From Pirellulaceae bacterium (GTDB taxonomy: Bacteria; Planctomycetota; Planctomycetia; Pirellulales; Pirellulaceae): a DNA stretch of 43,498 bases. This document shows, one piece after another, positions 1 through 43,498 of this stretch. Positions within the stretch are counted from its first letter, which is position 1. Each line of letters opens with the position of its first letter. Position numbers and translations under genes: made by a program. The stretch spans positions 1-43,498 of the forward strand of contig JBGTKH010000387.1 of assembly GCA_041744735.1 (NCBI GenBank). The letters are read 5' to 3'. The notes below the pieces were generated by a model that was not told where the DNA came from, searched no databases, and saw only the letters and a program-made list of their open reading frames with translations.

Positions 1-180
1 ATGCTGAACCCTAGCAACCTAACTTCTGTCAATCGCGACGACATCGAAGTGATGCAACCCTCCCCCACGTCCCTGATGCCCTCCGGCCTGCTCGACACGC
101 TAACCCAAGACGAAATCCTCGACCTTCTGGCCTACCTCCGCGCCACCACCGCACCGGCACAAGCGGCGGCAAGCAGGTGA
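1..180 (+). CDS. C-terminal fragment of a heme-binding (cytochrome c-type) domain protein; 5' end lies outside the window
   Basis: Frame 1 is open from the window edge to TGA at 178-180. The translation ...[31 protein letters not shown]... resembles the C-terminal tail of planctomycete heme-binding domain proteins. Confidence 0.45.
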
Positions 181-266
181 CTTGCCCACATACCAAAACA
201 TCTTCATAATCAAGCGTAGCCATCGTTTGCGGAACGACAATCAACTTTTGCGAGGGCCACGTAGCG

Positions 267-791
267 TTGTTTGCCATCGGCTTCCTATCCGAGTTGTGGC
301 GCGACGTGTTGGCCAGCCTTGGCGCGGCAGGTACTCTCGCCTCCGTCGCAGGGTTGGTTTATGCCATCTACCAAATCCGAAAGACGAAATCCGCGGCAGA
401 GGCGGCGAGAGTTGCATCCGAAGAAACGAGGACACTGAGCCGACAAGATTACCAACGCTATGCCGTCGCCAACGCAGTGCAGTTTATTGGGGAATTGAAG
501 GCATTCGTTGCGGGCAAGGTTTGGGAAAGGGCCTCGCTGCGATTCTCGGATCTCGCCGTCCAAGCGTCGCAAGTTGCCAACTTGCAGCGCCCGAACGATC
601 CGGAAACAGCAAACCAGTGGGAAATACTGGCTGACGAATTGCGGCAGTGGGCACAAAGTTGCGAAAAGGTATTGGCTGGTCAGATAAAATTTCAACAGGG
701 AAAGTGGACGAAGCTTCTTCCGCGGCTTGAGTCCATGTTTCACACGTACCACGGTCCTTTCTCGCTAGATGATCGAGGTGAAAAACGATGA
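267..791 (+). CDS. hypothetical membrane-anchored protein
   Basis: 174-aa ORF with an N-terminal hydrophobic helix (LGAAGTLASVAGLVYAIYQI) followed by a helical soluble part. Its stop overlaps the next start by 4 nt (ATGA at 788-791). GC is lower than in the flanks. No family recognised. Confidence 0.5.
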   Translation: MFAIGFLSELWRDVLASLGAAGTLASVAGLVYAIYQIRKTKSAAEAARVASEETRTLSRQDYQRYAVANAVQFIGELKAFVAGKVWERASLRFSDLAVQASQVANLQRPNDPETANQWEILADELRQWAQSCEKVLAGQIKFQQGKWTKLLPRLESMFHTYHGPFSLDDRGEKR

Positions 792-1183
792 TTTCCGATG
801 ATGAAGTAAGAAAATTCGCGGTATCACTGCTCAGCAAATCCGTCAATAATCAAGTCGCTTGGGAACGTAAGAACATCCCACCAGACGATCCGGATTTCGG
901 CTCGAGGAAGAAGACGTGTTACGCCGTGACGTTTCCAAAATCGGCCATTCAGCTTGAATTCACAAGTCCCTACGCCGAGCCAGATTTCATCTCCTTCGAC
1001 ATCCTTAACGATCGCGGCGAATTCGTACGCCGGTGGAAAGTTACTGATGGGGGTGAAGACTGGAATTTTGTTAATCAATTGTATTTGGACGCAGAACGAT
1101 ACGTCACAAAGTGGGATCAGGTGCGTGACGACCTAAACGCCGCCTTGGCGTCGAGCGGTACGATCGGAACAAAAGCTGATTGA
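788..1183 (+). CDS. hypothetical small soluble protein, translationally coupled to the upstream ORF
   Basis: 131-aa ORF with an ATGA overlap onto 267..791. Composition is protein-like. No family recognised. Confidence 0.5.
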   Translation: MISDDEVRKFAVSLLSKSVNNQVAWERKNIPPDDPDFGSRKKTCYAVTFPKSAIQLEFTSPYAEPDFISFDILNDRGEFVRRWKVTDGGEDWNFVNQLYLDAERYVTKWDQVRDDLNAALASSGTIGTKAD

Positions 1184-1266
1184 ATTGGTCTTTCACAATT
1201 CATTGCTGCTCACGGATTACTCGTGTCGCAGCAATATTGTGAAGGGGAGCCGATGAGATTGTCCTC

Positions 1267-2298
1267 TCACTTTGTGAAGCTCGGTGGTTGTTGATTTGCC
1301 AACCGCGTGAGGGTTTCATCCAAGCGCGCGAGGATGCGGGGGCGGTCGTCGAAGTGACGATGTTGGACGTAGAGCCACTCGAGCCAGTTCATGCCGGAGA
1401 GGAGCACGGTGCTTTCGTCGAAGATGCGCACGAGCGATCGTTCGTTGGGCGAGAGAGGCCGCACGGATTGATAGGCGGCCAAGCCGCGGTGCCAGCGGTC
1501 GGTGTCGTCGGCGATCAGACTGCCCAATAGCCGCGCGATGTCGGCGGCGACCGTTTCGACGCGTAGCGCACCGAAGTCGATAATGCCGCTGACAACGTCG
1601 CCGCTGAACAGCACGTGATCGTGCCAAACGTCGCGGATGCACGGTTGTAGAGGAACGGCTAACCTTGCGGTCGACTCGACTCGCGCGAGCACCGCCGGCG
1701 CTCGGCTGGTGAATAACGCCAACAGCCGTCGAGCACGTGGTTCCAGCGCGGGCCAGATGTGTGGCGTAATTGCTGCCGCGATCTTACCGCAGCCGCTTTG
1801 CAACAATTCCATGATGCGGGCGCGCCGCTCCTGCAAACCGGGCGACGGTTCATGCTGCGGCGAGGCAGCCGGGCACGTTGCGGCGGCTGTGTGGAAGTAG
1901 GCCAAGGCTTGCATGGCCGCGGCCAGTTTCTGATCGCTGGGGGCGCGGTGGTAGTCGGCGGTTCCTGGCAGCCACTGGGTCAACTCCCAAAAGTGTCCAG
2001 CGTGATTGACGAACGTTTGGCCCGCCGTGGTTTCGAACGGCGCGGGGATGAAGGTCAACCCTTGCTCGTGCACGTGACGCAGCACAGCGTGAATGAAACT
2101 CAGCCGCTCGCGCGACGGGTGCTCAACCGGCCAGCGGCGCAGGCATAGTGAACCGGCGTCCGCGGTGACTCGCCAAAAACACGCCCCACTGTAACCGCCG
2201 GCCGAGCCGAGCGACTCGACGGCCCGCGACTGAAACGGAGCCGGATACTCGGCAAGGACACAGTGGGCTTGTTGTTCGAGCGTCATTGATCGGTCCAA
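1267..2298 (-). CDS. phosphotransferase enzyme family protein (APH / homoserine-kinase-II-like kinase fold)
   Basis: 343-aa ORF. A catalytic-loop-like VWHDHVLFSGD is followed by GIIDFGALRVE (DFG-like metal-binding motif), as in aminoglycoside/choline kinase-type phosphotransferases. Confidence 0.7.
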   Translation of the reverse strand: MDRSMTLEQQAHCVLAEYPAPFQSRAVESLGSAGGYSGACFWRVTADAGSLCLRRWPVEHPSRERLSFIHAVLRHVHEQGLTFIPAPFETTAGQTFVNHAGHFWELTQWLPGTADYHRAPSDQKLAAAMQALAYFHTAAATCPAASPQHEPSPGLQERRARIMELLQSGCGKIAAAITPHIWPALEPRARRLLALFTSRAPAVLARVESTARLAVPLQPCIRDVWHDHVLFSGDVVSGIIDFGALRVETVAADIARLLGSLIADDTDRWHRGLAAYQSVRPLSPNERSLVRIFDESTVLLSGMNWLEWLYVQHRHFDDRPRILARLDETLTRLANQQPPSFTK

Positions 2299-2300
2299 GT

Positions 2301-2371
2301 GTACGACGGCCCTCCGAGGCCGTCTGCCGCGAAGACAACGGCCTCGGAGGGGCCTCGGAGGGCCATCGTAC
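2301..2371. repeat. 21-nt-arm inverted repeat (gtacgaYggccctccgaggcc) with an extra tandem ggcctcggagg copy
   Basis: The arms at 2301-2321 and 2351-2371 are reverse complements with one mismatch. ggcctcggagg occurs twice in tandem (2340-2350 and 2351-2361). It sits in the divergent spacer between the kinase-like gene and the metalloprotease gene. Confidence 0.7.
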
Positions 2372-2694
2372 GAAAACGCGCGGCCCGACGGTATAATCGA
2401 AATGCCGGGTATATTCGCGCCGGTTACCCCAGCGGCGTCAACTTTCTTGCCAGACCAAGCGACTCATCTGCGGGCTCGCCCGTGGTCGGAAGTTTTGCCA
2501 AAGCCTAATGTTGCGGCGGAAAGCCGATCCGGGTTCCAGATTGGCTCAGTTTACCTGTTTCGCTGGAACGACAAACTGGGGTATATTTAACGGGCGCTGC
2601 TATGCCACAATACTGCCAGACTTGCCGTACAAACATCCCCGCGGCGGCGATTGTTCGCCGCGATTTCCTTCCGACTTTTTTCGAGAGAGTAACC

Positions 2695-5361
2695 ATGCGC
2701 AATCGGTTCATCACGTTCGCGGTCGTCCTGTCCTTGTTCTCATTAACCGCAATCGGATTCGCAGAAGACGCGGAGAAACAGGAAACGCCGGCCTCACAGC
2801 CCGCCGCAAATTCCTCCACGCCCTCCGCGCCGGCTCACGCGGCCATCCTCAAAGACGCGAAAGAGTTCCCCGGCCTGATCACCGTCTATCAAAAGGGGAC
2901 CAGCCTGTATGCCGAGCTCGGCTCCGGTGATTACTCGAACGAGTACATCGTGTTGATTTCCATCGCCCGCGGCATCAGCCAAGGTCAGTTGCTGGGCGGG
3001 ATGAGTTGGGGCTTCGGCGACGATTGGGTGTGGCAGTTCCGCAAAGTCGATGACCGCGTGCACATCATCCGCAAGAACGTGCGCTTCAAAGCCAACAAAG
3101 GCTCGCCGGAATCGTCGGCCGTGCGAAATGCGTACACTGACAGCGTGCTGTTCAGCTTGCCCGTAATGACCAAAGGCCCGAAAGGCGGCGACCTGGTGAA
3201 CCTGACGCCCGTGTTCATGAGCGACCTGCCGCAAATCGGCCAGACGCTGCCCGGCTTCGGTTTTGCATCCGACAAGTCCACGTGGGGCGCGATCAAGAAT
3301 TTCAAAGACAATTTGGAGTTGGAGGTTGCAGCCACGTACGCGTCGAACGGACAGTTGAGTATTGACTCGGTGCCCGACTCGCGCGGCGTTACGATTCACG
3401 TGCACTACTCGATCAGCAAGTTGCCGCAGACAGGCTACACTCCGCGGATGGCCGATGATCGTGTCGGCTACTTCCTGACCGTCGTCAAAGATTTCTCTAA
3501 GGCCAGCGACCGCGATCAGTTTGTGCGATACATCAATCGCTGGCATCTGGAGAAGGCAGACTCGTCGGCGAAACTATCGCCGCCTAAGCAGCCGATTGTT
3601 TTCTGGATCGAGAAGACGGTGCCGTTCAAATACCGCAAGCCGATCCGCGAAGGGGTCGAGGAATGGAACAAAGCGTTCGAGGCCGCGGGATACGTCAACG
3701 CGATCGAAGTCCGCCAGCAACCGGACGACGCCGAATGGGACCCGGAAGACATTAACTACAACACGTTCCGCTGGATCACTGCCAACGCCGGCTTTGCCAT
3801 GGGGCCGTCGCGAGTGAATCCGTACACGGGCCAGATTCTGGATGCGGACATCATTTTCGACGCCGACTTCCTCACGTTTTGGAAGGACGAATACGAGACG
3901 TTCACGCCGCAAAGCATCGCGGCCATGACCGGCGGTTCGTTGGAGCCGGACGACGAACCGAAAACGCCGTCGCAGCAACTTCTCACGCAAGGCCGCTACG
4001 GCGATTGCCAGTTGAACGAAGGCATGTCGCGGCAATTTGCGTTCGGGGCGGCGGCGCTAATGGCCGCGGCCGACGCCGATGGAACAGTTTCGGCCGAGAT
4101 GCAAGAGAAGCTGATCATGCAGGGATTGAAGGAAGTGACGATGCACGAGGTCGGTCATACGCTCGGCCTGCGGCACAATTTCAAGGCCAGCAAGTACCTG
4201 AACCTGAGAGACATGAACAGCCCCGAGAAGTCCAGGGACGGCATGGTCGCCTCGGTGATGGACTACATCCCGGTCAATATTGTGCCCAAGGGCTGGGAGC
4301 AGGGCGAGTATTTTACCTCGACCATCGGACCGTATGACGTGTGGGCTATCCAGTATGGTTACACGCCACAATCCGGCGGCACGACGGGCGAAGTGTCGGA
4401 GCTGCAGAAGATCGCGGCCCGCAGCGGCGAACCCGCGCTGGCTTATGCTACGGACGAAGACACGCGCGGCAGCGATCCCGATCCGGATTCGAATCGCTTC
4501 GACTTGGGCAGTGACTCGTTGGAGTACGCCAAGATCCGCTCGCAGATCGTTCAGGAATTGCTGCCCGGCATGGTCGATCGCATGACCAAAGAGGGTGACG
4601 ATTACACGCAAGCCCGCCGCGCGTTCAACGTGCTGTTGTCGCAGCATGGGCAGAGCATGTTCTTCGTGGCGCGGTACGTCGGCGGCCTGTACACCAGCCG
4701 CAGCCACAAAGGCGACAAAGACGCCAAGCCGCCGGTCACGGTCGTCGATCCTAAACTCCAGCGCGACGCAATGGCGATGCTGGAAGAGCAAGTGTTGAGC
4801 GAGAAGCCGTATCAATTCTCGCCGGAAATGTACAGCTATCTGGCGTCGTCGAATTGGATGCACTGGGGCAGCAGCACCACAACGCGAAAGGACTTTCCGA
4901 TCCACAGCTACGTCTTGATGTGGCAGGAACGAGTGTTGGCCCAACTGCTGTCGTCTTCAACTCTCGAACGGCTATACGACGCGGAATTGAAAGTGCCGCC
5001 GGATCAGGACACGTTCACGACGGCGGAACTGATCGAGCGGCTGACGAAGGCCGTGTTCTCTGAAGTGGAGACGCTGAAGGACGGCAAGTACACCAACCGC
5101 CAGCCCGCGATCAGCAGCCTGCGGCGTAATTTACAGCGCAGCTACATGAAAACCCTGTCGAGTCTGGCCATGAGTCGCAACACGGCGCCGCAAGATTGCC
5201 AGACGATCGCGTACGCCGAACTGTCGTCGCTGAAGAATCGCATCGACAAGTTGCTGGACAGTAAGATCAAGCTCGACAGCTACACGCAGGCCCACCTGCA
5301 AGAGACGACCAGCCGTATCGAGAAAGTGCTCGACGCGCGGCTGACGCTGAGCAGCCCGTAG
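2695..5361 (+). CDS. secreted zinc-dependent metalloprotease (HExxH; large DUF4953/DUF5117-type family)
   Basis: The ORF is open from 2602. The ATG at 2695 gives a signal-peptide-like N-terminus (MRNRFITFAVVLSLFSLTAIGFAED). The zinc-binding motif is TMHEVGHTLGLRHNF. Length is about 888 aa. Confidence 0.85.
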   Translation: MRNRFITFAVVLSLFSLTAIGFAEDAEKQETPASQPAANSSTPSAPAHAAILKDAKEFPGLITVYQKGTSLYAELGSGDYSNEYIVLISIARGISQGQLLGGMSWGFGDDWVWQFRKVDDRVHIIRKNVRFKANKGSPESSAVRNAYTDSVLFSLPVMTKGPKGGDLVNLTPVFMSDLPQIGQTLPGFGFASDKSTWGAIKNFKDNLELEVAATYASNGQLSIDSVPDSRGVTIHVHYSISKLPQTGYTPRMADDRVGYFLTVVKDFSKASDRDQFVRYINRWHLEKADSSAKLSPPKQPIVFWIEKTVPFKYRKPIREGVEEWNKAFEAAGYVNAIEVRQQPDDAEWDPEDINYNTFRWITANAGFAMGPSRVNPYTGQILDADIIFDADFLTFWKDEYETFTPQSIAAMTGGSLEPDDEPKTPSQQLLTQGRYGDCQLNEGMSRQFAFGAAALMAAADADGTVSAEMQEKLIMQGLKEVTMHEVGHTLGLRHNFKASKYLNLRDMNSPEKSRDGMVASVMDYIPVNIVPKGWEQGEYFTSTIGPYDVWAIQYGYTPQSGGTTGEVSELQKIAARSGEPALAYATDEDTRGSDPDPDSNRFDLGSDSLEYAKIRSQIVQELLPGMVDRMTKEGDDYTQARRAFNVLLSQHGQSMFFVARYVGGLYTSRSHKGDKDAKPPVTVVDPKLQRDAMAMLEEQVLSEKPYQFSPEMYSYLASSNWMHWGSSTTTRKDFPIHSYVLMWQERVLAQLLSSSTLERLYDAELKVPPDQDTFTTAELIERLTKAVFSEVETLKDGKYTNRQPAISSLRRNLQRSYMKTLSSLAMSRNTAPQDCQTIAYAELSSLKNRIDKLLDSKIKLDSYTQAHLQETTSRIEKVLDARLTLSSP

Positions 5362-5370
5362 GCGAAGAAC

Positions 5371-5460
5371 GGGGTCGGGAGTCTTTTTCAATTCTGGCCG
5401 TTGATCGTTAACCGCTGCAAACAGATCAGACTGGCCAGAATTGAAAAAGACTCCCGACCC
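5371..5460. repeat. perfect 29-bp-arm inverted repeat (ggggtcgggagtctttttcaattctggcc / reverse complement) with a 32-nt loop
   Basis: The arms at 5371-5399 and 5432-5460 are exact reverse complements. It lies directly after the metalloprotease stop (5361) and abuts the P-II start region, so it may act as a terminator or a REP-like element. Confidence 0.85.
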
Positions 5461-5464
5461 CTTT

Positions 5465-5827
5465 ATGGAGACGGACGCCGTGAAGATTGTGATCGCGCTG
5501 ATTCAGCCGACGAAATTGCGGGCCGTTCAGGAGGCGCTGGCCAAGGTGGGCGTCGAGCGGATGACAGTCTGCGATGCGCAGGGCTACGGCCGACAGCGCG
5601 GACAGACGGCGATGTACCGCGGCGTCGAGTACAAGACGAACTTGTTGCGAAAAGTTGCCATCGAAATAGCCGTGAACGATGATTTTCTCGACCGCACTGT
5701 CGAGACGATTGCCAACGTCGCTCGCACCGGCCCCGAAGGCAACATCGGCGACGGCAAGATCTTCGTGCTGCCGATGGATGATGTTTTGCGAGTGAGCGAC
5801 GGCACCACGGGACCGGAAGCGGTGTAG
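5465..5827 (+). CDS. glnB: nitrogen regulatory protein P-II
   Basis: VKIVIALIQPTKLRAVQEAL..., a T-loop-like GYGRQRGQTAMYRGVEYK, and a C-terminal GDGKIFVLP motif. The ATG at 5465 is preferred over 5441 because 5441 lies inside the inverted-repeat arm. Confidence 0.85.
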   Translation: METDAVKIVIALIQPTKLRAVQEALAKVGVERMTVCDAQGYGRQRGQTAMYRGVEYKTNLLRKVAIEIAVNDDFLDRTVETIANVARTGPEGNIGDGKIFVLPMDDVLRVSDGTTGPEAV

Positions 5828-5889
5828 GGATTTTTGATTTGAGATTTGGGATTTTGTTAGGTAATAGCGGCACCGAATTTTTCGTCACC

Positions 5890-6252
5890 ATGCCCGGCTT
5901 GTACTTGACCAAGGATTTGATGTTCTCTTCGCGCGTTTCGAGCGCCGCGCGGGCGGCGGGGTTGGACGTGAAAGTTGTGGTGTCACCAGCCGCGCTGCTC
6001 GATCAGGCCGCTGCCGAGCAGATTGACGTCGTGATCGTGGACTTGGACATGCACGGGCTCAACGTACGAGAGTTGGTGCCGCAGCTTCGACAACTCAAGC
6101 ATCCGCCCCGCGCTATCGTCGGCTATGGGCCTCACGTCTACGAACACCTGCTCGCAACGGCCACCGAAGCCGGCTGCGATGAAGTCTTCACGCGCGGCCA
6201 ATTCAACAGCCAGATGGACCAGATTCTGGCCAAGTACCTCAGCGCACTGTAG
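5890..6252 (+). CDS. CheY-like receiver-domain protein, probably degenerate (pseudo-receiver)
   Basis: About 120 aa with alternating beta-alpha character and an Asp-containing strand DVVIVDLDMHGLN at the phospho-acceptor position. The usual N-terminal acidic pair and the conserved Lys are not evident. Confidence 0.4.
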   Translation: MPGLYLTKDLMFSSRVSSAARAAGLDVKVVVSPAALLDQAAAEQIDVVIVDLDMHGLNVRELVPQLRQLKHPPRAIVGYGPHVYEHLLATATEAGCDEVFTRGQFNSQMDQILAKYLSAL

Positions 6253-6262
6253 GTTAGACATG

Positions 6263-6301
6263 CTTGTCCGACCGTTCGAAGCGGCTCGGTTGTCGGACGA
6301 G
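6263..6301. terminator. hairpin between convergent genes
   Basis: cttgtccgac (6263-6272) pairs with gtcggacgag (6292-6301): 10 bp including one G-U wobble. It lies between the stop at 6252 (+) and the stop at 6341 (-). There is no clear T-run. Confidence 0.3.
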
Positions 6302-6340
6302 TAGGTGCAACCTACGGACAGGTCGACCGCCGACATACCG

Positions 6341-7681
6341 TCACGCGCCGCGCTCATCAGAGTCATTTCGCTTCGTCGCGGGCGGGTCCTCCAACACGAT
6401 GTCTTCGTTATCTGAATCACTTGACGCCGACGGTTCGGCGACGCCTGGCACGCCGGCTTTGTCGGGCTTTAGGGGCGGCAGGCCGAACGGCTCTTGTTCG
6501 TCTTCCACAAAGACTTCGTCCAGTTCCGTTTGATCGACGTCGCGCCGCAAGAGCAAATAGATGGCGGTCGCCAGGCACCAGAAGAAGCTGAATGCAAATC
6601 CGGCGGCGATGGCGCGGACCAATCCGTTGAATAGCTGCAGCAAGAAAATGCCGGCTCCGAGCATCCCGTCAATGTCTCGGCTTCCTTCGGCGGCGATGAG
6701 CAATTCCGCCAGCCTCTCATGGCCCGTGCCCCATGACACACCCCAATAACAGAGATGAATCACGGCTTCTGAAAACAGATACACGACCAGCCAACCCACG
6801 GCTCCGAAAGTTACGGCCAGCAGCGCGTAAAACAAATAGTGCAGCGGCCGCTGGTAGGTGTAGGCATAGCTGCGGCTGAGCGCATCGAAGGCGTCGCTCC
6901 CTTCGCTGCTGATCGTGCCCCACATCAGCGGCCAGCCGAACAATAACCCCGTCAACAGCAGCGCCATCAAGAATCCGCCAAGTAGCACCAGCAGCCACAA
7001 CACGCCCGCCACCACGACGCCGAAGTCCAATCGCATCAGCAATCCCAGAAAAAACATCGGCACCGCAATCAGCACGACGCCCAACAGTGGATACAACGGC
7101 GCCGCAAAATACGCGCCCAGTTTATGCGCGGCGTACTTCACCGCGCCCACCAAACCCTCACGTTCCTCGCGCCCCAAATGCATCGCCGCCACACGGGTGA
7201 TCGCGCCGCCGAAGAAGGCCCACACCAACAACGTCCACAATCCGCCCAACAGAAAATACGCGAACTTGGCCAGCGTCCACTGCAAATTGAATAACTGCTG
7301 AAACGGCTGCACCAGCCGCTGGAACACCGCCGTGGAATCGCCGGCGACGGGGAAGAAGACTTTGTCGATGGGATAGGGAAACGTCACTCCATAAGGAACC
7401 GTTTCTGAATTGCCGTCACGCGCGCCAGGCCAGCGACGGTTGTACTCAACAAACTGCAGCAACGCCGCGTCGTTGCGCACGTCGCCACGGACAAACAACA
7501 ACTCACTGCACCGCCATCCCACCGGCGTCAACAGCGCCCCGGCGGTGGCCAACAGCAACAGTGGAAAACTGATCGCCAGAGCGAACGTGCGAAAAATAAT
7601 CAGCCACGGGCACAGATCGTGCCACGAAACATTCCGCAACGAGCCACGGTCGTCCGACATGTTAAAAGTCTCCCTGTGCAT
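6341..7681 (-). CDS. polytopic integral membrane protein, function unknown
   Basis: 446-aa ORF with many long hydrophobic segments (for example FALAISFPLLLLATAGALL and VVVAGVLWLLVLLGGFLMALLLTGLLFGW) and an acidic C-terminal tail. The start could instead be the second Met, at 7660. Confidence 0.7.
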   Translation of the reverse strand: MHRETFNMSDDRGSLRNVSWHDLCPWLIIFRTFALAISFPLLLLATAGALLTPVGWRCSELLFVRGDVRNDAALLQFVEYNRRWPGARDGNSETVPYGVTFPYPIDKVFFPVAGDSTAVFQRLVQPFQQLFNLQWTLAKFAYFLLGGLWTLLVWAFFGGAITRVAAMHLGREEREGLVGAVKYAAHKLGAYFAAPLYPLLGVVLIAVPMFFLGLLMRLDFGVVVAGVLWLLVLLGGFLMALLLTGLLFGWPLMWGTISSEGSDAFDALSRSYAYTYQRPLHYLFYALLAVTFGAVGWLVVYLFSEAVIHLCYWGVSWGTGHERLAELLIAAEGSRDIDGMLGAGIFLLQLFNGLVRAIAAGFAFSFFWCLATAIYLLLRRDVDQTELDEVFVEDEQEPFGLPPLKPDKAGVPGVAEPSASSDSDNEDIVLEDPPATKRNDSDERGA

Positions 7682-7940
7682 GCCTCGCCGCGAAACCAGC
7701 GGCCGGCCGAAACGGTCATCGATGATTGCAAGTTGTACTTTCCGCGGCGCAAACCGACTACCCTACATGCCGAAATCTTCGGGACTTGTCTTGAGCCGTT
7801 GGCACTGGCACACTGGAAGATAGTCAGTTACGCCGCCACGACGGATGCACTTGGATATCCCCTAGGATACTTTGAAGCCACGGCCGGAAGCTTTGCCAAC
7901 GAACCGCTCGAATCACCGTCTATTGAATAGGATTGTTTAT

Positions 7941-9743
7941 TTGAAAGGCCGATGTCTTCATCGCGTTTGGTTGGCCGCACTCGGTCTGATGTTGTACAGT
8001 GCGACGGGCTGCGAACCGGCGCCTGCTTTGATCGAGGAAGAGCGAGTTCGCGCGTCTGCGGCGGCTGGCACGACAGGAGCACCGTTGCCGCCGAAGCGGC
8101 GCGATGCGCCGCTGCCGTATACTCTTCCTCCTCGAAATCCTCCCCGTCCGGCACGGGACGATGATTGGTTTGAGGAGATGACGAGCCAGTCTCAAATCGA
8201 CTTTGCTTATCGCGACGGCAGCGAGGCGGGATTCTACACGCTCTTGGAAACGGTCGGCGGCGGCGTGGCGATGTTGGACTTCGATCAAGACGGCGATCTG
8301 GATTTATTCTTCACGGGCGGTGGAAAGATGACCGGCCCGCCGCTGAAGGTTGTGGGCTTGCCATCGGCTCTATATCGCAACGACGGCGATTGGCGATTCT
8401 CGGATGTTTCTGAATCAACGGACATCGGTGACGAGGGGTTTTACTCGCACGGCGTTGCGGTCGGCGATTACAATCGCGACGGCTATCCCGATCTGTTGGT
8501 GACCGGGTTCATGGGCAGCCGGCTGTATCGAAACGAACAGGGCGAGCGATTCGTCAACGTGACCAACGAGGCCGGCATCGTCACTGATCGCTGGGCCACG
8601 GCCGCGGCGTGGGCGGACGTGGACCGTGATGGTTACTTGGATTTATACGTGGCGACCTATTGTCGTTGGCGGCCGGAGGACAACGTCGTCTGCACGCAAC
8701 CGACGGCGGACGGCGGTGAGATGCGCGAACCGTGTGCACCCGGAAAGTATCCCGGCGACCGCGACTATCTGTGGCGAAATCGGGGCGACGGGACGTTCGA
8801 AGACATCACGCAGGCCGCCGGAATCACGGCCGAACATCGCGGGTTGGGCGTGGTGACAGCCGACTTCGACGATGACGGGTGGACCGACATCTATGTGGCC
8901 AATGACGTGGACGAGAACGATCTGTATTTCGGCGGCCCCAATGGAAACTTCACAAACGAGGCGCTGCTGGCCGGTGTGGCGTTTTCGCCCGCCGGTCTGG
9001 CCGAAGGTTCGATGGGCGTGGACGTCGGCGACGTGGACGGCGATGGCCGCATCGATCTCTTTTACACAAATTTCGTCGGTCAAGACAATTCGCTTTACCG
9101 CCGCATCGGTCCGCGTACTTTCTTGAACGCTGCGGACCAATACGGTATTTTGGGCGTGTCGCGCCAATGGGTTGGCTTCGGCACGGGACTGGCCGATTTC
9201 GACGGCGATGGATGGCAAGACGTGTTCGTTGCCAACGGTCACGTTTTCTACGGCTCGAAGAACAGCCCGTACTTTCAACCACAACAGTTGCTGAGGAATC
9301 TTGACGGTCGAAAGTTTCAAGATATTAGCGAATTCGGCGGGCCGTACTTCAGCGTGCACCGCGCTGCGCGAGGCAACGCCATCGGAGATTTGGATAACGA
9401 CGGGGCGCTCGATTTGGTCGTCGTTCATCAGAACGAACCAGTCGTGCTGTTGCGTAACCGCCGGCCGGTTAGCCGTTGGATTCGCTTGCAACTGCGCGGC
9501 ACGACGTCGAATCCCGCTGCGATCGGGGCGAAGATCACGGCGCCGTTTGGCGATCGCGTGTTGACACGCTGGGTGCGTAGCGGCGCGGGATACCTTTCGC
9601 AATCGGACGCGCGGATTGTGCTGCCCATGGCGGACCACACGCCGGTGTCTGTTACGGTCTACTGGCCGGCAGGATCTATGGAGATTTTTCAGGGACTGAC
9701 CGAGAATCAAACGCATGTCCTCGTCGAAGGCGAAGGCCAATAA
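7941..9743 (+). CDS. CRTAC1-family FG-GAP/VCBS repeat lipoprotein with ASPIC/UnbV C-terminal domain
   Basis: Repeated DxDxDGxxD loops (DFDQDGDLDLFF, GDYNRDGYPDLLV, ADVDRDGYLDLYV, ADFDDDGWTDIYV, GDVDGDGRIDLFY, ADFDGDGWQDVFV, GDLDNDGALDLVV). UnbV-like C-terminus (AIGAKITAPFGDRVLTRWVRSGAGYLSQSD). The ORF is open from TTG 7872. TTG 7941 would give a lipoprotein signal (MKGRCLHRVWLAALGLMLYSATGC). The start is uncertain. Confidence 0.85.
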   Translation: MKGRCLHRVWLAALGLMLYSATGCEPAPALIEEERVRASAAAGTTGAPLPPKRRDAPLPYTLPPRNPPRPARDDDWFEEMTSQSQIDFAYRDGSEAGFYTLLETVGGGVAMLDFDQDGDLDLFFTGGGKMTGPPLKVVGLPSALYRNDGDWRFSDVSESTDIGDEGFYSHGVAVGDYNRDGYPDLLVTGFMGSRLYRNEQGERFVNVTNEAGIVTDRWATAAAWADVDRDGYLDLYVATYCRWRPEDNVVCTQPTADGGEMREPCAPGKYPGDRDYLWRNRGDGTFEDITQAAGITAEHRGLGVVTADFDDDGWTDIYVANDVDENDLYFGGPNGNFTNEALLAGVAFSPAGLAEGSMGVDVGDVDGDGRIDLFYTNFVGQDNSLYRRIGPRTFLNAADQYGILGVSRQWVGFGTGLADFDGDGWQDVFVANGHVFYGSKNSPYFQPQQLLRNLDGRKFQDISEFGGPYFSVHRAARGNAIGDLDNDGALDLVVVHQNEPVVLLRNRRPVSRWIRLQLRGTTSNPAAIGAKITAPFGDRVLTRWVRSGAGYLSQSDARIVLPMADHTPVSVTVYWPAGSMEIFQGLTENQTHVLVEGEGQ

Positions 9744-10875
9744 GAGACGCCGGCAGCAACGAACTGAGACACCGGTTCGTCGTCGCTGGCTGTTGTTCGC
9801 GAGCCTAGCGGTTGCTGTGGCCGCCGCGCTGGTGCTGCGCGCTTACTGGCTGTTTACGACGCCGAACGTGGACTCGCTGCTCGACGACGCGCGAACCGCG
9901 CTTCACACAGCGCTTGAAGAATCCGAGCCGGCACGACGCCTCGCGCTGGCTCGCACGGCCGAACAAGCCAGCCGCACGTATCTCGTCGAAGGCGGCGCCG
10001 ATGAACACAATGCGGCATTGCTGTGGTGTGCTGCGTTGTTCGTCGAACGGGCGACCACTGGCCAGGCGTTGACAGATGAAGAAGTCGCGAAGATCGACGG
10101 TCTGTTCGAGCACATCGTACTCGCGCAAACCTCGACCAAAGATTTGTTGACCGCCACGCTGGCCTGCGCTCAAACGGGCGAACAGCACGTCGGCGGCCAA
10201 TTGGCTAACGAGTTGAGTCGCCGGGGCGAGCCTCGCGTCGACATTCTGAAGACGACGGCCATGTTTCGCATGAAGGTGGGGCAAGTCGACAATGCAGTCG
10301 ACCTCTGCCGAGAGCTTGTACACGTTGAGCCAGACGATCCGTTCGCGTGGGAAATGTTAGCCACAGTTTATGAACGTCGCGGGCACCGGCTGCAGCTTAT
10401 CGACATTTACGGGCGATTGATCGAGATCTTGCCCAAAGGCAGCGAGGAGTATCGGCGACGATTGGTGTTGCGGCATATCGAGATTGGCGATGTTGCACGG
10501 GCCCGCGCAGAATACGATACATTGCGATCCACGGCAGCGCATTTGGCGCAACAGCACCCGCTGATGGAGACCGAATTACTGCTGCTCGAAGGCCACACGA
10601 CACAGTCACTCGAGCGGCTAGACAAGATCCTGAGCAGCAATCCGGATGACTTCGATGCGCTAGTGATGATGGGACGAGTGCTGACAGCAGAGAATCGCTC
10701 CGACGACGCCATCAAGTTATTGAATCGGGCCGTGAATATCGACGAGGCCGACGCAGAGGCTCACTATCTACTGTCTCAGGCGTACACAGTCAGCGGCGAT
10801 TCAGAGCGCGGCAAGCATCATGCCACGATTTGCCAGCGGCTGCGATCCGGCGTAAAGAACGGAGATGCAAAATGA
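9715..10875 (+). CDS. membrane-anchored tetratricopeptide (TPR) repeat protein
   Basis: Basic N-terminus followed by a TM helix (WLLFASLAVAVAAALVL), then TPR-like helical repeats (AWEMLATVYERRGH..., AEAHYLLSQAYTVSGD). It overlaps both neighbouring CRTAC1 genes. Confidence 0.75.
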   Translation: MSSSKAKANKRRRQQRTETPVRRRWLLFASLAVAVAAALVLRAYWLFTTPNVDSLLDDARTALHTALEESEPARRLALARTAEQASRTYLVEGGADEHNAALLWCAALFVERATTGQALTDEEVAKIDGLFEHIVLAQTSTKDLLTATLACAQTGEQHVGGQLANELSRRGEPRVDILKTTAMFRMKVGQVDNAVDLCRELVHVEPDDPFAWEMLATVYERRGHRLQLIDIYGRLIEILPKGSEEYRRRLVLRHIEIGDVARARAEYDTLRSTAAHLAQQHPLMETELLLLEGHTTQSLERLDKILSSNPDDFDALVMMGRVLTAENRSDDAIKLLNRAVNIDEADAEAHYLLSQAYTVSGDSERGKHHATICQRLRSGVKNGDAK

Positions 10876-13376
10876 TGTGGGACAAAATCATGTCAGAGCA
10901 AGCTACCAAAGTAGCCGAAGTCGTGCGACTTCGGTCGCCGGGCAACGTCGGCAATTTCCGAACTCTCACGAGTTCGGCTACGAAGATTCCCTACGGAACG
11001 CTGTGTTTCAAATATCTAGAACATTTTCGTGCCAGCTTGATCATCTTGGCCACTTGCTTGGCAATCAGCGGTTGCGATTCGGGGCCGGCGCCGATGCCGA
11101 CGGTGGATTCTCCGCTGATCGTTTCACAATCCGCGACCGCGCCTAGGGCCGAGCCTGCCCTCAGCGGCCACGAGCGCATGAAGGCGGTCCTGCGGGACAT
11201 TGCCGACGCCACGCCCGAGCAACATCCATTCCTAGGAATGAAGCGGGCTGTGGATCTGAGCAATCACGTTCACGAGGTCGAGGTGTTTTACGGCACGCAG
11301 ATTCCGGCCGACTATCGCTCGTGGCACATGTACTACACGTCCGGCAAAGCGGAAGTGCGGCTGGGAAATCTCGAAGCGGGCATCGAGCGATTAAAGATGG
11401 CTCTCTCGCTGGCTTCGCAGTTTGACTTCAATGAAGATCCGATCGCGCTGTCGAACCCAGCTTCGCCCGCGGAAGGCGACTTGAATCAACATTACCGCAA
11501 CCAAACGCGATTCTATTTGGCCGTTGCCCAATTGCGTTTGGCCGAGACGCAGAACTGTTGTGCTCAGAACAACGCCGAGAGTTGTATCGTGCCGATTCGC
11601 GGCCGCGGGCTGCACACGCGTAAGGAAGGATCGCGGGAAGCGATGCGGTACTTCCTCGAAATCCTCCGCGACGCGCCGCAAGACGCCGACACACACACGA
11701 CCGTCGAAGTGATCGAAGCGTCTCGTTGGCTGCTAAACGTGGCGTGCATGACGCTGGGCGAATGGCCCGACGGCGTGCCGGAGGAATATCGCGTCTCGCC
11801 CGATTTCTTCGCGTCGCCCGAAGGATTTCCGCGATTCAACAACGTCATGCCCGATTTGCAGCTTGATACGTTCAACCTCTGCGGCGGCGCGATTGTGGAC
11901 GATTTCGACGGCGACGGGTATTTGGACATCGTCACTTCCACGTGGGACACGCAGGGCTCGATGAAGTACTTTCACAACAACGCCGATGGTTCGTTCGAGG
12001 ACCGTACCAAGCAATCGCAACTTGGCGACTTCTTCGGCGGCTTGAACATGGTACAGGCCGATTACGACAACGACGGTGACACCGATATCTTTGTGTTGCG
12101 AGGCGCCTGGCTGCAAGACTACGGGCGGCATCCGAATTCGCTGCTGCAAAACGACGGCCGCGGCGTTTTCACGGACATGACGTTCGAGGCCGGTTTGGGC
12201 GAGGTGCATTATCCGACAAAGACCGCCGCTTGGGCCGACTATGACAACGACGGTGACCTCGACCTGTTCGTGGGAAATGAATCCACCACGAAACTTCGCG
12301 CACCGAATCAACTGTTTCGTAACGAAGGCAACGGCAAGTTCACGGATGTGGCCGAGCAGGCCGGGTTGGGCGAACCGCTGTTTTCGATGGGCACGGTGTG
12401 GGGCGACTTTGACAACGATCGTTTCCCCGATTTATATGTGGCGACCGGGTTCACTAACCCGCTGTTCGCGCTGGAAGGTGGCGGGCCGAACCGCTTGTAC
12501 CGCAACAACGGCAAGGGCCAGTTTACGGACGTCGCGGAGGAGTTGAAGGTGACCAAACCTCTGGCCGCGTTTCCCACGTGGTTTTGGGATTTCAACAACG
12601 ACGGGGCGCTGGACATTTACGTGGGATGTTCGTCGGGGCCCGTCGGTGTACTCGTGTCCAAACATCGTTTCGGGTTGAATCATCTCTATCAAGGCGACGG
12701 CGCGGGCCGATTCACCGATGTGACCGAGTCGGTCGAGCTGACCTATCCCGCTCAGCCGATGGGCGCGAACTACGGCGATTTGAATGGCGACGGCTTCCCC
12801 GATTTCTATCTCGGCACGGGCAACGTCGAGTATTCCGAGCTGCAGCCGAACGTGATGTTTTTGAACGACGGGGGAAAGCGATTTGTCAACGTGACGTACG
12901 CTGGCGGCTTCGGCCATTTGCAGAAAGGGCACGGCGTGTCGTTCGCCGATTTGGATAATGACGGTGATCAAGACGTGTATGTACAATTGGGCGGCGCGTG
13001 GCCGGGCGACAAGTACTATGACGCCCTGTTCGAGAACCCCGGTTTCGGCAACCATTGGATCACAATCAAGCTGGAAGGCCGCCAAAGCAACCGCTCGGCC
13101 ATCGGCGCCCGCATCCGCGCCGATATTCAAGAGAACGGCGCCACGCGCAGCGTCTACAAATGGGTCAACAGCGGCGGCAGCTTCGGCGGCAACCCGCTAC
13201 GCCAAACCCTCGGCCTAGGCCAAGCCGAGCGAATACAGCGCCTGGAAATCTACTGGCCAACAAGCGATCTGACGCAAACGTTTGAAGACGTGGCAGTCGA
13301 CCAGTTCATTCACGTCGTTGAAGGTGAAGAACGCATTTCGACCATTGACCTGAAAACGTTCAAGCTCGGAAAGTAG
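10872..13376 (+). CDS. CRTAC1-family FG-GAP/VCBS repeat lipoprotein with ASPIC/UnbV C-terminal domain (second copy)
   Basis: Lipobox-like LATCLAISGC. Repeats DDFDGDGYLDIV, ADYDNDGDTDIFV, ADYDNDGDLDLFV, GDFDNDRFPDLYV, WDFNNDGALDIYV, GDLNGDGFPDFYL, ADLDNDGDQDVYV. UnbV-like tail (AIGARIRADIQ...VNSGGSFGGNP). The ATG at 10872 overlaps the TPR stop (ATGA). The ORF is open from 10830. Confidence 0.85.
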   Translation: MMWDKIMSEQATKVAEVVRLRSPGNVGNFRTLTSSATKIPYGTLCFKYLEHFRASLIILATCLAISGCDSGPAPMPTVDSPLIVSQSATAPRAEPALSGHERMKAVLRDIADATPEQHPFLGMKRAVDLSNHVHEVEVFYGTQIPADYRSWHMYYTSGKAEVRLGNLEAGIERLKMALSLASQFDFNEDPIALSNPASPAEGDLNQHYRNQTRFYLAVAQLRLAETQNCCAQNNAESCIVPIRGRGLHTRKEGSREAMRYFLEILRDAPQDADTHTTVEVIEASRWLLNVACMTLGEWPDGVPEEYRVSPDFFASPEGFPRFNNVMPDLQLDTFNLCGGAIVDDFDGDGYLDIVTSTWDTQGSMKYFHNNADGSFEDRTKQSQLGDFFGGLNMVQADYDNDGDTDIFVLRGAWLQDYGRHPNSLLQNDGRGVFTDMTFEAGLGEVHYPTKTAAWADYDNDGDLDLFVGNESTTKLRAPNQLFRNEGNGKFTDVAEQAGLGEPLFSMGTVWGDFDNDRFPDLYVATGFTNPLFALEGGGPNRLYRNNGKGQFTDVAEELKVTKPLAAFPTWFWDFNNDGALDIYVGCSSGPVGVLVSKHRFGLNHLYQGDGAGRFTDVTESVELTYPAQPMGANYGDLNGDGFPDFYLGTGNVEYSELQPNVMFLNDGGKRFVNVTYAGGFGHLQKGHGVSFADLDNDGDQDVYVQLGGAWPGDKYYDALFENPGFGNHWITIKLEGRQSNRSAIGARIRADIQENGATRSVYKWVNSGGSFGGNPLRQTLGLGQAERIQRLEIYWPTSDLTQTFEDVAVDQFIHVVEGEERISTIDLKTFKLGK

Positions 13377-13462
13377 CGACCGCGCTTCTTCTTCTCGTCC
13401 CATCCGTCACATGATAAATTGATAGCGGCTAAGGGACGCACGTCTTTTGCAGGAGCAATACC

Positions 13463-13663
13463 ATGAGCGAATCATCGGTTGAAGAACGGCTGGACTCATT
13501 GGAGCGTGAAGTTACTCGCCTGAAACTTCGGGCGAAAGGGCTGCAGCCGATGGACAAGTGGATCAGTGCGATCACTGGAACCGCCCAGAACGACCCGGTT
13601 TACGAAGAAATTTGCCGGCTGGGAAAAGAGATGCGTGATGCCGAACAACCACCAGAGGAATAG
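13463..13663 (+). CDS. putative type II antitoxin (partner of the downstream PIN toxin)
   Basis: 66-aa coiled-coil-like ORF that ends 2 nt before the VapC-like start. Assigned by position and size only. Confidence 0.55.
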   Translation: MSESSVEERLDSLEREVTRLKLRAKGLQPMDKWISAITGTAQNDPVYEEICRLGKEMRDAEQPPEE

Positions 13664-13665
13664 GG

Positions 13666-14088
13666 ATGTATCTGTTCGACACCGATTACCTTAGCCTCCT
13701 CAAGCGTCAAGCCGGCGTCGAATACCAGCGGCTATCTCAGCGTCTTGCTGGTCTACCGGAAGACGACTTCTTCGTCAGCATTATCTCGTTTCACGAACAA
13801 GTGCGTGGCTGGCAGAGCTACATCGCCAAGGCGAGAGATGAACGTGGGGCGATGCGTGGTTACGACGAACTTGAGAAACTGCTAAACGACTATGCCCAGG
13901 CTCAAGTGCTTCCCTACGACGAAGCCGCCACAGACCTGTTCGACGATCTGCGTAAGCAGAAGATCCGTGTCGGGACGATGGATCTCAGAATCGCGGCCAT
14001 TGCGATTTCCAACAACTTGACCCTGCTGACGCGAAATACCGTCGATTTCAAACGCGTGCCGGGCTTGACGTATGAGGATTGGACCTAA
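13666..14088 (+). CDS. vapC: PIN-domain ribonuclease toxin, VapC family
   Basis: MYLFDTDYLS (N-terminal acidic Asp), SFHEQ (Glu), GTMDLRIAAIAISNNLTLLTRNTVDF (third and fourth acidic positions). 140 aa, the typical size. Confidence 0.8.
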   Translation: MYLFDTDYLSLLKRQAGVEYQRLSQRLAGLPEDDFFVSIISFHEQVRGWQSYIAKARDERGAMRGYDELEKLLNDYAQAQVLPYDEAATDLFDDLRKQKIRVGTMDLRIAAIAISNNLTLLTRNTVDFKRVPGLTYEDWT

Positions 14089-14311
14089 TTGGCAACGCCG
14101 AACGCGAATTGGCTTCGGCGATAAGAATGAGAAGGATCCGGGTCAATGACTTTCACCGATTGGTTCTTCGGGCAGTCCCTCGTCGGTTCGGCGGTGCGGG
14201 CAGAGCATCAGCCAACGTCGGTTCGAGACAACTCAGAACTGGGCCAATCTTCCGAAAATCTTGAAAACTTGATAACCTCTTTACAAAACCATCGAGATTG
14301 TCGGGGACGCC

Positions 14312-15505
14312 ATGCCGAAACAATTCAGCCAAAATCAACGAACGTTCGCCTCGCTTTTTTGTGGCTGCGGTGGATTTGATTTGGGGTTCCACGATGCTGG
14401 CTTTCGAGATGTAGGTGCATTCGACAACGATCTTGCGGCGATTGAGGTCTACAACGAAAACCAGCGCGGTCGGGCATCCTTGTACGATCTTTCTTCCGGC
14501 ACTTTGTCGTCGTCAACGAACCCCGATGTCGTATTGGCCGGGCCGCCGTGCCAAGGGTTCTCAACGTTAGGGAAGCGCAAGTTTGCTGATCCACGTAATG
14601 TGCTATTCGTAGCGGCGGCCAAGATAGCGGTTAGTCTCGGTCCACGTGTGATCGCAATTGAGAACGTCACTGGAGTCTTGTCAGGTAGCTTGGCGTCTCA
14701 CTTTGCCACCGCCCGCGAAACGCTGAAAGACGCCGGATATGAGACGCGTGTATGTAACGTGAGCGCGAAAGACTTTGGATTGCCACAAATTCGGCGAAGA
14801 GTCATCCTTTTAGCTGCCAGGGAATCACTTGACTCGGTGGAACTTCCGATTGCCAGTAATCCTCGCTCGCTGGGCGATGTTTTGTCAAAGTGCTGTGGCA
14901 CGAATCACGAACCAATTCAGTTGAAAAATAACTCAGACGAAATGCGTATCGCGCGGAGCATCGGGCAAAACCAGAAGCTTTGCAATGTTCGCGGCGGCGA
15001 GCGTGCAGTACCAACATGGGAAATCCCTGAAGTCTTCGGACAAGTTTCGAAGCGCGAAGTACAACTGCTTGAACTCATCCGTCGGCTTCGCCGTCAAATC
15101 CGTCGGCGTCCCAATGGTGATGCGGACCCTGTCTCTGTAAGAGATATTCGTGAACGGGTTCAATGGAGCCCGTGCGCTGCACTGGCCAAGTTGGAACGCA
15201 AGGGGTATCTGCGACGCATCGAAGGGCGATACGATTTTACCCACGCATTCAACGGCAAGTATCGCCGCCTCTCACTGGCGCACGATTCACCGGCGGTCGA
15301 TACACGATTTGGCCAGCCGCGATATTTTATTCATCCGGAGGAACATCGTGGCTTGTCTGTGCGTGAAGCGGCGCGCATCCAAGGTTTTCCCGATTCGTTC
15401 CGTTTCAGTGGCACGCTTCAAGAACAATACCGCCTCGTTGGAAACGCCGTACCACCACCAATCGGGTATTGGCTCGCGAAGCAGATCAAGGAAAAGCTGT
15501 TATGA
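14312..15505 (+). CDS. dcm: DNA (cytosine-5)-methyltransferase
   Basis: All diagnostic C5-MTase motifs are present in order: I FASLFCGCGGFDLGF, IV GPPCQGFS, VI ENV, VIII QIRRRV, IX RGLSVREAARIQGFPD, X GNAVPPP. A variable target-recognition region of about 150 aa lies between VIII and IX. Confidence 0.93.
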   Translation: MPKQFSQNQRTFASLFCGCGGFDLGFHDAGFRDVGAFDNDLAAIEVYNENQRGRASLYDLSSGTLSSSTNPDVVLAGPPCQGFSTLGKRKFADPRNVLFVAAAKIAVSLGPRVIAIENVTGVLSGSLASHFATARETLKDAGYETRVCNVSAKDFGLPQIRRRVILLAARESLDSVELPIASNPRSLGDVLSKCCGTNHEPIQLKNNSDEMRIARSIGQNQKLCNVRGGERAVPTWEIPEVFGQVSKREVQLLELIRRLRRQIRRRPNGDADPVSVRDIRERVQWSPCAALAKLERKGYLRRIEGRYDFTHAFNGKYRRLSLAHDSPAVDTRFGQPRYFIHPEEHRGLSVREAARIQGFPDSFRFSGTLQEQYRLVGNAVPPPIGYWLAKQIKEKLL

Positions 15506-16461
15506 ACGTCGATGAGTTGGTAGCTGCGTGGGCGCTCGGTACAGGGCCGTCGACAAAGCTGCGCGCCAACGAGCGACTGATTCGATTCCTCGGCGAATGG
15601 CTCTTCCCCGATTATCAGCCGTTCCCGGAGAAGGCGGAATTTTGGGAACGTCTGTTTGTCTGGCTCGACCACATTGGGCCGTGCGATTCGCGAAGCGAAG
15701 ACCAACGCGCTATGTTCGACTTCGTGCCGCACCTCTTATTTGCTGCGGAGCGGGACCTGACGTCAATGTATCGGGCGGCGTATGACGGCCCGATTCGCCG
15801 TTGGCTTATTGACCAAGGCAACTTAATGCTTGACAGCTCCGACTTGGATTCAGACCTACAACACCTGCGCAAAGATACCTGGTTCGGTAGTCTCGCCGGA
15901 ATGGATATCGCCGGATTTTGCCGCGTCAACCGTATCTTTCCGCAAAGCTACCGGCCGGAATTTCGGTTTATTGCCAAGTTCTGTGATCCTGCGGAGATCA
16001 AAGCTTGGTTGCAGTCAGAAGGCTACAAACGAATCATCGTTGTCGAGGACATGGTGGGCACGGGCGAACAGTTCGAGGAAGCGCTGCCGGCACTTCGCGG
16101 TGTTGGTGGCACGGACGCAATCAATGTCCTGTTCGTTCCATTGTTCATTCCACCACAGGGATTCGAATTCATTTGCGAGCAACTCGAGAAACTGGATCAT
16201 CAGCACATCACCTGCCACCCAATGATTGTTTTGCCTGAATCGGTGTTGATTCGCCGGGACGCCCACGAAGATGAATCCGACGACATTGCGAGATTCCGTG
16301 ATGTAATTCTGCGTCACGGGCACGGAGACTTTGGGTTGGGCGACAACTACGGGACGCTTATTTTGAGCTTCTTGAATTGTCCGGACAATGTACCGCCAAT
16401 TGTACACTCACCAGCCGAGACGGCGTTGTTTCCGCGTGCGTCGAGAGAGGGAACACTGTGA
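15502..16461 (+). CDS. hypothetical protein with phosphoribosyltransferase (PRTase)-like PRPP-loop motif
   Basis: The ATG at 15502 overlaps the MTase TGA (ATGA). KRIIVVEDMVGTGEQF matches 11 of 13 positions of the classical PRPP-binding signature (four hydrophobics, then [DE]-D-x-x-x-T-G). No other family features recognised. Confidence 0.6.
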   Translation: MNVDELVAAWALGTGPSTKLRANERLIRFLGEWLFPDYQPFPEKAEFWERLFVWLDHIGPCDSRSEDQRAMFDFVPHLLFAAERDLTSMYRAAYDGPIRRWLIDQGNLMLDSSDLDSDLQHLRKDTWFGSLAGMDIAGFCRVNRIFPQSYRPEFRFIAKFCDPAEIKAWLQSEGYKRIIVVEDMVGTGEQFEEALPALRGVGGTDAINVLFVPLFIPPQGFEFICEQLEKLDHQHITCHPMIVLPESVLIRRDAHEDESDDIARFRDVILRHGHGDFGLGDNYGTLILSFLNCPDNVPPIVHSPAETALFPRASREGTL

Positions 16462-18458
16462 AGACACGCCGGAACCCATTCACGACCCTTTACGTTACCG
16501 AGCGACTCGATCAGGCGGATTTTCCCGCATTGTTCAGCCCCGTGCTTGTACCGCACATCACGCCCCTTTTTGAAGCGGGCAATGTCGTGGTGAAGGGAAC
16601 GCAGGGTACGGGCAAGTCGATGTTGCTGGCCCTGCTGCGGACCGAAGTACGCATGGCGTATGCAGAATCCATGACGGACGAGTACCCAATCGACGATAAG
16701 GATATTTGTCAATTCCTCTGTGCGGGCATCAACCTTTCGACAGACCAAGCGCTGCGGTCGGCGGGCCGTTGGAGCGGCAGCGGCAGGGACCGCGATGACG
16801 AATTACGATTGTGTTTCGTTGATTACGTCAACTCATGGATTCTTCGGGATCTTCTTCAATCCATCGACGTATTGCTCTCACGGCCCGGAGTCCTGTGGGC
16901 TCCATTGGAACTGGGCGGAAACGGCGATGCATTCGTGCAGTCGCTCCGACTGATGGCCAAGCATCCGAGCATCCCCATTCGAACGAGCGACCGGATTACA
17001 CCGCGAACCGCGGTGGCCGAACTGACCGAGCGCATCGACGGCTATCTTCGATTCTTCAATGGCAGACCCAAGCAGTTGCCTGCGGAAGTCACCGAGAGTC
17101 AAACGCAATCGCTAGGACAACCGATAGCGGACGCCGTGGAAATGTTGCAGCAGGCAGGATGTCTTGCACGGTCGACCAGGGTTCTGATTATGCTTGACCA
17201 GTTCGAGCAGTTGCTGGAACTGGAGGCCTGCTTACCGAATCGGCCATACGGGTTGCTCCGCGACACGATCGAGCAGGCGTTGCATCGACGGAAGGCGACG
17301 TTGAATTTTCGGATTGGCACGCGGCCCTACGCCTGGAATGAACCTGTCGGCGAAGCCATTCGGGACTACTTAGCGCTCAATCTCGACGACATGCTGGCCC
17401 GAAAAGAACACGGAAACCGCAAATTGTTTCCCTCCCTGGCGTCCGACGTGTTTGCGCGGAGATTACGGGTTTACGGCTATCGAGAACTGGCAGATGCCAC
17501 CGACCCGGTAAGTTCGGCGTTCGGTCCGTATCCTCGACCGCGAAAACGAGTGAAGTCTATCGGAGCCAACGTGGACTGGTCGCAAAGGATGTCCATCCCC
17601 CAACGAGTCGACGCGGAGATTGCGGGGCGGCTGCGAGCACTCGCGAAGAGTGAACCGCTCGAAGCCAAACTCGGTGTTGCATGGGCGCTGCAAAAGGCCG
17701 AGGAGTGTGACCTCAAGGAATTTGCCGTGGAAGAGATCGACGACCTGCCGTGGAACAAAGGCAAAGGCTGGTGGAAGAAAGAGAGGTTGCATCTCGCTAT
17801 TCTGCAACTGGCCTCCGACAACCGCCAGAAGGTCGTGATGTTCGGAAAAAAGGATCTTCTCGATCTGTCCGGACAGAATGTCCTAACATTCACGAGTATT
17901 TGCCAACACATCTGGGAATGTTGGATTCGTCATCTTGCCATCGAAAAAATATCCGAGCCGCGGTTTCCGATCGATTCTAAGCTGCAAACCGAAGGAATTC
18001 TGTGGGCCAGTGACACATGGCATCAAAAGATTTCCCAGGAATCTTGGGTCGGTGACACGTTACTTGCTTTTGTCGACGAACTAGGCAATAGACTTCGTCG
18101 AATGCTCATAGACGATGAAGCCATGTCCTATCCAGGCGGAAATGGGATTTCATTGGCCAACCGCGATCTGAGGGCGTTTCCCCAGGTCCGACAGATACTG
18201 AGCGAGGCATCCGGACGTGGCTTCCTTCTACAGCGAAGGCACACGCCCAAGAACCGCGCTCGGGGCGAGTCCACGAAATGGTATTTGCATCCTGTTCTTG
18301 CGCCTTACTATGAAGTCACGCTGAATCACACCAAAGAGCCCCGTTACGTTTCTGGGGCAGAGGTGCAAGCCTGGCTCGAGCGAGCGGGGGTCGCGCTGTC
18401 CGCCCCCGCCAAGGAACAACAGTTGACGCTGCCCGGCGTTGAGGACGCGACATCATGA
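16458..18458 (+). CDS. P-loop NTPase (AAA/ORC-Cdc6-like or STAND-like) with a large uncharacterised C-terminal region
   Basis: The GTG at 16458 overlaps the preceding TGA (GTGA). Walker A is VVVKGTQGTGKSMLL, near the N-terminus and preceded by NPFTTLYV. The Walker B candidate is RVLIMLDQFEQL, about 230 aa downstream. About 666 aa. No nuclease motif seen by eye. Confidence 0.7.
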   Translation: MKTRRNPFTTLYVTERLDQADFPALFSPVLVPHITPLFEAGNVVVKGTQGTGKSMLLALLRTEVRMAYAESMTDEYPIDDKDICQFLCAGINLSTDQALRSAGRWSGSGRDRDDELRLCFVDYVNSWILRDLLQSIDVLLSRPGVLWAPLELGGNGDAFVQSLRLMAKHPSIPIRTSDRITPRTAVAELTERIDGYLRFFNGRPKQLPAEVTESQTQSLGQPIADAVEMLQQAGCLARSTRVLIMLDQFEQLLELEACLPNRPYGLLRDTIEQALHRRKATLNFRIGTRPYAWNEPVGEAIRDYLALNLDDMLARKEHGNRKLFPSLASDVFARRLRVYGYRELADATDPVSSAFGPYPRPRKRVKSIGANVDWSQRMSIPQRVDAEIAGRLRALAKSEPLEAKLGVAWALQKAEECDLKEFAVEEIDDLPWNKGKGWWKKERLHLAILQLASDNRQKVVMFGKKDLLDLSGQNVLTFTSICQHIWECWIRHLAIEKISEPRFPIDSKLQTEGILWASDTWHQKISQESWVGDTLLAFVDELGNRLRRMLIDDEAMSYPGGNGISLANRDLRAFPQVRQILSEASGRGFLLQRRHTPKNRARGESTKWYLHPVLAPYYEVTLNHTKEPRYVSGAEVQAWLERAGVALSAPAKEQQLTLPGVEDATS

Positions 18459-19468
18459 CGGCGCGCTATCGGCCTTCAGGGCCACTGCGATGGACAATCG
18501 AAAGATTACCGAATCAGGTCGAATGGGATTTGATCGGCTCGGTCGCCGCCGAACCGCGCGCAAACGAAGTTGCCAGAGAATTGGTTTCGCTCGGTAAACT
18601 ACGCTCGTCCCAGTTCTTGTGCGTTGAGGATGAACCGAGTGAGTTCCAACCTGCGGTACAGGTCGCCTGCGATCAAAACCGCCGTGAATTGACCGCGATA
18701 CTTGGAGACCCGCCGCAAACATTGAACATGGCCCTGTTTTCCGAGGTCGATGAACTTGATGAGATGTATGACCGGCTGAAAGTAATCATCGGCGAGAACG
18801 TCATACTCGACATTTCAGCCGTACCGAAGAGGTTTTTCTTCTATCTGGTTCGGCGGCTGAGGGACTCAATCCAGGTTAAGAACCTGCTGGTCACGTATGT
18901 ACTGCCTGACAGGTACGGCAAATCCCTCTACCAGAATCCGGGAGGGTGGATGCCGTTACCAGGTTTTGGAATGGAAACTTCAACAACGACCCGGCCGATG
19001 TTGGTTGTCGCGGTAGGCTATCATCACTTAAAACTGCTTGAACTGATCCAGGAACGAACTCCCAAACCCGTACGATTGTTAATGCCGTTTCCGTCTATCC
19101 CGCCTGGCTTCGCGCAGAATTGGGAATTCGTTCGATACGTTCGGGAGCAGGTCGAGTTCAATGCGCGCGATATTCGTCGGGTTGATCCGTTCAGCGTTTC
19201 GCTCGCCTTTGAACACCTGCAATCCCAATGTCTCGGTCATGACGGGGAACTGCTTCTTGCCCCCTTCGGCCCCAAACCGTTATCGTTGGCGATGGCGCTT
19301 TTCGCGCTGGCGCGCGAAGAAGCCGGATTGCCAGTTACGGTGGGTTATACGCAGCCGACGGCGTACAGTGACACGTACTCATTGGGAGTGCGGATCGACC
19401 AGGCCGGCAACGCCGTCATTCACACCTACTGCATCAAGCAAAGTGGCTTGTGCCTATATGAAAATTGA
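18455..19468 (+). CDS. hypothetical protein; two Rossmann-like halves each carrying a CARF-like motif
   Basis: The ATG at 18455 overlaps the preceding TGA (ATGA). Motif D119-I-S-A-V-P-K125 fits [DN]x[ST]xxx[RK]. A second, similar element is LLLAPFGPKPLSLAMALFAL (residues 266-285). No family recognised. Confidence 0.6.
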   Translation: MTARYRPSGPLRWTIERLPNQVEWDLIGSVAAEPRANEVARELVSLGKLRSSQFLCVEDEPSEFQPAVQVACDQNRRELTAILGDPPQTLNMALFSEVDELDEMYDRLKVIIGENVILDISAVPKRFFFYLVRRLRDSIQVKNLLVTYVLPDRYGKSLYQNPGGWMPLPGFGMETSTTTRPMLVVAVGYHHLKLLELIQERTPKPVRLLMPFPSIPPGFAQNWEFVRYVREQVEFNARDIRRVDPFSVSLAFEHLQSQCLGHDGELLLAPFGPKPLSLAMALFALAREEAGLPVTVGYTQPTAYSDTYSLGVRIDQAGNAVIHTYCIKQSGLCLYEN

Positions 19469-19480
19469 AGGCCGACAGTC

Positions 19481-20176
19481 GTGACGAAAGCCCTGAACAT
19501 AACGCAACCGACAAAGCAGCGAATTCACAAAGTTCACCGGCTGCTTGCCGCGGAATATCCCGACACCGTGCTGGGAAACAAGCGAAATCCGTTGGACGAG
19601 TACCTGTATATTTATCTCTCGTTGCGGACGCACGAGCGAGGATTCGACGCTGCATACAAGGGTTTCAAGCGTCGCTTTCCGACATGGCAATCAGCGTTCC
19701 GTGCCACGCGGAAGCAAATCGCGCGGGCCATTCGGCCGGCAGGCTTGGCGGACCAGAAGGCCGGAAGGATCAAACAGGCCTTGCGGATCATCAAGTCGGC
19801 GTTTGGCGAGGTGTCGTTACGTAGGCTAAAGCACTGTTCAGCGGACGATGCGGAAGCATTCCTCATGCGACTTCCCGGCATTGGCGTCAAAAGCGCACGT
19901 TGCATCATGATGTACGCACTTGGCTTTGACGTTCTCCCCGTCGATACGCACGTTGCCCGGATATCAACGCGATTGGGTTGGATTGACGTTGGCCAAACAG
20001 ATCTTCACGATGAGTTACAAGATTTGGTTCCGCCGAGTTTGCGTTTTGGTTTACACGTCCGCTTCGTCCAACACGGTCGTGCGATTTGCCGCGGTCAACA
20101 TCCGAAATGTGCCCGTTGTTGTTTGGCAGGCATCTGCCAGCGCGTCAGGGTGACGCAAACGGGCCAACCCAATTGA
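19481..20176 (+). CDS. endonuclease III-like HhH-GPD DNA glycosylase with a [4Fe-4S] cluster loop
   Basis: GTG start 12 nt after the preceding stop. Helix-hairpin-helix LPGIGVKSARCIMMYALG retains the Nth-type Lys. It is followed by PVDTHVARISTRLGW (catalytic Asp). C-terminal CRGQHPKCARCCLAGIC has the exact C-x6-C-x2-C-x5-C spacing. Confidence 0.88.
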   Translation: MTKALNITQPTKQRIHKVHRLLAAEYPDTVLGNKRNPLDEYLYIYLSLRTHERGFDAAYKGFKRRFPTWQSAFRATRKQIARAIRPAGLADQKAGRIKQALRIIKSAFGEVSLRRLKHCSADDAEAFLMRLPGIGVKSARCIMMYALGFDVLPVDTHVARISTRLGWIDVGQTDLHDELQDLVPPSLRFGLHVRFVQHGRAICRGQHPKCARCCLAGICQRVRVTQTGQPN

Positions 20177-20296
20177 CATAAATCAACCATGGCGATTCGC
20201 AAACGATTTCGGCTGCCGGCGCATTTCCTGGCGCGTGCCGACCGGCTGGTTCCGCTGCGCGAGGCGGTTCGCTCGGGGTTGGACAGTCCGGCCCTG

Positions 20297-20818
20297 TTAG
20301 GCAGCACCGTCGCCAGGGGACGCCCCAGTGAAATTCGAACTGGCCATCGTCACGAAAATCCTCGCAGTGCAGCAGGGCCAGTCGGAGATGGCCAACGGAT
20401 AGTCGCCCTGCCGCAGAATGGGCGTGACGACCTTATCGGCCTCGAACCAGGCGAACTGCCATTCCTGCTGCACGTAGGCCGAGCTGACCGCACTGGGCCC
20501 GACGACTAGCAGCAAGCGGTCGCGGGCGGCGACGGCCTCGCGAAGCTCCTGATGGAAGGTCAATCCCCGCGAGGGCATGTGTACGCGGTCGAACCAGACG
20601 TCGAAGCCCCGAGCGGTCAGCGCATCATACAACCGCCGCACAAACGGCTCGTCATCCCCGCGGGCATACGACAGAAAGAGAGCAGGCCGCGCCGGTGTTT
20701 TTGGGCTTGCCAGTTGTGCCGTGGGACCATCCTCAGCAACCTCGACCTGCCCGTGCTCCGGACAGATCCAGAACGAGCCCACTTGCGCCAGTTCAGTTTG
20801 ACATTTGGGACAACGCAT
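20297..20818 (-). CDS. zinc-ribbon / TIR domain protein
   Basis: N-terminal MRCPKCQTEL...WICPEHG (C-x2-C...C-x-x-H ribbon). Then a TIR-like core ALFLSYARGDDEPFVRRLYDALTARGFDVWFD ... LLLVVGPSAVSSAYVQQEWQFA, with a conserved Glu candidate. Confidence 0.75.
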   Translation of the reverse strand: MRCPKCQTELAQVGSFWICPEHGQVEVAEDGPTAQLASPKTPARPALFLSYARGDDEPFVRRLYDALTARGFDVWFDRVHMPSRGLTFHQELREAVAARDRLLLVVGPSAVSSAYVQQEWQFAWFEADKVVTPILRQGDYPLAISDWPCCTARIFVTMASSNFTGASPGDGAA

Positions 20819-21183
20819 GTGCGCGCCCTTTTGCTCGACCAGGTAAACAGAAAAAAACTCGGTTGGTCAACTGCGATTGTCCAACATATCACAGAGGATT
20901 TCCAGTTCCGTGACCGAGAAAGCAAGGTGATCCTTCACCACTCCTGCCGCTCAAGCATGTCGTACGGAACGTCTTCGCGCTTCGGCACCCAGCCGTATCG
21001 CTCGCCCTTGAGTGGTTCGGGACTGCCGATCCCATCAAAAAAAGCGCGACAGATGTCAGCGAGCAACTGATTGATGCGATTGAGCAACTTGTGGTCGTGC
21101 TGCTGGAGCCACAGCTAGACTTGATTGCGTCACGTTGGCTGCTGTTGTATTGTGTTGCCTCTGATGCGGCTGGACGATCAAAA

Positions 21184-21375
21184 TCACTCGTCGTTTCTGT
21201 CTCGCGCCTCAAGCCCGCTCTCTACCTCGTCCTCTGGTTCTACTGGAATGCCGTGGCGTTCATCGAGCCAGCGGCCGAGGTCGATTTGGCGGCAGCGCTC
21301 GCTGCAGAAAGGCATGGCGGGGGTTCGCTCGGAGTCGAACTTCGTCTGGCACGTGGGACAGCGAATCAAGGCCAT
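21184..21375 (-). CDS. yacG: DNA gyrase inhibitor YacG (zinc finger)
   Basis: MALIRCPTCQTKF...PFCSERCRQIDLGRWL is the YacG signature. 63 aa. Confidence 0.85.
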   Translation of the reverse strand: MALIRCPTCQTKFDSERTPAMPFCSERCRQIDLGRWLDERHGIPVEPEDEVESGLEARDRNDE

Positions 21376-21382
21376 GTGACGC

Positions 21383-21754
21383 CTACTTAGGTTTTGTCTT
21401 ATTCGCCGAGGCGCCTTTGGAATCGGTGGCTTTCGGTTCCGACGGCTTGGTTTCGGATTTGGTTTCGGACTTGGATTCCGATTTTGAATCTGATTTTGAT
21501 TCGGACGTGTTGCTGGAACTGCTTTCCGATGCCGCGGACTTATCTGCTTCCGCGCTCTTCTTATACGAATCGCTGCGATAGTCGGTCTGATAGAAGCCCG
21601 AGCCTTTGAACATCACGGCGGCACCGGTGCCGAACAGGCGGCGGAGTTTCGATCGCTTGCAGGCGGGGCATTTTTTCTTGGGCGTTGCGGTGATCGACTG
21701 GAACAGTTCGAACTCGTGCCCGCAGGCGTCGCATTCATAATCGTAGGTAGGCAT
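21383..21754 (-). CDS. FmdB-family zinc-ribbon protein (CxxC_CxxC_SSSS) with a low-complexity Ser/Lys/Glu/Thr tail
   Basis: MPTYDYECDACGHEFE...KKCPACK...RLF. The C-terminal tail SESKSDSKSESKSETKSETK is encoded by short tandem repeats at about 21440-21500. Confidence 0.85.
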   Translation of the reverse strand: MPTYDYECDACGHEFELFQSITATPKKKCPACKRSKLRRLFGTGAAVMFKGSGFYQTDYRSDSYKKSAEADKSAASESSSSNTSESKSDSKSESKSETKSETKPSEPKATDSKGASANKTKPK

Positions 21755-21766
21755 AGTGACAGGTCC

Positions 21767-22384
21767 TCAATCGGTGTGGTGGGGAGAATTGGATTCTTGG
21801 CTGGATTGTGCGAGCCCGGTGGAGACGAACACTTGCGCGGGCCGCACGACGCGGTCATGCAGTTGGTAGCCGGCCTGGGTCACGCGCGTCACAGTGCTGG
21901 GCGGATGTTCGTCGCTGGGCTCTTGGGCGATGGCTTGGTGAACGTGCGGGTCGAACGGCGCACCGTGCGCGTCGATCCGCTGGCAACCATGCTGCTCCAA
22001 CACGTTATGCAACTGCATGGCCACCATCTTTACTCCGTCCAGCAACCCGGCCGCATTTTCGCTTTGTTCGGCAGAGTCGATCGCCCGCTGCAGGTTGTCG
22101 ACTACGTTCAACAGGCCTCGCATCAGCGGTAGCGCCGCGTAACGCTTCTCGTCTTCCAACTCGCGACGGGATCGCTTGCGGTAATTTTCCAACTCCGCCT
22201 GTACTCGCAGCACACGGTCGTTGGCCGCCTTCACGTCCGCTTCTAACCGCTGTATCTCTTCGTGCAGATCGGGTTCGCTCGGCACGCCGGCTACGTCAGC
22301 CTGAGGCTGGCTGTGCGCAGGTGCGCTGGTCGGCTCATCCGCGGCGGTTTGGTTTTCCGGTTGAGGTATACTGTTATCGATCAT
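21767..22384 (-). CDS. grpE: nucleotide exchange factor GrpE
   Basis: Coiled-coil N-terminal part (RLEADVKAANDRVLRVQAELENYRKR) and a GrpE beta-domain (FDPHVHQAI...V..V.QAGYQLHDRVVRPAQV). Confidence 0.9.
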   Translation of the reverse strand: MIDNSIPQPENQTAADEPTSAPAHSQPQADVAGVPSEPDLHEEIQRLEADVKAANDRVLRVQAELENYRKRSRRELEDEKRYAALPLMRGLLNVVDNLQRAIDSAEQSENAAGLLDGVKMVAMQLHNVLEQHGCQRIDAHGAPFDPHVHQAIAQEPSDEHPPSTVTRVTQAGYQLHDRVVRPAQVFVSTGLAQSSQESNSPHHTD

Positions 22385-22389
22385 GGCGA

Positions 22390-23568
<1,179 letters not shown>

Positions 23569-23597
23569 TTAAGTGACAGCTAATTATACCCTACGCT

Positions 23598-23724
23598 GAA
23601 TTTGGAGTGCGGCGACTCGTCGCCGCTTTCGGAATTTGACAGGTCCAATTACGAAGCTAACTAACGAATTCGGAATAAATCTAAAACTCCTAAAGCGGCG
23701 ACGAGTCGCCGCACTCCAAATTCC
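23598..23724. repeat. inverted pair of REP-like palindromic elements (core aatttggagtgcggcgactcgtcgccgcttt)
   Basis: The 31-nt core at 23599-23629 recurs as its reverse complement at 23693-23723. Each core itself contains an 8-bp-stem palindrome gcggcgac-tc-gtcgccgc. A third, diverged copy lies at 32795-32833. Confidence 0.85.
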
Positions 23725-23756
23725 AAAAAACAGGCCACCTCGCAAAGAAGTGGCCC
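23725..23756 (-). terminator. Rho-independent terminator candidate for the groEL operon
   Basis: The minus strand reads ggccacttctttgcgaggtggcc followed by tgttttttgg: a GC-rich stem of 6-8 bp plus a T-run. It lies about 150 nt downstream of the groEL stop at 23905. Confidence 0.6.
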
Positions 23757-23763
23757 GGGAACA

Positions 23764-23892
23764 AATTACGAATGACGAATGACTAATGACGAAAGAATGT
23801 CGAATGACTAATGACGAAGGTTGAAGCCGAAATAGTATTCACAATTCGACATTCGTGCTACGTCATTCTTTCGTCATTCGTAATTCGTCATT
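23764..23892. repeat. imperfect inverted low-complexity repeat built from (a)atgacgaa / ttcgtcat(t) units
   Basis: The left side is attacgaatgacgaatgactaatgacgaaagaatgtcgaatgactaatgacgaa. The right side is cgacattcgtgctacgtcattctttcgtcattcgtaattcgtcatt. The two sides are approximate reverse complements. It sits immediately downstream of the groEL stop. Confidence 0.7.
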
Positions 23893-23904
23893 ATTACTCG
23901 GTCC

Positions 23905-25527
23905 CTACCGGATCGCGCCTTCCACGGACCGCTTGGCTTTATCGTCTTTGTCAAAGTTGGTGACCATCGCTTCGGTGGTCAGCAGCAGGCCGGCGATGCT
24001 GGCCGCATTGGCCAGAGCCGTCCGCACGACCTTCACCGGGTCGATGATCCCCGCTTTGTACATATCCACATACTTGCGAGAGTTGGCGTCGAAGCCCATG
24101 TTCTCGGGCTTCTGATTGATTTCATCGGCGACCACCGAACCATCGAGGCCACAGTTATCGACAATCTGACGCAGCGGTGCGTCGAGCACGCCGAGCACGA
24201 TGTCGACGCCGATCTTCTCGTCACCCTTGGCCGCCGAACGCGCCTTTTCAACGTCCTCGCGGCAACGCAGCAGAGCCACACCGCCACCGGGCAGAATGCC
24301 TTCTTCGACGGCCGCACGCGTGGCGTGCAGGGCGTCTTCGACGCGGGCCTTCTTCTGCTTCATGTCCGATTCGGTTTCGGCACCGACGGAAATCACCGCC
24401 ACGCCGCCCGCCAGTTTCGCCAGCCGCTCTTGGAACTTTTCCTTGTCGTACTCGCTGTCGACTTGGTCAATTTGGTTGCGGATCTGTTGGATGCGTTTGT
24501 CGATGTCGCCGCGCTTGCCGGCGCCTTCCACGATTGTGGTGTTGCTCTTGTCCACCGTGATCTTCTTGGCTCGGCCGAGCTGATCGAGCGTGAGGCTTTC
24601 AAGCTGAATCCCCAGATCCTCGCTGATCAGTGTGCCACCGGTCAGCACGGCAATGTCGCCCAGCATCGCTTTGCGGCGGTCGCCGAAGCCCGGGGCTTTC
24701 ACGGCACACACGTTCAGCACGCCGCGCAATTTGTTCACCACCAGCAGCGTCAACGCCTCGTTGTCGATGTCTTCGGCGATGATCAACAGCGGCTTGCCAG
24801 ACTGGCTGGTCTTCTCCAGGATCGGCACCAGATCGCGCAGGTTGCTGATCTTCTTTTCGTGGATCAGAATCAGTGCGTCTTCCAGCACGCATTCCATCGT
24901 CGCCGGCTTGTTGATGAAGTAGGGCGAGTTGAAGCCTTTGTCAAACTGCATGCCATCGACGTACTCGACCTTCGTCTCGGCCGTCTTGCCTTCCTCGACG
25001 GTGATTACGCCGTCTTGGCCGACGCGATGCAGGGCTTCGGCCAGCAGGTCGCCGATGGCCTTATCGTTGTTGGCACTGATCGCGCCGACATTGGCCACTT
25101 CCTCTTTGCTAGAGACTGGCCTGGACATCGCCAGCAATTTGGCTTCGGCCGCCTTCACCGCCTTGTCGATGCCGCGGCGGATGGCCATCGGGTTGCTGCC
25201 CGCGACGATGTTTCGCAGGCCCTCTTTCAAGATCGCTCGAGCCAGCACGGTGGCCGTGGTGGTGCCGTCGCCGGCCAAATCCGATGTCTTTTGAGCGACC
25301 TCGACGACCAGCTTCGAGCCCATGTTCTCGAAGCGGTCTTCCAGTTCAATTTCCTTGGCCACCGTCACGCCGTCTTTGGTCACGGTCGGACCGCCGAACG
25401 ATTTGTCGATGATCACGTTGCGGCCGGTCGGCCCCATCGTGATGCCCACAGCATGAGCCAGTTTGTCAACGCCCCGCAAGATTCTTGATCGGGCGTGATC
25501 TTCGAAAAGAAGTTGTTTTGCTGCCAC
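23905..25527 (-). CDS. groEL: chaperonin GroEL (distal copy; no GGM tail)
   Basis: [38 protein letters not shown]..., [12 protein letters not shown]. 540 aa. GTG start. The C-terminus ends ...[14 protein letters not shown] without a Gly-Met repeat. Confidence 0.95.
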
Positions 25528-25588
25528 GCGTGAAGGCCCTTATATTAGATGTCCTTGATGTTGCATTGTCTTACTGTATCGCCTCTTT

Positions 25589-25644
25589 GGCGAACGGCGG
25601 GCGTGAGCCCGCTGGTCACCGTGGGGCTTACGCCCACGTTCGCC
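25589..25644. repeat. 56-nt REP-like imperfect palindrome (ggcgaacggcgggcgtRagcccgctggtMacYgtggggcttacgccc...gttcgcc), copy 1
   Basis: The same element recurs at 34317-34372 with only a few substitutions. Its outer arms are self-complementary. Copy 1 lies inside the 140-nt groES-groEL spacer. Confidence 0.85.
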
Positions 25645-25667
25645 GATCAATGATCGCGCTGTTACGA

Positions 25668-25964
25668 CTACACCACTTTGGCCAAGATGTCACTTTCGCG
25701 CAGAATCTTGACGTCTTCGCCGTTGATCTCGATGTCGGTGCCGCCGTACTTGCCGTAAATCACTTCGTCGCCCACGGACACCGACAGCTCGCCGCGTTGT
25801 CCGCTGTCGAGCAACCGTCCCGGGCCGACGGCCAACACAGTGCCGCGTTGCGGCTTCTCTTTGGCGGTGTCCGGCAGCACGATGCCGCCCGCCGTTCGCT
25901 CTTCGGCTTCGGTCGGTTCCACCACCACGCGATCATCTAGCGGACGAATCTTGATCTTCGCCAT
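25668..25964 (-). CDS. groES: co-chaperonin GroES
   Basis: [49 protein letters not shown]...[12 protein letters not shown]. 98 aa. Confidence 0.95.
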
Positions 25965-26020
25965 GTTCGTTTCCCTTTATCTTTTTGAATGCTTATGTTC
26001 GATTTAGGTTTGAATTCACA

Positions 26021-27700
<1,680 letters not shown>

Positions 27701-27874
27701 GTGCGGATTCCTCCTGTTGCTGACGGTTGCTCAAATAATCGCCATCGAACCGGGCCAGCCGCCACCGGCTGGATCAAACCACGGCCCGGAAAGTTGTTTT
27801 GTCGTGTGACTTCGTAACCGAGCCATTACTGCCACTCTGTATTGGCAGCCCGGCATCGGAAAGAAGCCGATGTA

Positions 27875-27890
27875 GGCAACCGCTGTGCCA
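27875..27890 (-). promoter_or_regulatory. candidate sigma-54 (RpoN) -24/-12 promoter upstream of the groEL-groES-groEL operon
   Basis: The minus strand reads TGGCACAGCGGTTGCC, that is TGGCAC-N5-TTGC with exact consensus spacing. It lies about 175 nt upstream of the groEL start, in the correct orientation, within a 415-nt spacer. Confidence 0.35.
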
Positions 27891-28115
27891 AAACACTGAA
27901 GACTATCCATAAGCTCTTGTGATGCAATAGCTTACTGGATTCCTAACGCTTGAGTATCTTGGGCGATCAATCCGCCGCGACGGATGCGGCGTGTCATTTT
28001 GACAGCCGGGAAAACCACGTACTTGGCATTTTCCGCAGAAGTAGATTCAATCGGCCTCCGCGACATTTCAAGAAAGCTAGGCTTTCAATGCGGCGACCAT
28101 TAGATCAGGGGGGGC

Positions 28116-29408
28116 ATGCGGCTGTCCGTGAAAATGACCACAGCGAACTCATCCTTGGACGACATTGGCGAGACGTTAGCGACCACATTTGGTGGTGAGT
28201 CAGGAGCTGCTGCTGAGTCGGCCTTTGGTGCATTCGCCGCCGCGGCCTGTACCGATTCCACGCTGCGTCAGGGGCTGATGAACATCAAGCAGCCCACCTA
28301 CGAATCGATCAAGTCGTCGACGATCATGATCGTGGACGACGAGCCCATCAACGTCAAAATCGCTCGCCGGTATCTGCACGACGCCGGCTACAAGAATTTC
28401 ATCACGATCACCGATGCTCCGCAGGCCTTCGATTCGATCCGCATCGAACAACCGGATGTGATCTTGATGGACATTGTGATGCCGCGGATGAGCGGCCTGT
28501 GGATTTTGGAGTTGATGCGCAACGATCCGCGGATGCGGCACATTCCCGTGATCATCCTAACCGCGGCCAGCGACCCGGCGACGAAACTGAAAGCCTTGGA
28601 CTTGGGCGCCGCCGATTTTCTCAGCAAGCCGGTCGATCCAACCGAGTTGGCCGCGCGCGTGCGCAATTCGCTGTTGGTCAAAGCGCATCAGGATCAACTG
28701 GCCAATTACTCGGTGCAGTTGGAGCACGAGGTGCGGCTGCGGACTGCGGCGCTGGAAAGTTCGCGACAGGACGTGATCCACTGCTTGGCCAGTGCCGCGG
28801 AATGCCGCGACGACGTCACCGGCTATCACATCATTCGCGTTGGCACGTACGCCGCGATCGTCTCGCGGCGCCTGGGTTACGACAACGCATGGGTCGAGTT
28901 GATCGAACAGGCGGCCAAGCTGCACGACGTCGGGAAGATCGGCATCCCGGACGCGATTCTGCTAAAGGCTGGCAAGCTGGATGCAGGCGAATATGACGCG
29001 ATGAAAAAGCATTGCGAACTGGGCCTGAGAATTATTCAACCCTGGTCCGAGCTTCGCGGGATCACGCCTCAGCACACGGTTCACGATGCGAACTCCGCCG
29101 TCGGCCATTCGCCGATCATGGTCATGGCCGCGCGGATCGCATACACGCATCACGAGAAGTGGGATGGCAGCGGCTACCCGCGCGGTCTGTCGGGCGAAGA
29201 CATCCCCATCGAAGGCCGCATCACCGCCGTGGCCGACGTGTTCGATGCCCTCAGCAGTTTGCGCCCGTACAAAGCCGCGTTCTCGCTGGCAAGATGCTTC
29301 GAGCTGCTGGAAGAGGGCCGCGGAAAACACTTTGACCCCCGTGTACTCGACGCCTTCTTCGCTTCCACAGCCGAGGTCGTTAGAGTCATGTCCGAATACG
29401 CGGATTAA
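28116..29408 (+). CDS. two-component response regulator with HD-GYP domain (RpfG-type c-di-GMP phosphodiesterase)
   Basis: Receiver domain: IMIVDDEPIN...DVILMDIVMPRMSG...LSKPVD. HD-GYP domain: AAKLHDVGKIGIPD and HHEKWDGSGYPRGL. Confidence 0.9.
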   Translation: MRLSVKMTTANSSLDDIGETLATTFGGESGAAAESAFGAFAAAACTDSTLRQGLMNIKQPTYESIKSSTIMIVDDEPINVKIARRYLHDAGYKNFITITDAPQAFDSIRIEQPDVILMDIVMPRMSGLWILELMRNDPRMRHIPVIILTAASDPATKLKALDLGAADFLSKPVDPTELAARVRNSLLVKAHQDQLANYSVQLEHEVRLRTAALESSRQDVIHCLASAAECRDDVTGYHIIRVGTYAAIVSRRLGYDNAWVELIEQAAKLHDVGKIGIPDAILLKAGKLDAGEYDAMKKHCELGLRIIQPWSELRGITPQHTVHDANSAVGHSPIMVMAARIAYTHHEKWDGSGYPRGLSGEDIPIEGRITAVADVFDALSSLRPYKAAFSLARCFELLEEGRGKHFDPRVLDAFFASTAEVVRVMSEYAD

Positions 29409-29480
29409 GCGATCGAACCACCAGTCCCCGATTGCCGGCGCGACTCGTTTAAACGCGATCTAATGGGGAGCGCAGGAACA

Positions 29481-29514
29481 ATGACTGCCGCGCGAAAATG
29501 ACTGCCGCGCGAAA
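29481..29514. repeat. perfect tandem duplication of a 17-mer (atgactgccgcgcgaaa, two copies)
   Basis: 29481-29497 and 29498-29514 are identical. It lies in the convergent spacer, just outside the POT transporter stop. Confidence 0.9.
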
Positions 29515-29518
29515 CGTG

Positions 29519-30862
29519 TCACACAGGCTGCTCGTCCTGGATGTACGTGCGGCCACGGTAGAATCGGGCGACAATCGTAAACGCGATGGCGCCGCCGAGC
29601 ATGAACAGCGTAAAGAACAGGAAGTACTGGACGCCGGTGAGCCGGCTGGTGCCCGCTTCGTCTTGAATGAAATAGTTCACACCCGAAGTGAACAGGTTGC
29701 CCGCCGCCACGGACAGCAAGTACAGCGACATGATAAAGGATTTCATCGTCTTCGGCGCTTGCGTGTAGGATAACTCCAAGCACGTGATCGAGACCATTAC
29801 CTCGCCTGCGGTCATGACTGCGTAGGCGGCGATCTGCCAGACGATGTTTGGCTTGGCCCCGCTCGCGATCAAGGACTCGACGTACGTCACAATCGCAAAT
29901 GCCGCCGCCGCCAGAAAGAACCCAATCGCGATCTTCCGCAGCGGTGTCAGCGGAAAGACACGATTGATCGCGGGGTAAATGACGTAGGAAAACAGCGGGA
30001 TAAAAGTCAAAATCAGAATCGGGTTCACGGCCTGGACTTGAGCCGACAGCCACTCGACGCCCATCCAGCGCCGATCCATCCTTTCGGCTTGCAACACCCA
30101 CGACGAACCGGTCTGATCGTAAAGCGACCAAAACATGGCCACGAATACATACAGCACCGCCAGATTCATGGCGGCTCGCAGGCCAACGGGGCTGAATGCT
30201 TCCCGCACGAATCGAACACCGCCCGCAGGCACGTGCACGAACTTGTGGCGGCCGGCCCAGAAGACAACCGTGGCCACGAACATCAGCACGCCGGGCACCG
30301 CAAATGCGACGCTGGGTCCAAGTTTTTCCAACAGCTTCGGCGTCAACAGCGTCGAGATGAACGCGCCGAGATTGATGGAAAAGTAAAACCACGCGAAGAC
30401 GCGGCTAATCAAATGTTGGTTTCGCGTGCCGAACTGGTCGCCGACGTGCGCCGATACACAAGGCTTAATCCCGCCCGCACCGATGGCAATCAGTGTCAGT
30501 CCCAACGCAAGGCCCAAACGCGTATCGTCAATGGCGAGTGCCAAGTGCCCCAAACAGTACAACATCGACAGACCGATGATCGTGCGGTACTTGCCGAGCA
30601 GTCCGTCGGAAATGAGTGCACCAAACAACGGAAAGAAATATGCCGACGAGGTGAACAAGTGAAAGTACGTCTTGGCTTGTTCCTCGGTCATCACATCCAA
30701 GGTGCCATCGCGAGCCAACAGGTGCTTCGTCATGAAGATCACCAGAATGGCTCTCATCCCATAGAAGCTGAACCGCTCGGCGGCTTCGTTGCCGATGATG
30801 TACGGGATGCCGCGCGGCAATTCGCTGCTCGGCAAAGGTGCCGTGAGATACTTTTCGCCCAT
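29519..30862 (-). CDS. POT/PTR2-family proton-dependent di/tripeptide transporter
   Basis: [23 protein letters not shown] (ExxERFxYY motif) and [30 protein letters not shown] (PTR2 signature). Multiple TM helices. The Met at 30862 (MGEKYL...) is preferred; the ORF is open to 30916. Confidence 0.9.
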
Positions 30863-31018
30863 GATCCGTTTCTCAAACACTAGCCCCACGCGCCAGTTCT
30901 GATGTTGCGCTAGCAAAAACTTGTTTTGGAGTCCAACTCACGACCGTCCAAATTCTGGCGAATTCGGCTACCATCCGTCGAAAAGCGCAACATCAAAGCG
31001 CGCCAGCGAGGGAATCCT

Positions 31019-31132
31019 GTAGCTCGGGTCCATTGACCCGAGCGAAACAACGCGAATTCCTCGGATCGATGGAGGTCAAAGGACTCGACCGACGACAACC
31101 GCAATTTGCTCGGGTCAATGGACCCAAGCTAC
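31019..31132. repeat. inverted pair of small palindromic elements (gtagctYgggtccattgacccgagc)
   Basis: Copy 1 is at 31019-31044. Copy 2 is at 31106-31132 in the opposite orientation. Each has a 7-bp stem gctcggg / cccgagc around tccattga. They lie in the spacer between the POT transporter gene and purU. Confidence 0.75.
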
Positions 31133-31182
31133 GAAGCGTAACCCAAGCTACAAAAAACGGCGAGTGATTGTAACCTCCAAAG

Positions 31183-32049
31183 TTACGAAACGCGATTCGT
31201 GCGCGCCACGACGCGGTGAAAATGCAGTTGCACTTCGCGATCGACCACGCGGCGGACGCCCTCGACCAGACAGCGCGGCTCGTTGTCTTCCTGGCCGATG
31301 CGCATGACGTCTTCCAACTTCATGCCAGGCGGGACGGTGAATGTGGATTGATTGATGATCTGATTGCCGGCATCCAGTTCGGGCACGATGAAGTGACAGG
31401 TCGCGCCGTACGTGAGCATGCGGCTGGCGTACGCCTCTTGATACGGTTGCATGCCGGGGAAGCTGGGCAGCAGTCCGTGGTGCAGGTTGATAATTCGGCC
31501 GCCCGCATACTTCCAGCAACTGGCCGGCGGCAAGATGCGCATGTAGCGAGCCAGGATCACGTAATCGACGTCGTATTGATCCAGGACTTCGATCAGCCGC
31601 GCGTCGTTCGTATTGCCTTGCGAGTCGCCGACCATCTGCCATTCGACGCCGAACTGTTCGGCGATGCCGCGGCAGGCGTTGCGGTTGCCGATCATCACGG
31701 CGGCTTCGGCCTTGATCTGGTTGTCGCGGATCGCCCGCAGCAGCGCCAGCGACGGTTCGGTGCGATACGTCGTGCAGATCGCCAGCCGCGGCCGTTTCGC
31801 CCGTTCGTCCGGAGACCAGACACGTACCGACAGATTTTTCTTGCGGCCAATCTCGGTGACGGCTTCGCGAATCGCCGACAATTGGGCGCCCGACAGTTCG
31901 ATCCGCAGCAGCATTGCAAACACCGCCTCCTCGTCGTGATCGTACATTTGGATCTCGGCGATGTTGGCGCCCTGGCCGGTCACATAATGAATGATCGGGT
32001 CGGCCAGTCCGACGTTGTCAGGCCCAACAGCAGTGATAACGATTTGCAT
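31183..32049 (-). CDS. purU: formyltetrahydrofolate deformylase
   Basis: N-terminal ACT-like domain (MQIVITAVGPDNVGLADPIIHYVTGQGANI) and a formyltransferase core (IINLHHGLLPSFPGMQPYQEA, ATCHFIVPELDAGNQI). The ORF is open to 32091. Confidence 0.88.
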   Translation of the reverse strand: MQIVITAVGPDNVGLADPIIHYVTGQGANIAEIQMYDHDEEAVFAMLLRIELSGAQLSAIREAVTEIGRKKNLSVRVWSPDERAKRPRLAICTTYRTEPSLALLRAIRDNQIKAEAAVMIGNRNACRGIAEQFGVEWQMVGDSQGNTNDARLIEVLDQYDVDYVILARYMRILPPASCWKYAGGRIINLHHGLLPSFPGMQPYQEAYASRMLTYGATCHFIVPELDAGNQIINQSTFTVPPGMKLEDVMRIGQEDNEPRCLVEGVRRVVDREVQLHFHRVVARTNRVS

Positions 32050-32350
32050 GGTTCGATTCGCCCCGCGACGTACTTCTACATGGTCATACACCAGCCTACC
32101 TCATCACGTTGCGCATGCGCAGACGACATAATCCGGTTATGCGGCTTGAGCCCGCAGTACAACCGAGAAAGGATTTTGGCGCGCCATCCGACGACGGCGT
32201 ATTCTACGGTATCGGCGTAGCGTCGCAACCTAGTCTTTTTGCGGGAGGTCTGTTAGGTTAATTGGCAAGCCAGCGCGTGCTAAAGCCGGCGGCACGTCGC
32301 GGTGTGAAGGAGACTCGCGAGCCGGCCCACCTACAACGGAATGACGAACC

Positions 32351-32794
32351 ATGTCCACTGTGCTGCGGACCAAGCCCACGCGCGAACAACTTAAGCCCGG
32401 TGAAGTCCTGTGCGATCATTGCACCGCCAAATGTTGCCGCTATTTCGCATTGCCCATCGACGAGCCGAAGACGCGGAGTGATTTTGAATTCATGCGCTGG
32501 TTCCTGCTGCACGGCCGGGCGTCGGTGTTCACGGAAGATGGCACCTGGTACTTGATGGTGCACACCGAATGCAAGCACCTGCAGCCGGACAACCGCTGCG
32601 GCATCTACGAAACGCGACCGCTAATCTGCCGCGAGTACACCACCGACAACTGCGAGTACGAAGACGACTGGGTGTACGACCACTACTTCGAGACGCCCGA
32701 ACAAGTCGAAGAATACGCCGACGCCGTGTTGGCCAATCCGTCCCACGGCAACTTCCGCAGCCGTAAGCCCCCGCTATTCCAAATCATTGGATAA
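32351..32794 (+). CDS. YkgJ-family cysteine-cluster protein (CxxCxxCC; putative Fe-S/zinc-binding)
   Basis: CDHCTAKCCRYF ... CKHLQPDNRCGIYETRPLICREY is the typical UPF0153/YkgJ pattern. Confidence 0.8.
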   Translation: MSTVLRTKPTREQLKPGEVLCDHCTAKCCRYFALPIDEPKTRSDFEFMRWFLLHGRASVFTEDGTWYLMVHTECKHLQPDNRCGIYETRPLICREYTTDNCEYEDDWVYDHYFETPEQVEEYADAVLANPSHGNFRSRKPPLFQIIG

Positions 32795-32833
32795 CATTTG
32801 GAGTGCGGTAACTCGTTACCGCTTTAGGAATTT
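32795..32833. repeat. third copy of the ggagtgcgg...ccgcttt REP-like palindrome, with compensatory stem changes
   Basis: The sequence is atttggagtgcggtaactcgttaccgctttagga, versus ...gcggcgactcgtcgccgc... at 23.6 kb. cgac/gtcg is replaced by taac/gtta on both stem sides, which preserves pairing. Confidence 0.8.
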
Positions 32834-32862
32834 TTGGAACGCGCCGCGCCGGCAACTGCCTT

Positions 32863-32930
32863 TTATGATTTCGCCCTCCATGATTTTGCAAGTTCCGAGT
32901 TTCGCAAAATCATGGAGGGCAAAATCATAA
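32863..32930. repeat. 27-nt-arm inverted repeat (ttatgatttYgccctccatgattttgc) between convergent genes
   Basis: The arms at 32863-32889 and 32904-32930 are reverse complements with a single mismatch. The loop is 14 nt. It could act as a bidirectional terminator or be a REP-like element. Confidence 0.85.
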
Positions 32931-32947
32931 GAGACAATGTTCACGTC

Positions 32948-34237
32948 TTATGCCGCCGACGCTTGTCGCCCCGCGTAGAACTCGGCGATGTGCTGCACGA
33001 CGGCATGTTGCTCGTCGATGGTCAACTCGGGGAAGATCGGCAGGCTGAGCACTTCAGCGGCGGCGCGTTCGGTTTGGGGGAGGCTGCCGGCCGAGTAACC
33101 CAGCGCACGGAAGCATTGCTGCTGGTGCAGCGGTACAGGGTAATAGATTTCGCTGCCGATGTTGGCTTCGGCCAGCCGGGCGCGCAGCGCGTCGCGCTGG
33201 CCGCCTGGAACGCGAACGGTGTACTGATTCCACACGTGCAGGAAATCGTCCGAGGCGCCGGGCAGGACCAGTTTGCGATGCAGCCCCGCGGCGCGGAACA
33301 GCCGATCGTAGTTGGCGGCGTTCTCTTGCCGGGCGGCGGTCCAGCTTGACAATCGCGTCATCTTCACATTCAACACCGCAGCCTGAATCGAATCCAAGCG
33401 GCTGTTGATGCCCACGTCGCTGTGATAGTAGCGCGGGTTCATGCCGTGCGCGGCCAGCAACCGCAATCGCCCGGCCAGCTTGTCGTCCGACGTGGTCAGC
33501 ATCCCGCCGTCGCCGAATCCTCCCAGATTCTTCGTCGGATAGAAGCTGAAGCAACCGATGTGGCTCATCGAACCCGCGCCGCGCCCGCAGTGCTCGGCGC
33601 CAATGGCCTGAGCCGCATCTTCGATCACAATCAGGTCGTGCCGCTTGCCGATCTTGCAAATTGCGTCCATGTCCGCGCACTGACCGAACAAATGCACGGG
33701 GAGAATGGCTTTCGTGGCCGACGTGATGGCGGGTTCGATCAACGTTGGGTCGATGTTGAACGTGGCCCGATCGATGTCGACAAAGACAGGCGTGGCCCCC
33801 AGCCGCCAGACGGCACTGGCCGTGGCGAAGAACGTGAAGCTGGGCACAATCACTTCGTCGCCCGGCCCAATGTCGGTGGCCATCAGCGCCAGCAACAGAG
33901 CGTCGCTGCCCGAAGCGCAGCCGATCGCGTGTTTCGCACCGCTGAGTGCCGCCACGGACTCTTCCAGTTGCTTCACGTCCGGCCCAAACAGGAACCGGCC
34001 GGAATCACAAACGCGGGAGATCGCCGCCAGAATTTCGTCGCGCAACGGCCCGTTGCCTCGGCCGACATCTAAGAGCGGAACAGAGGTGGGAGTCGATCCG
34101 CTGGCATTTTGCTTGGTCTGCTGTGTCTTTGAGGCGGTCATCGGCGAAAGCTCCGCTTCCGTGCTGTTAGTGTCGAAGTTCAGATTCATGCGGCCCGTCG
34201 GACGGGCGAAATCGGGGTTGAAGGTTACGGTCGGCAT
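32948..34237 (-). CDS. DegT/DnrJ/EryC1/StrS-family PLP-dependent aminotransferase
   Basis: VPLLDVGRGNGPLRDEILAAI..., GCASGSDALLLALMA, and FSFYPTKNLGGFGDGG (PLP-binding Lys). The start is uncertain: Met codons at 34237, 34189 and 34141 precede the conserved core. Confidence 0.88.
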   Translation of the reverse strand: MPTVTFNPDFARPTGRMNLNFDTNSTEAELSPMTASKTQQTKQNASGSTPTSVPLLDVGRGNGPLRDEILAAISRVCDSGRFLFGPDVKQLEESVAALSGAKHAIGCASGSDALLLALMATDIGPGDEVIVPSFTFFATASAVWRLGATPVFVDIDRATFNIDPTLIEPAITSATKAILPVHLFGQCADMDAICKIGKRHDLIVIEDAAQAIGAEHCGRGAGSMSHIGCFSFYPTKNLGGFGDGGMLTTSDDKLAGRLRLLAAHGMNPRYYHSDVGINSRLDSIQAAVLNVKMTRLSSWTAARQENAANYDRLFRAAGLHRKLVLPGASDDFLHVWNQYTVRVPGGQRDALRARLAEANIGSEIYYPVPLHQQQCFRALGYSAGSLPQTERAAAEVLSLPIFPELTIDEQHAVVQHIAEFYAGRQASAA

Positions 34238-34316
34238 CGGTTTGGGTCAAGATCGAACGTGCCTCATTGATAGCCCGCGCCCCAGCCGCTAGAATCCGAG
34301 ACTTACGCAAGTTGCA

Positions 34317-34372
34317 GGCGAACGGCGGGCGTAAGCCCGCTGGTAACTGTGGGGCTTACGCCCCAAGTTCGC
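34317..34372. repeat. 56-nt REP-like imperfect palindrome, copy 2
   Basis: ggcgaacggcgggcgtaagcccgctggtaactgtggggcttacgccccaagttcgcc is near-identical to 25589-25644. It lies in the divergent spacer upstream of the PfkB kinase gene. Confidence 0.85.
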
Positions 34373-34424
34373 CGGAAACGCTCGTCGGAAAACTCGCATC
34401 CAAACGCCTTTATGTCATACAGTC

Positions 34425-35516
34425 ATGGCGAAATCTGAAAACGCTCTCAACATTCGTCCGCAAGCCGCATTAGACTTTGCGGCGATCGGTGCGCTGGTGC
34501 ATCGTCTGGACACGGGCATCATTCCGTTTCACAAAGCGACCGAGTGCCAGATTCACGTCAGCGGCGGGGAGTTCAACGTCGCGGCCAACCTGGCAAACTG
34601 TTTCCAGATGCAGACGGGCATCGTCTCGGCGATCGTCGATTATCCAATTGGCGACTTGATTTCGGAACGTGTCCGCGCGATGGGCGTGAAACCGCATTTT
34701 CGCCACTTTGCTCACGACGGCGTGCATGGGCCGAACATGGCCACCGTGTACAGTGACCGCGGCTGCGGCGTGCGAGCACCGGTGGTGTTTTACAACCGCT
34801 CGAACGAAGCCGCCGCGCAACTGAAGCCGAGTGATTTCGACTGGGCTCAGATCTTCGCGGGCGGCGTGCGCTGGTTCCACAGCGGCGGCATCTTCGCCGC
34901 GCTGTCGGCCACCACGCCCGAGGTCATCATCGAAGGTATGCAAGCGGCAAAAGCGGCCGGGGCTGTTGTGTCGTTCGACCTGAACTTTCGCGAAAAGATT
35001 TGGAAGGTATCGGGCGGACTCGATAAGGCCCAAGCGACGATTCGGCGAATTATGGAGCACGTCGATGTGTTGGTGGGCAATGAGGAAGACTTGCAGAAAG
35101 GGCTGGGAGTGCCCGGACCCGACGTGGCCGGCAAGTCGAAGCTCGACCCCAGCACGTTCTTCGGCATGATCGAAAGCGTCGTTGAGAAATATCCGCACGT
35201 GAAGGTTGTCGCCACGACGCTGCGCGAAGTCCATTCGACGAATCGCCACAGTTGGGGCGCGGTTGCCTGGATCAACGGAAAAACCCACGTGGCTCCGACG
35301 TGCGAGCTCGATGTTTACGACCGCGTCGGCGGCGGTGATGGTTTTGCCTCCGGTTTGTTCTACGGTTTGCTAACCGGACTCTCGAACGAACAGGCGGTCA
35401 AGTTGGGTTGGGCTCACGGCGCGCTGCTGACCACGTTCCCCGGCGACACAACGATGGCTACGCTCGCGCAGGTCAAAGCATTCGCGGAAGGCGGTTCGGC
35501 GCGGATTCAACGATGA
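34425..35516 (+). CDS. PfkB-family carbohydrate kinase (2-keto-3-deoxygluconate kinase-like)
   Basis: 363 aa. C-terminal PfkB signature DRVGGGDGFASGLFYGLL. It sits next to gnd and an SDR gene. Confidence 0.8.
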   Translation: MAKSENALNIRPQAALDFAAIGALVHRLDTGIIPFHKATECQIHVSGGEFNVAANLANCFQMQTGIVSAIVDYPIGDLISERVRAMGVKPHFRHFAHDGVHGPNMATVYSDRGCGVRAPVVFYNRSNEAAAQLKPSDFDWAQIFAGGVRWFHSGGIFAALSATTPEVIIEGMQAAKAAGAVVSFDLNFREKIWKVSGGLDKAQATIRRIMEHVDVLVGNEEDLQKGLGVPGPDVAGKSKLDPSTFFGMIESVVEKYPHVKVVATTLREVHSTNRHSWGAVAWINGKTHVAPTCELDVYDRVGGGDGFASGLFYGLLTGLSNEQAVKLGWAHGALLTTFPGDTTMATLAQVKAFAEGGSARIQR

Positions 35517-35571
35517 GGGCGCGGGATCGGGTGTTCAGAAATTCATCTTTTTGCGGTCAGAGCAGGAAACT

Positions 35572-37029
<1,458 letters not shown>

Positions 37030-37039
37030 GCAAATCGTA

Positions 37040-37060
37040 GGACGGATTGCCAATCCGTCC
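37040..37060. repeat. 10-bp perfect palindrome ggacggattg-c-caatccgtcc just after the gnd stop (REP-like or terminator stem)
   Basis: The sequence reads directly as a perfect inverted repeat at 37040-37049 and 37051-37060. Confidence 0.7.
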
Positions 37061-37105
37061 CCGTACCGTGTTCGCGGTTAAACGACGAAATCGAGAGAGA
37101 CACAC

Positions 37106-37891
37106 ATGTCCGCCGAGTATCTATCGAAATTATTCGGCCTCGATGGCCAGATCGCCGTTATCATCGGCGGCACAGGCGTCTTGGGAGGCGCGTTTTGCGA
37201 CGGGCTGGCACAGGCCGGTGCTCACGTGATCGTTGCCGGCCGATCCGAAGAGCGCGGACAAGAGCGAGTCAATGCAATCGGCGCATTAGGCGGGCAATCT
37301 GAATTCCTCGCCGTAGATGCCACATCCCGCGAGTCCATCCGCACACTGTTGGAAAAGACGCTTGAGCGACACAACCGCGTCGATATCCTGGTCAACTGTG
37401 CCGGCGTCAATTCGGCGACACCGTATGAACAGATCGCCGACGAAGACTGGCACCGCGTGATCGACGGCAATTTGACCTCGACGCATCTGGCGATTCAAAA
37501 CTTCGCGCCGCAAATGGCCGGCCAGCCGCAAGGCGGTTCGATCCTGAACATCGGCAGCGTCACGGCTCACCTGCCGCTGTCGCGCGTGTTCGCGTATTCG
37601 GCGTCGAAAGCCGCGGTGGTGAATCTCACCCAGAACGTGGCTCGCGAGTACGCCACTCGCAACGTCCGCATCAACGCCCTCTGCCCCGGCTTCTTTCCGG
37701 CCGAACAGAACCGCAAGATCCTCGACGCTCAGCGCGTGGACAACATCATGCGTCAAACCCCGATGGCCCGCTTCGGCGAACCCGAAGAACTAATCGGCGC
37801 CGCGCTGCTGCTAGTCTCCCGCACCGCCGGCAGCTTCATCACCGGCGCCGCCCTCTACGTCGACGGCGGATTCACCGGCATGCGGTTCTAA
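37106..37891 (+). CDS. SDR-family oxidoreductase (gluconate 5-dehydrogenase-like)
   Basis: IIGGTGVLGGAF (TGxxxGxG-type), NCAG, and the catalytic YSASKAAVVNLTQ (YxxxK). Confidence 0.88.
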   Translation: MSAEYLSKLFGLDGQIAVIIGGTGVLGGAFCDGLAQAGAHVIVAGRSEERGQERVNAIGALGGQSEFLAVDATSRESIRTLLEKTLERHNRVDILVNCAGVNSATPYEQIADEDWHRVIDGNLTSTHLAIQNFAPQMAGQPQGGSILNIGSVTAHLPLSRVFAYSASKAAVVNLTQNVAREYATRNVRINALCPGFFPAEQNRKILDAQRVDNIMRQTPMARFGEPEELIGAALLLVSRTAGSFITGAALYVDGGFTGMRF

Positions 37892-38150
37892 GTACGACCG
37901 TCGCCAATTTGTGCAAACGGATGACGGACTGAACTCGTAAACCCGCTCTCCGAAATTCCGTGTGCGAAGTCTGCACCTGCAAATCCGTTGGAATCGCGCC
38001 ACCGCGAACGACGCTGGAGATTCCAGCCACGATCAAATCTTGTCCGATCAATGCAGCCGAGACAACCAAACAAGGACGCAGACTGGCGCCGGTCAGATCG
38101 GTGAACGGAAATTGCGTCAACAAGACGTCGCCACGCGAGTAGGTCGGCAT
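37872..38150 (-). CDS. MazF/PemK-like toxin; no adjacent antitoxin and apparently C-terminally truncated
   Basis: The N-terminus is typical of PemK/MazF: SRGDVLLTQFPFTDLTGASLRPCLVVS...DLIVAGISS. The 3' end overlaps the SDR gene by 20 nt, and the protein ends early at 92 aa. Confidence 0.55.
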   Translation of the reverse strand: MPTYSRGDVLLTQFPFTDLTGASLRPCLVVSAALIGQDLIVAGISSVVRGGAIPTDLQVQTSHTEFRRAGLRVQSVIRLHKLATVVLRTACR

Positions 38151-38179
38151 TATGCGGGCTCACCGCCGCGCAGGATTTG

Positions 38180-38437
38180 CTATAATTGCACACGTGTCAC
38201 GGGCCAGCAAGGATTAACGGCATGGCGAATTCGATGAAACTTCGACTTAAATTGGTCAAAGGAAAAATCCTCGAACGTCCTTGCCTTTTCGCTTGTCCAT
38301 CCTGATCCAAGTACGCGTTCGAGCGACGATGCCAGCGACCACGTCGCGTTTGCATGTCCCCGAAAAATGAAGTGATTTGGAAGACAATTCAGTCGTTCAA
38401 TCAGGTCTTCCGCTGAATCGATCAATATCTCATTCAT
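38180..38437 (-). pseudogene. N-terminal fragment of an FRG-domain protein
   Basis: The 85-aa ORF carries the eponymous motif (NHFIFRGHANATWSLASSLER) but stops far short of the usual length of about 250 aa. Confidence 0.5.
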
Positions 38438-38525
38438 TCGATCGTACCCGATGGTAAAGTTTGCTCCTGTTGACTTCCGGCTTGGTCGTGGTAATATATG
38501 ACAACTCGGATGCGGCGGACGATAT

Positions 38526-38780
38526 ATGCGCTACTTGCGGATCATCTGGGACTTGGAGGACGACGAGGACGGCAACGTCCAGCATATCGCAGAAAACGAA
38601 GTGACGCCCGACGAGGTCGAGGAGATCCTGCGAACGGCTGATGAAGCGCAGTTCAGCCGCTCCAGTAGCCGGCCACTGGTGTTCGGCTATACGAACGCCG
38701 GCCGGTTGATCGCGGTGATCTTCGACTGGGTGGATGAAGATACGGTATATCCCGTCACTGCCTACGAACCGGAGGAATGA
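38526..38780 (+). CDS. BrnT-like (DUF497-like) small toxin candidate
   Basis: 84 aa. IIWDLEDDEDGNVQHIAENEVTPDEVEEIL ... FGYTNAGRLIAVIF...VYPVTAYEP resembles the BrnT skeleton (WD..N..KHGV..eEa..vf ... G.t..GR.l.vv). It is followed 3 nt later by an HTH gene. Confidence 0.45.
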   Translation: MRYLRIIWDLEDDEDGNVQHIAENEVTPDEVEEILRTADEAQFSRSSSRPLVFGYTNAGRLIAVIFDWVDEDTVYPVTAYEPEE

Positions 38781-38783
38781 ACC

Positions 38784-39161
38784 ATGACCGCACGTCGCAT
38801 TGAGCGGGTTTCTCGCGGACGTAAACTGACACCCGAGGAAGCAGCGCGGTATCGCCAACTGCGGGCGGACATCGAGCGCGAGAAGCCGGCCATCAACGCT
38901 GAGATCCGCGCCCGACTGGCCGAGCAGCGCGAGTTAGCGGCAGTGTTCACCGAACTCAAGCAAGTCCGCGAGTCCCTGGGCCTCAGCCTAACGGACATCC
39001 AAGCGCGCACGGGCATCGACCGTTCGGCGTTGTCCAAGCTGGAGACCGGTCAGCGCGCCAACTTTACGCTGGACACGGTTCGCAAATACGCGGAGGCCGT
39101 CGGCAAGCGCGTGCTCGTCACCCTCGCGGACGCGGCGGAGACCGCGACGGCCGGGCACTAG
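38784..39161 (+). CDS. XRE-family helix-turn-helix antitoxin/regulator
   Basis: The C-terminal HTH is LKQVRESLGLSLTDIQARTGIDRSALSKLETGQRANFTLDTVRKYAEAVG. Its position is consistent with a type II TA pair. Confidence 0.7.
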   Translation: MTARRIERVSRGRKLTPEEAARYRQLRADIEREKPAINAEIRARLAEQRELAAVFTELKQVRESLGLSLTDIQARTGIDRSALSKLETGQRANFTLDTVRKYAEAVGKRVLVTLADAAETATAGH

Positions 39162-39238
39162 CGTGTCTACGACTGCTACCATTCTGGACTCGATCTTAAA
39201 TCAACGATCCGTTTGCCGTAGTCAATTTCGAGATGATG
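39158..39238. repeat. about 80-bp direct repeat, copy 1 (ctagcgtgtctacgactgctaccattctggactcgatctta...)
   Basis: The first 41 nt are identical to 40654-40694. The remainder is about 85% similar. On the minus strand it encodes ...IISKLTTANGSLI-stop, matching the C-terminal tail seen in copy 2. Confidence 0.85.
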
Positions 39239-39315
39239 CGGATCGAGCGGTTCGGTGCCAATTAGACAATCTTTGCCGGGTCCGACCATATGTGAGAAAC
39301 GTTTGGTTCAGGTCG

Positions 39316-39582
39316 TCAAGAAACCCTGTCACGAAACGTCCCTCCGATTTTCACGGCGCCGCCGCCGACTCGAAAGATGTGGACCGGCTTCGCGCCGAAT
39401 CGTTCCCGGCACGCGCGATCGACCTCGCCATAGGTCTTCCCCAACACATAATCGCCCGACTCCGGTTCAACGGCGATCACCTTCCCGAAGTGTTCCCTTT
39501 CAAGCTGTTCTTTCAGCTTTGCATCGTAGACCTTCTTTGCCGCTTCCGCGAACTGCGGTTGATCCCCGCCGAGCATAGTCAT
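39316..39582 (-). CDS. small hypothetical protein, DUF5678-like
   Basis: 88 aa. EHFGKVIAVEPESGDYVLGKTYGEVDRA is reminiscent of DUF5678-type small proteins found in TA-rich loci. It resembles the product of 41685..41906. Confidence 0.4.
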   Translation of the reverse strand: MTMLGGDQPQFAEAAKKVYDAKLKEQLEREHFGKVIAVEPESGDYVLGKTYGEVDRACRERFGAKPVHIFRVGGGAVKIGGTFRDRVS

Positions 39583-39726
39583 CGTTTCACCTCCCGGTAT
39601 ACTCGATTGTTTCTATCCTGCAGTGTAGCAGGTCACCGCAATCCCATCGTATCGCTGCGCGCGGGTCGATGAACCTCTGGCGCTTTCCTCATTGCTGATA
39701 GCCGGCAGCAGAGGTAGACTGTAAAT

Positions 39727-39972
39727 ATGAAGACATTCGAGACAGATACGAAGGTAGGGCCGGGCGGCGTTTTGACGCTGGAGCAGCTTCCGTTTACCGA
39801 CGGCCAGCCAGTGCATGTTCGAGTCGAGGTCAAGTCCGACGACGCAACGGCCTCGCAACCGCGCGTCCTCGGACTGCATCAAGGTTCGGTTTGGATGAGC
39901 GACGACTTCGACCAGCCGTTGCCGGACTCATTCTGGCTGAAGGACGAGCCCAGCGATGAAGCTTCTGCTTGA
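39727..39972 (+). CDS. type II antitoxin (VapB-like) paired with the downstream PIN toxin
   Basis: 81 aa. The C-terminal GLHQGSVWMSDDFDQPLPDSFW is typical of antitoxins that wrap PIN toxins. It overlaps the vapC start by 17 nt. Confidence 0.65.
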   Translation: MKTFETDTKVGPGGVLTLEQLPFTDGQPVHVRVEVKSDDATASQPRVLGLHQGSVWMSDDFDQPLPDSFWLKDEPSDEASA

Positions 39973-40342
39973 CACGCACACTTTCCTGTGGATGGACGCG
40001 GAACCAGCGAAGCTCTCCACAACCGCCCGCTCGCTTATCATCGATCCGAGCAACACGCTCTATCTGAGCGCTGCCAGTCTCTGGGAAATACAGATCAAGT
40101 CGAGCTTGAATAAGCTGCAACTACGAGTTCCGTTGCTGCAGATGGTGAGCGAGAATGAACAGACGAATGGGCTCGTCGTGCTCTCCGTAAACCCCGGCCA
40201 CATTTACGCGCTCGACCAGCTTCCCAACATCCACAACGACCCATTCGACCGGCTAATCGCCAGCGTCGCGCGTAGCGAAACCGCTACGCTGCTGAGTGCC
40301 GATCCCGTGTTCCAACATTATCCCGTGTCGCTGAAGTGGTGA
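39956..40342 (+). CDS. vapC: PIN-domain toxin, VapC family
   Basis: MKLLLDTHTFLW (Asp), SLWEIQIK (Glu), and HNDPFDRLIASVA (Asp). 128 aa. Confidence 0.85.
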   Translation: MKLLLDTHTFLWMDAEPAKLSTTARSLIIDPSNTLYLSAASLWEIQIKSSLNKLQLRVPLLQMVSENEQTNGLVVLSVNPGHIYALDQLPNIHNDPFDRLIASVARSETATLLSADPVFQHYPVSLKW

Positions 40343-40635
40343 ATCGCGCGTACATGACGGTAATTGATGCGATGAAACAAGAATTCCAATTGGTCCTGGC
40401 CATCGACGAATTCACGGATTCCCTCGTCGATTCTCTCTTCGAAGCTGGATTTGACGACGCGCACCTGACCAAATGCGGCGGGCAGCCCTGTATCATCATC
40501 GACGACCGCGACACCACGGACTTGGCCGCCACCGTCCGCGCCGCCGTCGCCGATGCCCAGCGCGCCGGCGTAAAAGTTCTCCACGTTCGAATCCCCGACG
40601 TGGAACTGATCAACGCCGAACTTGCCTCTGCCTGA
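40336..40635 (+). CDS. hypothetical small protein (a decayed paralog lies at 42155-42334)
   Basis: 99-aa ORF from a GTG that overlaps the vapC stop; an alternative ATG lies at 40354. LAIDEFTDSLVDSLFEAGFDDAHLTKCGGQPCIIIDDRDTTDLAA. No family recognised. Confidence 0.5.
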   Translation: MVNRAYMTVIDAMKQEFQLVLAIDEFTDSLVDSLFEAGFDDAHLTKCGGQPCIIIDDRDTTDLAATVRAAVADAQRAGVKVLHVRIPDVELINAELASA

Positions 40636-40653
40636 TTCTGAAACCAAGTTCAA

Positions 40654-40734
40654 CTAGCGTGTCTACGACTGCTACCATTCTGGACTCGATCTTAGTTCAA
40701 CGGTCCGTTTGCTGTAGTCAATTTCGAGACGATG
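40654..40734. repeat. about 80-bp direct repeat, copy 2
   Basis: See copy 1. Here the minus strand reads ...DIVSKLTTANGPLN-stop (ORF 40692..40901). This may be a frameshifted 3' tail of the PIN-like gene upstream of it. Confidence 0.85.
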
Positions 40735-40839
40735 TCGAAGACATCCGCGCGTGCGTTCAGTTTGCCATGGGCACGCTCTCTCTGGAAGAGATTCACCTGG
40801 CCACGCCCGCGCCATGAAGTTCCTTGCTGACCAAGACGT

Positions 40840-41232
40840 TCAGCCGGTCCACTTGTGATACTCCTCGGCGTCGCCACCAATGCGCCACGTGCGAATACCA
40901 CTGTGGCCGACCCGAATCACGGTGCCCTTTCGCTTGGCCCAAGTTCTGCACTCGGCATGTCGTAGGAGTCGACGAATGAAGTTCGCGACCTCGTATTGGT
41001 TGACAGCCAAGCAAACCAAACTATATCGCTCGTGGCACAATTCCGACTTGTAGAAGCCAAGATCACGAGTAAAGAACGTCGGCCGTGAAAGCTGATGGAG
41101 CAGTGGGATAACATGCTCGTTGTCTTTCATCCCTGGCTCGCCGAGGTCTTGGCCGATTTGACGCGTGCGAATCCGCCAACGGTGCAACAACTGACGCTGA
41201 TCTTCGATAATGTTCTCATCGAGGACGTTCAT
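40840..41232 (-). CDS. PIN-like (DUF5615-like) toxin candidate paired with DUF433
   Basis: MNVLDENIIEDQRQLL... 130 aa. It is translationally coupled to the DUF433 gene (ATGA overlap at 41229-41232). The 3' end may be frameshifted into ORF 40692..40901. Confidence 0.5.
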   Translation of the reverse strand: MNVLDENIIEDQRQLLHRWRIRTRQIGQDLGEPGMKDNEHVIPLLHQLSRPTFFTRDLGFYKSELCHERYSLVCLAVNQYEVANFIRRLLRHAECRTWAKRKGTVIRVGHSGIRTWRIGGDAEEYHKWTG

Positions 41233-41540
41233 TTGCCGGCCAACTCGGTTACCAAACCTTCCGGATGATTCCGCAGTGCCTCACCGCCAAGTCGCACCGC
41301 TTCGGCAATCGCATCTTTGGTAATCGCATGGCGCCACTGTTGGCAAATCGTGTCCCACTCAAGCCCCATCGCCACTTGTTCCAAGACGTCGCGAACGAGA
41401 ATCCGCGTTCCTCGAAACGTAGGTTCCCCGTGGCAAATCTGCGGGTCCGCGACGACAAACCGGCCTGTGAGTTGACCCATCGCGCTGTGCTCCATTGATG
41501 CGTCGATATGACGGCGTGCTCGACCGTGCCTCTCGGTCAC
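41229..41540 (-). CDS. DUF433-domain protein (antitoxin-like)
   Basis: VVADPQICHGEPTFRGTRILVRDVLEQVAMGLEWDTICQQW..ITKDAIAEAV matches the DUF433 pattern (dp.i.gG.P.i.GTRi.v..vl). Confidence 0.75.
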   Translation of the reverse strand: MTERHGRARRHIDASMEHSAMGQLTGRFVVADPQICHGEPTFRGTRILVRDVLEQVAMGLEWDTICQQWRHAITKDAIAEAVRLGGEALRNHPEGLVTELAGK

Positions 41541-41684
41541 GGCTTCATTCTAACTCGCAACGCCGACGCGGCATAGACAATTCCGGTTGCCGATCCGACG
41601 TGGCCATGCGGAGCGCCTACCGAGCGCCGGAATCGGCTTGGTGGTTGGAATAGCGTTGTCGGGAAACCGAAAATTCATACCCAG

Positions 41685-41906
41685 CTACAAGACGACCGTG
41701 TCTTGCTCCGGGATCGGTTCCATGACGTAGTCGGCCGGCTTCAATCCCAAGGCGTCGGCCCGCTTGGCTAGTTCCGTTTCCGAATCTCCGCACGCCAGGA
41801 TTTTCGAGCCGTCCGCAGCGAACGCGACCCACATGCCGCGGTACTTCGCCAATTCCGCCGCCGGAAACAACGGCCGGCGGTCGCGCGTGCAATGTTGTGT
41901 CGGCAT
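41685..41906 (-). CDS. small hypothetical protein, DUF5678-like
   Basis: Only the last 73 codons of the 190-aa ORF look genuine, starting at the Met at 41906: ...AELAKYRGMWVAFAADGSKILACGDSETELAKRADALGLKPADYVMEPIP. Confidence 0.45.
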   Translation of the reverse strand: MPTQHCTRDRRPLFPAAELAKYRGMWVAFAADGSKILACGDSETELAKRADALGLKPADYVMEPIPEQDTVVL

Positions 41907-42154
41907 GATTAACGACCTTTCCAACAAACAGGACATTGAAACCGCCAAGAGCCCCGTCGCTATCGAATACAACCAGTGTACACCAAACGACTCATCGCGT
42001 GCAAAGTCATGCAACCATCGGAAGTGGCGGCTGATTCGCAGCGCGAGGCCACGACATTGCTGCAGGCATTTAGAGGATGAAGATGAACGGGACTGGTGCG
42101 CAGAGCGAATGCCGGCTTGCAGGGCGCGGACCAATCGTGTCCGTGAGAATAGGC

Positions 42155-42334
42155 CGCTACCGGCCATCGACGATTTTAAGGATACCGTCGTCGATGCTTT
42201 GTTCGAGCCCGGATTCGACGACGCGCACCTGACACAACTTGGTGGACAGCCCTGCACCGTACGTCATCGATGACCGTGACATCACAGACCTAGCCGCCCC
42301 CGGGACCGACGTCGACACGCCCTTGCCTGTGTAG
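42155..42334 (+). pseudogene. frameshifted remnant paralogous to the 40336..40635 gene
   Basis: It encodes PAIDDFKDTVVDALFEPGFDDAHLTQLGGQPC. After an apparent 1-nt indel, a different frame reads IDDRDITDLAA. Compare LAIDEFTDSLVDSLFEAGFDDAHLTKCGGQPCIIIDDRDTTDLAA in the intact copy. Confidence 0.6.
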
Positions 42335-42349
42335 ACCAGATCGTACATT

Positions 42350-43447
42350 TTAATCGTCTTCCATAATTCGGGCATAAAGATCCTTCGTCGACATGCGTTG
42401 ATCGGCACCGAAATCCCTCGCAACTTTCTTGCATATTTCTAAAGCACCACCTCTTCCGCTAAAACCCTTGAAATCTCCACCATTTGACCAGTCCCAGGCC
42501 TTCCCTGATTTCAAAATACGCAACATGTCCTCGATCTTGTACTGATCAGTCAGCAACACCTTGTCGATCACCACAGCGCCAATGAAGCACACGGCCCACA
42601 GACCGGCACCTCGTAACACGATGTACTCCCGTGGATTGGACCACGCCTTTGGCTGCCATCTTTTCATTGCCGAGAAGAAATTCCTTATGAGCCGAAATTG
42701 GGCATCCGCGTCAGGAACCAGAGGGAGCTGTGACGATTTTGAAAGCAAATATGTGACTCCCGTCCGCAGGGAACGAAGCGGGATGTCTACAGTCGGCGAT
42801 TTTTTCCCACCTTCGAACACCCGTTCGTAAAGCGGGCTTTTCGGATCCCGTCCGAGTTGTTGGGCAATGTAAAGGTCAGGGGAATTGCGTTTAAGCGTTT
42901 CTTCAGGAGTAAGCCGAATTTCAATATTGTCCAAATGACTTGTGTTCATTGCCTTTTGATTATCGTTGATATCCCTGAATAGCACGATTTCTTCTTCTTG
43001 CGTCAGTCCATACGCCATGCAAAACGACACAGTTTTGTCGATCGCAGGAAAATCAGGACTATCACCGTCTGCGTAATGCAACCGATGGTTCCCGTCGATT
43101 CGCGAAATTGCGATACGAACTCTTCCCTTTCGGTTCGTCGCATTAAGATCAATTTCGAGGATTCCAACGTCATTCAAGGACTTGCTTGGAATAAACTCGG
43201 CAATATTCTTCATACGCGCACACAAGAATACCTCAGGCCAAAATGCGAAGTCCCGCGTTTTGACGTATTCATAGGCGTCTTTTGCATGCTTTGGACTTAA
43301 ATCTCGCTGCGTACCTTTGGGATTGAGTTGCTGATCATAAATGTCCGCCTTGGAAATACTGGCCAAGTCGCAGAGTTTGGCATATCCCCTGTATACTGTG
43401 ACGCCAAGAACAACACCCCGTATAACCGGAATGCGCAGCTTTCGCAT
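42350..43447 (-). CDS. DGQHR-domain protein (DndB-like, ParB/Srx-fold)
   Basis: PKGTQRDLSPKHAKDAYEYV (QR motif) and ISRIDGNHRLHY (DGQHR-type motif), then FRDINDNQKAM. 365 aa. Local GC is very low: a spot count on one 60-nt line gives about 37%. Confidence 0.7.
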   Translation of the reverse strand: MRKLRIPVIRGVVLGVTVYRGYAKLCDLASISKADIYDQQLNPKGTQRDLSPKHAKDAYEYVKTRDFAFWPEVFLCARMKNIAEFIPSKSLNDVGILEIDLNATNRKGRVRIAISRIDGNHRLHYADGDSPDFPAIDKTVSFCMAYGLTQEEEIVLFRDINDNQKAMNTSHLDNIEIRLTPEETLKRNSPDLYIAQQLGRDPKSPLYERVFEGGKKSPTVDIPLRSLRTGVTYLLSKSSQLPLVPDADAQFRLIRNFFSAMKRWQPKAWSNPREYIVLRGAGLWAVCFIGAVVIDKVLLTDQYKIEDMLRILKSGKAWDWSNGGDFKGFSGRGGALEICKKVARDFGADQRMSTKDLYARIMEDD

Positions 43448-43498
43448 CGTACTTTTAGGTCACGGCCAACTCGCACTTTGGGCAATCTAGGCTAGAGC

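Follow-up and report, generated by a model that had tools for sequence, protein, structure and literature searches.

Four genes in the window studied here (the whole 43,498-nucleotide stretch of Pirellulaceae DNA that was analyzed) make up a genuine, horizontally mobile bacterial module. They encode, in order, a Dcm-type methylase (G1), a phosphoribosyltransferase or PRTase (G2), an ORC/Cdc6-like ATPase (G3) and a tandem CARF-like protein (G4). Identical order and orientation of these genes were found in approximately 60 of 74 genomes from more than 10 phyla, with collinear G1-G2-G3-G4 arrangements in Planctomycetota, Verrucomicrobiota, Proteobacteria, Acidobacteriota, Nitrospirota, CPR, Armatimonadota and Bacillota, among others. 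Median intergenic gaps along the module are 0, 0 and -4 nt, and a mirror-tree comparison of pairwise divergences gave correlations of r = 0.89-0.92 within G2-G4 and of 0.73-0.79 between these and Dcm. This co-inheritance of G1-G4 bears out the earlier proposal of a single operon and functional unit, and the suggested check of the neighborhoods of genes 2-4 gave the same answer, since their homologs co-occur with each other and with a methylase across these phyla. The first-pass annotation had described a five-gene cassette; G1-G4 stand as a conserved core, but the fifth gene (G5) is specific to this locus and missing from all 74 related loci.

The module is rare, occurring in 74 of 185,579 species-representative genomes, and no copy was detected among 72,556 plasmids and 50,697 phage records. 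Its flanks are heterogeneous between loci, and there are degraded copies that are decayed or disrupted by IS elements; some have G3 and G4 broken by IS elements, with Dcm and the PRTase gene still intact. The module is regarded as mobile because of these flanks and degraded copies, together with its low GC3 (0.53-0.63 in the cassette, 0.71-0.74 in housekeeping neighbors). By GC content the cassette ranks among the lowest 3.4% of windows of equal size. The dip had previously been put at 47% versus 67%, which was an overestimate; the measured values are 55.0% for the cassette versus 58.4%, a real but small difference. A defense-island setting had also been noted, with VapBC on one side and a TIR gene on the other. 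There is indeed a PIN toxin gene upstream, and the downstream side carries a TIR gene in opposite orientation, but this context is local to the window and not a property of the family, as both genes are missing from all 74 related loci.

Genes of the cassette

The five predicted genes are all on the + strand and, as previously described, the first four are linked by three 4-nt stop/start overlaps. The ATG of G2 overlaps the G1 stop (ATGA at 15502), the GTG start of G3 overlaps the G2 stop (GTGA at 16458), the third overlap is ATGA at 18455, and G5 starts after a 12-nt gap. The start codons selected for G2 and G3 match the N-termini of their homologs.

G1 (14312..15505, + strand, 397 aa) matches the C5-cytosine DNA methyltransferase profiles PF00145 (2e-59) and TIGR00675 (2e-47). 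Motifs I, IV, VI, VIII and X are present as FxGxGG, PPCQ, ENV, QxRxR and GNAV, so that, judged by its sequence, G1 is a catalytically intact cytosine-C5 methylase, as had been claimed. The best solved relative of its N-terminal domain is M.HaeIII. The target-recognition region (TRD, residues 185-335) is conserved to the same degree as the catalytic core, with median identities of 47% and 43%, respectively.

G2 (15502..16461, + strand, 319 aa) is the predicted effector. Its earlier description as PRTase-like is supported by a match to PF24390, PRTase-CE (5e-16, 59.7 bits), above the Pfam cut-off of 27 bits. The PRPP loop IIVVEDMVGTGEQ (E182, D183, G186, G188, Q190) and a C-terminal G-x14/15-P-x-N-x-x-P...H...F.R motif are each at least 90% conserved in approximately 60 orthologs. 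All 15 of 15 G2 family members matched PADLOC PRTase_III-A effector models (best 4e-27), a label that we take, from the PADLOC naming convention, to denote effectors of type III-A retrons. The link to these retrons is independent of the label, because the G2 motifs resemble the retron III-A effector motifs VVILTDTIGSGNQ and Gx14PNNxP (PMC12746101). Activation of Retron-Eco11 depletes PRPP and causes abortive infection, and a PRPP-loop mutant of its effector loses defense (PMC12746101). ShosT, PsyrT and OpnC of Ophion are further defense PRTases (bioRxiv 10.1101/2025.09.30.679545). The letters "CE" abbreviate conflict effector, meaning a predicted immune effector that targets nucleotides; bioRxiv 10.64898/2026.01.15.699771 attributes the term to Nicastro et al. 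2023. G2 is a PRTase of this conflict effector clade with an intact PRPP-binding loop; the chemistry proposed for it below is extrapolated from one retron effector and ShosT.

G3 (16458..18458, + strand, 666 aa) belongs to the ORC/Cdc6-type AAA+ ATPases, carries a winged-helix domain at its C-terminus and is a predicted DNA-binding, NTP-dependent switch. It matches PF24389, ORC-CDC6-like, at 4e-26 nearly end to end (residues 12-622 on profile positions 6-563 of 571) and has the Walker A sequence GTQGTGKS, in agreement with its initial reading as a P-loop NTPase of about 666 aa. At least 90% conservation was found for Walker A (G47-x4-GKS54), D247-Q-x-E250 and R285/R289. The best Foldseek matches of the AF2 model (pLDDT 86.5) were Orc1/Cdc6 on origin DNA (2qby, 4e-4), Aeropyrum pernix ORC2 and BrxC of BREX (9zll, 9zdx), all at low TM values of 0.2-0.3.

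G4 (18455..19468, + strand, 337 aa) is a stand-alone tandem CARF-like protein with no fused effector, and is predicted to act as a nucleotide sensor or regulator. The tandem CARF-like assignment, made originally from the sequence alone, agrees with a full-length match to the PADLOC model PDLC01923, "CARF6--CARF_CARF_CARF" (4e-65), and with the two Rossmann-like beta-alpha lobes of the AF2 model (pLDDT 91.4, pTM 0.92). No Pfam family was found for G4, apart from faint Csa3_N matches in 2 of 29 members, and its Foldseek matches to tandem USP, Cam1/Csm6 CARF, Can1 and Cap5 SAVED were weak (TM 0.2-0.3). Strand 4 of each lobe is followed by a conserved loop, D119-I-S-x3-K125 in one and G272-P-K274 in the other. 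At E<=1e-30 the family comprises 302 clusters, and each of the 150 best members is a free-standing protein 253-380 aa long; the closest relative is 78% identical. A methylase-linked unit with no recognizable restriction nuclease had been proposed, and searches of G2-G4 with Pfam, PADLOC, NCBIfam and fold comparison agree with this, as neither a nuclease nor a helicase domain was detected. The operon likewise has no cyclase or synthetase able to make a ligand for G4.

G5 (19481..20176, + strand, 231 aa) is an accessory HhH-GPD [4Fe-4S] DNA glycosylase resembling EndoIII-1 (DR2438). The prediction of an EndoIII-like Fe-S glycosylase is confirmed by a PF00730 match (4e-10) and by the HhH lysine in LPGIGVK137, the VDTH aspartate and a Cx6Cx2Cx5C cluster; NCBIfam MonDNAglycDR2438 matches at 6e-41, below its cut-off. 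The best PDB match is Deinococcus radiodurans EndoIII-1 (4unf, 8a5c; 5e-35), with Mig.MthI (1kea) at 4e-9. Besides its absence from the related loci, no G5 was found 3' of G4 on the contigs with the closest G4 relative. Vsr is present in about 7 of the 74 loci, and in about 6 it occupies the slot downstream of G4. Since G5 is located in this same slot, it is probably a local add-on for repair of 5mC deamination.

Methylase linkage and replacement

Dcm orthologs lie immediately 5' to G2 in 61 of the 66 loci with upstream sequence, and a methylase of some type adjoins the module in 65 of these 66. One locus, L054, retains G2-G4 with no adjoining methylase. Four loci have, in place of Dcm, a methylase of different fold (PF01555) with TSPPY as motif IV; judged by its SPPY motif, the N4-cytosine signature, this enzyme is probably of the N4-cytosine type. 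G3 in these four loci retains 67 of 76 conserved positions, including the wing residues H595, K598, K607 and Y609, and G4 has 28 of 33 conserved positions unchanged, including D119, K125, G272-P-K274, Q300, Y304 and Y308. Three of the five G4 positions that differ in this clade (F129, S277, A279) are within the two predicted ligand loops. Retention of G3 despite the methylase swap would fit a reader that is blocked by either major-groove methyl on cytosine.

Proposed mechanism and alternatives

Literature searches found no experimental study of this module. A role in defense, as first suggested, is the most reasonable reading in view of the conflict effector clade of the PRTase, the patchy distribution suggestive of horizontal transfer, the atypical GC3 and the methylase swap. 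Our favored explanation, to which we assign a probability of roughly 0.4, is a self-contained, nuclease-free conflict module, directed against phages or plasmids, in which methylation gates abortive infection through an effector that depletes nucleotides or PRPP. The methylase would mark host DNA at a cytosine motif, and the G3 ATPase would read DNA and stay off on methylated self DNA. On phage or plasmid DNA with unmodified sites, G3 would switch and license the G2 PRTase, which may use up PRPP, break nucleotide glycosidic bonds, or both, so that the nucleotide supply collapses and replication arrests (abortive infection or dormancy). The phage would thus probably be starved of nucleotides, and its DNA not cut. 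G4 may gate or tune activation of G2 by binding a putative nucleotide ligand. In this locus only, G5 would stand in functionally for the Vsr encoded after G4 elsewhere, with putative repair of T:G or other 5mC-deamination lesions. G3 is assigned the role of DNA reader because of its likeness to DNA-bound Orc1/Cdc6 and to BrxC; methylation is proposed as the self mark because of the near-constant adjacent methylase and the replacement of Dcm with G3 kept. Candidate triggers are unmethylated DNA and an alarm nucleotide derived from the methylome.

It should be noted that some observations run against this explanation. It gives the CARF-like protein no necessary role, with no ligand synthetase in the operon; L054 keeps G2-G4 in the absence of a neighboring methylase; and the fold matches of G3 and G4 have low TM values. 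The conserved Dcm TRD, which has not diversified in specificity, is unusual for password-type R-M and fits the second of these triggers equally well.

That second trigger underlies a rather unlikely alternative with the same components and effector. Here the methylase would load host DNA with methyl-cytosine and not with a protective self mark; phage-induced degradation of the chromosome would free methylated deoxynucleotides or short oligonucleotides, and G4 would bind these and activate the PRTase via G3, leading to nucleotide depletion and abortive infection. There is a direct precedent in PUA-Calcineurin-CE-HAD, which is triggered by Dam-derived m6-dAMP from phage-degraded host DNA and depletes dNTPs; modules of a sensor plus a "CE" effector linked to methylases without restriction enzymes have also been noted (bioRxiv 10.64898/2026.01.15.699771). 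This alternative finds a role for all four proteins, above all for the otherwise orphan sensor G4, whose ligand must come from elsewhere because the operon lacks a cyclase. A non-diversifying TRD is expected if site identity is irrelevant, and the three G4 changes in the ligand loops of the SPPY clade are in its favor. However, a 5-methyl-specific pocket should change at more than five of 33 conserved G4 positions upon the swap, G4 lacks a modified-base reader fold of the PUA, SRA or EVE type, and the winged-helix DNA-binding part of G3 is left with no obvious role. Methylated mononucleotides are not among the known CARF ligands, which are cyclic oligoadenylates or RNA ends, and this also counts against it.

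Selfish addiction, comparable to that of type II R-M, is improbable. Loss of the cassette would dilute methylation, and a long-lived G3/G2 arm would kill or arrest the segregant by nucleotide depletion, with phage defense as a by-product. The nearly obligatory methylase, often overlapping the PRTase gene, would suit such a system, as would the mobile, patchy distribution, the atypical GC3 and the IS-broken copies with Dcm and PRTase intact, but the module is rare and is absent from the plasmid and phage records, where addiction modules thrive. Its mechanism would, moreover, be the same as that of the favored explanation and compatible with defense. We consider it very unlikely that the PRTase, ATPase and CARF-like protein, with Dcm and the glycosylase, jointly produce or process modified bases or nucleotides (e.g., in salvage or hypermodification) outside defense. 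Classical PRTases do form nucleotides from a base and PRPP (PMC5512222), and a repair enzyme, G5 or Vsr, is found beside some cassettes. Yet most loci have no repair gene, the flanks show no recurrent hypermodification enzyme (Tet/JBP, glycosyltransferase, kinase or other), G2 falls within a clade of defense effectors, and replacement of Dcm by a methylase of other fold and chemistry argues against a 5mC-based pathway. A chance juxtaposition, in which three unrelated genes happen to adjoin an ordinary orphan Dcm with a repair glycosylase, has only the local presence of the latter two genes in its favor and is refuted by the shared gene order, conserved tight spacing, co-evolution and heterogeneous flanks.

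Relation to known systems

The module shares with type III-A retrons (Retron-Eco11) a homologous PRTase in which both the PRPP loop and the G-x14-P.N..P motif are similar, but it has no reverse transcriptase, ncRNA (Rfam negative) or fused wHTH, and its regulatory genes encode a methylase, an ORC/Cdc6 ATPase and a CARF-like protein. Like BREX, it combines a methylase and an ORC/Cdc6-clade ATPase, structurally matched by BrxC, with no classical restriction nuclease. Unlike BREX, it lacks PglZ, BrxA, BrxB and BrxL, its G3 is half the size of BrxC, it has a PRTase effector, and its methylase, a C5 (or SPPY-type) enzyme, stands alone and is not the N6-adenine PglX. PUA-Calcineurin-CE-HAD is similar in placing a nucleotide-depleting "CE" effector under a nucleotide or modified-base sensor, in having related methylase-linked modules without REases, and in a trigger derived from DNA methylation, which for the present module is a proposal (bioRxiv 10.64898/2026.01.15.699771). 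It differs in its PUA sensor, phosphoesterase effector, lack of an ATPase and use of host Dam, where the present module has a CARF-like protein, a PRTase, an ATPase and its own methylase.

The two-lobed CARF-like pseudo-dimer of G4 is like Can1 or SAVED of the type III CRISPR and CBASS arms, with a loop of the [DN]x[ST]xxx[RK] type following strand 4. In contrast to those systems (Can1, Csm6, Cam1, Cap5), the operon contains no Cas10 or CD-NTase and neither is a recurrent neighbor, G4 is not fused to an effector domain, and the structural similarity is weak. As in Dcm-Vsr and M.MthTI-Mig.MthI pairs, a C5-methylase is accompanied by an enzyme fit for 5mC-deamination repair (Vsr after G4 in about 6 loci, HhH-GPD here), but G5 is much nearer to EndoIII-1 than to Mig.MthI and retains the HhH lysine characteristic of bifunctional EndoIII; T:G specificity is putative. 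In ShosTA (Shosta) the toxic arm is also a PRTase that perturbs nucleotide metabolism (bioRxiv 10.1101/2025.09.30.679545). That precedent, cited in the first-pass annotation, is apt, but the retron-type PRTase_III-A effector of PADLOC is a closer relative, and the present module has no PADLOC ShosT or ShosA match, DprA-like domain or antitoxin gene.

The closest correspondence is to the PRTase-CE systems, as G2 and G3 both exceed the curated cut-offs of PF24390 and PF24389 and both are present in every retrieved homolog. A 2023 study by Nicastro, Burroughs, Iyer and Aravind is said to be, very probably, the original computational description of the PRTase-CE family. The earlier view of an unrecognized combination of unknown proteins does not hold, since G2 and G3 have dedicated, consecutive Pfam families and G4 has a full-length PADLOC CARF6 model. 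The parts of the module are already catalogued in databases, and the present locus, which adds an EndoIII-1-like glycosylase, is a further instance of a computationally known kind.

Genes, composition and flanks of the cassette

Five ORFs lie on the plus strand between positions 14312 and 20176 of the window, where the first-pass annotation had placed them: a Dcm-type C5-cytosine methylase (G1), a PRTase-CE protein (G2), an ORC/Cdc6-like ATPase (G3), a tandem-CARF-like protein (G4) and an HhH-GPD glycosylase (G5). The stop/start overlaps ATGA at 15502, GTGA at 16458 and ATGA at 18455, as well as the 12-nt gap before G5, were present as described, and the short starts that had been picked for G2 and G3 match the N-termini of homologs. 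The GC contrast with the flanks had been overstated; the cassette has a GC content of 55.0% versus 58.4% for the remaining window, which places it among the lowest 3.4% of windows of its size. The difference is clearer in GC3, at 0.53-0.63 in the cassette versus 0.71-0.74 in housekeeping neighbours. No sigma-70 promoter or terminator signal above shuffled expectation was found at the cassette, and a search for island boundaries around it yielded no tRNAs, no Rfam matches and no convincing flanking direct repeats.

Upstream of the cassette, at 13463-14088 on the plus strand, is a VapBC-like pair consisting of a 66-aa ORF followed 3 nt later by a PIN-domain ORF; the 66-aa ORF has no significant family match. 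The pair has a GC content of 0.54, low like that of the cassette, and accompanies none of the 74 related cassettes described below. Downstream, at 20297-20818 on the minus strand, is a gene for a 173-aa zinc-ribbon-TIR protein, with an N-terminal CPKC...CPEH zinc ribbon and a TIR_2 domain (6e-19). Its product has weak ThsB and PDC-S66 matches in PADLOC and a C-terminus that seems short, and the adjacent DNA shows no evident gene for a partner effector. Farther out, one flank carries FG-GAP/ASPIC genes and the opposite flank GrpE-DnaJ-GroEL. The intergenic DNA separating the TIR gene from the grpE 3' end holds, at 21453-21493, three imperfect palindrome-like units of about 17 nt (TCGGAyTTGGwTTCsGA) with 12-nt spacing; G2 contains a fourth one, at 15838. 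Long ORFs (138-241 aa) antisense to grpE and dnaJ, such as that at 21716-22533 on the plus strand, have no family matches; they are most likely artefacts of high GC rather than genes.

Distribution and co-inheritance of a four-gene core

Related loci were gathered by searching 185,579 species-representative genomes with a G4 profile, and their neighbouring genes were identified by tblastn of the window proteins. The 74 loci found span Planctomycetota, Verrucomicrobiota, Alpha-, Beta- and Gammaproteobacteria, Acidobacteriota, Nitrospirota, the Candidate Phyla Radiation, Armatimonadota, Bacillota, Omnitrophota and Kiritimatiellia. The order G1-G2-G3-G4 on a single strand was seen by tblastn in essentially all loci with enough sequence, and Dcm in 61 of the 66 having upstream DNA; the same search detected neither G5 nor the PIN or TIR genes at any of the 74. 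The cassette proposed in the first-pass annotation is a coherent methylase-led unit worth testing, but the conserved unit has four genes rather than five. On the contigs of the closest G4 relative (78% identical), G4 is followed by an unrelated gene on the opposite strand.

The gene-neighbourhood comparison that had been recommended showed that homologs of G2-G4 co-occur with each other and with a methylase. Median intergenic gaps in the four-gene unit are 0, 0 and -4 nt, and the G2 and G3 genes adjoin or overlap in all 63 loci that have both. Across 57 complete loci, pairwise divergences correlate at r = 0.89-0.92 within G2-G4 and at 0.73-0.79 with Dcm. Collinearity, tight gaps and correlated divergences together rule out a chance adjacency of the core genes. 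The nearest neighbours of related cassettes are heterogeneous, comprising housekeeping genes and a few SoFic, EcoRII-C, HTH and transposase genes, and no tblastn match to G3 was obtained in 72,556 plasmids and 50,697 phages. In its behaviour the four-gene family therefore resembles a compact, mobile chromosomal module rather than a fixed piece of a larger island. ThyX was considered as a recurrent neighbour and dropped, its sides and distances being inconsistent among loci.

Loci L016, L027, L031, L035, L059 and L072 come from cultured strains that would be practical material for experiments: Ectopseudomonas composti CCUG 59231, Cognatilysobacter terrigena, Rhizobium sp. C1, Luteolibacter sp. 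AS25, Vreelandella nigrificans and Roseinatronobacter bogoriensis DSM 18756. Several loci depart from the intact arrangement. In Gimesia maris CA11 (L075; CP036353, 5804-12389) the same cassette is IS-inactivated: a DDE transposase divides the ORC/Cdc6-like gene into 466-aa and 216-aa parts, and a second IS follows a shortened ORF of 274 aa at the G4 position (normally about 337 aa), while Dcm and the PRTase are intact. A short 'paralog', P0113, was rejected as a distinct context, being an IS-split copy of the same cassette. At L048 (4668-9914) the Dcm, ATPase and CARF-like genes are fragmented and the PRTase is undetectable; this cassette appears decayed. In a Litorimonas MAG (L054; 7029-11035 and 12024-14315), G2-G3-G4 occur without an adjacent methylase, and a relaxase/DUF3363 gene about 1 kb downstream of G4 suggests that the cassette is carried by an integrative mobile element.

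Component proteins and the methylase replacement

G1 is a complete C5-cytosine methylase, with every catalytic motif present (PF00145, 2e-59; PADLOC MTase_II, 3e-69). In its target-recognition region (TRD), residues ~246-306 of the product of 14312-15505 form a helical, basic insert that faintly matches a LexA-type winged helix (E 0.043); the insert (lRRq.R.R..GDADP) is kept across phyla and might mediate contacts with other components besides DNA recognition. In four loci (L065, L068, L069 and L070), belonging to Bacillota, Uhrbacteria, Armatimonadota and Victivallales, the Dcm position is held by an amino-methyltransferase of different fold (PF01555, 3e-18). These enzymes are about 390-410 aa long, are encoded directly upstream of the G2 homolog, match the PADLOC MADS 'mad2' model, and have DPFxGKGT as motif I and, in all four, TSPPY as motif IV. 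SPPY is the mark of N4-cytosine enzymes, DPPY or NPPY that of N6-adenine enzymes. From this motif, cytosine probably stays the modified base across the methylase swap, with a different chemistry.

G2 belongs to PF24390 'PRTase-CE' (59.7 bits versus a 27-bit cut-off, E 5e-16), a family carried by 48/48 retrieved homologs of adequate length. Its PRPP loop, IIVVEDMVGTGEQ, is at least 90% conserved in the family, as are the loop residues E182, D183, G186, G188 and Q190, all present in the window protein, and a C-terminal G-x14/15-P-x-N-x-x-P...H...F.R motif. A profile search for distant contexts recovered the same family only. PRTase-CE, with Calcineurin-CE and HD-CE, was reportedly named as a nucleotide-degrading immune effector by Nicastro et al. 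2023. The term 'CE', attributed to those authors, is defined as 'conflict effector' (bioRxiv 10.64898/2026.01.15.699771), and 'conjugative element', from a polyvalent-protein paper (PMC5512222), was rejected on that ground. The PRTase effectors of type III-A retrons have the PRPP loop VVILTDTIGSGNQ and a hallmark Gx14PNNxP; activation of Retron-Eco11 depletes PRPP, leading to abortive infection, and defence is lost when the PRPP loop is mutated (PMC12746101). ShosT, PsyrT and Ophion OpnC are further PRTases with a role in defence (bioRxiv 10.1101/2025.09.30.679545). PADLOC 'PRTase_III-A' models were matched by 15/15 diverse members of the G2 family (best 4e-27). Since these matches are strong family-wide and the motifs fit the Retron-Eco11 description, the label was read as retron type III-A, and CRISPR type III-A was rejected.

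G3, an AAA+ ATPase of 666 aa, matches PF24389 'ORC-CDC6-like' with 92.2 bits versus a 27-bit cut-off, over profile positions 6-563 of 571. Its AF2 model (pLDDT 86.5) combines an AAA+ core with a long helical region and, at the C-terminus, a winged helix, and its best structural matches, all of low TM, are Orc1/Cdc6 on origin DNA, ORC2 and BREX BrxC. Walker A, D-Q-x-E and Arg residues are conserved, and no nuclease domain was found in the protein. Profiles of G2, G3 and G4 had no significant match among PDB sequences.

No Pfam family covers G4, apart from faint support by Csa3_N in 2 of 29 family members. It matches PADLOC PDLC01923 'CARF6--CARF_CARF_CARF' (4e-65, profile positions 2-296 of 299) and eight more CARF6 models. 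The AF2 model (pLDDT 91.4, pTM 0.92) has two beta-alpha lobes, for which Foldseek gave weak, low-TM matches to tandem-USP proteins, the CARF domains of Cam1/Csm6, Can1 and Cap5 SAVED. Conserved basic loops, D119-I-S-A-V-P-K125 after strand 115-119 and G272-P-K274 after strand 266-270 in lobe 2, are in this model directly after the fourth strand of each lobe, the position of the CARF signature of [DN]x[ST]xxx[RK] type. The family is rare, with 40 clusters at 90% identity and 302 at 50% identity (E<=1e-30) among 1.84 billion representatives; of the 302, the 150 best are without exception stand-alone proteins of 253-380 aa. No cognate nucleotide cyclase is present in the operon. A CARF census was reportedly made by Makarova et al. 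2020.

G5 is an HhH-GPD Fe-S glycosylase in which the HhH lysine, the catalytic Asp and the Cx6Cx2Cx5C cluster are all retained. Its nearest relative is D. radiodurans EndoIII-1/DR2438 (5e-35), whereas the T:G glycosylase Mig.MthI is a distant one (4e-9). The sole recurrent extra gene of related cassettes is Vsr, which six loci have directly after G4 and one has upstream, so that G5 occupies in the window the slot that Vsr has after G4 elsewhere. G5 is a candidate locally recruited repair accessory, whose substrate may be 5mC-deamination damage.

Known systems, proposed mechanism and significance

The absence of a recognisable restriction nuclease, claimed from the first reading, holds: Pfam, PADLOC, NCBIfam and fold searches of G2-G4 found no nuclease family, whether PD-(D/E)xK, HNH, PLD, GIY-YIG or other, and no nuclease recurs in the flanks of the 74 loci. 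The cassette thus shares its methyltransferase with type II R-M systems but lacks the cognate REase. It has no PglZ, PglX or Brx match in PADLOC or Pfam, its likeness to BREX being that of G3 to BrxC at the fold level only. With retron type III-A the PRTase alone is homologous; the cassette has no RT domain, and 12500-22000 contains no Rfam match. Neither G2 nor its family matches a PADLOC ShosT or ShosA model of Shosta (ShosTA), and no CD-NTase or Cas10, as in CBASS or type III CRISPR, occurs in the cassette or among recurrent neighbours of related loci. Dcm alone matches the DrmMII/DruM models of DISARM/Druantia, and the signature DrmA/B/C and DruE are absent; for MADS, G3 matches mad8 at E 0.013 only and the mad1-8 signature is likewise absent. 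Unlike Dcm-Vsr pairs, the window has the HhH-GPD protein G5 in place of Vsr.

The combination of genes, in contrast, is not as unfamiliar as had been supposed. G2 and G3 exceed the cut-offs of PF24390 and PF24389, the PRTase-CE/ORC-CDC6-like pair, with the PRPP loop intact, and G4 falls in the PADLOC CARF6 group by profile as well as by fold and loops. Since the two Pfam accessions are consecutive and PF24389 covers G3 nearly full-length, we infer that Nicastro et al. 2023 gave a computational description of the G2-G3 pairing and possibly of the entire operon. A full-text literature search, with Makarova 2020 and Nicastro 2023 outside its scope, found no published description or experimental test of the operon. 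The system is therefore of a kind known computationally, with no experimental study found, and the locus-specific glycosylase is the variant here.

The domain identities, intact catalytic motifs, co-inheritance and methylase swap observed can be accommodated by a module for defence or addiction: methylation would gate the PRTase effector, G3 would be a DNA-binding NTP switch and G4 a nucleotide-responsive regulator; the PRPP or nucleotide supply would then collapse. We assign a probability of roughly 0.4 to this whole model with R-M-like sensing of unmethylated cytosine sites as its trigger. Such a trigger is favoured because the enzyme that replaces Dcm still seems to act on cytosine, and because 67 of 76 conserved positions of G3, winged-helix wing residues included, and 28 of 33 of G4 persist across the swap.

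A related reading, which we regard as doubtful, is an epigenetic self/non-self system with a metabolic, non-nucleolytic 'restriction' arm: the ORC/Cdc6-like ATPase would read cytosine methylation and license a PRTase that destroys the PRPP/nucleotide pool, and the tandem-CARF protein would respond to a ligand that no known cyclase makes, which may be a methyl-cytosine nucleotide or a product of the PRTase. Either ligand, if confirmed, would be a new CARF ligand class. The main rival, an alarm derived from the methylome as in PUA-Cal-HAD (bioRxiv 10.64898/2026.01.15.699771), seems unlikely. It would provide G4 with a defined role and agrees with a Dcm TRD that does not diversify (47% identity versus 43% for the core), but a reader blocked by either major-groove cytosine methyl accounts for the swap more simply than a 5-methyl-dCMP-specific pocket. 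A residue comparison of Dcm-linked and SPPY-linked clades gave no clean separation of the two trigger models. In a more radical variant of the epigenetic self/non-self reading, the PRTase-fold enzyme would be a 'restriction glycosylase' acting on unmodified DNA cytosine, with EndoIII-like or AP-processing enzymes finishing cleavage.

The proposed methylation-gated PRTase module is directly testable, given a compact family, clear catalytic residues and cultured hosts of the Pseudomonas group, Rhizobium, Vreelandella and the Roseobacter group. For annotation, the conserved unit is four genes, the glycosylase and Vsr being optional repair add-ons, and G4-type proteins are at present labelled 'hypothetical'. 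If the proposed logic is true, it would join methylation self-marking to nucleotide-depletion immunity, paradigms usually treated apart, and would give a function to an orphan CARF family without a cyclase. The cassette would then also be a compact four-gene counterpart to BREX for learning how nuclease-free methylase-linked systems stop phages.
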